Source of the DNA: Gracilinanus agilis
Taxonomy: Eukaryota
Direction of reading: 5' to 3'
Length of the DNA: 64,000 bases
Assembly: GCF_016433145.1 (NCBI RefSeq)
Contig: NC_058131.1
Coordinates: 176,286,924 to 176,350,923 of the forward strand
Shown here: piece after piece, positions 1-64,000 of the stretch
Position numbering within the stretch: position 1 is the first letter of the stretch
Layout of the letters: each line of letters begins with the position of its first letter
Notes under the pieces: model-generated
What the model was told of the DNA's origin: nothing
The model's input: only the letters and a program-made list of their open reading frames with translations
Database searches by the model: none
Made by a program: the position numbers and the translations under genes

Positions 1-2901
1 TCTTTTATAAATTTATGCATTCCTATTTGATGTTTGAAAAAGAATTCTAGAGAAAGAACACAGTGTGTGGAGCCCTTGTGAAGAAATTAATGGATATTTT
101 TGTTAAGAGTTGTATATAGGGGAAAAATATAAATTTTGTGATCTATACCATTGAAAGGAGAACTACATAGATTAGTAATTTACAGATATGTCCTTCAGAG
201 TATTGATTAATTCCATCATGCATCTCCCTATCACCCTTGAGAAAACAAAACAAAAGAAAACACCTGTTCCTGACTACTAAGTATAGCCCTGTCATTCATA
301 TTTGTCTGACAAACTTTGGTTGATTGGGCATGACAATGAAAAGTGAGAGACATAAGTTACAACACACACACACCCTAATAATAGGATCATGGTAAGTAAT
401 ATACATAGAATATAAAGTGTCAGCAAAAGAGACCATTTAAAAATATAGTACAATACACATGCACTCAAAATATTATCTTCCTGTACTCTGTAAGATTCAA
501 TGTTTATTTATCTTCTATTGAATAATATTCACTTAAAGAAAACCCACATGTAAGACCACAGCAAAATAAAATATTTTCTCTGTTTCAAGTAAAAGTAACA
601 TAAAACAAGCAATTATTTAGATGTTGTGATGTATATTATCACAAATACCTTGGCAGAAAATTCTTATCAGGAAAAAACTGCAAACTCTCAATGCCTTCTC
701 ATCTTTTGAGATTCCTGTGTTTTGGGGTTTTACTCTGTAAATATTCCATAAAGGATCTGCCTAACACTATGAATATTTTGTTCTAGTTCTTTTAATATCT
801 CAAGGACATATCGAAGAAACATTTGAGATGCCTTCTGGTGCTTCTTATTCTCACCAGTCTAACTCTTATTCTAATCATATATGTCCTTGATATTGTATTT
901 AATGCAACATTTCCAAAATATTTTAATAATGAAAATATATAATGATTTGCTTCCAGTCACTCATCAAGGACTTTTCCCTAGCATTCTGGTTTACTTGTAG
1001 TTTTGATCATCCTAAATAATGTTGTTCCCTAATTTATAGTCATATAATTTCACCAGAAAAACATGGAGCTAAAATTTGATTTTATAGCAAGAAGTAACTT
1101 AAGATCATTGAAATTACTACACAATTTTTAAATGAAATAAACCCAATTTCCTCTTTTTATTTAATTCTGAATCTAGTTAATTTTATCTGTTGCAAATGTC
1201 CAAGATTCATACTTGTGAACTTAAAACAAGGGGTGTCCATTTAGCTATATGCTATTATTTGGGCAACATTTGCTTTTCACCAGCTTTATTTTTCTTGTGT
1301 GAAGGGTTAAAGCAATTGCCACAACATTATTTTTCAAAAGCACATACAAATAAAAATAAACAAATATCACTAACCCCACCTTTGGATTCTTACCATTAAT
1401 CAGAGAATCAGAAACTGCCTTTTCATTATGTAAATTCACTGTTCTATTCAAGAATCATGCCATTCCTTTTGAGTACCTTAGACACTATCTATGTACAAGT
1501 ACTAAGTTTTGTTAATGTCCTCTTCAAATGACAATCTGTATTCTGCTTACATTACTCACTATGCCCTTTTCCTCTATTTTAGAACTGTATAAAGATAACA
1601 AGCTTTGGTTCCAGACAATAGGCTCCAAAATTAGTACTGTAGGTCAAGCAAAGAATCTACTCTTTAAAGTATCATTTCAGTGATGTGTATGTTTAAAAGT
1701 GATACTGAGAGACAGATTTCCATTCAATTTAAGCTTTAGAAAAATACACAGTTATTAAGATTATAATGAAACATGCACGTCTATTGTCTTGGATTTACAT
1801 ATGTACCAATAAGGCTGGTGTTTTGTTTTATTTTTGGTCTATGGTTACTTTATATTGTCTATAACCATTATATACCCTTAAAAATTAGCAGAACAAAATT
1901 ATACCTCTCCCAATAAGAATTACTGCATTTAGGATATTTTGTAAAAAGGATATAATGGTTCAGGTTGAGGAAAGGAAGACTATAGCAAAAAGAATGGTTA
2001 AAATCTCTGAGCGTTTCACTAAGTTTGAAATCAGAATTAAATAATAACTACTCATTATGACTATGACCACATAACTGGACTGTTGGACAATTTATATTAA
2101 TAAGATATATTTTATAAGAAATCTATTGCTATTATACTCTGCATATATAGTCAAATCTGTAAATACAAAATGGGTGAACTCTAGTTGTAAATCAATATGG
2201 TTGAGTTTCTTACTAAACAATCAACCATCTCCATTGAGCCAAGATCATCATGACCAACATTTCCCACCTCCTGATGTGTATGCCACTGTGTAGTGAAACT
2301 ACTGAGCTCAATTTTATGGTAAAATGACTGTTATTGCTTGACCATAAAAGCCCATGGAAGAAATCATAGAAGGAATGGATGGGATCTAAGAACACTGCTT
2401 AATTTCTTTGAGAATAGCCAAGAAAAGCTGACTGTTATGGACTGGCAATGAAAGATGCAACAGTATGTTCTGGGGTCATAAAATAGACACCTATTCACTT
2501 CACTTGACTTAATTCTTCTGACAATTCTTTAAGACTATAAGTTCCAGAGCAGGTGCCCATCTACAATGATAGAGTTAAGGTCTTCGTAGTTTCTTATATC
2601 AATGAAATCACACTTCTGGTTTATCTTATTTTTTAAAGACAATTATCATGTTAGGATATAATGTAGCTTGACATTGAAGCTGAGGTGCTAAGTAAAGCAA
2701 TAGGAAGAAATATAATGAGATTCTACACAAAACTTCTCTAAACAGTTCTAGAAATGCACCAGATTGAAACTTTACTGGGTAATGAAAGAAAAAAAAGCAT
2801 GTCACTTTCCCAACCCAGGTCACCATAGGTAGATGGACAAAAAAATCTGCATTCAATGGATCCTGAATCTGATCAGGAATATTCCTTGGGGTTTTCCCCT
2901 T

Positions 2902-3362
2902 TATTAAAGTTTAATTAACTAATTAATTAATTTTAAATAATTTTCCATGGTTACATGATTCATGCTCTTTCCCTCTCCTCTTCCCAAACCCCTCCTGTAG
3001 CCAACAAGCAATTCCAGTGGGTTTTACATGTGTCATTGATCAAGACCTATTTTTATGTTATTAAATATTTGCAATAGAGTGATCATTTAGAGTCTACATC
3101 ACCAATCATGTCTCCATCAACCCATGTGATCAGGCAGTTGTTTTTCTTTTATGTTTCTGCTCCCACAGTTCTTTATCTGGATGTGGATACTGTTCTTTCT
3201 CACAAGTCCCTCAGAACTGTCCTGTATCATTGCATTGCCGCTAGCACAGAAGTCCATTACATTCGATTGTGCCACAGTGTGTCTGTCTCTGTGCATATGA
3301 TTCTCTTGGTTCTGCTTCTTTCACTCTGCATCAATTCCTGGAGATTGTTCCAGTTCACATTG
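2902..3362 (-). mobile_element. 5'-truncated marsupial L1 3' end (3'UTR), antisense
   Basis: T-rich tail on the left, then sequence resembling the reverse complement of the opossum L1 3'UTR (CATGGTTACATGATTCATG...TCACTCTGCATCAATTCCTGGAG). The 14-mer AGGAATATTCCTTG occurs at 2875-2888 and 3365-3378 as a candidate TSD. Confidence 0.8.
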
Positions 3363-3959
3363 AAAGGAATATTCCTTGTGGAGGAATCTAGTACCTAGGA
3401 ATTATTCCTAAGGGCAACACAAGATCATATATGTATATCAATATCATGTAACCCTGCACAATCCAGCAGAATATGAAAAAGATGTTAAATGACAGGTATT
3501 TCACCTACTACCAAGTTGATGGTTAGATCTGGGGCAGACTGATAAAGTAGTCTGCACCCCAAGGTATGATGTGATTATAAGTCCTACCTGTATACTAAAC
3601 ATGGAAAAAGTACAAAAGAAAGCATCAGAAATATGGCTCAGACCCGCCCCCCCCCCCAAAGAAGAGTGGTTATTTCTGGCTTCTAGCCCAGTTAGAAGCT
3701 GCAGAGAAATAATCAATGCAAGAAAGCCTTCAGTATAGTAACTCTGAAACAGCAGAGCCCTCTCTGGCTGTGAGCTGTCTGGAACACTTTTCAGATCGGG
3801 ACTGAAACAAGTATCAGCTTATGTGTTTGTTGTTCAGACACAGATCTATGTCAAGAACCTGTAGAGCTTGGATGATAGAGACTTTGGCAATCAGACTTTG
3901 TCATGGATCACACCACTTTATGAGCACTAAAAGGCAGCAGAAATACTGTTTGAAAAACG

Positions 3960-5490
3960 GCTTGTATATGTCTACCTCCAGAGAAAGAACTATTATAGAC
4001 TAAGAATCATTAGACAACCTGAAAGTTATGACCAAAATAAAAGTGAGATTAGACATCACATTTCAAGAATTCTCAAAACTACCCAAATCTTTTAGAACTA
4101 GAGGGAAAAGTAGAGACAAAAAGAATTCGCAAATTAGAAATTCCAAAATGAACATCTCCAGGAGCATTATAGCCAAAATCTAAAAATGTCAGGTTAAAAA
4201 AATAATAGTGCAAGCATCCAAGAAGAAATAATTTAACTACTGAAAAAGTCACAGTCAGACTCGGATATGACTTAGCAGCCACCATTCTAAAAGAATGGAA
4301 AGGCTGAAATGCAATATGCTAAAAGGCAAAAGATACAGACTTTTACTCAAGAATAGCCTATGTAGAAAAAAAAAAAAACATATAATCCTATATGAAGGTA
4401 GGGCCTTCAAAGAAATAGAGAACTTACAGGCCTTCCTAATGAAAAGACAAAGGCTACATAGGAATTTTGACTGTTAATCACATAAGTAGAAAAAAATATA
4501 AAAACGTACATGTGAACAAACAATAGTAAAGAAATAAATGAAGATAAATTGCCTATTTCTAATATGGGCAGATACTACATATGCCCCCTCTAAATACAGT
4601 CATCATTAGTAGTCACAGAGGGATTGTAATTAAACAAAAGCCCTGAGGACTGTTTCAATTTTGTCTTGATGATCTTGAAAAAAAATTATGGAAAGGGATA
4701 GGAATAGGAATATCTGGCAGGGCGGGAGGTAAGGGGAGGTTAGGGGAAATTCTCTCACATAATTAGGGTGAACAAGTAGAAATCTAAAACAAAAGGGAAG
4801 TCAGGGGAAATGGTTGACACCCAAACTTTATTCTCATCTGAAGTGGTCAAAGGAGGAAGAACACTGGTCACTTAGAGTTGATTCTATACCACATTTCATT
4901 CAATAAAGAAATATGAGAAAAAGAAGAGAGGAAAGTACTAAAGGTAAGGATATACAAAAATATTCATAACTCTTTTTGAGGTGGCAAAGAATTAGTATTT
5001 GAAGTGGCATATTCAAATGGAGATAACTGAACAAGTTATGGTATATAAATATGATGTAATACATTGTACTATATTGTTAGAAATAATGAAAGGAGTGGGT
5101 TCAGAGACACATGTGAAGAATTATGTGATCTGATGCAGAGTAAGGTGATCAGAACTAAGAGAACGTTTTATATAATGACAATATTGTAAAGAAAACTTTC
5201 AAAAATCAAGAATGCTGATAAAGCTAATGACTAACCATGATTCCAGAGAATTATTGATGCCTATCCACTTCGTGACAGAGATAAAATAATTAGAATGCAA
5301 AATGTCATTTCCATATGAATATACATATAATTTTTTTTCTTTTAAACATGGCCAATGCAGAAATTAGTTTGCTTGACTGTACTTGTTTATAATAGGTTTT
5401 TTTTCTTTCATTTTCACTTGTGGTAGTGGAAGGAAAAATGGTGGATTTTTTCTGAATGAAAAAAATTAAAATTTACTTTTAAAAAAGAAC
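3960..5490 (+). mobile_element. Old L1/HAL1-like element: ORF1 C-terminal remnant followed by an L1-type 3' terminus
   Basis: 3985-4477 translates with frameshifts to L1 ORF1p C-terminal motifs (DLAATILKEW, FKEIENLQAFLMKRQRLHRNFD). 4960-5480 resembles the extreme ORF2 C-terminus and 3'UTR. No EN/RT sequence is seen between them. Confidence 0.7.
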
Positions 5491-8208
5491 ATAACATAAT
5501 TTAAAGGAGTAGATATTCTAAAGAAGCTCAGAAGTTTATGATCACTTTTAAACAAAACTTCCTTGTTGATGTTTTAAATGGGTAAAACAAGTAGATATTC
5601 TTGATCCTACCTGTCCCCCAGGTGAATGAGTACTCAGGCAGCCTTTTGCTTCAAAATCAGTGTGTTCCTTTAAATTATCCAGATATAACCATTAAACTTT
5701 AAAATTCCTGTCACTAATGTGTCTGAAACTCAGAAGGATTTTATTTTGCACAAACCCTGTGAGTAAAAGCTCCTCACAAGTTAGTTAAAATAGGGAACTG
5801 GACATAGAGGGAAACAATAGGTAGCAAATGGGGCATATGTCTTTTATTCAGGCAGCTAGGGGATGGGCCATATCTCATGTTAACTGCTTGAAAATGATTA
5901 AGGGTAGCATATAAAAATTAACATAAGAAATTCCTCTGATACTTGCAAACTCTAAAGCATTATTTGCTCTGTTGTTGCCCAAGGCAAAAACTACAGTAAA
6001 GTTCATAAGAAGATTTGGGCAAGTCAGTGGACATTGAAGATTTCCTGTACAAAGGACAGAAAAGAGTTTATGTTCCTTTTTTCTTCATTTAGTGAGTTAA
6101 TGCATCTTCCTGAGTTTTCTTCCTGGGATTCAGGCCCTAGGAGAATTGTCTTACATGCATAGTTTAGTGAGAGCAGTGCTTATCTAAAAGAGAATCCAAT
6201 GATGCTTGTTTGTCCTTGGTTATTGGGAAGAAATTTGGGTAAAGACATGGATAATATATATCACACAATTCACTTTTAATTAAATTCTGGCCATCTTTCT
6301 TAAAATGTCAGGTCTATACCCTACCAAAAATCTTTTACAACTTAAGGAAGATTAACCTCATATAGATAGATATATTAAAATACAAATATATTGCTTGAAT
6401 ATCAGATATGGTTTCACATTTTTAATTTCTATTCTCAATTCAATTCTTTGATAGTTCCTATCAAGTTGAAAATTTTCTTTAATGGTGTAGATTATAACTC
6501 AATTGATGAAGTATGAACAAAGAAACTGACCATTAGATTTGGCATTATTCTATTTTCTAATCTTTATTTTGCTATTTATTATCTGCGTGGCTTGAACAAA
6601 TCACATAACTTCTATAAGTCTCATATATAAAATGAGAGAGGGGATTGAACTAGAAGTATAGACTCTCAGCTATTAATTTATAATCCTATTATCATTATCT
6701 TCTAATCCTGTGTTACTTGTCAGTATTGCCCCATAAATCTTCCAAAGTGAATTCCTCCAGTTTCTGAGGATCTTCCTCTAGAGAGCTTAACTTTTTGTGG
6801 ATTGTATATAGTGTCAGATCAATCTATCAGTTATCCCTCACTTTTATTAGTGTCAACAATATGATAAAAAAGGTGAAAATTATCACTGGATCAAATAATA
6901 TCAAAAACATTAAAAATCATCCAATTTATAGTTTGATGTTTATGTTTACAAGGTCTCCTCAGTGAAGTACATAGCCCTAGGAAGAGTTGACCTAACAACC
7001 ACCTACACTAGAAAATCAAAGCAGATGAAAATTCGACTTGCACAGACTAGAACATATTGAAAGAAAGGTATCAAACAGAATTGGCAATCCAATGAAAATA
7101 AACAATAAACTACCTAGAATTAAGTAGGAGAATAAGACATATTTATATAGTTTTATTTCCCTCCTTTCCTTTTTAGTTAAAAGTCTTGAATAGATTGCAA
7201 AATAGCAGGCAAAAACATTTTTATAGTACTAGATTAGAAGAACTCCGCTAAAACAAGGAACTATATAATTCTTCTACTTTACATCATGGTCCAGATATCC
7301 ACTCTTTGATATTTATATTGCCCACTACATATCTTGAAAATTTTCTTACATTGTCATCAGAATTAAGCAGGTTTAACTTGTTCATGACTTCAGTGCTTCC
7401 CTTGCATCCATCTTCATAAACATCTTTCAAAAATGAGATAATCAATGAATTTCCATACAGTCATGAAATTCACTCTGAAGAATTTTCTTTCTCCTCTTCC
7501 CCAACTCCCTAAATCAAGTTCTTTTTTGTGTAAATCTTTGGATTTTTATTTTTAAGCACTTTCCATCCCTCTTAGAAGGTCTACTTCTCCATCCAAATAT
7601 TAGATGGATGAATGAATCCTAATTTGAAACATGAAATCTGCTCTCCATAAAACTAAATTGAATATGAAAAACTGTTTTGATCTTTCTTCTCTTTTCCAGA
7701 TTTTTAGGCTAAATGGTCACTTATACCCAAGATTCCTATCAATTCTACTTCAAAGTCTTGTCCCTCCTTGTTGGTTAGAATAAGGTCCTGAATTGCAGTT
7801 TCCCTTGTCATTCCTTCCACCTTTTGATGGATGAAGTTATCATTAAGGAAAGTCACAAATTTGTCAGCTGTTCTGTTTTTGCCTTAGCAGATGCCCAGAT
7901 AGTTACAAGTTCTTCATCAATCACTTCAATATCATACCTAGGTGACTAGAGACTCCCCCCCACCCCCCGAACCTCTTATCTAATTCTTCTTTTGTGCAAG
8001 TGGTTTGTAGAAATCTCTAAGATCACTTATAGTTCTTTATCCAATGGTATTTTATTGTCTGAAAGAGTATATGAAAATTCTATAGAAGAAGTGAGTGTAA
8101 AGGGGGGGGGGGGAATGGGAATCAGATGACCTTGGTATCTTGCTTTCTTTTTGCCTCTACCAACCTAAGTTGTAGTCAATTCTCTTCACCTATGAACCTA
8201 TTTATGTC

Positions 8209-8231
8209 TATATACATACATATATACATAC

Positions 8232-8284
<53 letters not shown>
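8209..8284. repeat. Compound (TATACA)/(TA)n(GA)n microsatellite
   Basis: Read directly from the sequence. Confidence 0.95.
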
Positions 8285-8286
<2 letters not shown>

Positions 8287-8404
8287 TCCATATATCATCA
8301 TATAAACCATTTGCATAATAATTGTTAAAAATAAGAAAAGGCTTTGAAAGTTTTAAATGTTCTGAGCATATAAAATATTATTAGTTATATTCTTACCTAT
8401 CTTC

Positions 8405-8540
8405 TAATAGTAGATTGTCAGTTTCTTGGTAGTAGGAACTAGATTCCTATTTCCTTTAAGCCCTTTATTATATACATAGCATCATGCTTATTTGGTGCAT
8501 TCACTAAATATTCATTCAGTGGCATTTGATTGAATTATTA
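8405..8540 (+). mobile_element. L2 3' end remnant
   Basis: TAGATTGTCAGTTTCTTG...CATAGCATCATGC...AAATATTCATT...TGATTGAATT resembles the L2 3' terminus. Confidence 0.5.
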
Positions 8541-9299
8541 ACAGTTATTTATGGACAATCAGGTGCTCATTCTTTCTTTTTTCCCTGCCCATGATTCTCT
8601 CACTTTTTTCTGATCAAGAAATTCTGAACTAATTACCAAACTTCAGCCAAGGCACAGCCTCCATTTCATAGCTTTATTGCTTTTATTATGAGTCTCTTCG
8701 GTTCAATTTCGCTAGGCATTTAAAAGATTGGCATCAACACTAAATTGTGTACCAAGGACACTTTGCATTGACCTCATCTTACACTCTCGGTCTACTTGTA
8801 ACCTGATTGTCTCAACTGTTCAGATGATGCAAAATACAGCCAATTGTTGGAAATAATAGAGGGAAACAATAGCTAAAGAAGAGACTTGACAAGAATAGAA
8901 TACTCTTTCACTGATCTTTCAATAAACACATACAGCCAAAATCTGGGGACAAAACCAAAGGGATGCCAGGATCTCTCATTCTACTCCTGATTGCTTTTCA
9001 ATTTGATTTATGGACCTTCTCCAAGTTTTGTTGGAAACAAAACGATATATAGGAGGGGCAAACCAGATATATTCCTGTTCCTTGGAATCTCTCTCCAGGA
9101 CAATATACTAAACAGAAAAAAAAAATTCACCATTGGGATATTTGTATATGACAATTCAGTTTCTAAAATGAAGTGTGTCTATACAAAATCTCAACAGTGT
9201 TATCATTTTTCCTTCTTCACATTTTGTGTCTACATGTCATGTAGACTCATTCTCAAAACAAAAAGTCATTCATACATCCAAATAATTTAAGGCTGTCTG

Positions 9300-9475
9300 A
9301 GAAAGAAGAGACCTAGAGTTCATTTCTTCTCTCCTTCCACTCATTTTAAAAAGGAGAAAACTGAGTCCTCGATAAAATTACTTCTTCAAGGACATATGTA
9401 CATATTATAATAAATGTAGAATTAGGATCCAGTTCATTTAATTGCAAGGCCATTGTTCTCTCCATTACGTGCCAA
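9300..9475 (-). mobile_element. MIR/Ther-type CORE-SINE remnant
   Basis: Reverse-complement CORE motif CATTTTAAAAAGGAGAAAACTGAG. Confidence 0.55.
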
Positions 9476-9797
9476 AATTTTTATAATGCTGTGACCTCGA
9501 TTGTCACCACTCCATCTGATTTCATTATTGTTATGCTATGATGAGCACCTGCATACCTGTAAACTTCTTTCTTTGTCTACTTCTCTTGTACTTATACACA
9601 TACACATGCACAAACACATCCCAAAATTCATGATATATTTTCCTAATTTTTACTCATACATTATTAAGTTTTTAGGCCTTCAGTTAACTTGAATTTAACA
9701 AAATCAAAGACAATATTCTTTTAATTAAGAAAATATCTTAAAGAAAATAAATCATCATGGGATATGTAGATAGTTGAAGATGATATACCAGTCTTCT

Positions 9798-10900
9798 GGG
9801 GGTGTAGCCAAGATGGAAGAGTAACTAGGGCAGTAGCTCTTTTTCAACATGAAAATCCTCTCCAACCAAGAGTAAAATATCATCACAAAACTATACAGAA
9901 TTAAAGAAGCAACAGAGACAGAGGGAAACAACCTTCCAAAAAGAAAAACCCAAAAGATAGGCAGAGACCATCTAGGGAACTGAGGTGTGAGGGGAGCAGA
10001 GTTAGCAGGAAGCATAGCAATAGTGAAGAGCAAGTCAAGAGCAAACCATACCCCCACCATCCCACGGATCTGCTCTCACAGGTTCCAAACTTAAGTCCAA
10101 GCTAAGTAAGACCCTGAGATCCTGCCAAGCAATTAGTGGTCCAAGCCAACTTACACCCCTTAAAATTGCAAATCTGCAGAGAAGTCCATAGTCCTAGCCC
10201 AGGGCAATATGGGCTGAAGGAGGTCGATTCCTGTGGGCCCAGGGTGAATCAAGGAATCCTAGTCTAGGCTTGGGGTGAGGACACAGTTCTCAGGGGGTGC
10301 CTCCCTAGGATCTTTTTGCCCAAAACTAAGGGTGTTTAAGCTCTAGGACAGGGCAATCATGGGTGTGCCTGATTTAATCTAGAACACCTAGAGACCAAAA
10401 ATGTGAGCCTAAGCCTGGGGCTAGAATCTGATCAGCACCTGATCTGATCAAGTTCAGACTGAAATAAAAGTCTTACACCCAAGCCTGAGGAAAGTCTTTA
10501 GGCATATCAGCATCTCAAAGGTCAATTGAATCAGCACAGGGAGGGTCCTTTCAGAGCTCTCATTCCTCAGTTCATCTGATAAACTAGTAACAATCCAGAA
10601 AATAAGCTGAAAATAACATCAAGGAAGGACTAAAGTTTAAGAGGGTACCCTAAATTCCCAGAAAACAGAACCTACCTATAATTAGATAGGGAAAATGAGC
10701 AAACAATCAAAAAGGCACCTAACTCTATAGACTTTTTATGGAGCCAAAAGCAAGGTACAGACACAGAAAGGGACAGCAAAGCAAAGGAAACACACCCAAA
10801 CTCCAAAAGAAAAATATGGATGGGACACAGATTCTGGAAGAGCTTCAAAAAAGACTTCAAAAACCAATTATTAGAGGTAGAGGAATAGTGGGGAAGAGAA
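9798..10900 (+). mobile_element. L1 5'UTR plus ORF1 N-terminus (3'-truncated L1)
   Basis: Starts GGGGGTGTAGCCAAGATGG, the L1 5'-end YY1-type motif. ORF1 start at 10695 (MSKQSKRHLTL...), then the LEEL.K.F.NQ-like region. Flanked by AAGATGATATACCA (9777-9790) and AAGATGACATACCA (10901-10914). Confidence 0.8.
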
Positions 10901-11619
10901 AAGATGACATACCATTTTTAGTTTATTTCTTTTACTGGGTACTTCCCAGGGCACATTATTATATTAATATAAGTATTATGTTTAATGGTGAAGACTATAA
11001 AGCTCTTGTGCCATCTCATTCTGAGTCATACTTTTCCATGTTCTTCCATAAATCCTGAAAAGAATATCTAAGGACTGAAAAACTTTTCCCTGATCTTTTA
11101 ACAACTTAGGAATACCAGCATAGCACACCAGATGTCCAACTATTATTCCTATTTATCATCACATGCTGGTCCCCAGAATTTTCAATTATATATGTTTTGG
11201 TTTAGTTTCTCTTTCAGGTCCCTTTTGTGTATTGCCATTTCCCCTTAAAATAAAGCTTCTTGAGTGCAGGGACAGTTTTTATTTGTTTCTATTTGTAGCT
11301 ATACATCTTGGGAATCAAGGGCTCACAAAGTCTTTTGGATATGACACAATTTTATCCTTTGGAGAATATATTCCATGATTTGTAGTCATACTGTATCACA
11401 AGGAAAATATTAATACCTTTTTACATCAGAGATCCACTTGGGATTCTTGAAAGTGTTGATCATCTTCCCAAATTAATTCAGTGTACTCTTTTCTATTATA
11501 TGTCACTTGATTCAACTGGCAAGATTTTCTCTCTCTTAACAACACCACCACAACCCCATTAAAAAGAAAGGGAAATTTTCTTGTAAAAAACTTTCACTGT
11601 CAAGAAAAAAAAAAACAAT

Positions 11620-11850
11620 TTCATAATGCTTATATCCAAATATATTTGCTTTTTCTCTGTCTTACACCCATCACCTCTCTGTCAGGAGATAGGCATCATG
11701 GTTAATCTGAAATCACTGTTATTGAACATTGCATTGATTAGAGTTCTTAAGTCTTTCAAAGTTGTTTATCTTTATGGTACTGTAATCATATTAATTGTTT
11801 TGGTTCTATGTGCATTCTGTATCAGTGTACAGAAGTCTCCTTGAATCCTC
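11620..11850 (-). mobile_element. Old L1/HAL1 3' end fragment, antisense
   Basis: Reverse complement of the 3' terminal sequence seen at 5140-5300 (TTGATTAGAGTTCTTAAGTCTTTCAAAGTTG...TCTGTATCAGTGTACAGAAGTCT). Confidence 0.65.
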
Positions 11851-12053
11851 TTTTCTTTCTCAATTCAATTCTGGACCCAACTCTTTCTCTACCTCCAATA
11901 GCTGTCATCGTCATAGATATCCTTTATAAAATATATTTTTCCTTTATGGATAAGAGACTAATGGTTCTGATTGAATGTTCATAATCCTGTCGGAGTTTTG
12001 TAACAATGGACCAAAAAGTTTACACTAAAAATTCCTTAATAGAGTCTTAAGCA

Positions 12054-12180
12054 GGGACAACTAGGTAGCAAAATGTTCAAAGCCTAATTTCAGGAGGACC
12101 TGGATTCAAATAAGGCCTCAGACACTTCTTAGCTGTGTGACCTAGATAAGTCACTTAACCCCAATTGCCTTTTTTAAATA
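12054..12180 (+). mobile_element. Short tRNA-derived CORE-SINE (older marsupial subfamily)
   Basis: GGGACAACTAGGTAGC...GGATTCAAATAAGGCCTCAGACACTT...AAGTCACTTAACCCCAATTGCC. Confidence 0.75.
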
Positions 12181-12243
12181 AAAGACCTTAATAAACCCTT
12201 GCTCCATAATGTTTCTTTGTTATAGATAAAAATTAATCTGGAG

Positions 12244-12426
12244 GGGGGCAGCTGGGTAGCTCAGTGGAGTGATAGTCAGGCCTAGAGACAGGAGGTCCTA
12301 GGTTCAAAGCCGGCCTCAGCCACTTCCCAGCTGTGTGACCCTGGGCAAGTCACTTGACCCCCATTGCCCACCCTTACCAATCTTCCACCTATGAGACAAT
12401 ACACCGAAGTTAAGGGTCTAAAAAAA
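12244..12426 (+). mobile_element. SINE-1 (Opo-1/SINE1_Mdo-like), young, with TSD
   Basis: Pol III A-box (TAGCTCAGTGG) and B-box (GGTTCAAAGCC), A tail, and a perfect 16-bp TSD AAAAATTAATCTGGAG at 12228-12243 and 12427-12442. Confidence 0.95.
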
Positions 12427-12574
12427 AAAAATTAATCTGGAGCCTTATTACCAAATTTAAAAGTCTTTAGTAGTAAAGAGAGAGAAAAATAAAAAGGATT
12501 TTCAGTCTTTCTAACTTTCTAACTCTTGGTAAAAATCCAATCCTCCATTGCAGCTCTCAGAGATCAACAGAGAA

Positions 12575-13165
12575 GATAATGAGGGAGAGAGAAAGAGACA
12601 GACAGACAGACACACAGAGAGAAACACAGAGACACAGAGACAGAGACAGACAGAGGGAGGGAGAGAGGGAGAGGGTAGAGAAAGAGGAAGAGAGGAGAGA
12701 AAGAGAGGGAAANNNNNNNNNNNNNNNNNNNNNNNNNNNNNNNNNNNNNNNNNNNNNNNNNNNNNNNNNNNNNNNNNNNNNNNNNNNNNNNNNNNNNNNN
12801 NNNNNNNNNNNNNNNNNNNNNNNNNNNNNNNNNNNNNNNNNNNNNNNNNNNNNNNNNNNNNNNNNNNNNNNNNNNNNNNNNNNNNNNNNNNNNNNNNNNN
12901 NNNNNNNNNNNNNNNNNNNNNNNNNNNNNNNNNNNNNNNNNNNNNNNNNNNNNNNNNNNNNNNNNNNNNNNNNNNNNNNNNNNNNNNNNNNNNNNNNNNN
13001 NNNNNNNNNNNNNNNNNNNNNNNNNNNNNNNNNNNNNNNNNAGGACTGAGGAGATAAATAGAGGGAGAGAGGGAGGAAGGGAGAGAGAGAAAGGGCAGAA
13101 AGAGAGAAACAGAGAGAAAGAAAGAGACTGAGACAGAGAGAGGGAGAGAGGAGAGAAAGAAAGGA

Positions 13166-13240
<75 letters not shown>

Positions 13241-13262
13241 GGGGGAGACACACAGACAGACA
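12575..13262. repeat. (GA)n/(GACA)n purine-rich low-complexity tract spanning assembly gap 12713-13041
   Basis: Read directly. It explains the ORFs at 12511-13272. Confidence 0.95.
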
Positions 13263-13869
13263 GAAGAGCCAACCCAGGGAGTCAGTTAGTTCAAGTGCCC
13301 TGTCCTGAGAAAGAGAGCATTCTGCTTCTCACAATAGCTTTTCAAAAAGTCTGCACTCCTCAGCCACACATCATAGGTAAATGGCTTCCCAATGCCATGT
13401 GTCCTTATGCCTGAGCAGGGATACTGGCACGGATGCTGGGGGACACCAGGCAGGACCCTGAAGGACCTGTGACTCTGTGACTCCTATGTCCCACCACTGG
13501 AGTATGCTGGATCAAGGCTGAGATGGAGGTGTTTTACTTCATACATGTTACTAAAATATTTTTCTTTAGCAACAAGAAGAATGCATTTTTGAGGCATTAT
13601 AAATTTGTTCTACAATAATACAAACCATCACAACAAAAAGCACAATGACTTAATTGCTTATGCAGCACTTATATTAAAGTGACCACTTCAAAAAGCAACA
13701 TATCCTTACTGTTTCTGAACCTGTCATCAAATTGTTTTCAAACTTCCACAACAATTTAACATTTGAGCACAATTCCATTCCCAATGGATACTTAGATGAA
13801 AGTGCATATCTTCATTTGGATTTTGCACACTGCACCTAAATATTTCTCTCATTCTTCTTCATACCCTCA

Positions 13870-14115
13870 TCAGCTAGGTTGCAGTGAATAGGGTCCTGGG
13901 ACTGAAGTCAGTAAGACTTAACATAATTTCATTCATTTCCTATCTAAGTGAATTGGGGAAGTTGTTTACCTTCTGTGTCTCAGTTTCCACAACTATAAAA
14001 TAGGGATCATGATAACAATTCCCTCCCGGGTTGTTACAGGGATAAAATGAGATAATAATTTAATGCACTTAGCACAAATATTAAGGCCTAAATAAATGCT
14101 TCTTCCCTCCCTCTC
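13870..14115 (+). mobile_element. MIR (Ther-1-like) CORE-SINE
   Basis: tRNA-like head, CORE (CTCAGTTTCCACAACTATAAAATAGGGAT) and L2-type tail (ATAAATGCTTCTTCCCTCCCT). Confidence 0.75.
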
Positions 14116-15224
14116 GCTAATTAACAGTTAAATCACAAGATCATATTGTTAAATCACATGATAAATATTTGTGCTTTTGAAGCATAAATGTTAGACTATT
14201 TGAAAAACATAGTTGCTGGCTGTACACATTATAGGCCTTCTTAAGTTCATTATAGACCACCACTGGCCAGTTGTTCATTAGCATTTCTTTGAGAGTATAA
14301 CTGACGTGATGGTATTAGGAGAAAACAGTCACATCTGAAGAAATTCTTTCCTTACAAAGTTTACATATAAACATTGTTGAAAATGAAGTAATACATGCAA
14401 ACTGAACTTTAAGCATTTTTATAATTTAATGTAATACTTATCATTAGTCAGCAGATAAAGTAAATATTTTATGTTTTAATTAGGCCTTTTTTTTTTTTAG
14501 GTAATTGAGTGACTATAATTAAAAAATAAAGTTCCTTTTCTCTCAGGAAGAGAGTTAGCAAAATTATCCTACCAATTTACCCTATATATTTGTGAGTGAA
14601 CATTTTCAATTTATTCGTGGTTTAAATTAAAATAAAGAAATAAGCTCAATAGGGAGCCAGACATGGCTCTTTACCAATATCATTATTGACAACAATTAAA
14701 ATTATTTTTCAATATTATCATTTATAAAATAATAACATTAAGTTTTTATTAGTTTCTATTAAAATAATGTATGATTTAATAAAGGCAGAGGATATGAATT
14801 ATTTTTAAAAGAGGTTTTAAATAGATATATTTCTCTACAAAGCTTATAGACTGGATCATTGCCCTTTGAGACAACAGTTTCACTATGAAGTCAACATCTC
14901 CCCTTTTTTCCTCTGATTCCTTTAGTTTCAAAAGAAACCTAAAACAGATGTTTTAAAAGAGTGCTCAGAATTGCCCCCTCCCCAATGATTTTTCATTTTC
15001 TTTCAGACTTGGAAATTGAAACTTCCTTTTCCTAAGTGTATATTGATGGTCTTAGGGATAATTGTCATATCTGCAGGTTTGGAAAATGGAAAAAAGGAAA
15101 TATATTTCCTCGATCCCATAGAATAGTGAGGCTCCCAATGCTGCAAATGAATAAAGGGCTGGCTTAGGGCTAGAGATAGAAGGCTAAGAACCAATTCTCT
15201 TTTTTTCTTTGTCTGGGAAGTCAA

Positions 15225-15365
15225 GTTAACAAGCATTCTATAAATCGCTTATGTGCCAGGAGCTGTGCTGAGCTAGAAATGAAAACAAAAGCAAAAATAA
15301 AGGTAGTCCTTGTCCTCAACAAGCTTACATTCTACTCTGAGAAGATGACACGTAAAAATAAGCTG
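15225..15365 (-). mobile_element. L2 3' end, antisense
   Basis: AACAAGCATT...TATGTGCCAGG...TGCTGAGC...GTCCTTGTCCTCAACAAGCTTACATTCTA is the typical antisense L2 tail. Confidence 0.7.
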
Positions 15366-18300
15366 AAAAAAGGATAATAAGAAGGTTTCCACAAGTAGGG
15401 GAGGGGAAAATGATAGAGAAAGAAATCCAGAGAGCCAGAAGCAGAGCACAGAGAGCCATGAAGTGAATATGGTTGGCTTGAGTTCCAGGAGGAACTGAAT
15501 AATCAAAGCAAATAACTGTAAAGGCACAGTGATCTTCTAGGGCGATGCTTTTATATTCATTCATTCCCCAGTTGATGAATATCATTTTGCTTAGAGTTCT
15601 TGACCACCACAAAAAGAACTGCTGCAAATATTTTTGAACATATGATCTTTTTACCACTCTTAGGTATTGGGGGTTATTGTCTTCTTTTCTTTGGATTATC
15701 TGGCCACATTTCTTTCCCTAAAGATGACTTAAAAATTTTAATAAAGACATAGTTATCAGAACTTCTATCTCATCTACTCACATTCAAATCTTTCTTCACT
15801 GGGTAGTTGTTTTGTTAAATGTAGCATGCTAAACTTTTGATATTTGGAGCAGTTTTCAGCCTGCTCAGAGCAATGTATCAAACACAAAGAACAAGATAAC
15901 AATGTACATATTAGTAAAATATTTGAGATGATTTTAGGAGGGGGCATTCTGTTCTTTCCTCTTCACTTAGTCACTAATGCTATTGGATTTACAAGTCCAC
16001 GTGGATTTTATTGTTATTCAGCTTAGTTGACGTCACAGAATGTTTTTATAATGGGAATCACTACATTTTGCCACCTGCACTGTCATACCCACTGAGTGAG
16101 ATGCCATCATTTCTCTAATTATAACTATGACTCTTCAATTAAAAAAAATATTGAACATTTTTTTAAAAAGACATCAGGATTTAGGTAAAATAATCCCCTG
16201 CCAACAGCAGACAACAGTTTTAGTCTTAGCTTTGATATTTATTCACCATGTGATTCAGGTATTGTGAGTTCCTAGAGGTCAGATATTATATTATGCCTTC
16301 TTTTTATCCCCAGCACCTAGCACAGTGCCTAGCACATAGTAGGTGATCAGTACATGTTATCAACTCGGTAGGCCATTTCACCTCACAACTTCTATTTTCT
16401 CATCTGTTAAATGTGAATAATAACAATTGTACTGCCTTATTTACAGTAGAGTTTTGAAGAGTCATTGTTAAACTTGGAGTTTTATACTAAGGTATCCCTC
16501 CTCAAAATTTCCTAGAATACTCGCCGTATCTCTACTTTGCCCCAAATACTACTCTGTCAAAAAAAAATTAAGTTACCTGAAAGCAACCTGTCATTTTTTC
16601 TTTGTATTCAGATTGCCTATAACAATGTCTTACATATATAGAGTAAGCAGTTATTTGTTAAATGTATATCTTGTCATATGTTCTCCAAAGTAAATATCCA
16701 CAGTCCTTTAAGTCCTACTTTATCATGGTTTCAAATTGCCCCAGCCTTCTAGTAACCTACTTATGGGCTTGCTTGAACTTAGCAATGTCCTTCCCAATAT
16801 ATGGTACACAGAATTCTAGATGTGGTTGGTCAAGAAAAGAACAGAATAAAAATAGCATATCTACTCATTCAACTTCATGGACTTCCGGCAAAGTCATAGG
16901 TCCTCCTCAGAAAGGTTAATAAAGAATTTGGAACACCTGGTTTCCACAAGTCCCCAAAAGCAACAGAAAACACAGTTTCATGGGACAATTGGTCATTTCA
17001 CTTTTAAGTGCTTGTGTTAAAAAGTAGTCAGGAAGTTTAACTGGTTATGGGCTAGAGTGAGTTGAGCTTCCTAAATTATAAAGAAAAGATTCCTTAGTGA
17101 CTTTTGCAATGAAATTATTATTTTTAATGTATTGTGAAGATATTATCCTAAGTATAAAGAAGAATATAAGACAAAGGGAAACAAAGCGATCTTTTTTACC
17201 CTTGGGCAGGGGACATAAAATTTGCCAAATACAATAGGAAGGAGATAGATAAAAGAAAGCAAAATCATTGGAGACTAAGATAAGCAAAGGATGAATAGAG
17301 CTACTGAAACATAAGCACAACAGGACCATTTCTAAGACAAAGATGAAAAGTCCCAGCTGGAGTTTGGGTTAAGCATATCTGGGCTTATGTTAACACATGC
17401 CAATCATTTTGTCACATAGTCAAACAAATACAGAAGGTGACGCATTAGAATCTGATATTTGAGTGATGTTTAAGGAATAGAAAGCCAGTGAGAGGACTGC
17501 CTACAAGCATCATGAGGACAGGAGGAGAATGGAATGTGGCTTATTGAATCTAAAGTTTTGTATCCAGATGGAACGCAACACTTGATTTAGGTATAGGCAA
17601 TGGGCTCATTTTCTCTATCTTTTAAGCAAAGATGTGTGGACTAAATAATTAGTTAAAACTCAGATAGCTTCTTCTGTGATTGACATAATTGAAGAAGGTA
17701 AGGTTAAGTAGGAAAATCTGGAAATTCAATCATTCCACCATAGAATGGAAGAAATATTACAATATTTCTATAGTAAACTATGCTCAATACCATTTGTAAT
17801 GGAATAGTCACATTTAAATTAAAATAATATGCTATGTGATTGACCATTAAGGAATAAAAATATAACAATAAAATAAATCCAAATTAAGGATACCATAATT
17901 ATAAAGATAACCACAAGCATGGAATTTTAAGATATTTTAAAGAAAAAAAAACATGCCTAAAGAATTAAAAAATATCATACATAGATAGCAACATTACTCC
18001 AAAAATTATTTAAAATATATCAAACAAGTAAGAATACTTGTCATCTCTAGACAATAATCCACGTATGTGTTAGTGATTAACATAAAATGAAAGATTAGAA
18101 ATTATCCTCAAAATGGATGGAGGAGAAAAGGTATAGCCTACTTCTATTAGGACTGCTAATAAAAAAATAGTTTTAAAAAGAAAATTGTAACAAGAAGTAA
18201 TCAAGAAATCCAAGGAAAACTACAATTTTTCAGCCCAGGTCACCACAAAGAGACAACCAGAAACGTATAAGAGCTAAGATATGTCTGTCTGATCAGAAAA

Positions 18301-18632
18301 GACTGGAATTGGTAATCAATAATATTCTTACTTTGCATCCATGCCCCTACTAGCCTCAATGCTTCAGTTAAACACATAAACCAACTAACATGCTTGTGCT
18401 TTGAGACTCATTTAGGAATATATCAGTCCTACTGCAGAAGTGCAGCCAGCATACCCCATTCTTGACCTTTCTGTATTGCAAGGTTTTTGATTAGTTACAA
18501 CATTGTAAATAGTTTAATGAATTCCTAATTATTGAATCTGGAGACTTTTTTAAAAGATATTTTTTGTGTGAAGGTGGATTCTCTACCCAAAGAACACATG
18601 GAAAAGGGATTCCACATAGAAAATGAGGTTCC

Positions 18633-18845
18633 GGGGGCAGCTGGGTAGCTCAGTGGATTGAGAGCCAGGCCTAGAGACGGGAGGTCCTAGGTTCAAATCC
18701 GGCCTCAGACACTTCCCAGCTGTGTGACCCTGGGCAAGTCACTTGACCCCCATTGCCTACCCTTACCACTCTTCCACCTATAAGTCAATACACAGAAGTT
18801 AAGGGTTTAAAATTTAAAAAAAAATAAAATAAAATAAAATAAAAT
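18633..18845 (+). mobile_element. SINE-1, young, (AAAAT)n tail, with TSD
   Basis: Intact A/B boxes and retained CpGs. 12-bp TSD AAAATGAGGTTC at 18620-18631 and 18846-18857. Confidence 0.95.
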
Positions 18846-19031
18846 AAAATGAGGTTCTCTGGATGTTCTTATATATGAAAATCATTGTGTGATTACATCA
18901 ATTAAACAAATATTTATTAATTTCCTACTATGTGCAAATCAAAGAATTATAGCAGGCCTCTTCCAAGAGATCCACAGACCATCAAGAGACAGACTTTACA
19001 AAAACAAAGTAAATTAATAATAAATGTTACT

Positions 19032-19200
19032 GGGGCAGCAAGGTAGCACAATGGAGAGAGTATTAGAGTGGTGAAGACCTGGATTCAAATTTGGCCTCAG
19101 ACACTTCCTGGTGACCCTGGGCAAGTCACTTTATCCCCATTGCCTAGCCCTTGCTGTTCTTCTGTCTTAGAATTGATACTGAGACAAAAGCTTTAAAAAG
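19032..19200 (+). mobile_element. Older SINE-1-like CORE-SINE
   Basis: GGGGCAGCAAGGTAGC...GGATTCAAATTTGGCCTCAGACACTTCC...CCATTGCCTAGCCCTT...TCTGTCTTAGAATTGATACT. Confidence 0.85.
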
Positions 19201-20949
19201 TAAATATTATCCAGATAATGTTATGAAGTTAGGTGGTCATCCCTTTGAGTTCTTTCAATAAGGATATATGCCTTGAACAGATACAATAAATTAACAATAT
19301 TCCAATCCCAGAATTTAATAAAGGAGAAGTCTGGGTGTTTTACATTTATGAAATTGTGCACAACCATGGTTGTAATCTCTTCCCTAACACAAAATGATCT
19401 TTTCCATGCAGATCAATTCCTGGTACTGTGATTTACCTGTGAATCATAGAAAACCATCATCTCTAGAGAATTATAGAATCTCTGATTTTTTAAGGGGCAT
19501 CAAAGGTCATCCCATCAAATTCATAGGTAGACCAGAATCCCATCTGGGCAAAAGTTCAACAAGCATTTATTAATTACTTCCCATGTGCCAGTTACTGTGC
19601 TGAATCCTAGGAATAAAGAAAAAAATAATCTGCTCTACTGGAACTCACAGTCAATTGAGAGAAGAGAGACAAATTGCAAATAAGTATGTGCAAACAAGAA
19701 ATAAATAGGATAACCTACTTGGCAAGTGGTCATTTAGCCATTTATTGAAGACTTTTGATGAGTAATTCGGAAGGCAAAATCTTAAATAACTGAAGAAACA
19801 AAGGTTCGAGCTCCTGAGCATATTGATTTATTAAGTAATGTCTGCCAATTGCTTAACAAATTGGTATCAAGTCTTCCTCAGCTTGGCATTGTACCCTAAA
19901 TACAGGGGAAGATAGATTTTTATGCATTAAAAGATAATAAGCAGGATGCACAATAGGATATATAATTAGGGAATCATTTCTTATTGGAAGAAATGTGAGA
20001 GGAATTGAGTTGGGAGGGAGATTAGTGAATTTCAAGAGTTGGGAGGCTGAGCAAATAGACACAATTCAATGAAATCAGAAAAAGGTGTCCCTCTGTCCTA
20101 AAGTGTTTATTTTAAATCAAAAGAGCATGGAAACAATAATTGATTAACCACTATATGGCTATTTTTCAGACAAGTCATATGAGGTTGCTTGATATACATA
20201 ATTATGGGAAAATTCTCTGCATCAATCTGTGGGTCTGACTGGGTTTCTGGCCAACATAACCAAGATCTTTGGAGAAGAGTCTCTAAGAAACAGGTGGCCA
20301 AGCTTCCCAGCTATGCATAGGTAGGTTCAAACAATGCAATAAAGTTTTCTTATAATTCCTGTAACTGAATAATGTTTTCTCACAAGACAGAAATTGGACT
20401 AGACCTATAATTGAATAGAAAGGGTAGTGAGCCAGGTCCAGAATTGAGTTATAAGAGAGTCATTATGGTTCACTCAATTCCCACAATTCCCTCAATAATA
20501 ACCTATTACTTTCCCAACCATCCCATTCCACTTTGAAGAAACCAATTGTTAGGAAGTTTTGTTCATTTGTTTTCCTTTAATTGAGGCAGTTTGTTGCTAT
20601 GTACATTCTCCATGTTGCTCCTCCTTCTATTTTCTAGGACAATCAAAATTATGAGTTATCTGAAGTACAGTGAAGAGATGTATATAGATATAAGTAAGTT
20701 GCAACATATTACCAAAGGTGATATACATTTGAAAAGCAGTATAAAGACACAGCACAAACATGTTACCAGAAAACAGATGAACCATTCATGCACATGTGCT
20801 TGTAGGATAGAAAACTTCAGTTTTTCACTGAAAGCTACATAACCTAAAGGAAGTAGAGCAGCGCACTAAAAAATCCTCTGTGGAAGACTTAGGAATAAAC
20901 ATAGAAAAGAGAAGGCATGGAAGAGTTGCAAATCTCTATGGTAATAAGA

Positions 20950-21210
20950 TGGAGTCATGGTTGGAGCACTAAGCCTGGGGTTAGGGAGACTTGAGTTCAA
21001 GTCTCATCTCAGATGTGCACCTAGTCTTTAGGGTAGCTGGGGAAAAATTACTTAATCTCTATTTGCTTCAGTCATCTCAACTGTCAAAAAAATGGAGGTA
21101 ATAAAAACAACTGCCTCACAGGGTTGTTGGGAGGAAGAGATAATATTTACAAAGGACTTAACATCATGTCTGGCATAGAGGAGGGGAAATATAAAAGCTT
21201 ATTTCCTTCC
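20950..21210 (+). mobile_element. MIR CORE-SINE
   Basis: Head with B-box GAGTTCAAGTC, CORE region and L2-type tail (GCTTATTTCCTTCCCT). Confidence 0.7.
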
Positions 21211-21289
21211 CTCACTTACTCTTGCCCCCATGGTAGATGGAGACTCAAATCAATGAGATCATGAACTCATCAAATATTGCTGCATAATC

Positions 21290-21990
21290 AAAAAGGGAAA
21301 TAACGTTTGTCTAAAATGAACAGTTCTTAATGAATCTATGCTAACTGGTTGTGATTAATCTTTTTATTTCTCAGAAACCATCCCTGAATTTGCCAGGAAT
21401 CAACATCAAAGTCACAAGCCTATATTTTGAAAAACCCAACTCTTCTTTTTTTCCTGAAAATTGGGATATTTCCTGTTTCCTCTTTTGTAAGAATATCTCC
21501 TGTTAGCTATGATTTTCCAGAGTCCAAATTCATCATTTTTTTCAAGTATCTGGAATCTTATTTTTCCTGGCTTTGTTTCTTTTGTTCACTCAGGGTCTCT
21601 GTGTGCTTCCTTAACATATTCATACACGAGAAGGAACCTAGAAAAATAGTAACCTTATTCTATCCTTTCTAGTTTAAAGATAATTCAGGGAAATTAAAGG
21701 CAAACTGCATTCCATCTTCTCTTCATGTTTTTATCTTCATGCTATTCACTACCAAGCATCTCTCCTATCTTTGCTTTGTTCTTTTCCCTTGACCCTAACA
21801 TGGTTTTAAAACCTCTTTTTGTTGTCCTTAACATTTATTTGAAAGATTTATTTCATATAGAGCTTTAGTCTTCCTGGCATTCTTACAAGAGACTTCTAGC
21901 CTTTGTATTTGTCCTCTTAACTGCCCCCTTTTAAATCCTTTGTACATTTTTTCAGTTATTGATGCATTCTCTGTGCAACAATATTAACCC
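21290..21990 (-). mobile_element. L3/CR1 LINE RT-region remnant, antisense
   Basis: GAATTTGCCAGGAATCAACATCAAAGTCACAAGCCTATATTTTG...TTTTTCCTGAAAATTGGGATATTT resembles the antisense CR1 RT N-terminal region; heavily decayed. Confidence 0.55.
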
Positions 21991-22559
21991 ATTTAGAGAC
22001 TTCCCAATTTTCTTCCTTACCATAATTCAGTATATGAACATAGGAATAAATAGACACAAGAATCAGAGACATTAGTTTGAGATTTGGATAAAGAACTAAA
22101 GAAATAGATGACCTTCTCAAATAACTCAACCCCTCTAGCCTCAGTTTCTTCATTTTTAAAAGAAGTTGAACCAAATAATAGCTAAAGTTAGCATCTTACA
22201 TTTAATTATTATATATTATTTATAATGATTATATAGTCCATTCCCAGAGGGATCCTTTTAACTAGTAGGACATACATATACATAATATTTGTAACAAATA
22301 GTATATATAATTTTATATATAATATTATACATAATATTCATAGTATATAATAAATATTGAGTATAATATTTATATATAAAATTACAAGTCAGAATATAGG
22401 TGCTAGAAATGATGTAGAGAGTATATCTACCCTATCATCATTAAAATTTTTAATTTTATTTATTATTATTATTTAAATTATTTAGAATTTTTATTTTAAA
22501 ATTTATTTATTTGTTTGCTACATTAAAACTTCCAATTTGGAGATGAAATAAATCAAAGT

Positions 22560-22955
22560 TACATTTAACCATAGGGAAAAAGGTTTAAAATCATTATTGA
22601 TTAGAGAAATGCAAGCTAAAACAACTCTAAAATGTCTATTCGCATCTATCAGATTGACTAAGATTATAATATAAAAGGGTAAAATAAGTATTGGAGGGAT
22701 GTAGGAAAATGGGGACACTAATACACTCTTACTATAACTGTAAACTGATTCAACTATCTTCAAGACCAATCTGGAATTATGCCCAGAGGTATAAAACTGT
22801 GTAGACCTTAGCCAGCAATACCACTAATAGGCTTGTTTCAAGAAATTGAAGGAATTAGAATCCATCTCTTTTCACAGATGATATGATGGTATATGTAAAA
22901 AGTCATAGAGATTCAAATAAAAATTAATTGAAACAATCAATAATTTTAGCAAAAT
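22560..22955 (+). mobile_element. Two L1 ORF2 fragments (C-terminal piece, then RT-core piece)
   Basis: 22570-22850 translates to LLIREMQAKTTL...CWRDVGKWGH-like ORF2 C-terminal sequence. 22860-22955 translates to SLFTDDMMVYV...KKLIETINNFSK, the RT catalytic FADD-type motif. Confidence 0.75.
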
Positions 22956-23111
22956 CTTTATTATTTTAGAATAAGAAAAGCATATCTGGTTAGGGAAACT
23001 AAATAGGCTTTATGGAGTAAGTCAGACTTGAAATGCAATTTAAATCATGGGTAGAATTTGGAAAGTTAGAAATTCATGCAGAAGACATCTTCAGATTGAT
23101 GTATCCATTTT

Positions 23112-23291
23112 TTTTTTAACCCTTAACTTCTGTGTATTGGTTCTTAGGTGGAAAAGTGGTAAGGGTGGGCAATGGGGGTCGAGTGACTTGCCCAGGGTCA
23201 CACAGCTGGGAAATGTCTGAGGTCAGATTTGAACCCAGGACCTCCCATCTCTAAGCCTGACTCTCAATCCACTGAGCTACCCAGCTGCCCC
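23112..23291 (-). mobile_element. SINE-1, antisense, with TSD
   Basis: Reverse complement of SINE-1. 15-bp TSD TGATGTATCCATTTT at 23097-23111 and 23292-23306. Confidence 0.95.
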
Positions 23292-25284
23292 TGATGTATC
23301 CATTTTAAAGAACTGGACCCAGACACATAGGGTATGTTCATCTTGTAGTTCCAAGAAGCTAGAGATACCAATAAGTGGTGGGGAAAATAATAGCAAATAG
23401 AGCTGGAAAAAAAGGTCAAAGCACTATTACACTGGGCTTTGAATGTCAATCTGAGGTCCATGGACTTAATTTAGTAGGATAGAGAAATGAAGTTTATTTT
23501 GACCAGGAAAAGGGTAGATCCAGAGTTGGGAGACAGAAAACATGGAAACTAATTAGGAGGCTATCACAATAGCCCCCCAAAAAGGTGACAAGGGTCTGAA
23601 TTAGGATGGTTGCGTGGAATAGCCATTTGGTAAAATTTGTTGAAATAAATGGAAAAGAAGGGATAGATGTGAGGACATTTCAGAGGTGGAGGTGTGGGGA
23701 TTATGAGAAGAAAAAAATAAAATATAATATCAAGTTTTTGAGCATAAATAATAGGGAGATTTGTGATGTTAATTCACAAAACTGGACATGTTAGAAAGTA
23801 GAGCTGGTTTGGGTAGGAGGAGGTTAAGTATAATTTTGGACATGCTATGTTCACTGTCAGGACACTACTGGACCCCTTGGAATAAGCAGTACAGACATGG
23901 CACTAGAAGTGGAGAGAAAAGTCAGGGCTAGAAATGAAGATTTCAGAGTTTTGAGCAGAGAGTTCATTCCTGAAGCAAAATGGCAGAGTGAAAAGAGGGC
24001 CAAATGGAGTCAGAAAACCTGAATTCAAAGTCTCTTACCACATTTTGGTATGACCACGGTCAAATCTTTTCAGGCTTCGCCTTTGCCGGCCTCGCCTGTG
24101 GCAGGCCTCAGTTTCCTTATTGGTAAAACAAATGAGAGAGATGAATTCTCAACTCCTTTTTAACTCTGCATCGGCAGTCCTATATAAAACCATGGAAGTA
24201 TGTGAGATCAGCACCAAGAGGACAGGGGAGCAACCTTGCCATCCACCGAGGAAGGGATTCAGTCTTGAGATGAGTAGATGACTGAGGGTTCTCCCTCCGA
24301 GAGGGATTCCTAAGCATGCTTTGTATAACTAGTTGCTTATGCTCACTAGTCAGACTTCCTGCTTTGACAATAAATCTGCCCAGACTCCATTTTATTATTT
24401 GAATAATTTTTCACAAGAAGCCTCCATCTGTATAAGCATTAATCAGTGCCACAAACTGGAGCGGTGAATCTCCATATACAGATGCATTATGTAAAACAGG
24501 CTAAACATTCTAATACATGGAGCTTTATATCTTAAGCCTCCCTTGACATGGGCTTGCTTTAAGTCCTATCTCCTGCCTAATGGCTTATGTTTAATTTATT
24601 ACCCTAAATTGAAGGGACAAATTGCTTTAAACATAAAGCATTTAATCTCCCAGACCCCTCACCTCCCCAAAAATTCCCTCTGGCATTATCTGCAAGAACA
24701 TCATGAAATACAACAACTAACATTTCTATGTGGCTTGAAAATTTTATTTTCAATATTATTTTCTTTCTTTATGACTTTCCTTATGACAATATATTACTTT
24801 CCTTATGACAACCTGCAAGGAAAACACTGTCCATATTAGTAGTCCCATTTTACAGAAGGGGGAAATTGAGGCTCAGACAAGCAATGTCCTTTACCCAGTC
24901 ACATAGCACCAGGATTGAAAATATGTACATGATATGTTGTATATGTGTTTGCATACATTTATTCACATATATGTATATACATGAAAGTATATATTATATG
25001 TGTATATTATATATGCACATATCATAGTATATATACAAATATAGGTATAGATAAATATACATAGGAATATGGATATATAAAAAATGGATATATATCAATC
25101 ACCCACAGAGAGATGTAATTTATCTAGATATTTACTAGAGCTATCTATCAAAATGCATCTATATATTGTGTTTATGTCTACAAACAGAGCTGGTTTTAAA
25201 ATTAATTTAATTTCTCAAATGTCATTCTCAGGAAATGATTTGTATAGAAAAATATCTATCCATACATATCTCTCTAGCTATCTA

Positions 25285-25525
25285 GGGGGAGATAGGCAGC
25301 ACACTGGATAAAGCACCTGGCCTAGAGTCAGGAAAACCTGAGTACAAATCTGCCCTCAGACATTATCATATAACCCTGGACAAGCCATTTGCCCTCATTT
25401 GCCTCAGTTTGCACATCTGTAAAATGAGCTGGAGAAGGAAATGGGAGCCACTCTAGCCTCTTTGCTGAGAAAACCCCAAATAGGGTCATGAAGAATCAGA
25501 CACAACTGAAAGAACCGAACAACAA
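25285..25525 (+). mobile_element. Mar1-type CORE-SINE with RTE/BovB-derived tail
   Basis: tRNA-like head, CORE (CCTCAGTTTGCACATCTGTAAAATGAG), then the RTE-type 3' end GGAGAAGGAAATGG...GAAGAATCAGACACAACTGAAAGAACCGAACAACAA. Confidence 0.85.
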
Positions 25526-27271
25526 ATTTATCTCTATATGGAATGGGATGAAAGGCAGGAGCAAAGAGGAAGTGAGAAATATAGCATCACTTTTTTCTCT
25601 CTCCATCAAAATAGGATGAAACAGGGAGTCAGCTATTGACAGTTTGTGTGTGTTTGAGAAGCTGGAGGTACCAATGTTTGATTTATTCATTCTCTGTGTG
25701 TGTGTGAATATGTGTCCTGCATCAAATAGAATTTTACATTTCATTTCTGCATGTTTGCACCTCTGCACTGTATGAGAAAGAGAGCCCAGTGGGGCCTTGT
25801 GCTTCAGACATTATTTCTCACTGAAATGATGAAGTTCCTGTCCATTGCCAATGCTGCAGAGTCCACAGATGAAACCAGTGGGATGAGACCGTCCAGGACT
25901 GGATGGCCGCCTTCTTTCACTGACAGTGTCACAGAAGGAGTGGAACATAATGCCAAGACATTGTAAAGGGTTTTTTTTTCTATATAGCTAGTCAATAGGT
26001 GAGCATATTTGTATGCATGAAACTAATGTTGGCACCAGGAAAATCAAGGTTAGGACTTGACACTGTTCAGGGATGGCAGATCTAAGGAATCAACTGAAAA
26101 AAAAGGGACCAAATTCAGTTTTAGAAATGACTGCTCCCTCCTTTATTGAGAATATAACGCCACAATGTCTTTCTACACTAGTTCTAGTCTAAGTGCTTAT
26201 AAAATCGAGGGATTAAGGAGCTGGATGGAAACTAAGAGCTCACAAAATTTAACTCCATGTTACACATGAAGATCAGCGACAAAGACTTCACCAGGACCAC
26301 TAAGCTAGTTATAGATAGTAAAGACTTAGAATCCACGGGTCTAAGATGAAACCTAGTACTTCTGTTAGGCTAAAATGCCCCTTTTTTGCATACTTCTCAT
26401 GCATTTATCATATATTATTTGTTTTTACACATATCTATGTGTTATATCTCCCCACTATACTGAAGTTAACCAATGGCAAAGAACAGATCATACCAGTTAA
26501 TGGCATCTCATCCAAAGTTGGCTATAATGCTCTGCACATAGTAGACACTTAGGTTTGTTTTGTTTTGTTTTTTTTAAGTTAATGGATTTATTTGAATTAT
26601 CTTTCTTGGCATCTCTGCAGCTTTTGACACTGTTGGCCACTGCCTTGTCCGGGATACACTGCCCTCCTTCTTTCTGTGTTACACTGCCCTCTCCTGATTT
26701 TCTTCTTGCTTTTTTGACCCTTCTTTCTCAATCCCCATTGCTGGATCATTACGCATGCCTTTCACTCGCCTAGTGGTAGGTGCCTTCTAAATGTCAGTCC
26801 TCGGTTTTCCTCTCTGTTCTCTGTATATCCTCTCTCTCAGATCTAATGGGCTCTAGTAGGTTTAATTATCATCCCTTTCTGAGTTACTTTTAAATTCATA
26901 TATCCAACCCTAATCTCTTTCCTGAGTTCTAATCCCACATTTCCAAAAACCTCTTAGATATCTCCACCTGAATATATTGTTATATATTGTTAGACTCTGA
27001 TTTCATTACATCAAGAACAGAACTTATCTTCCCTACTAAGTCACTGCTTCTTCAGACTTCTTTATTACTTTTGAGGGTACCAGCTCCCTTCTATTCAACA
27101 GAGTCCATAAACTCAGACTGTCCTCAACTCTTCCTTCTTCCTCATCTGCCACATTCAATTAATTGTCAATTCTTGTTGAAGTGACTTTAAATATTTCTGA
27201 CATCTAGACACATACTGCCCTATCATGTGACTACCACTCTAATTCATGTACTCATCTCCTTTCATTCAGAC

Positions 27272-27906
27272 TGGTGGTGTCCAACTCAAACAGTAATAGA
27301 CCACTAACATACAGAAGGATTCCTATGAGAAACATATTGACTTAGAAAACCATATGTGAACATTATCTTTGTCCTACTCTTATTTTTTTATTTTGTGAAA
27401 TATTATCCAACTATATGTATAGATAGCCAATTATATATCCAATTATTATCCAATTATGTATTATAATTATCCAGCTAGATGTATAGATAGCCAATTATAT
27501 ATCCAATTATTATCCAATTATATATTATAATGTATAATACATAATGCATGTTTATATGTATAATATATGTGATATATAATATATTATATGAGAACATTAA
27601 TTCAATATTATATGATTATATATTATAAAACTTTTATATTTTTCCTATGCAATTATATAATTGGATAATATGTGTATTGGTTCTAAGGCAGAAGAGCAGT
27701 AAAGGCTAGGCAATGGGGATTAAATGACTTGCCCAGTATCACACAGCTGGGAAGTGTCTGAGGCCAGATTTGAATCTAGGACCTCCCATCTCTAGGCCTG
27801 GCTCTCAATCCACTGAGCCACCTAGTTGCCCCTTATCTAATTATATTTTAATCTGCTTGAGCCATCCACTTGTTGCAGGCCACACACCACATGCTTGACA
27901 ACTGTG
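27272..27906 (+). mobile_element. hAT-type MITE (MdoRep1-like) inserted in the L2 and itself interrupted
   Basis: Left end TGGTGGTGTCCAACTCAAA...CATATTGACTTAGAAAACC; right end GCAGGCCACAC...ATGCTTGACAACTGTG (degenerate TIRs). 8-bp TSD ATTCAGAC (27264-27271) and ATTTAGAC (27907-27914). Confidence 0.7.
27668..27832 (-). mobile_element. SINE-1-like, antisense, inside the MITE
   Basis: Reverse complement of the SINE-1 body ending ...CCACTGAGCCACCTAGTTGCCCC. Confidence 0.9.
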
Positions 27907-28230
27907 ATTTAGACTATTAGAGTAGCCTCTTCAGTAGCCTTCATGTAGTCAGTCTCTGTACTCTCCAATAAAGCTGCCTCTAGATAGCTGCCAAAATAAT
28001 CTTTGTAAAATATTACTCTCCCTTGTCATTCCCCTTTTCCATAATTGTTAGTGGTTCCCTATTGCCTCTAGGGTCAAGAATAAGATATAAACTTTTCAGT
28101 CTTGGCTTTTAACGCTCTTCATAATCTAACTACAAAACGTTTCTGGGCAGCATACACTACTCCTCTTCTATGATCTTCCCAAAGTGGTGTTCTTATTATA
28201 CTGCCCTTGACCTTTTATCCCTTGCCTTTG

Positions 28231-28436
28231 TTTTATTAAACCCTTACTTTCCATCTTAGAATCAATACCATGTATTGGTTTCAAAGCAGAAGAGTGATAA
28301 GGGTTAGGCATTAGGGGTTAAGTGACTTGCCCAGGGTCACACAGCTAAGAAATGTCTAAAGCCACATTTGAAACCAGGACCTCCTTCCTCTCTCTAGTCC
28401 TGGCTCTCAATCCACTGAGCCACCTAGCTGCCCCCC
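28231..28436 (-). mobile_element. SINE-1-like (older, long-tail variant), antisense
   Basis: TTTTATTAAACCCTTACTTTCCATCTTAGAATCAATAC...CCACTGAGCCACCTAGCTGCCCC. Confidence 0.9.
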
Positions 28437-28647
28437 TTACCTTGACTTTTTTTCCTTTTCTCAGGCTATCTCTTATTCCTGGAATACATCTATGCCTCAT
28501 CTCTGACTCTTACAATCCATGATTCTCTTCAAATTATATTTCAGGGATCATTGTCTTCATAATATCTTCTTTAATTCTGCTAATTTTTAGTTCTTTCTCT
28601 TTCCTGAAACACTCTATTTTTGCTCATCAGTATTTATCACAAATACT

Positions 28648-28897
28648 GGGACAGCTGGGTGACTCAGTGAATAGAGGACCAGGCCTGGAGACTTGAATAC
28701 TCATGTTCCTGAATTTAAATCTGGCCTGAGACACTTGCCATCTCTATGTCTGGAGGAAAGTCACTTGACCCTGTTTGCCTCAATTCCTCATGTATAAAAT
28801 GAGTTGGAGAAAAAAGTAGTAAACAACTCAAATGTCTCTGTCAAGAAAACCCCAAATGGGGTCACAAAGAGTTGGACCCAGCTGAAAAATAACTGAA
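28648..28897 (+). mobile_element. Mar1-type CORE-SINE
   Basis: Head, CORE and RTE tail (GAAAACCCCAAATGGGGTCACAAAGAGTTGGAC). Confidence 0.85.
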
Positions 28898-31800
28898 ATT
28901 AAACTTATCATAAAGGTAAACTAGATCCCTGTTATATTTTCCAGTAGAATATAAGCTTCTAAAGAGAAAGGCTTCATTTTTATTTTTTCCTTTATTTGCC
29001 CAGCACCTAGAATGGTTTCTTATAAGTAGTCAATTCTTAGTATTTGTTGAATGTAAAACAAGCACTGAATTTGAAATCACTAGACCTATCTTTAAATCCT
29101 ATACAAGGCATTCAATAAATGCCTGTTGAATTGAACTAAATCATTTTTTAATAGCTAATGAGCTTAGATTCTACCAATTTAGAAATAATTTCCTGGGAAT
29201 AGCCTCTGTGGTTTGAGAAATTAAATTAACTGAATTTAAAACCAATTTTACCTTTATGTGACCATATGGAATGGCAAGATGCTCATTTTTTCTTAAAACA
29301 CAGTCCCTTATGCTGTCCTTCTTTGCATTTGTCTATCTAAATGCTTTCCATTCTTTAAGGCCCAGGATCAGGGCACAATCAGGCCAGTGTCCAAGTCTAG
29401 AATATGTTCTGTGACTGCTTCCTGATGATATTGTCTTGGCAGATGGAATGTGAAAGAAAAGAAGTAGATCATTAGAACTGATCAGGGTTGGATAACAGTG
29501 AGATGATTAAGGTTGAAATTATTAATGGAATAAAAGCCTCAAAGTTATCTATGAGTCCAGCTTTGAAGTAGCTCACTCTGCCGATGAGTCCTGGTTGGGT
29601 ATTAAGGCCAATGAAGTCAGAATAGGAAGAATAAGGGGGGGAGATGGGGATCAATATAGTCTAAGTCAAGATAAGAATGAAGAGCAAGTATAGGAGAAGT
29701 GATAAGGCTGGAAGTAAAAGTGATCAGAAAGGAAGTTTTATCATTTAATTTAATTAGCATTATTATACAATTAAGTAAAAAGGAATTTAAGTAAAGTAAA
29801 AACTATATGCTAGATGTTTTGCTAGATGCTGGTATTAAAAGACAAAAATGAAACTGGTTTTGCCCTCATGAAGCTTATAATCTATTGGGATGAAACAATA
29901 GGTACACAGAAAAATTATATATGTAAAATATAAACACGGAAATTTCCAGGGGGAGGATATATTCAAAATCTTGATGGTAAATCATATCACCATGGTTATA
30001 ATTCCATTGGTGTGACTCTTCTATTGAATAGCTAAACTAGAGGTAGAAGGAATTGCAGGTGAAAAGGGAAAACACTTATGTTTTTTATTTACTTATGTAA
30101 AAGTATTTTTATTTACTTATGTAAAAGAAGATTAGATTTCATATCAGAGGACCAGCTCTGCCATCTGTGGGATGTTGGGCAAGTCAATTAGGTTCTCTGG
30201 GCCTCAGTTTCTTCATATATAAAAGCAGGAAACAGCGTCAAATGATCCTAAAAATGCTTTCCATGTATAGAATTTAGGATCTTTTTGAGCTCTCATCTGC
30301 AAAATGGGTGATAATGATCTAATGACTGTCCCTCTCACAGGGTGGTTACAAAGAGCAAATAAGATAATCAATGCAAAGGGCTTTGGATACTAATAAGGCT
30401 CATGTAAACACTCATCACATCACTGATATTATTCCTTGGCTACTGAAGCCCTCAAACTTTCTCCCCTATCTTCCAATTCCAATAACACCTTTCATAATTT
30501 AACATTGAGTGATAATACCCTAAATTATTTGCTCATTATCATATACAGATGAATTTCATCTCTCTAACTAGATCATAAGCTTCTTATTGCATGGTGTCTA
30601 CCATGGGATATATAGCACAGACCTGGAGATATAGAATGTTCTCATGGATTGTACAGCCTTCCTTAACACGAAACTAGAAGCAACTCATAAAGTCAATGAG
30701 GAGAAAAGTATTCAAATGAAGTGTTTGGTATGGTTCAACACCTAACTTGTAACCCCCAAATCTGCCTTTTTCCACCTCTCTTGTGTACTAGAGATCCATA
30801 ATAAACAACCAACAATAAACAGTTTGAAAAGCACTTTGCCCATATTATCACATTTACCACCCTGTAGGTAGAGACTGGAGATATTATCTCCACTTTGCAG
30901 AGGAGAAGACTGAGGCTCAGGAAAATTATGGTTACACACAAGCTAATAATTGTTAGAAATAGGATTTGAATTCACATATTCCTAACTCCACCCTTTAACA
31001 GGCATTACATCCTCGATATCCTTGCCCTGATAATGCAGTTAAGCAAGCCAGCAATTTTCAAAAAGTTCCTACCAAACCATAATTGGAGGGCTTTCATTTC
31101 CTTGTAAAGGGTTCAGAAACTTTAGAAAAGAAGGAAGCTCCACAGGATGTCTAACAACATTGCTTAGGAATGAATAAATTTGGGCTGCCAGGAAACATTT
31201 TTCGATTATCGACTTGATTTTCTTTTCTCAGTTTCATCCCATTAAAACACCCTACTTTCATTCTCTTCTAACATCCTAGAAAGTTGTTCTCCCTCCTTGG
31301 TATCTCCACGTCCCTCCACTACCTGGCAAGCTTCATTATTTGACTGATACTCCCCCCTCCCCTCAAGTGCTAACTCCATTCTTCAATAAATTCCTGTCCA
31401 TTGTTCTTTGAGATGAAATCAATGGAAATTCCAAAAGCTGTGAGGTTCAGGTGGCAGTAGAATTTTTTAATGAGCTCCTTCAGCCCCTCCCTTCACCTTC
31501 ACACAAAGAATTTTTTTTCTCTTTTTTCTTATCACTGCTGCTTCCCAAAGTACCATATACCTTAATTAAATTATTGCAGTTCTTTTGTGGATTATGAATA
31601 AATCTTCATTTGTTTTCTTTATTAGCATTCGATCTGCTTTTGTTAATTGTGTAAATGTTCCCCGTAGGCAGAAAAGCAATATAGCACAAATGAAGCAGGG
31701 CTTTTTGTTAAGGATAGTCAATTTGATTAACATCACTGTCAATATGATGAATGCAAACACTTTGGAACAGAGTTGCCCGGTAACTTGGAATTGACAATAT

Positions 31801-32879
31801 AATGTGTGTGTCATTAGGACAAGAACAATAAATTCGACATGGTATTATGGCACTGATCTGAGATTCCCCTCAGTTTGGGGTAAAATAATGATCTTAGAGA
31901 CTTAAGTGGCATCTTTCATTCCTAGATTCCGATGCTTACAAATAGACCTCATCGTTAGGATGCTTAAATGATGCAGAAACAGTGGCCTGAATCAGAAATG
32001 AAGGACTAAAACAACATGCCCCAAAGCTAGAAACCCATACTGCTGTGTAAGAAATGGATTGACTAAATCATGGTAGATATATAAGGATAATAAGGATGGA
32101 TTTATAGCAAAAGTAAGCAAATGTCATGGGTACAATTTATAATGTCAACAAAGGAGCTGGGGCCCCATTAGCTTCAAGTACAGACCTCTCTATGATGAAA
32201 ACTCTGTCCAACATAGTAAACCAGAGGACTATCCAACAGGGAATCACAGGAAACAATAATCCTGCATCAGAATTCTTGTAGTCCATATTCTCTTGAAGCT
32301 TACAATCTAGTAATATTATGTCAATGAGCAGGTGGAAAGGAGACGTGGAATTCTCAGAGGTAGTATGATGTAGTGGCAAAAGCACTGACGTGTTTGTCGT
32401 CCTCATTCAAGCCCTTGCTCTGACATTTACTGAGGATCTGAACCCTGACTAGCCAGTGAACCCCTTTAATCCATGGTTTCCTCGAGAATAAAGTGTAGAT
32501 AATAAAATGCTAGAAGGGAAAGGAACCTTAGCAGTACTTTAGTTCAACCCCCCACATAATGAAATAATATTTTCTACAGCACCCCTGACAGGTCATCATC
32601 CAGTTTCTGCTTGAATATTAGTTTCTATTAATGATGGGGAAGAGAAGGGAGGAGGTTACCAATTTACGACACAGAACGCTACATTATTGTTCTAGTTATT
32701 AGAAAGTATAGCTTCTGTTCATTGTGTGTGGAATGCTCATAGGATTGTCAAAAGGAAAGTGGATTACAGAGGAGTGAGTTACTGGTATTATAAAATGTGA
32801 GTTATTGGTATTTTTATTTCTTTGGGTAGGGGAAAAAATGGAGAACATGAGCCCTAGTGGATTGTTTAGGGTGACAATA

Positions 32880-33350
32880 AAAACAGCTTCAGAAGGACAT
32901 CGGTAAACTGGATTGTTTTCAGAAGAGGACAAATAGGGTGGTAAAGGTCCCTGAGTACATGTGATTAGAGGATTGTTTGAACCAGGATTGTTACAATAGA
33001 GAAAGGAATTATTAAGGGGGACATGATACCTGTCTTCAAATACTGGAAGGGCTGCCATATGGAATAGAGATAAGGGTTGTTCTATTTGGCCCCAGTGAAA
33101 GAAAAAGAAGAGCAATTTTTGAAGATTGCAAGACAAACTTGGGCTTGCCAGAATGAATTTTTTAAAATCCATGCAATCAGAATGGTTGCAAAGTGGAATA
33201 GGTTCCTATGAAAAGTAATCTTTTGAGATTTTCAAATAGATATTGCATGGCCAATATCAAGTATGTGGCAAAATGGATTCTTTTTCAAATATGGGTTTGA
33301 CTAAAGAGTTGTTGAGGTCACCTCCACTGAATTCTAAAATTTTAATGATT
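32880..33350 (+). mobile_element. L3/CR1 3' end
   Basis: Translates to KDIGKLDCFQKRTNRVVKG and GDMIPVFKYWKG (CR1 C-terminal motifs KLE.VQRRA and RGDMI.VFKYLKG), followed by a CR1-like 3' tail. Confidence 0.8.
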
Positions 33351-34486
33351 TTATGAAACACTTCAAAAACAAAACCATGTCTTTTTAAGATAATGAGCTT
33401 CTAGAGGCAGAGAAGGCAAGGCCTATTGATAGAAAATGAAATTTAAAGTCAATGGATCTTTGTTCAACTCTCAGTACACAGTATTGATTCTAAGTCGGAA
33501 AGTTAAGGTTTTAAAAAAATAAAAGGTGTAGTTTCTTGGAGTTTGGGGGGTGGGAGGAGAGCACTAGTACTGAAATCAGAAGACCTGGGATCCAATCTCA
33601 AATTTGATTCTAATTAGCCATACGCATGAGCAAATCATTTAACAACTCTCTGCCTAAAAATTTTTATCTAGAAAATGTAGATAATACTTGAACAATCTAC
33701 CCTCTCTGGGTTTGGCTGATTTCTATTATTTTATTTTTTTGAGAAGAGAAAAACACATTACAAATTTTATAATATTATAGATAGTTTGAGCTATTGTTAT
33801 CATTCTAAGAAATCAAATAAAAATGTGAGTGCCTCCAATAGCCCACAGGCACCACAAAGGTTATGACCAGGTATAATAATAGATCACCAAGCCCTTTTCC
33901 AATACACAGAGAATTATTTTCACTCCTCTCCCTATGGACAAGCCAAGTTGGCCAATGAGTAAGGCCTCTGGATTCCCAGATAAAAGTGGTTGGTCTCTGA
34001 ACAACCCTTGCCTATTGATTTTTAGTGCTTTTCTAATATATTCCCTCCATGTATTCTGAAGATAGTAGGATGCTGTAGAATAGAAGTATATCACTTTCCT
34101 TGTCTGTCTGTGTTCAAGAAAAGGTAAGAGGGAAGTTATTGGGTGGAATAAAGGAATATGGAAGGAAGGAGAGATTTCACTGTGCGTAGGGTACTAGACA
34201 TGAAGTCAGGAGCGTGGAGTTCAAGTCTAGTGGCCCTGGGTGGCATTTACTTTATCTTTGTCTCATTCTACATACAAAGAATTTAAGGGTTGAGAGATTA
34301 ACTGAATTACAAGGCTCAGATCAAATAGTAAAAATCAGATTAAGGATATAAACAGAGATAGGTCCTCTGACTCCAAATCCTGAGATGTTGCCCATTACAT
34401 CAAGCTACATGAATAAAATGAAAGGATTGGACTTGATGGCTTCTGAGATCTCTTCTAACTCTGTATCTATGATCCCATGATCCTAT

Positions 34487-34738
34487 GGCAGGTAGATGGT
34501 GTGATGGATAGAGTACCATGCCTAGAGTCAGGAAGACCCATCTTTGTGAGTTCAAATGTGGCCTCAGACACTTATTAGCTGTGTGATCCTGAGCAAGTCA
34601 CTTAACCCTGTTTGTCTCAGTTCCCTCATGTGTCAAAAGTACTGGAAGAGGAAATGGTGAACTAGTATCTTTACCAAGACAACCCTAAATGTAGTCACAA
34701 ATAATTGAGCATGTCTGAAAAAATGAATATAACAAACA
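34487..34738 (+). mobile_element. Mar1-type CORE-SINE
   Basis: Head with B-box GAGTTCAAATG, CORE and RTE-type tail. Confidence 0.85.
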
Positions 34739-35319
34739 ATAGATAGATGTAAAAGAGAGAAAGAGCTTTCTCTTAGACTGAAGAGTAGGGTTAATTGAAT
34801 TTTGTAGTAAGTTTTTAAAAATCTGATTAAGGAGGTCAAGTGCCTTGGCTAAACACAGACCAGCAAGTTTTGGTGTGAGCTATAATAAATTCATAATCTA
34901 TGTGAAACAAAGAAAGATTTTGGAAGTTGAAAGATCTCTGGAATTTTAAGAAAGGGAATTTGACTTGTAGTTTTGGTTCTACAAAAATATGATTTAGTGA
35001 CTTTGAACAAATCGTTAATACTTCTGGGATTCAATTTCCTAATCTACAAAATGAGATTAGACTAAGTAATCATTAAAAATAATCTATTTAAATACCCTCA
35101 TGAGGATGTTAAAGGACACTGAGAAGTAAAGAGACCAGGCCACTAAGGCATCACAGAATTTTCATTTTAGAAAGGGGTTAAAAATTAATCAACCCTTGAA
35201 TAAGAATTTCCACCTACATTATAATGAGCAAAGTCATCCAGCCTTTAACTGAAGTCCTTTCAAAATTCAGTTTTCTAAAGTTGCTGTTCTTTATTATATT
35301 GTCATTGGGTAAATTCTTT

Positions 35320-35560
35320 CCCTGGTTCTACTCACTTCTCTCTGCATCAGTTCAGAGAGATTTTACTAGTTTTCCCTAAAACTGTCCAGTGTTACATTTC
35401 TTTGAGTGCAATAATATTTCATTACATTTATATAGCATAATTATTTTAAACATTCCCCAATAGGTGGGCACCCTCTTGATTTCCATTTTGAGATTACTAA
35501 AAAAAGAGCTTCTGTAAGTACTTGTACATGTAAGCCCTCTTACTCTTTCTTTGATATGCT
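35320..35560 (-). mobile_element. Old L1 3'-terminal fragment, antisense
   Basis: CACTTCTCTCTGCATCAGTTCA...ATAATATTTCATTACATTTATA...CATTCCCCAATAGGTGGGCACCC. Confidence 0.7.
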
Positions 35561-35612
35561 AGCCTTTCAAATACTTGAAGATAGTGTCCCTTAGCCATTT
35601 AATTACAAGACA

Positions 35613-35812
35613 GGATTCACTGGCAAAGACCCTAAAATAGGAAAAAATCTAACGCAAAAGGAGAATGGTTTGTCAGAGTGTGAGATGAATAGATAGTGCC
35701 ATGAAAAAAACAAACCTAAATTTGGACAGACTTCAGATATAGTGGAGGATAGCAGGGCCTGCAAATCTATGGTTTAAAGGGTCACAAAGAGTTGGACATG
35801 AATGAATAACAA
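35613..35812 (+). mobile_element. RTE (BovB-like) 3' end
   Basis: CACTGGCAAAGACCCT...AAAAGGAGAA...GAGATGAATAGATAGTG...GTGGAGGATAGCAGGGCCTG...GGGTCACAAAGAGTTGGACATG resembles the BovB/RTE 3' terminus. Confidence 0.8.
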
Positions 35813-36649
35813 AGAAAGTATTATTCCCTACCCTGCCATCCCTTACAAACTAGCTCTGAGGCAGCTAGTTGGTGAAGTGGATAGAAGACTGTTCCTGGAT
35901 TTAGGGAGATCTGAGTTCAAATCATCAGTTATTAAACCAAGTATGTGACCCCAGATAAGTCACCTAGCCTTTTTATATTTTGCCTTTTAATTCAGATGTA
36001 AAAAATGGAGATAATAACACCACCTATCTCAAAGGATTATTGTGAGGATCAAAGGAGATATTTGTAAAGGGCTTGGTAGAGTGCCTGGCAAATAGTAGGT
36101 TTCATATAAATGCCACCAAATGACAAACATACCAGGATCCTTTGACCAGTCTTTAAGTGGCATCAACCCAAGGCTTTTTACAATGCTGCTTGCCCTCTGG
36201 ACAAGCAATCTGACAATGCCCGTCATTAATGTAATATCTAGAACTAAACACAATACTAAATCTGTGGTCTGACAAGGACAAAGACCATTAACTCCCAAGT
36301 CCTGAACACTATATCATTCTCAATGTCGCCTAAGGTTTCATTGTATCTAGCTGGCACAGTGAGCCTGGAGTAAGGAAAACATGGGTTCAAATCCAGTCTC
36401 TGACATTTATTCACTATTTGACTCTGGACCAGTTACTTAACCTCTGTTTAACTCACTTTCTTCATCCATAACATGCAGATAATGGATTTGTTATGAGAAA
36501 TGAATGAGTTGATATTTTAAAGGAATTTGAAAACCTGATAGTACTACATAAATATTAGCATTTATTATCATGAGCTCTTATGGCTGCCATATCACACCAC
36601 TGACATATTAAACTGAGAAAACTCTAAAATCTCTATTGTTTACAGATAA

Positions 36650-37205
36650 ACTACTATCTAGTCATATAAACTTGAAAACTTTGTTTTTGAGCCCAAGTAT
36701 AAGATCTTACAGTGATCCCTACTGTATTTGATTATGTTCAATTCTGATCAGTATTATTTTTTAATTCTTTATTATATTGTTTATTTTTATTTTCAGTTCT
36801 AAATTATTTCTGTTGCTCTACTCACTCATTGAGAAGGCAAGATATACGATATATGATACTCATTATACACATGAATAAAAGCAAAACTATTTTTTTTTTA
36901 ATTCTGACACTCTCATCCAATGTGTTAGTCATCTCTCCGGGTTTTGTTTCACCTGCAAATTTGATAAATCTGCCTACTATGCTTTATGCAAGATATTAAT
37001 AATAATGTTAAACAACACAAGGACAAGCACAGATACCTGGAGCAAATCTGCTTCCAAGGAAAAAATAAAATATTATTGGTTCCTTTGGGTGTAGTCATTT
37101 AATCAGTTCCAAATCCAGTTAATTGTATTCTTACATAATTCCCATTTCCCCATTTTTGCCCCCAAAATAGAACGAGAAGTTTTGTCAAGTGCATTGCAAG
37201 TAAGA
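36650..37205 (-). mobile_element. L3/CR1 RT core, antisense
   Basis: The reverse complement of TTCACCTGCAAATTTGAT encodes IKFAGE (CR1 IKFADD catalytic motif); the flanks are typical antisense CR1. Confidence 0.7.
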
Positions 37206-37439
37206 GGTGCACAATTTGGGAAGGGGATGATCAATTCATTGAGTCTTCTCATTAAGCTTAATGAAGTTAAAGGACAAGAAACTCTTTCCAAAGAGTTTTT
37301 TCCCTGACCAAAGACATCCAGGGACACATCTAACTGGCAAGCCTCTATGTCTGTACATACCAATAGCTTACTATTGATAAAGCCCCAGAATGAATGAAAG
37401 TCACTAGAAGATAGTGGAGGCATGACCTGAGAATCTCAG

Positions 37440-39320
37440 GGGAATAACAGCAGGTAATATAACAACATACGGACTGTTATAGTCCGAGTCCAGGACCTCT
37501 GAAGTTATTAATACTCTTTCCTGAGATACAAGGGAGGGCTCTAAAGATCCAGTGCTCTGAATCTCAAGTATTGGGCTAAGGAGGGAGAGACTAACTTAAA
37601 GATGACTCCAAATAGAGACTCAAAAGAAAAAAAAGATTTTCTACATAAGCTATATAAATATCAAGAAGAAATAAAAGAAGAGCAAAAATGAATTAATGTT
37701 AATATGAAAATAATTTTAAGTAGAATAAATACTTTAGACAGGCAACAGATAAATCTTATTTGAAAAATAGAATTCCTGAAAACTAGAATGAAGCAAAAAG
37801 AAATCAATAACTATGTGATAGTAAGAAATCTTACAACAAAATCAAAAGATTGATACAATAGAAGAAAATTTAAGATAGTTGATGTCAAAAACAACTGACA
37901 TAAAAATAAGTCATGGGGAAATAATTTGAGTCATCACTTCTCTGGAAACTATGATTTACAAAAATAAAAAGTTTAAACACTATATTTCAATAAATTATAA
38001 ATTAAAACTGACCATAAAATTAAAAACCAGAGGACAGAGTAAAGACAAAAGGAATTTACTATTTATCTCCTGAAAGGTTTAGGAAGGGCAAAACCTGGGA
38101 ATGTCATAGCAAAATCTAGAGCTCCTGCATTAAAAAAAAAGGGGGGGGGGGAGAAAAGATAGAAGCAATGTTCCAGAAAGAAGCAGTATAAGTTCTGAGG
38201 AAATACAATAATGATCATATAAGACCTAGTAGCTTCTACTAAAAACTGGGAAACATCTTAGAATATTATAGTCCAAAAAGCAAAAAATATAGATATAACA
38301 CCAAGAAATACTTACTCTGAAAGGTCTCCTATAGCTCTATAAGCTACAAAGAGGAAACTGGGCTATAATGGAATGGGAGATTTTCAACTCTTCCTGAGAA
38401 AATACTGTTTTGACTAGAAATTTTGAAATAGAAATACTATGCTCTAGAAGATCTATAAAAAGAAGGCAGGCTAAAAGGGATATACTACTATATAAAGGAA
38501 GAAAAGGGAAAAGAATTTGCTTTTTCTCATAATTGGGATGGATGAGAATATTCAAACATGGAGGAAGGGGAACATCAAATGAATCTNNNNNNNNNNNNNN
38601 NNNNNNNNNNNNNNNNNNNNNNNNNNNNNNNNNNNNNNNNNNNNNNNNNNNNNNNNNNNNNNNNNNNNNNNNNNNNNNNNNNNNNNNNNNNNNNNNNNNN
38701 NNNNNNNNNNNNNNNNNNNNNNNNNNNNNNNNNNNNNNNNNNNNNNNNNNNNNNNNNNNNNNNNNCAAGGATGAATAGTGACAAGCTAAACATATTTAAT
38801 TCTGAAGTGATGACTTAAGGAAGCAGGGGAAAGTGAATAATTCAAATCTAAAGAAATGCTTTAGATTGTCTCTTAGACAACTGGGAAATGGCTCAGCAAA
38901 TAGTTTTATATAAATATAGGAAAATATTACTGAAATGTAAAAATTCTGTGTAGTATGTATGACCTAATGCAAAGTGAATGAAACAGAATCACTAGAATAA
39001 CTTATACAAAAACAACAAACATTGCAAAGAGAAACAATTTTAAAAGGCTTAAAAACTCTGATGAAAGTAATGACCAACTATGTCTCTGGGGGACTGATGA
39101 TAAACTATGTTACCTACCTCCTAAAAAATTGTTGGTTGCCACAAATATAGAAATACACATTTTGAGACATAGCCATTATATGGATTTTTATTATGACTAT
39201 TTGTTACAAGATGCCCTCCCTCTTTTTTTATCTAGTTTGATGGAGAAAGTTGGAGATTTCACAAATAGTGATACCAAAAATAGTGCCATTATAACAATTT
39301 TTTAAGTTTATAGAAGAAAA
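37440..39320 (+). mobile_element. Second old L1/HAL1-like element (ORF1 remnant plus L1-type 3' end), spanning gap 38587-38765
   Basis: 37640-38450 is a decayed ORF1 (coiled-coil to C-terminal domain). 38870-39300 is a 3' end homologous to 5000-5480. Confidence 0.65.
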
Positions 39321-42175
39321 TAAGAAGGGATTTCAGAATAAAGCATAGATAAATATAGTTTTGTTAAAGCACAATTTTAAAATTGCTTATATTCAAGAAC
39401 AAAAAAATGAAAATAAAGAGTATCTGCAATGAAAATAGAAATGTATTCTAGCACTTTGCTAAAATGGCACAGGGAATTCTACCAGATGGTTCCTAATGAC
39501 CAACACTGCTACAAAATAATGTGGTATCCTTTTGACCTAGTATAGGCTGGACTTCCAGAGCAGAATGTATGTGTATATTGAAATTTAGGGGAATTGAGGA
39601 CACATAAATTTGTCCTTCCCACTTCTCCAACCAGGGGGAGAAAAATCATGACTTTCAAAAAAATGTATAGAGATTGGGAGGAGAATTACAGGATGTTCAA
39701 TCCCTATTTACCTTCTACTGCCTTTGTTTCCCTCTCAGCGTAAAGAATTTCCTGAGAATAGGCCCACCCAATCTTGTATATTATTATGAGAAATTCTAAA
39801 TGCAAGAGTCTAGAAATTTAGCCACTGGATAACATAAATGAAAACAATCCTTAACAGTATTTCCCTGCGGAAAGAACATTACTGCCATGTAGTCTCCATA
39901 GCTAAAGAATGGTGACACACCATACTGAGTCAGGAAATCTGAAGCAACGACCAAATTTTTCCCTGATATTTCAGTGAATTGCTCAGACAGGGTAGGTCTT
40001 GGATTTTGGATTTTGGATTTTGACCCCAATGGGTTGTATAGTCTAGGAGGAGTCTAAAGGATTACTTGAGAACTTTGTACTTTTATTTTTTTCTCATGTT
40101 CTTTGTGAGTCCTTTTTATCTTAAGTATCTCTTTTGTAGTTGTTGAAAAATATCTTGTCCCATACCAATGTGTAAGATCAATATTATACATTATGTGTAT
40201 ATTTGGGAATGATAAAAACTTTTATTCACATTTGAAAAAATCCAAGTGAATCATAATTAATCCTTAAAGTCTGGTGAGTACTTTAACTCTGTGAAAATGA
40301 CCACAAAAATGAGTATCCAAACTTATGTATCCAAATGAGAACATTTATCTGACTCCCCTTTTTCAATCCTCATGGGAGTTATTTCTTTTTTCTGTTTTCA
40401 AAAGTTAATTCTTGAGGCCTTCCCATCTCTTCTAGGATAATGTTCTCTGTAAAATTTTGGCCATTGAATCCAACCTATCTATCCTCTGATCCCCTTGAAA
40501 TCTGCTTTGACCAAATCTAGGATTTATATTAATCTATAACTGATTCCCTCTCCTTCTCTATAAAAAAAATTAAGATGTAACAGTCATCCCCTTGTCCATT
40601 AAGTTTCCATATATCACTTTGCTTTTTTAAGAAAAAGAGAAAGAACAACCAAATTTCGAGATAATTAAGCCTTATTACAACTTTATCAGACTGTCCCTAC
40701 ATCGTGATCTCTTTCTGAAATCCTCAATTACTTATTTGTTCTATTTAGCTGATCTGCAAATATACTTCACAAAAAAAGATTATTTCTAGCTTTCTTCTGT
40801 TTCTTTTTCCAAATACCCTTTACTATCCTTTCCCTACCAAGTTCTTAAATTTTCTGAAAATGAGTACATTTTCTTAATATATAATGCTTCCCCATCTCCC
40901 TCTCTCTCTTTATCATTTTCATTTAGTGTGGCATATCTTTCTAGAACCATATTCTACTACTGGTTCTTATCTCACTAATTCTCAGTGGTAATTGTGAGAT
41001 CCATTTTTATACTTTCCATGAGAATCTCTTGTTCTTGTTGATTGCCAATTAAACCATGTAACAACAATGGATTTTTGCCTGACCCCTTTCTTGAATTTGT
41101 CTCCATTGAACTTAATGATGTCTCTATTAAGTTTTTTTATCAGCTGGCTAAGGTGTCTATCTCAGATCATATGTACATAGTCAATTTTTTCCCAGCATAC
41201 TGTCTTTTGGGTTCAGCCCTTGTGGTTCATTTTTCAAAACTCTTGACAAATATGTTTCTCCTAGATCTTGTTAGGAGCAAGTGTTAGAAATAGGATTCTT
41301 ACCTCCATGTTTTGATTACAAATCAATTGCTCTTTGAAACCATCGCCATGCTACTATTCAGTCTCTTTTAGTTCCAAAAGCATGTGGCTCTAAATGATAT
41401 TAGATTAAGTAGTGACTCAAAGAAATTAAATATCTTACTATTCTGTAACTATTTCTAGATATTTGTATTCCTTTAAATTTTCCTTGAAATATACATTTTA
41501 TAATTCTGTGTATCTATATATTTCTCTGTCTCTACATTCCTTTTAAAATATAAAATGATGTTATTCAATGTTTATATTATTTTAATAATTCTAGTTTTAT
41601 TAAAATAAAAACATTTAAAATAACTATTGGAAGCCTAACTATGCAATATGACTATAATATGGATGTTAACAGGAATCTGTTAGCAATGCATCATAATTTT
41701 ATTGCATGTACCCAGAAGGTGGGAAAAATTTTTCTAGTGATCTAGCAACAAATACTTAGATCTATTAAGTAATGTCATATATTAGGTTACTTGTATTATG
41801 TTTTTCCCAAAAAAATCCATGTAGCACAGTTCTGGATTTAGTAGTTCTGGATTTAGAACAGGAATAACTGCTTTCAAATCCATGTTTTGTTTGTTGTTAG
41901 TTTGGTCACTTAAGTTTGCTGTTTCATCTTTCTGACTCTCAGGCTCCACATCTATAAAATGAATGGTTTGGACAATATGAGCAGTACGGTTCTTCCTAGT
42001 TTGAAACTCTAATGACTTGATCAAAATCTTTGTATGAATGAACGAAAAAAGAAAGCATTTATGGAGTATTTACTATGTTCAAAGTACTGTGCTAATCACT
42101 AAGAATTGTAAAAAGCAATTCTTAATTTTTTTTTAATTAAATGGGGGACCTAGAGGTCCTCTTACCATAGAGATG

Positions 42176-43183
42176 TGTAGGGATCAACCAGCCCACAGTG
42201 ACAGGAAGTAGAAACCATAGAGACAGGAAAGAGAAACCATAGAGACAGGAAGAGGAAACATAGAGACAGGAAGTGAGGTAGGAAAAGATTATAAAAGGAG
42301 TTAGTTGCTGACAGTTGGGGGTCAGTTGCTGACAGTTAGGGCTGGCAGTTGCAGGGAAGTTGGCTGCTGGGCGTGAGTTGGGTTGGTGGTTGGCATTTAG
42401 TTGCTGTAATATAAAGGCAGGCCTGAGCTTACTGAGAGGGCTTTTGACTTTATCCTTTAGAGGGCTTTTTGGCTTTTTGGTTTGGGGCTTTTGGTTTGGG
42501 CCTTTAGATTTTTTTCTTTCTTGTACTTTTTGGAAGATGACTGGTCTTCATTGACAGGCCTAATTGGGGTTGCATTAGACACTGATTAGGTTGATTTTGA
42601 TTGGGATGGATTGGGTTGGAACTTTGTGGGGTGGTTGTAATTAGCAGTAGTTATAGGCAGTTATAGATAGATATAGGCAGGGTTAGGCAGTAATTATACA
42701 TAGTTATAGGTGTTATAGGATAACTAGTATAGACATTAGAAAATTTTCTTTCTCTACCTCTTTCCTATATTTCTTTCCTTTTTTATATTAATTTTACTAT
42801 ATTCCTTTACTATCTCTATTTTAATTAAACTAAATTGTTAATTCTTAAAAGCTGCTAGAAGCGGGGCAGCTGGGTAGCTCAGTGGATTGAGAGCCAGGCC
42901 TAGAGACAGGAGGTCCTAGGTTCAAATCCGGCCTCAGACACTTCCCAGCTGTGTGACCCTGGGCAAGTCACTTGACCCCCATTGCCTACCCTTACCAATC
43001 TTCCACCTATAAGTCAATACACACAGAAGTTAAGGGTTTAAAATTTTTAAAAAAAGCTGCTAGAAGTTTTCTCTGCCTTAAAGGTATAATTTTAATTTAC
43101 AACTCTACTATATTCTCCATTAAAACTTAAATTATTAAAAGCTGCTCTCTTATTTTGTCAAAACTCCTAATTTAACCCTTACT
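42176..43183 (+). mobile_element. Solo ERV LTR (about 800 bp after removing the inserted SINE)
   Basis: Begins TGTAGGG; TATAAAA at 42290-42296; G/T-skewed middle; ATTAAA signals near the 3' end; ends AACCCTTAC(T), where the canonical CA is not intact. TSD imperfect (AGATG/GAATG). Confidence 0.7.
42862..43051 (+). mobile_element. SINE-1, young, inserted in the LTR
   Basis: Perfect 15-bp TSD AAAAGCTGCTAGAAG at 42847-42861 and 43052-43066. By eye it differs from the 18633 copy by about 2 substitutions and one CA unit in the body. Confidence 0.95.
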
Positions 43184-43783
43184 GAATGAAAACAATAAGA
43201 AAACAAAATAGTTCCTGTACTTGGGCAATTTATATTGATTAGAGGAAGTCCATATGTATAAAAGGAAAGTGCCCAGGGAGAGATATTTTGGTTAGAGAAG
43301 TCACAACAATGGATAGTGGCGAAAGAGAGCAATATTTTGACATATCCTTTACAGGAATGGTAGTGTTGTTTTGAATATTGTTCCCAGAGGAAGAGGAGAA
43401 AAATGAGATCAGAGGGAAGGAGAAGTGAAAAGTGGAATCTAAAATACAGGAGCATGGCTTGAAGATGGCCAAAGGAAAACAGGAAGCAGTATCAGGTGGA
43501 GTAACAAATATCAAATGCTCAAATCTCAGATGATCAGGGCAATAGATAAAGTAAAGGGTTAAAGACAGAGTCAGGAGCTCAGAAGAATGACCTGGAAGAT
43601 GTTGAGGAAATAGCAGAAGCCCTGAATGAGATTGTACTTTAGAGGACTGTTACTTTTTTTAAATCCCTACCCCACATTTCCCTTATTTTCTTTTACAATA
43701 AAGTCCTTCTTTCCAGTTTTTTTTTTCATGGAACTTTTCTCGGTTCCCCCAGGTACTAGTACCTTCCTCCAAAGTATTATTAG

Positions 43784-43786
<3 letters not shown>

Positions 43787-43840
<54 letters not shown>
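43787..43840. repeat. (TA)27 microsatellite
   Basis: Read directly. It produces the IY/YI-repeat ORFs. Confidence 0.95.
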
Positions 43841-43848
<8 letters not shown>

Positions 43849-44143
43849 AATTAAGAAGCATTTACTATATTCCAGGCAAGATGCTTGGACTATCCTTGGC
43901 AGGAAACTGAATAATCTAAGATGTGTGAGAAGGAAGAATCCAAGTCCTCTGGCTCATTGGAATCTAAATATAAACTGGACAGAGTGTCTAGCTCAGACCC
44001 TTGCCTTTGCATTCTACTAAAGACTTCTGAATGATGGAGAATTTGGGGAAGGGTATCACTGTCAAAAGATTCTTCTAGGTCTCTCCTTGCCTCTTAGCTA
44101 TCTATCCTGAATTATGTCAGGCAAAAAGAGGANTATATATATT

Positions 44144-44339
44144 TTAAACCCTTACCTTCCATCTTGGAGTCAATACTCTGTATTGGGTCCAAGGAGGAAA
44201 ACTGGTAAAGGCTAGACAATGGGGGTTAAGTGACTTGCCCAGGGTCATACAGCTAGGAAGTGTCTGAGGCCAGATTTGAACCTAGGACCTCCCATCTCTA
44301 GGCCTGGCTCACAATTCACTGAGCCACCCAGCTACCCCC
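44144..44339 (-). mobile_element. SINE-1-like (long-tail variant), antisense
   Basis: TTTTAAACCCTTACCTTCCATCTTGGAGTCAATAC...CACTGAGCCACCCAGCTACCCC. Confidence 0.9.
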
Positions 44340-47162
44340 AAAATATATATGTATATTATGTATAATATGCAGATATTACATAAATATAGATATACACTTA
44401 CCAGTGAATATATTTTAGAATATAAACTCCTGAATCTCAGTGACTATTTCTCCAGCATCATTTTGTCCCCAACTCTAAGCCCAGTTTCTGGCAAATAGTA
44501 GGTACTTAATAAATGATTTATTCATCTTTTCTTCACTTGTTTTCTTTCTTTCCCATTGATTCTCTCTTCTATTTTGCCTATCTTCATTATTTAATAAGAT
44601 TCATCAGTCTGATAAGACACTCTCTCCCCAGCTCAATGGGACTATAGAATGTAAGCTATTGTCAGAAGGGTATGGGGGTGGAGAGAAGGACAATGAAGTT
44701 AGATTCTGTGGAAGCTGAAATGTAATACCTGATAGCCATGTGCTACAGATTCCTGTGGATATTGTTGCTCTGTAATTGTGGCTGCCTCCTGATGATTAGG
44801 TGACTATAGCCCAAGAAGGAATCTCTGAGGAAACATCTTCCTTCAGGCTATAAGAGTGAGCTATGAGACACTACTTCTTCCTTTCGCCTTTTCTGCATGC
44901 TTTATAACCTTTGAACTCCCTGAGAACAGCAAGAGAGAAGGGGTTTTCTCACTCCTACTTCCCTAGAGCAGAAAATAAAAAGTATCAGGAGGGCAAGCTA
45001 ATGGGTCCCAAGGTATGCTTTTTCAGATGAACCTGAGATTGTTTTTCCAAAACCTCAAATTCAGGACTGTCTTATTCTCCCTGTCTAGTTCTATTTCTGA
45101 TAATGTGTTGGAAATTAGTGATCGGGAGGAAGGCTATTTTCAGTCTTGTGGTCTATCTAGTAGTCAGTCCTGAATGTTAGGGCCTAGGAAGGTAATTCTT
45201 GAGTTCCTTTCTGCCATTTGGAGACTTCCTTAAAAATGCAGTTTTCAGAGAGAATGATTTCCAAAAGAAAGATCTTATAGCTGTCAATTAAGCTACATGT
45301 GGTCAATATCTGTGATATTGCTATTAGTTGTTCAGATGATGAAGATTCAAGAACAAAAAGAAAAATACATATACATATATACAGAAAACCTCTATAAGGT
45401 ATTCATCTTCAGGGAAGAATATAATAAATACATAATAATTATAATAAAGGGCTTTTTCAGTACCTTATTTGACATATTTATTAATAAATGCTTTTGACTT
45501 CTTTCATTTTATACATTTTCTGTGTGGGGTGAAATAAAAACAGGTTATTATAACCAGTTAACCTATTGAGTATTGAATAACTTCCACTATAGGAGAAAAC
45601 CCTATTGTCCACCTTAGGGGATACCTGGATATAAGCCACACTTAAGATTCATTTTAGAGATGGCCCAGGAGTTCTGTCCCAAAGTAGGGACAGAGACAAA
45701 GGAAGATGATGGCATTCTGGAGTAGGGATTGAACCCTGGGTTTGATGCTCATCCATCCAAATTATGATTGAACCTCATCCATCTGAGCCAAGAATCAGAC
45801 AAGGAAAATAGTAAAGCTGAAACTCTGTCACAGATGATGAAAGGATCATAGGACTTAGGGAGGAATGCACTTCAGAGATCTTCTAATATTGCCTCAACAA
45901 TTAAGAGATTATAAAATTGAATTGAGGTCCAGAGAGAAGGGAGGTGCATAAGGTCACACAGGTAAGTCAGTAGCAGAGCAGGGATTCCAACCCACGTCTT
46001 CTGCTCCCAAATCCAGTGTTGCATTTGCTACTACTATCTACCTCTCTTATTCTTATTGCTATGAGGCTTCATTTCCCATGGTGCTCGTCTCTCCCTTTCT
46101 TGCTCTGTTCATCTTGATGGAGTTCAGATACCTGACTAAAGGCTAAGATATCTCTTCTCTCATTCTTTTGCTCTTCCCTTAAGTTCTGATTTCCTGTGTA
46201 ACTGACTAGCAACTCTACTCTGAGGAAAAATTCCAGTACAACATTTTTTCTTAACTTTCTCTCCAACTTTTTGCAGCCATTTCTTGCTGTCAGCTCACTA
46301 ACTCATCTCTCCAGTTCTCATGTTCCCCTTACAAAAATATCTGCTCACTCTGACCTTTGAAAAGGGCAAGAGAGGTTTTTAGCACCAACTAACAGAAAGG
46401 AGATGAGACGTCTGACAGTACCCATGGCACCAAGGATACTCTAATTTCCCATAGTAGAGCCTCCATATCTCTTGGCTGAATCACTCTACTTCTTAAGCAG
46501 CTGAAGATAGTAAATCTGCAGTGGAGATACAAAAAGAAATAGACTTCAAAGTATAAATTGTTGCCTGTAAAGGAAGCAAAAACTTGTCATCTTTCATCCT
46601 TACTATCCAGGGCAAATGTAGCCTTGAAAAATTCCCTTTAAGGAAGTCCTCAGTTTGAGTATTTGCTCCATAATCCCCTTTGTCCTAAGATGATTGCTTT
46701 GAGCTTCACAATTTAGCCACATTGTACAGTTTAAGAGAGTATTTTTTAAGACATATGTATTTTAACTTTCTCTTTTTATACCAAGCTACTCAGTCCATTC
46801 CCCTCTAGCAACAGGGAACTTTTCAAGAAGCTTAAGTTAGAGAATAAGCTTTCACATTGTATTCTTCAGTTTAAAGTCAGAAGACAGTGTTCTGAGAAGA
46901 GGCATAGATGTGGAGATTTTTTTTTTTTAAAAGAAGAAAGATATGAATTCAAATTCCAGCTCTGTCACTTTCTACTTGTATAAACTGGTGCAAGAATTTC
47001 AGTTTTCTGTGACTATTTCCTTTTCTATAAGATGAAAACAAGTGGGTTACATGAGATCAAAGTATTTAGACCTGGAAGAGATGCTTAAAGATCATCTACT
47101 CTGACCTCTAAACATTTTTATCTCTAAACATTTTTCCATAATAGGAAACTGAGCCCTAGAGA

Positions 47163-47565
47163 GGGGCAGCTGGGTGGCTCAGTGGATTGAGAGTCAGGCC
47201 TAGAGACTGGAGGTCCTAGGTTCAAGTCCGGCCTCGGACACTTCCAGCTGTGTGACCTTGGGCAAGTCACTTGACCCCTATCGCCCACCCTTACCACTCC
47301 TGGGCCAAGGACAGTCCCTAGCCCAGATGAAAAAGGAGGAGGGTTGGGCGTGGGGCTAGCAACCCCACCCTGTAAAAACTACATCTGCTAAAGAAACTGC
47401 AACCTAAAGTAGGGGCAGCTGGGCTAGCTCAGTGGATTGAGAGCCAGGCCTAGAGAGGAAAGGTCCTAGGTTCAAATCCGGGCTCAGACACTTCCCAGCT
47501 GGGTGACCCTGAGCGACCCATTGCCTACTGGTTGTGGCCCTATGCTCCTAGAATGGAGTCCCAGG

Positions 47566-47622
<57 letters not shown>
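47163..47622 (+). mobile_element. Composite retroposon: SINE-1 head + RTE-5'UTR-like segment + second SINE-1 head + RTE-3'-like segment + A55
   Basis: Two Pol III A/B-box heads (47163, 47412), a pure poly(A) at 47568-47622, and TSD GAGCCCTAGAGA (47151-47162) / GAGGCCTAGAGA (47623-47634). It interrupts an antisense MIR. Confidence 0.85.
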
Positions 47623-47626
<4 letters not shown>

Positions 47627-48739
47627 CCTAGAGAAACATGACCTCTGGTTCAAGTCACACAACTAGCAAGCAGCAGAGCTGGAATGATCTCTTATGTCTC
47701 ACACAGCACTCTGGCATCTTGTATTTATAAGATTCTTTGACTATCTTAAAGCCTGAATTGTTTCAGCTTATTAAGCAGAAAAGAGATGCCTGGTAGAAAT
47801 CTAAAAAGATGTGCTTGGCTGGACCCTTTTTTTCCAAGATCACAGTGTCAGCTTTGATGAGATATTTAATTAACAACAATAGTAAAAGATGGTTGACTTT
47901 TAGAAACTGGAAATACTCACATATACAGCCCTTGTCTCCCTTCCTGCACTTTCTCTTCTGGGTGTGTATGTATTTTTCATTAAACATTCTTTGGTTCTTG
48001 AGATATTGAAGTTATTCAGCATAATACCTACTCATTAGAAATGCTTTATACTTATCATATCTTGAAGATGGACTTATCAGTTCTTTCTTTCAACCCTGTG
48101 TCCCAGATTAATATGCATTGTGATAGAACTTATTTGACAGGCTTGAATGGGTCAGCCCACAAGGAGATAGCATTACTAACACAGAGCTGTTTGAATAGAA
48201 CTTAGAGTAGGCATTTGTTTTTTGTCTAAGTTGCAGTTGCAACAAGCTCTGGCCTAATAGAAAGATCTGCATTCAAATCATGGCCATGCTATGTACCATA
48301 TGTTTGATTTTGGAGTAATCTAGAGTGGTTTTCTTATTCAAGAAGTTATCAGTTGAATTACAGGGTGTCTCAAAAAGTCTTAGTTTGGCTTTACCTATAA
48401 TGAGACCTTCTAGACATCATGTCTATGACTTCTAAAGTCCTTTCCAACCCTAAGATTCTGGTATTTGGGGAAATAACTAAACCTCTATGGCATTCAATTT
48501 CCTCATTTAGAAAAAGAGGAGAAACTTAATAATCATTAATGTGTTTTTCCACCATAAACTCTTATAATCCTATGACGCAATAATTCAGGCCTTAAGAGAC
48601 ACTCTTCTCCCACATGTAAGCTCCTTCCATTAACAAGCCATCTCTTCTACAAGAGGAGAGTTACTCTTTGAGAGTTAATTTGGCTAAAATTTCATCAATC
48701 CAGGAGAAAAAAAGATTTATTAATTCCAATATATGGAGG

Positions 48740-49520
48740 TCATTGTTTACAGCTTAGGGAAACAAAGACAGAGAGGAAATAATCCTTGATCTCAGGGAGC
48801 TTATGTTCTGTTGGAAGAAAGGCAACATATAAGCAAATACAATATAGATACAAAGTCACGTGAAATAATTTTAAAAGGAAAATGTTAATAATTAGAAGAA
48901 TGAGGAGAGGTCTTTTAAAGACAGCATCATGGGAGCTATGTTTTGAAAGAAACAAGGGAGAGTCAATCAGTCAATAGGCATTTATTGAGCACCTAAAACA
49001 TGCCGGGTACTTGCTAAGAATTGGGTATACAAAGAAAGTAAAAAAAAAATCCCTATCCTCATGTTGCTCACAGTTTAATGGAAGAGACAAGAAGTAAACA
49101 AATATTTGCAAACAGGATATGTGCAAGATGAATTATAAAAAATCACCAAAAGAAAAGCACTGGAATTAAGAGAGATTTGTAAAGGCTTCCTGTAGAAGGT
49201 GAGATTTTAGATGAGACTTGAAGAGATGGTGTGTCTTGTTTATAAAACAGTAAGAAAGAGTCTTATTGAATCAAAGAAAACATGGAAGTGTGTAAGGTAT
49301 AAGAATATTGGAAATGTGGGAGGTGATGGGACACATTAAAAAGAACTTTAAACACAGAACATTTTATATTTGATTCTGGAAGTTTTTAGGAGCCTCTGCA
49401 GCTTATTGTGTATGGGGATGACATGATCAGATCAATGTTTTAGGAAAGTCACTTTGGCAGCTGACTGGATGCTGGACTGGAATGGAGAGAAATTTGTGGT
49501 AAGGAAAACAGAACCTACTT
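48740..49520 (-). mobile_element. L2 3' region fragments, antisense
   Basis: Two antisense L2 tails (CCTTGATCTCAGGGAGCTTATGTTCTG; TCAATAGGCATTTATTGAGCACCT) followed by typical purine-rich antisense L2 body. Confidence 0.7.
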
Positions 49521-49850
49521 ATTGATGAGTCATATCAGAGTTAGATTGATCCTCAGATAGTCATCAAATAATCAACAGGTGTTTCTTAGGTCCCTATTAT
49601 CTATTTGCAATATGCTAAATCCCAAGCATAAAGAAAAAATATGAAATATTGGACACATGGCACATATTAGGCCTACCATAAGTTCTTTCTAACTGAGTAG
49701 AATCATTGAAGCCTTATATTTTGCTAACAAAGCCTATGAAAACCAAAAACTACCTTCATGGCATGGACAGGAATTGGAGGACTCATTGGCAGAGAAATAA
49801 GTAGATACGCACTCAGAAAAAAGAAAGGGAGAAAATGATAAGATAGAATT

Positions 49851-50042
49851 CAGTGATTCCCAAAGTGGGCACCACCGCCCCCTGGTGGGTGCTGCTCTGA
49901 TCCAGGAAGGCAGTGACGGCCACAGATGCATTTATCTTTCCTATTAATTGCTATTAAAATTTTTAAATTAATTTCCAGGGGGCTAAGTAATATTTTTTTT
50001 CTGGAAAGGGGGCAGTTGGCCAAAAAAGTTTGGGAACCACTG
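49851..50042 (+). mobile_element. hAT (Charlie-like) MITE, 192 bp
   Basis: TIRs CAGTGATTCCCAAAG and GTTTGGGAACCACTG. The 8-bp TSD is not cleanly recoverable (ATAGAATT/AAATAGAT). Confidence 0.85.
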
Positions 50043-51629
50043 AAATAGATGGATGTATTTCTACTGGTTGGTTTCTTCTGTTTTTCCTTTAATCCCAGTA
50101 TTTCGCTATGTCCTTCATTATGGCTTATTCATTTAATTTCAAAGTGTCCATTGAGACTGGGGAATTTGAGAGTGTCATAATGGGAAACTAAGCTTCTCAT
50201 TTCAAGACTGATAACAGCCTGAGTTCATTATCATGTGGGCGCCTCATCTCTGGTTCCTGTCAGACAGGTGGCAAACCATTATTTCTTTTGGTCTATTTTA
50301 GTTCTGTCTTTCTCAAATGATAGCTCCATCTGCCTGTGTTGTCGATCTGCCGGGGAAATGTGATTAAAGTTAAGAATTTAGAAGTGTAAAGAAAGCTTTC
50401 CAAATGACCACTTCCATACCACACATTATTGTTAGCATTCATCTCCCTTCCCCTCCTCAAGGTCTCATTCGGAGTTCCTCTTCTCTCCTTAGAGACAATG
50501 CTTCCTACCACCACTTATACATAGAGTGACAACAGATAGAAGTTTACACTGATACTATAAATGTTCAGTGGATAAATAAGGGATTCAACCATCTGGATTT
50601 TTCACCTGTGTAAAATACACAGGGAAATAATGAATAGCCTTGTTCAGTGACCACTGAAGCCAGACAGTCACACTCACAAAAAATAAATTTAACCCCAAAT
50701 CACATTGCTAACAGCTTCTTGGCAAAAGGAGAGATCATTTCTATTTACACCTTGAACTTCCATAAAAACAAGTGGCAGTTTCTGAAGCTAGAATGTTGGT
50801 ACATTTGGCCATAGAAGCAAAAATGTGGGTCACTGGTCTCACAAAATTGCCGGCTATTTATTTTAAATTTCTTTTTCAAAGGATTTAACCCTTAAAACCA
50901 GGTCAACTTCTGAAAATTCAATCATGTCACCTGTCAAGACATACGTCCTACATTCACTCCTTCAATATAACTGTAATGATTCCTTTTCATAATCCATGTA
51001 AAAAATGTACAGTTAACATTTAAAGAATGCAGAGAGACATCTTATTTTATCTCAAAGGGGAAACAAAAAATATGGGGAGAGTGGTCTGGCATCTCTCCAT
51101 ATTGGGAATCTGGGGAAATTCCTTCTAGAAGGATCATGGTGACATAAAGGAACTATGCAGCCAAAGAGACATTTGGTAATGATCTGGCCAGTTAACCAAA
51201 GAGGAAACTGTAGATCTCTCTTCTTTGCCTCATTTCCTTCTTTCCTCTTGGTATCTAGAGAAAGAAATGGAATCTTCAGTCTTGGAAGGTTTGAAATATT
51301 AGGCAAGTGAGCCACACGAATCCAGAAGTCAGAGTTTAGGCCAGGTTTCTCAGCCAGAATAATAGTAATGCTCCAGGGAGCATGGAACAACATTGTGAAC
51401 TATGGCCCAGCATGAGTATTCATCCAGGAATTGTGCTGCATCTGGACATAGTAAATGCATAATAAATGCTTGTTCTCTTCACTTTGTGGTAAAAATGTTA
51501 TGTAGTTGCTGAGCTAAGTTTCAAATCCACTCTGCACAGAGACAGAAGTGTAGAGAAGAGAATACACAAGAGGAAATGCAGAGGATATGTTTATACATTT
51601 ATTTCTGCTATATCTTTGAATTTATTATT

Positions 51630-52370
51630 TGCTATATAGATCACCAAGATTTTTCAGTCTCAGAGCCACCTTGGAATCTTCATTTTCCAAAACTTACTCC
51701 ACTCACCACCATTCCGGCAGTTGTCATATCTTATCAATTATAACCTCTGCAGCATTTCAGGCAACTATTTCATTATTTAGAGTCACCTAACCAAAACCCT
51801 AGTTGAGTCCTTCATCATCTCTTCTAGGAATATTCTAATAGCTTTTATAATTGCTCTTCCTGCCTAAAACTTCTCTTCTTATCAAACCCTACTCATACAG
51901 TATCAAATCATTATCCCTAAAGCATGGATATGACCACATTGTTCACCTGCTCAAGAAGCTTTAGAGGCTCCCTATTACATTTGAGACCACATATCAAATC
52001 TTCTGGTTGGCATTTAGAAGCCTTTCATAATCTGACTTAAATCTGTACTTACAGATTTATTTCACACCCTTTGTGTTTCAATCAAACTACCATACTTAGT
52101 GTTTACTCCATATGACATTCCATATCTGACCTCTGAATATCCATACAATCTTTGCACAAATATTCTGTCCATCATTCTTTCTCACCTCCATTTCCTAGAA
52201 ACTCAATATCCCTTGATGACACAGCTCAAGTGTGTCTTCCATAAAGGAGTTTTCCTAATCACATTCAGTTATTAGTGTAATCCTCCCTTTGAAATTACTT
52301 GGTATTTATTTATCCCAAATGTTGCTCCCCCCTCTTTTCCCAATGGAGTGTACAATTCTTTAAGGCAAGA
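51630..52370 (+). mobile_element. L2 3' region
   Basis: CCCTAGTTGAGTCCTTCATCATCTC...CCTAAAGCATGGATATGACCAC...GGCTCCCTATT resembles the L2 3' body. Confidence 0.7.
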
Positions 52371-53244
52371 CAACACAATGTAAGCTCTCTAATTTTAAAT
52401 GCTGCCTCTCTTGATACAATCTAAAATTATATTAAGATGTTTGCTTACCATATCACCTTGACTTCAGTAGAATCTGGAGTCAACTAAACCCCCCCAAAAA
52501 ATTTAAGATAACAGTTAGTCATACTTCATTTTATTTTTTAAAATTAGTTTTTTAACCCCAAATATTAAACTTTATATTTCTGCATACTAAAGTTTAGTTG
52601 TTTATATTGGTCCTCTCTTTTTTTCCACTTCAGTTATTTTTGCATCTGATTTGGTCATGAGACAGCCAAAATACATAACAGATTAAATACTAAACCTGGA
52701 GTAGAGGATGCTGGAGTCCAATCTTGCCTAAAATATTGTTCACTAAGCAATGTTGAGCAAATCTCATAACCTTTTGAGTTTTATTTTCCTCATCTAGAAA
52801 TTGGAAATTATATCACGGTATTTTTCTCACAGAGTCAATGGGAGGATAAAATGAAAAATCTGGGAAACAGTTTGAAAACATTAAAGCAATTACTCAGTCA
52901 ACAAGCCTTTACTAAATGCTTACTGTCAGGTACTATGCTAAGAGTTAGGGATACAAATATATGTAAAAGAGAAAGACATTAGATATATATAGAGAGAGAT
53001 GCATGTTATATGTTTTATACATATTACATTAAGGTGTATATGTATAAATGGAATATGAAAATATATATTTATATAATGGGTTTTGTGCATATTAACATAG
53101 AATAATCTACAACATAAAATATATTATCAAAGACCAACAAGCATGGTCTTTGAAATATAGATAAATATAAGTATAGATATAGATAGATGTAGATATCAAA
53201 GACCACAAATGAAAACAGGTCTTCCTAATCCTGACTTCCTAACC

Positions 53245-53810
53245 CTACTCTCTCTAGACAAAGTAAGCACCATAAAAAGATAGTCATTTCTCTGTACTGT
53301 GCCCTGGTTAGACTACACCTGGAGTTTTTTTTTTAATTCAGAGTAATATAATTTTTTTAAATAAATCAATAAAATAATAAGCATTCATAGGAGAGTGACC
53401 ATCTGGAGGAACTGGAGATATAAGTCTGAGGAAGAGAAGGCTTAGGTGAAACATAGCTGACTTTAAACATCTGTAGATTCATCATGGGCAAAAGGAATTA
53501 TACTTATGTATTCTGCTAGCCCCAAATAAACCAGTTAGGAAAAGTGGGTAGAAATTTCAAGGAGTCCCATTTAGAAATGACGAAAAGTCTACCGACAGTT
53601 GGATCTATCCAGAAATAGAATGGGATTCTTCAGGATATATGGGCAATGAACACATATATGAGACAAAATGTTCCCCTCAATAAAGGTCTTCCAGAAGAGG
53701 TCAGATGACTACCTGTTGAATTTGTTGTAGGAGTCTGATTATGGTACTGTTTGTGCATGATGGCTATTGTGGTGCCTTCTGACTCTGAGGTTTATAGGAT
53801 CATAGAATCA
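53245..53810 (+). mobile_element. L3/CR1 3' end
   Basis: TCTGTACTGTGCCCTGGTTAGACTACACCTGGAGT (LYCALVRLHLE, CR1 motif LY.ALVRPHLEY) and a CR1 3' tail ending TCTGAGGTTTATAGGATCATAG. Confidence 0.75.
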
Positions 53811-54269
53811 TACAGAGTTGAAAAGAACCTTAGAAATTATTGAGAGTAACCCCTTCATTTTACAGATAAGAGAATGGAATGTTAGATAAGTTAAGTGACT
53901 TGCCCATATCCCATAGCTACCTAGTTTAAGAAGCTGAATTCAAAACCAGGTTTTCCTGACTCCTGTGTCATTTATTGTGTACTTATTGCTAGACTCCAAA
54001 GGATTTTTTAAATGGTTCTTTTCTTCAAAGAGTCAATAATCTAAGCACAGGGAAAACCAAATATATATACAAGGTGCCTAATAAATATCTGTTGAATTCA
54101 CCTGAGCCAAAGCAAATGTAAATGAAACAATCAGAGAACAATGAAGTGCTAAATTGTATGAGAAAGCAATAGCAGGTCAGAGAAGGAGGAGATTAATATG
54201 TACTGGAATAAATGGAGAAGATAGCCTCGAGATGGTACACTTGGCCTTAAAGGATGGATGTAATATATA

Positions 54270-55158
54270 ACTCACCATTCTCCAAATGGATGAATGGCCT
54301 AAATATAAAAAGGTCACAGTGCAAAAGAAAGATAGAGGAAAAGAAAAGAAATTTATTTTATATCTGTGATTATAGGGAGAAATTTTAATGAAGCAAATGT
54401 ATACTTAGTGATTATAAAAAACAAACAGACTTGGATGATATAAAATTTAAAATTTCTTGTGTAAACAAAATAAATACAGCTAGAATAAGAGAAGCTATTG
54501 TTGGAAGAAAAATATTTTTATCAATCTCTCTGATAAAAGTTTGATACAAGATATAGAGTGAATTGATAAAAAAAAATACAAAGTAGAATTTTCCAAAAAG
54601 TACATATAGTATTCAAAGAAGAAGGAAAAGGCTGTTTTCAAAGAAAGATCAAATAATTATTACCAATATGAGGAAATTATTCAAATTACTACTAGTCAGA
54701 GAAATATAAAATAAAACAACTCCGAGGTCTAACCTCATATCCATTCAATTGTCGAAAATGGCAAAAGAAATAAATGCAATGTTGGAAGGAGTATACAAAT
54801 GTGAATATATTAAGACACTGTCGGTGGGGTTGCAATTTGATCCAATTATTCTGGAAAACAATTGAAATCTTGAGAGAAACGTGTCTATATTGTTTATAAC
54901 CTTTGAACCACCAAATCTGTTACTGAAATTCTGGCCCAAAGAAATAAACGCTAAAAATAAAGGTTTTATATAGTAAATTGTTCACAATAGCATATTTCAT
55001 AGTAGAGGAAAAAAGAAACGAAGTGAGTGTCCATTGATTAGTGAATGGCTAAAGAAATTGTGGTTTATAAATGCAATAGGAATTATTGCCCCATAAGAAA
55101 TGCTAAATGAGTAATTCTATGAAATATAAGAATATAACTAATGTAAATAGATGAAGAG
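54270..55158 (+). mobile_element. Old L1 ORF2 C-terminal region (resumes briefly at ~55544-55580)
   Basis: Decayed L1 ORF2 3' sequence (GTCAGAGAAATATAAAATAAAACAACTCCGAGG..., CCATTGATTAGTGAATGGCTAAAGAAATTGTGG). Confidence 0.8.
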
Positions 55159-55543
55159 AAGATTCTTTCTCATCATCTAGCCATCTTTTCCCCTTGAGAA
55201 GTACATGTCTGACACCTACTTGCCAGAATCCTCAGTTGTGACTGCATAAGTGATGACTCTTTTACCTATGAAGAATCCTAAATTGTAAGTTCTGCTACCA
55301 TACCTGAAAGACAAGCCATTGCCTCTGCTGCCCAGTGGAATGTGCCAAGTGTGCCCAGGGCTATGAGTACAAAACCTCTCAGAATGACAAATGTATCTGC
55401 TGTCACTTACGTTCCCCTTTTCTATACTTGTAAATAGAGGAATCTGTTCAGACCTGTCTATACACCACAAACATGTTTTCTATTCTTTTTTTCTTCTGTG
55501 AAATGTGTGAATGGAAATAAAAATCATTGAATATTCCCCAAAA
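55159..55543 (+). pseudogene. MT: Metallothionein processed pseudogene (retrocopy)
   Basis: Intronless. 55237-55278 reads C-D-C-I-S-D-D-S-F-T-Y-E-E-S. After a -1 shift, 55284-55406 reads CKFCYHT*KTSHCLCCPVECAKCAQGYEYKTSQNDKCICCH, matching the MT alpha domain CKKSCCSCCPxGCAKCAQGCVCK...KCSCCH. ATG and stop are both degraded (stop read as TTA at 55407). The 3'UTR is MT-like (TATTCTTTTTTTCTTCTGTGAAATGTGTGAATGGAAATAAAA) with AATAAA at 55516-55521, and there is a degenerate TSD. Confidence 0.9.
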
Positions 55544-55626
55544 TAAATGATACAGAGTAAAGAGCAGAATTATGAGAAAAGAAGAATAGATGGAAAGTTT
55601 AAGGATGGAATTGGCTCTCTTATTAT

Positions 55627-55673
55627 GAAGGAAGGAAGGAAGGAAGGAAGGAAGGAAGGAAGGAAGGAAGGAA
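55627..55673. repeat. (GGAA)n microsatellite running into assembly gap 55674-56202
   Basis: Read directly. Confidence 0.95.
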
Positions 55674-56202
55674 NNNNNNNNNNNNNNNNNNNNNNNNNNN
55701 NNNNNNNNNNNNNNNNNNNNNNNNNNNNNNNNNNNNNNNNNNNNNNNNNNNNNNNNNNNNNNNNNNNNNNNNNNNNNNNNNNNNNNNNNNNNNNNNNNNN
55801 NNNNNNNNNNNNNNNNNNNNNNNNNNNNNNNNNNNNNNNNNNNNNNNNNNNNNNNNNNNNNNNNNNNNNNNNNNNNNNNNNNNNNNNNNNNNNNNNNNNN
55901 NNNNNNNNNNNNNNNNNNNNNNNNNNNNNNNNNNNNNNNNNNNNNNNNNNNNNNNNNNNNNNNNNNNNNNNNNNNNNNNNNNNNNNNNNNNNNNNNNNNN
56001 NNNNNNNNNNNNNNNNNNNNNNNNNNNNNNNNNNNNNNNNNNNNNNNNNNNNNNNNNNNNNNNNNNNNNNNNNNNNNNNNNNNNNNNNNNNNNNNNNNNN
56101 NNNNNNNNNNNNNNNNNNNNNNNNNNNNNNNNNNNNNNNNNNNNNNNNNNNNNNNNNNNNNNNNNNNNNNNNNNNNNNNNNNNNNNNNNNNNNNNNNNNN
56201 NN

Positions 56203-56725
56203 CTATTTGGGTTTTTGTTGTGTCCAATTCTTCATGACTCCATGGACCTTAGTAAGCCAGGCCTTTCTATCCTCCACTATCCCTCAAAATTTCCTCAAGT
56301 TCGTGTTTGTTGTTTTCATGACACAATCTGTCCATTTTAACCTCTGCTTTTCCCTTCTCCTTTTGTCTTCAATCTTTTGCAGCATCAGGGCCTTTTCCAT
56401 TGAATTTTTTCTTCTCATTATGTGATCAAAGCATTTAAGCTTCAACTTCAGTGTTTGACCTTCTAAGGAATAAATGTTGATTCCATACACTCAGCTTTCC
56501 TTATATTCCAACTCTCATAACCATACCATCATACTGGGAAAAAACATAGTTTTGACTATTTATATCTTTGTTGGCAAAGTGATATCTCTGCTTTTTATTA
56601 GCTGTCCAGATTTGTCATAGTTTTCTATCCAAGGAGCAAATGTTTTTTAATTTCATGGCTGTAGTTGCTATGTGAGGTGATCTTTTAGCCCAGGTCTATA
56701 AAATTTGATGCAACTTCCATTTCTT
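56203..56725 (-). mobile_element. RTE (BovB-like) LINE 3' part, antisense
   Basis: The minus strand translates to SHEIKKHLLLG.KTMTNLDS..SRDITLPTKI and YSLEGQTLKLKLKCFDHIMRRKNSMEKALMLQKIEDKRRREKQRLKW, matching the BovB RT C-terminal region. Confidence 0.9.
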
Positions 56726-56881
56726 CTCCCTCTGTTTACAAATGAAAATGAAAATGTTCTAATTTTGCACATTAAGTGGCCTCTTTCAGTTGAGACACTG
56801 ACAGAGTTTGGAGAGTTACAAGAGAGAGCTATATTAATCTACACTTGCTCATTGATGAAGTATCAAGAATTAACAGTGCTG

Positions 56882-57080
56882 ACAGCAGCAAGGTAACTCA
56901 GGGAATAAAGAGCCAGACCTAAATACGAGAAGTCCTGGGTTCAAATATGGCCTCAGACACTTCCTAGCTGTGTGTCCCTGGCAAATCTCTGAAAGCCCAT
57001 TGCCTAACTATTGCCACTCTTTTGCCTTAGAACCAATATGTAGTATTAATTCTAAGAGGGAAGGTAATTTTTTTTTTTAA
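56882..57080 (+). mobile_element. Older SINE-1-like CORE-SINE
   Basis: GGTAACTCAGGGAATAAAGAGCCAGACC...GGGTTCAAATATGGCCTCAGACACTTCCTAGCTG...TTAGAACCAATATGTAGTATT. Confidence 0.85.
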
Positions 57081-57683
57081 GAATTAATTATGCTACACAC
57101 AAACATTAAGAAATCCACTTTCTGGCTATAATTGCACTACAGAATGATTTCTAGACACAGGTCAAGAAAAGACAGGAAATTTTCCTACCCCAGTTTGGTC
57201 ACATATTTATCTCGAGTACAATATGATCAAAGGAAAATGCCAACAAATCAGGTTGCATGCTTTGATAGTTCAAGCACCCAAAAGGATGTTGTAACTTACT
57301 TATATAGATGTTTTTTCTCTGGAGGGAGGCAGGAAAAAGTTTGAGTTGTAATTTCACACAAATATAACTGATCTAGAATTAAAGATATTCTGTAGTTGAT
57401 CATATGAGTTCGCATGTGATATTTCTAATGTAGGAATGCAATGTTTTCAGAAATTATGCCACAGCCTTTACAACATATCTGTTGATATGGAGACATGGTC
57501 GATGTGGACATATGGACTTATGCTCTGGAGTCTCAGAAGATGGAGAAAACAAAGAGGCCAACAATTAATTAGAACAACTGAAAAATAATTTGAGAGGCTT
57601 ACAACCTAACTATGAATAGCTCTGTTAAATATGTGTCAGTCAAAAGGATACTTGAGTTCTTTTTCAAGGTCTTAAGTGGATTG

Positions 57684-58121
57684 GCTATGGGAGGTGGGGT
57701 AGGAGGAGGGGAGGGAAAGAATAAAAACATTTTTAAAATTAAATAAAAAACATAAAATAATAAAATACTTTTTAAAAATTGTTCTTTGAGCCCAAGAATA
57801 TAAAATCTGACTCTACTTTCTTATCTTCTCCTTCTGTTTGATAGGAAGTTATGGGGCCAATTTCCAAGGTTTTTTTTTTAATATACTAAGCCTTAAACAA
57901 GCTTTTTTTGCACCAATTGATATAATGTATGGTTTTTGTTATTAATATAATCAATTATATTGATAGTTTTTGCTATATTGAAATATCCCTGAATTCCTGG
58001 TATAAATCCTGTTAAGTCACAATGTATAATATTTATGATATATTGTTGAAGCATCCTATCTATATTTTATTTGGAATTTTTATATCCATATTCACTGACA
58101 AAATGACCTATAATTTAAAAA
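57684..58121 (+). mobile_element. TSD-bounded insert: L1 3' tail plus unrelated sequence plus A-tract
   Basis: 18-bp TSD AAGGTCTTAAGTGGATTG (57666-57683) / AAGATCTTAAGTGGATTG (58122-58139). Inside: a G-rich L1 3' tail, then an antisense L1 ORF2 fragment (~57900-58095). Confidence 0.65.
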
Positions 58122-59092
58122 AAGATCTTAAGTGGATTGATTGAGTTCTAAGAAATTTTCTTTTGCATTGAACGCACAATGGAGCAGACAAATGGGAAAT
58201 CATTTCATGCCAAGTAGTTGAAAGTTTCTACAACTTTCCATTCTACAAAATAACCCAAAGAATGGTTAGAGTACTGAAAATAAAATATATCAGAACAAAA
58301 CTATTACCTATTGGGCAGTTAGACAGACTCTTTCATGAGTAGATGGAAAAAATGGAAAATTAGGCAGGTTCAAAGAAGAACCATGTCACAAGTTATGGAT
58401 TGCAAATTATAACTGCAAATATGAGTTAGAAGAGGGAGAGACTGAGTGTTGACAAATTCACAAGTATCAAGAAATTTATCCAGATTTGTTATGACCCTAG
58501 GAGGATCTTTATTCATATAGGAGAGAATGTATCAATGTTGACACAACCCATTTCTTGCCCATTTCCCAAGTTGTGTAGAAATCTAGGTAACAGAAGAAGC
58601 CCACAGAGTACAACAGCAAGAATCAGCCTGAGCCATCCATAAGGCCAGGACTAGAACTACAAGTTAGGAGCTCTGAGGATACTCACAGAGGGTCTGACAC
58701 ATATTTTTCTTGTCTAATACTGTTGTGGTGAAGATATTTAATGAGAAACGGGCACTCATCAAGCCCAGAGTACAAGATAATCATCCTGAACCATCTACAA
58801 ATTCATGATTATGATTGCATGGTAGTGGGTCTGAGCCTGCTGACAAGCAACCAGAGACATCCACATGCTACAGAGATTATAGGGAAGTGTCAGCCCTACT
58901 AGTAGGTGATAAAATTTACATGTGATGCTTTGGGGAACGTGGAAGTTATGACCCATGAAGCCAAATTATATTGGTTGTCACAATGGTGTGCTTTTTGAGT
59001 ATAACTGTAATAGTTACTATTATAGGCTGCTTTTGACTTATGTGTTTGCTAGGCAATGTATTCTTATTAATGTGTTAAGCATTATTGCTTAT

Positions 59093-59325
59093 TGTTGTCT
59101 AGTCATTTCAGTAGTGTCTAACTCTTTGTGATACCATTTGGGGTTCTCCTGGCAAAGATACTAGAGTGGTTTGCCATTTCCTTCTTTAGCTCATTTTATA
59201 GATGAAGAAATTGAGACAAACAAGGTTAAATGACTTGCCCAGGGTCACAGAGCTAGCAAGTGTCTGATACCAGATTGGAACTCAGGTCTTTCTGACTCCA
59301 GCCCTGGTGCTCTATCTACTGCCCC
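59093..59325 (-). mobile_element. Mar1-type CORE-SINE, antisense
   Basis: TTGTTGTCTAGTCATTTCAGTAGTGTCTAACTCTTTGTGA...GAGTGGTTTGCCATTTCCTTCT...CATTTTATAGATGAAGAAATTGAG. Confidence 0.85.
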
Positions 59326-59547
59326 AAGCATTATTGCTAGATATGCTATTATGCAACATTATGCAATTAATATTGCTATAAGTACCTGCTGTACATTTCT
59401 GCATGTGAACTGTGTATCCCACCTCTGATGCTTACTATATATGTGACTGGAGAGGAAATCACTCACCCTTCCTGAGACTCAGTTTCATCATCTGTAGGAT
59501 GAGGGAAATGGAATAGATGACCTCTGAGGTACCTTCTTGCTCTACAT

Positions 59548-59883
59548 CAATGATTCCCAAAGTGGGCACCACCGCCCCCTGGAGGGTGCTGCAGTGATCC
59601 AGAGGGGCAGTGATGGGAACAGGTGAATTTGGGATTTCAAATGTTTTAACTTTTTTATATTACATTCTATTCTGAGTTCAATAAATAGTTTCATAATTTC
59701 AAAGTTCAATGTTTCTAATTTACACCTTTCTTTACTATATTTTACGAAAAAGGTAGAAACATTAATATATATATCTTTCCTATTAATTACTATTAAAATA
59801 AAAAAAATAATTTCCAGGGGCACTAAGTAATATTTTTTTTCTGGAAATGGGGCGGTAGGCCAAAAAAAGTTTGGGAACCACTG
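59548..59883 (+). mobile_element. hAT (Charlie-like) MITE, 336-bp variant of the 49851 element
   Basis: TIRs CAATGATTCCCAAAG and GTTTGGGAACCACTG. 8-bp TSD CTCTACAT (59540-59547) / ATCTACAT (59884-59891). Inserted into the tail of a MIR3/Ther-2-type SINE. Confidence 0.9.
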
Positions 59884-60042
59884 ATCTACATCTATGGTCC
59901 TCCAATCATTAAGGTGCTTTCCACTCCAGATCAATGAATATACTTGGAAACTAAATATTAACTTGTTTTGTGACATTGTTTTCTAGTGTGGGTTTTGAAG
60001 TGTTGTGGCTGGGGGAACTGCATCCCAGCCCTGCTTCTTGGT

Positions 60043-60218
60043 GTGGGATTGGTCTTAAATGGACCAATCCTGTCCTGGGAGGGACCACACCCCCCTACTT
60101 CCTAGTGTGGGATTGGTCTTGAATTGGACCAAACCCATGCTAGGGAGGGAACACCCCCCCCCACTTCCAGGAGTGGGATTGGTCTATATAAGGACCAATC
60201 CCATGCCTGGGAGGGAAC
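60043..60218 (+). repeat. Three tandem 64-66-bp units, each carrying a palindrome GGATTGGTC-N7-8-GACCAATCC; probable LTR U3 region
   Basis: Units start at 60043, 60107 and 60173. AATAAA follows at 60294-60299. The LTR assignment is inferred and its boundaries are unclear. Confidence 0.85.
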
Positions 60219-62044
60219 TTTGAATAGAACTGGATTCAAAGTTGAGAGAGGTAGTTAATTTCAACTGGGGGAAACTCTGGTTGCCTTTTCTTTAATAAAG
60301 TTTTAAAAAATGGTCAAAGGAAAGTTTTTTTCTTCTAGCATCCTCACTATTATACTGATATCTGTGCCTGTATTTTTAAAATACATCATCTTGTCATATA
60401 TTCCAATGGATATATATTATATTTGTTCCATGCACCAATTCTAATGCTATGAATTTCTAACCTGAATGCCGTGTTTTAAATATCTGTATGTGCATCCTAC
60501 TATGCAGTTTGATGTTATGTGTTAACTTATGTAGCTTGAGATCAACACCTATAAAAATGTATGTGTACTCCAGAGAACTGCATTTTCTCTACTGGGGGGA
60601 GAATGTAGAATTTTCCTAAGGTCAGAACAGAGCACACAAGTAATCAGTCTTCACTGAAGATGGATATGCTTAAGAAAAATAAGAACATCTGTCATTTATT
60701 TGGAATAGAGGAGGGAACAAATATTGAACACAAGACCTGAGGTAAGAGAGGCCTATGAAATGCTGTCAGATCCCCAATGAGTCTTTAACTGAGAAACCCT
60801 GGCAACCACTGGCAAAGAGGATGGATGTTTATTTTAGGAAATAAGGGAGATCAAGCTCTAGCTTCATCTCTGCTCTATTGTTTTGAAAGCATGGTACCCA
60901 GAGCTAAAATGAGAGCTCCAGAGGATCCCTCCCTCTCTATCTCCATGAAAAGCTTTCACATTCAGGGGGAAAGGAAGGATAAGTGGAGAATTGAGGAAAG
61001 TGCTATAAAAAGACTCACGTGGGACAAATTTATCCAGCAATGACAGGTTGTGTGAAGATGATGTGGGATTGTCAGACTCTTTTATGATCCCTTCCTTCAG
61101 CCTGGCTCATCCACGTTTTGAAGGCGCACACAGCCCAATTGGCGAAGCAGCCTTGAAATCAATTGACAGAGCAGGGGAAGTATTAATAGCATCTGCAGCC
61201 ACAAGACACTCTGCTACTGTGAGATTTGTTGTAGGGCAAAAATGACAGTCATATAACAACATCTTATTGATATGGGCTTCCCAAACAGTGTTGGAACTAA
61301 GGATGGATACCTCTGACAGCAAGTGGCGGCAACACAGGTTAGGGATTTGATGGAGCAAGCAGGCCTACAAATGAAGTGGTACAAGAGGAGAAATGGACAA
61401 AGACTGTGGCACTTAAGGAAGGAAGTAGGTCAGACACAAGGCTCTTATGATGGATGTAGAATGTGTTACACTCAGCTAAGTAAGTACCATTCATCATTTA
61501 CTTTTTTTTTTTTTAGTCTCCCTTAGCATATACCAATCAACAGCTCAGCCACTTCTTATTAAGCATCCATTGATGCAGCTAGTACTTAACACTGAATGGG
61601 CTCTGCAGGAATCTTCTGATTATGATTATCAATAATGATTGATTAAAGTGGAATAGAATCTATCTGATTGTGGAGGTGTGATTCAGAAAAGCAAATTAAG
61701 TAGCTATCAGATTCATACTGTTTATGAGAAAAATTACTAATAATAATGGCAAAAAGCAAATTGGTTCAGAAGTTAGTCAAAGTTTATTGATTCACTACTT
61801 TGAGCTTATGATATCACCTTTCAATTGGAGGGCTGACAAAACCATCACCTTAATATAATCTGAGGTATTGATTTGATCTTTCTAAGGGAGAAAAGCTCTA
61901 TAAGGGACTGTGTAGTCAAATGCATAAATCAAACCAGAATATGGTCTTAATATGCTATAAATACAGTTCAGCACTTCTTTGATTTGCTGCATTGTAGAAT
62001 TTTTCCACCTTGAAAGAGTTTAGATTCACTTGAATTTCATCTGC

Positions 62045-62450
62045 TAGATATTACCAACATGTATTTTTTTTTGCTGGCATGTGTAACCTAAAATGTCCAA
62101 AACTGAACCCAACATCTTCCCCCCTTGAATTCTTCCTTTCTCCAAACTGATATCTCCATTGAAGGCATCCCCATCCTTCCAAACAAATAGTTTCATAATG
62201 TCAGAGTCCATTCTGCCTTCTTTAATATCCCCTACATTTGTCACCAATTTTTTATTCACACTGGAACTTCTCTAAATCTGACTTTCATGATCTCTCATCT
62301 ACACTAAATAGCCCCTTAATTGATCTTCTATCTCAATTCTCTCCTCTCAATAACCAGTCTTTCACATAGCTATCAAAATAATCCACCTAAGGCATCTGTT
62401 TTACTGGATCATTCATTTACTCTAAAATGTTCAATGACTTTCTATTACCT
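62045..62450 (+). mobile_element. L2 fragment
   Basis: CCTAAAATGTCCAAAACTGAACCCAACATCTTCCCC...GAAGGCATCCCCATCCTTCCA resembles the L2 3' body. Confidence 0.7.
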
Positions 62451-63527
62451 ACAGAATTCAATTCAAAATACATTTATTAAATTTCTTCTACATGTTGAAT
62501 ATTGGCAGAGTATACTACTAGCATTAAGAATAGAAAGAGGAAGAAAATGTCCTTACCCTCAGAAAGTTTATAATCTGCTGGGAAGTCTGACATGTTAGCA
62601 TATATGCAAATGTAAGACAATGTAAGAAAAGAGGGAACACAACACCAGCAACTGAGTAGGAAGGTATGGTGAGTTCAAGAAAGGGAGTAGAGACAAGAAA
62701 AGATTAATATAATAGACCCCGCGTCAACCTGGGAAGAAAGTTGGGGATTCTTCAAAGTATGGTCATAATGAAAGGAGCATAAGAAAAAGTACCCAAAAAG
62801 GGAGATTGGATACTAAGTTTTAGAAATTGCTAGTTGACCATTTTGGATGAAATGTAGAAAGCGTAAGGAGAAATATTATGAAATAAGTATGAAAGACAGG
62901 TGGAACTCAGATTGAGAAAGATGATACTAAGAAATTTATATTTAATTCTAAAGGCAATAAGGAATAAGGCATCACTAAAGATTTTTAAGCACAAGAGTGA
63001 CATGGCCAGAAAATGTGTCATATATTTGGGAGATGTGTAGAGAATTGAATGTGAGGGAAGAGACTGGAAGCTGAAGAGACTACTGAAATAGTGAAACCTA
63101 AAAACAAACTCCTTTATCATTTAAGAACATCCACAGTCTTGCTCCAATCTGTTTTTCTAGTTTTGTTTCACATTACTTGCAATTATAGAATCTGTCTCCC
63201 CCCCCCCTGTTTTATAGATGAGGAAATTGAAATCCAGAAAACTAAATGCATTGTCAAAAGTTACATGGATCATAAGTGTAGAGTCAGGGTACAAATGGAA
63301 ATCCTCTGATTCCAAATTCAGAGTTCATTTTTGATGTCACACTTCTCTGATCCTCTGATCTGATCTCACATCCCGAATATTCAAACAATACTCATGCAAG
63401 GATACATGCCCATTTTATTCCAACAAATACAGAAAACCAGGGATCCTTGATTCAAATGTCCTCATCCCAATTAATGTAGCTAGAAAGATTGATGAATGAT
63501 ACCTTTATCATTCAAAAATACCTCATT

Positions 63528-63707
63528 GAGTTTGGGGGAGTGACACACACCAGTTGCTGAGGAAGCTAAAACTGGTAGGTTTCTTTAACCCAGGAGTTCT
63601 GAGAAGTTAAAGCCCACTTGGTATCCACATTAAGTCAGACACCAATATCATGAAGACCCAGGAGAAGAGGGCTACCAGACTGTTTAAGGAGAGGTGAGCC
63701 AGCCCAG
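63528..63707 (+). pseudogene. RN7SL: Decayed 7SL RNA-derived retrocopy (7SL pseudogene or P7SL-type SINE)
   Basis: Collinear with 7SL as recalled: CCCAGGAGTTCTGAG ~ TCCAGGAGTTCTGGG; GGTATCCACATTAAGTCAGACACCAATATCATGA ~ GGTGTCCGCACTAAGTTCGGCATCAATATGGTGA; TAAGGAGAGGTGAGCCAGCCCAG ~ TAAGGAGGGGTGAACCGGCCCAG. Many differences are CpG transitions. Confidence 0.8.
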
Positions 63708-64000
63708 AGGAGAGAATAAATATGGCAAAACAGACAAAAAAAGAAACAATAGAAGAAAAGGTGCAGAGAAGGCAAAGCACAAGGTTTAACCCAGAGACAA
63801 TTAGTAAACCTATCCACTTGGAGCCATGTACTGGGATATATCTTTGGAGTAGTAGACAAAGGAAAGACTAAGGTTGAAAAGAACATCAAAAGCCAGCCTA
63901 ATGAGTTTGGGCTTAAAACTTCAAAATCACTACTTTTTGTATATAGGACCTTTATTCAAAAACATATCTCCCAAAAAAGAGGACAAAACATCTAACTGAT

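Follow-up and report, generated by a model that had tools for sequence, protein, structure and literature searches.

The element at positions 47151-47634 of the window (the entire 64,000-nt stretch of DNA that was analysed) belongs to a composite SINE family of about 4,500 members, in which two SINE-1 heads are combined with both ends of an RTE LINE. We give a probability of about 0.78 to the reading that this family was copied by the RTE protein rather than by L1, that the RTE was likely acquired horizontally, and that the twister ribozyme carried by the SINE is, as predicted, inactive. The parts of the element are as follows.

47151..47162, + strand: 5' target-site duplication (TSD), 12 bp
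47163..47299, + strand: head 1, SINE-1-type tRNA-like head and CORE-type body (presumed assignment); A box at 47175, B box at 47219
47294..47347, + strand: decayed relic of the twister-P1 ribozyme with which the RTE begins, predicted to be inactive (12.4 bits against Rfam RF03160)
47300-47411: middle (non-SINE) segment between the heads
47304..47405, + strand: RTE 5' UTR fragment corresponding to RTE nt 7-109, in agreement with the majority of 11 RTE copies at 93/103 positions
47406..47411, + strand: 6-nt linker from the RTE fragment to head 2; the same junction occurs 2,897 times in the genome
47412..47528, + strand: head 2, second SINE-1-type head with the CORE part deleted; A box at 47425, B box at 47469
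47529..47567, + strand: RTE 3' end with a stem-loop at 47544-47559; RTE copies share 21-23 of 21-23 nt
47568..47622, + strand: A55 tail, 55 uninterrupted A
47623..47634, + strand: 3' TSD, one mismatch to the 5' copy

The TSDs, head 1, the middle segment, head 2 with its internal deletion, the 3' segment and the A55 tail were all located as the preliminary description had delimited them. Its remark that CpGs are retained holds for part of the element, but this copy has lost two CpGs of the middle segment to decay. Head 1 is 91-93% identical to the SINE-1 monomers in the window, the two heads are 86% alike over 74 nt, and head 2 of this copy represents a subfamily with an additional 8-bp deletion. 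We take the window monomers to be SINE1_Mdo / SINE-1_MD. The likeness to this opossum CORE-SINE (PMC4408412, available part) consists in an identity of 87-93% between three window monomers of the type and both heads, together with the A and B boxes.

Each head has the A and B boxes of an internal Pol III promoter, as expected of a tRNA-derived SINE, and that of head 1 likely serves the entire unit. The 405-bp body (57% GC, 6 CpG) has no TTT run, and the first TTTT at the locus lies at 47827. ARAGORN found no tRNA gene in the window. Folding z-scores of four element segments (-0.9 to -1.5) were not significant; the 3' hairpin at 47544-47559 is present in the MFE fold (z = -1.1). A scan of 47000-47800 against Rfam gave chance matches only, the twister relic of this copy being too decayed to be noticed by such a scan alone.

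Exact 27-28-mers over the three junctions occur 2,521, 2,897 and 3,027 times in the genome (reversed-pattern controls, 0). Since 61/99 junction-3 matches also match junction 2, the number of copies was estimated at 4,400-4,700. Of the whole-element matches listed, 40/40 were at 97-100%, and 72/107 sampled copies begin within the first 12 nt of head 1. The composite is short, non-coding and multi-copy, with TSDs and a simple tail, like other SINEs. The identical junctions, the independent TSDs of the family members and the lack of a separate TSD around head 2 bear out the earlier proposal that the unit was retroposed in one piece; the junction counts and the missing internal TSD exclude a nested insertion. 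No RNA run was listed among the sequencing runs that contain the sequence. In a comparison of such runs with 47285-47567, at a likeness of 85%, X2 (organism A) covered 29/29 bins, and X5, X9 and X18 (organisms B, C and D) covered 13/29 bins, corresponding to the SINE head only and to neither RTE part; as contigs indicate presence and not absence, we do not count this as evidence. No description of the composite was found in the openly accessible literature searched.

Composite copies are about 1.1-1.5% diverged at non-CpG positions. The preliminary description regarded the element as very young, perhaps polymorphic or still active, and in favour of a recent polymorphic insertion of a still active family, the pure A55 tail is the longest among 96 composite tails measured (median, 11), and the window copy has just two substitutions outside the recurrent variable sites (compatible with 0.06-1.8% divergence). 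The tail length is therefore a feature of this copy and not of the family. Against recent activity, no identical pair was found among 130 full-length copies (8,385 pairs), the nearest copy to that in the window is 3 substitutions away, the window TSD has a mismatch, and none of the eight near-full RTE copies checked has an unbroken ORF. We consider continuing activity unlikely; the burst of the composite dates back some millions of years and is probably over, or nearly so.

A 3.15-kb RTE LINE of the same genome is the source of both non-SINE segments, which derive from its 5' and 3' ends, in agreement with the RTE origin suspected previously; the composite joins an RTE 5' UTR segment and an RTE 3' end in the manner of bipartite RTE-dependent SINEs. 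The 5' UTR fragment, which includes a GGGTTG...CAACCC hairpin motif at 47341-47365, is 87% identical to RTE copy L140, and the middle segment is 10% different from the RTE majority. Searching with the SINE context excluded gave 242 places that share this 3' end; of 30 that were inspected, one was a copy of the SINE, 13 were internally deleted RTEs with the middle segment, and the rest were RTE 3' parts. ORF pieces of the RTE (two pieces, from different copies) encode an APE endonuclease, an RT and DUF6451, as in the single ORF of Perere-3/Sr3-like elements. Among 47 RTE 3' ends, the 3' stem is preserved over 7 loop variants, the loop and the last bases of the composite's 3' segment being SINE-specific; the stem-loop is predicted to be the signal that the RTE protein recognises. 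Searches for the donor returned SINE copies only and no RTE that has the 5' variant or the 3' loop of the SINE, and 27 metagenome loci were at most 68% identical to the query and had no usable 5' ends. The exact donor is thus missing from the searches, so that some of the twister changes described below may predate the fusion.

The insertion sites identify the probable source of the copying machinery. TSDs were found in 71/102 composite copies (31/102 without a detected TSD), with a median of 11 bp, an AAA start in 11/71 and A/T at -13..-11 in 60/71. The corresponding values are 12/18 copies, 12 bp, 1/12 and 12/12 for the RTE, and 23/26 copies, 14 bp, 18/23 and 5/23 for SINE-1 monomers. The composite is like the RTE (P = 0.07 for TSD length, P = 1.0 for the start) and unlike the monomers in TSD length, start and upstream patch (P of about 1e-8 to 1e-9; 7e-10 for length and 6e-8 for the start). 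Its sites have the form T|A, with a TSD of 11-12 bp and an A/T patch at -13..-11, and the AAAA start was seen in 3/71 composite TSDs versus 16/23 monomer TSDs, so the TT|AAAA sites and 13-16 bp TSDs of L1-dependent SINEs are not characteristic of it. According to the available part of PMC6007223, the RTE signature is a TSD of 10-12 bp with an upstream T patch, and that of L1 is a TSD of 13-15 bp. The site of the window copy is RTE-like (T at -1, C at -2, A/T at -13..-11), with a TSD that begins with G, not A. Moreover, independent insertions of composite and RTE copies have hit identical sites within another repeat (L011, L014 and L183; L098 and L136).

These results largely refute the alternative that the element is a SINE-1 dimer mobilised by L1, with the RTE fragments as mere passengers and the A-tail as the functional signal, and we regard it as very improbable. 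Nearly all composite copies do have A-rich tails, and the L1 machinery was present, since the SINE-1 monomers of the same genome show its signature. The composite tails are A-runs, sometimes (TAAA)n, the RTE tails are (TAA)n or other short repeats, and the composite does not end in the microsatellite of its partner LINE, an ending that is common in such SINEs rather than strictly required. The A-run is an L1-like trait and counts against an RTE driver, and some copies, given the 11/71 TSDs that start with AAA, may have been moved by L1. Nevertheless, copying by the RTE protein rather than L1 is most likely for the composite, which has switched to RTE-type sites from the L1-type sites of the SINE-1 monomers (about 190 bp, with their own tail).

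The 5' end of the RTE resembles a twister ribozyme, with an RF03160 match in 9/9 RTE-type loci scanned. The scores (33.7-45.6 bits) do not reach the Rfam gathering score of 67.2; the target site supplies the P1 5' strand, and a 6-nt joiner stands in place of the P3 stem. The remaining twister-P1 core (NAA loop, P2, pseudoknot GC, L4 and GAGGG) agrees with Table 1 of PMC8501958. AA occupies +1/+2 in 95%/97% of 59 RTE-type ends, and nothing is conserved upstream, contrary to the earlier suggestion of an RTE promoted by a SINE-1 head. The RTE copies start at the predicted 5'-AA cleavage product of a twister-P1-like ribozyme, a genomic footprint that agrees with self-cleavage. The genome holds 160 exact intact twister cores (476 if CpG decay is allowed); literature searches found no report of native twister ribozymes in mammalian genomes. 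Pseudoknot-free pairing probabilities gave 0.0 for P4 in RTE and SINE twisters alike. An HDV-type ribozyme, judged by eye, did not fit.

In the SINE, the same segment scores 12.4 bits (E = 5.4) in the window copy and 26.2 bits in the sister copy L090, and three lesions are fixed: one A instead of two in the L1 loop (148/160 copies), a 3-nt insertion after P2 (152/160) and an A-to-T change in L4 (147/147 scored of the 160). The segment therefore has neither the two or more A in L1 nor the intact L4 of a twister, and the window copy has two additional CpG decays in P4. Variants with 0A or 1A showed no cleavage in PMC8501958, and we predict that the SINE twister is inactive. It might instead still cleave weakly, with copies that start just upstream representing cleaved RNA and the lesions being tolerated changes from an unseen RTE subfamily. 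In favour of this, 9/23 sampled truncations (body 13-239) start in the 14-nt interval 122-135 (binomial P = 5e-6, for an interval picked after the data were seen). However, most of these ends are ragged and fall 4-12 nt upstream of where the cut would be expected, in contrast to the sharp AA start of the RTE copies, and the retention of head 1 in the majority of sampled copies and the behaviour of 1A variants also argue against cleavage. We find weak cleavage doubtful. The twister origin of the middle segment, like the likely horizontal origin of the RTE, was absent from the preliminary description.

The RTE protein is 82% identical to an unnamed sequence, 74% to a killifish sequence, 68-69% to sequences from snails and a characiform fish, and 52% to Schistosoma; no mammal is named among the 120 best matches, although most of the top matches are unnamed. 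In a quick, midpoint-rooted tree of 27 chosen rows without native marsupial RTE, the RTE copies of this genome nest with fish and snail elements. Of the named elements, those of fish and molluscs are closest to it, which points to horizontal transfer; the RTE likely entered the opossum lineage from fish or invertebrates. The other possibility is that the driving RTE belongs to an old marsupial family passed on by vertical descent (RTE-1/2/3_MD type) and that the composite is already catalogued. RTEs are reported from all marsupial orders (PMC4408412, available part), and the bipartite elements MAR4_MD, RTESINE1/2 and WALLSI are known. This possibility is rather improbable given the 74-82% identity to non-mammalian or unnamed elements; in addition, three motifs of the element are absent from the supplement of PMC5786205, in which alignments are broken across lines, and the RTE-1_MD, MAR4_MD and WALLSI segments displayed there look unrelated. 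As far as this partial comparison goes, the Monodelphis RTE, RTESINE, MAR4 and WALLSI elements proposed previously as parents appear to be of the wrong lineage. In a screen of 2,271 genomes, Perere-3/Sr3-like sequence was found in one mammal only (PMC13155389, available part). That 2026 paper, in the part available, treats its mouse opossum hit (Gracilinanus agilis) as likely contamination, without transposition. The weak hit, which may be the same element, resembles the RTE described here in its domain set, its clade and its didelphid host. In contrast to the contamination reading, the RTE of this genome occurs on each of the seven large contigs, has TSDs and has become joined to native SINE heads.

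The driver RTE shares with Perere-3/Sr3 of Schistosoma, which have a 5' twister T-variant (PMC8501958, available part), a single APE-RT-DUF6451 ORF in about 3.15 kb, the twister core, a TSD directly before the 5'-AA, and short 3' repeats. It differs in its marsupial host, in the replacement of P3 by a 6-nt joiner, in the 52% identity to Schistosoma proteins, and in having given rise to a Pol III SINE whose twister is crippled. The composite likewise resembles WALLSI2, Mar-1, Bov-tA, AfroSINE and Ped-2 as presented in the available part of PMC5786205, which have a tRNA-type head with a CORE-type body, an RTE 5' UTR piece, an RTE 3' end and RTE-type TSDs. Unlike these SINEs, it has a second SINE head between the two RTE pieces, a 5' piece that is the extreme 5' end of the RTE with a twister relic, an A-tail in place of the partner microsatellite, and a different RTE lineage.

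Transcription by Pol III would run from head 1 through the T-run-free body. The RTE protein would then bind the 3' stem-loop, nick at T|A about 11-12 nt from the A/T patch and prime in the tail. A ribozyme behind a SINE head has been argued to cause 5' truncation (PMC5786205, available part), and an active twister would sever head 1 from every daughter copy. Consequently, a master could spread together with its promoter only if its ribozyme was crippled, and transcripts of the SINE, with a twister predicted to be dead, would keep the upstream Pol III head. On balance, and with some reserve, we favour a history in which a Perere-3-like RTE with a working twister passed, in about the last ten million years, from an aquatic animal to a single lineage of mouse opossums, left hundreds of twisters, and gave birth to a two-headed SINE that could spread only after breaking the ribozyme.

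If true, a LINE was transferred horizontally into a mammal and was written off as contamination in a recent paper, and a mammalian genome holds native twister ribozymes, live-looking and crippled versions of which coexist in one genome. The composite would also be a direct example of the predicted need for an RNA-headed SINE to shed the 5' ribozyme of its partner LINE, and a natural experiment in the birth of a SINE and in a switch of driver from L1 to RTE. Its lineage-limited insertions, about 4,500 in number, would serve as phylogenetic markers for didelphids.

The preliminary description had proposed a composite SINE in the window, and the element is present there with all of its parts in the places described. 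Seven SINE-1 monomers (ordinary single-head SINEs) also lie in the window.

Features of the window
47151-47162: 5' TSD of the composite
47163-47299: head 1
47300-47411: middle segment (RTE 5' end, twister relic)
47412-47528: head 2
47529-47567: RTE 3' segment
47568-47622: A55 tail
47623-47634: 3' TSD, one mismatch to the 5' copy
12245, 18634, 42863: SINE-1 monomers, plus strand, 81-93% to head 1
23291, 27832, 28434, 44338: SINE-1 monomers, minus strand, 81-93% to head 1

Shortly before the insertion lies a perfect 14-bp direct repeat (47106-47135), which probably has nothing to do with it.

The composite represents a family: copies with identical junctions are spread through the 3.70-Gb host genome (six large contigs, 299-801 Mb each, plus a seventh of 82 Mb), where the exact junction words occur in thousands (head 1/RTE, 2,521; RTE/head 2, 2,897; head 2/RTE 3', 3,027) and control words for all three junctions had 0 occurrences. 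Whole-element matches were 97-100% identical in 40 of 40 among the matches listed. In the first 169 Mb of one contig, the RTE/head 2 junction was also present in 61 of 99 matches to the head 2/RTE 3' junction, from which we estimate 4,400-4,700 composite copies. The contig layout of the genome fits a 2n=14 didelphid and differs from that of Monodelphis domestica, and repeat libraries built for Monodelphis may therefore lack this family. Among 30 position-picked copies, 21 were full-length, seven were 5'-truncated and two were of other forms. A few diagnostic sites set apart three subfamilies, and the window copy falls into the subfamily whose head 2 has lost 8 bp (14 of 74 sampled copies). Short copies starting at body positions 240-253, which are owed to the second head, are a minority (8/107), and some short copies appear to be head 1/head 2 recombinants. 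Six short copies (L207, L218, L226, L227, L233 and L236) consist of one head and the RTE 3' end, and four of these start with head-1 letters and look like such recombinants. At locus L108, the composite directly abuts an upstream tRNA-like 3' end finishing in CCA, which suggests a tRNA-SINE chimera formed by template switching. The 5' part is inverted, as in twin priming, in one SINE (L099) and one RTE (L140).

With a pattern excluding the SINE context, the same 3' motif was found at 242 places in the genome; of 30 inspected, one was the SINE itself, 13 were RTEs with internal deletions in which the middle segment is also present, and all others were 3' parts of the RTE. A search for the full-length RTE yielded 20 loci, and both ends were obtained for 11, whose majority sequence is 3,159 nt. 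The SINE middle is identical to nt 7-109 of this RTE at 93 of 103 positions, and the 3' segment matches its terminal hairpin. Pieces of the RTE ORF contain the domains Exo_endo_phos, RVT_1 and DUF6451. An RTE carrying the SINE's own variants of these segments was looked for in the genome and not found, which leaves the fusion without its exact donor. Numerous distinct RTEs shortened by internal deletion to 274-706 bp (L124, L125, L127, L128, L131, L133, L134, L136 and others; L306-L335) have intact-looking twister cores, and they show seven 3' loop variants and differing tail repeats; they group into a number of small RTESINE-like families that share the driver RTE.

All nine RTE-type loci that were scanned matched the Rfam twister-P1 model at the first bases of the RTE (E 1.4e-7 to 1.3e-3; 33.7-45.6 bits, all below the gathering score of 67.2), and the core is that in Table 1 of PMC8501958 except for a 6-nt joiner replacing P3. 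According to that paper, Perere-3 twisters cleave to 5'-AA with P1 supplied by the TSD, and 0A and 1A variants show no cleavage. At 59 RTE-type 5' ends, A occupies +1 in 95% and +2 in 97%, and no conservation was found upstream of them. The genome holds 160 exact intact twister cores, or 476 if CpG decay is allowed. The SINE twister has a single A in its L1 (148/160 copies), three bases inserted after P2 (152/160) and an A-to-T change in L4 (147/147 scored); only L090 among four SINE loci scanned together gave a twister-P1 match (26.2 bits), and the window copy scored 12.4. In the predicted fold, the P2-side insertion permits a 6-bp helix capturing the P4/L4 strand, and the SINE twister is predicted to be inactive. 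PMC5786205 notes that a SINE head followed by a ribozyme would be lost through 5' truncation; here, head 1 is retained in 72 of 107 sampled copies, as would fit selection for an inactive ribozyme. Nine of 23 truncated composite copies begin within body positions 122-135, a cluster that lies just 5' of the relic; candidate causes are residual twister cleavage, with its cut expected at 133-134, and 5'-3' decay that stalls on the long helix starting there. A weak SECIS-like Rfam match over the RTE start region (L183:342-403, E 0.13) is probably due to chance.

An 805-aa ORF piece of one RTE copy (L190) had 496 relatives among 7,989 scored, and no mammal was named among the best 120 of these 496. 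Its identities were 82% to an unnamed sequence, 74% to the killifish Nematolebias, 69% to Metynnis, 68-69% to snails, and 58% and 52% to the flukes Trichobilharzia and Schistosoma, respectively. In a quick tree of 27 hand-picked rows (top matches and named ones, with no native marsupial RTE included), two RTE copies of this genome nested with fish and unnamed elements within a snail-containing clade. In PMC13155389, which covered 2,271 genomes, a mouse opossum is the single mammal reported with a Perere-3/Sr3-like sequence, and that sequence is judged likely contamination; it is likely the same element as ours. In the present genome, TSD-flanked RTE copies lie on every large contig and the RTE is fused to native SINE heads, which rules out contamination as its source. 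We consider that the RTE was acquired by horizontal transfer, with a probability of about 0.75.

The non-CpG divergence of position-picked composite copies from their majority sequence is 1.45%, or 1.1% once the diagnostic columns are set aside, and it is 1.1-1.5% inside subfamilies. The opossum substitution rate is near 2e-9 per site per year, which gives an age of roughly 5-9 million years. RTE copies show similar or greater divergence (1.8% at non-CpG sites in 11 best-hit copies; identity of 89.5-97.9% in 11 position-picked copies). Judging from its pure A55 tail, the window copy may be among the youngest, and three substitutions separate it from the nearest of 130 distinct full-length copies. 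The earlier proposal that the element may still be active was not upheld, as no identical pair occurs among these 130 copies and the ORF is unbroken in 0 of 8 RTE copies. Bipartite RTE SINEs are a kind already known; the literature searched (Dfam, Repbase and subscription journals being outside its scope) yielded no description of this composite, of a marsupial twister or of any SINE that contains a twister relic.

Composite copies had recognisable TSDs in 71 of 102 cases (median 11 bp), SINE-1 monomers in 23 of 26 (median 14 bp) and RTE-type copies in 12 of 18 (median 12 bp). In the same order, the TSDs start with AAA in 11/71, 18/23 and 1/12 cases, and A/T occupies all of positions -13 to -11 in 60/71, 5/23 and 12/12. 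A larger RTE set had TSDs in 22 of 29 copies (mode 11-12). PMC6007223 gives a mode of 10-12 bp with an upstream T patch for RTE and 13-15 bp for L1. Moreover, the same sites of another repeat were hit independently by composite and RTE copies (L011, L014 and L183; L098 and L136). Because of this TSD signature and the sites shared with the RTE, the A-tail is not evidence for L1 here; L1 may have driven a minority of composite copies. Among the seven SINE-1 monomers of the window, the four scored have L1-type TSDs. L011 and L023, which have the same flanks, probably represent a single locus that the assembly contains twice, and the repeat hit at identical positions looks like L1 ORF2. The identical-position insertions are endonuclease hot spots, which pose a risk of homoplasy if these insertions are used as markers.
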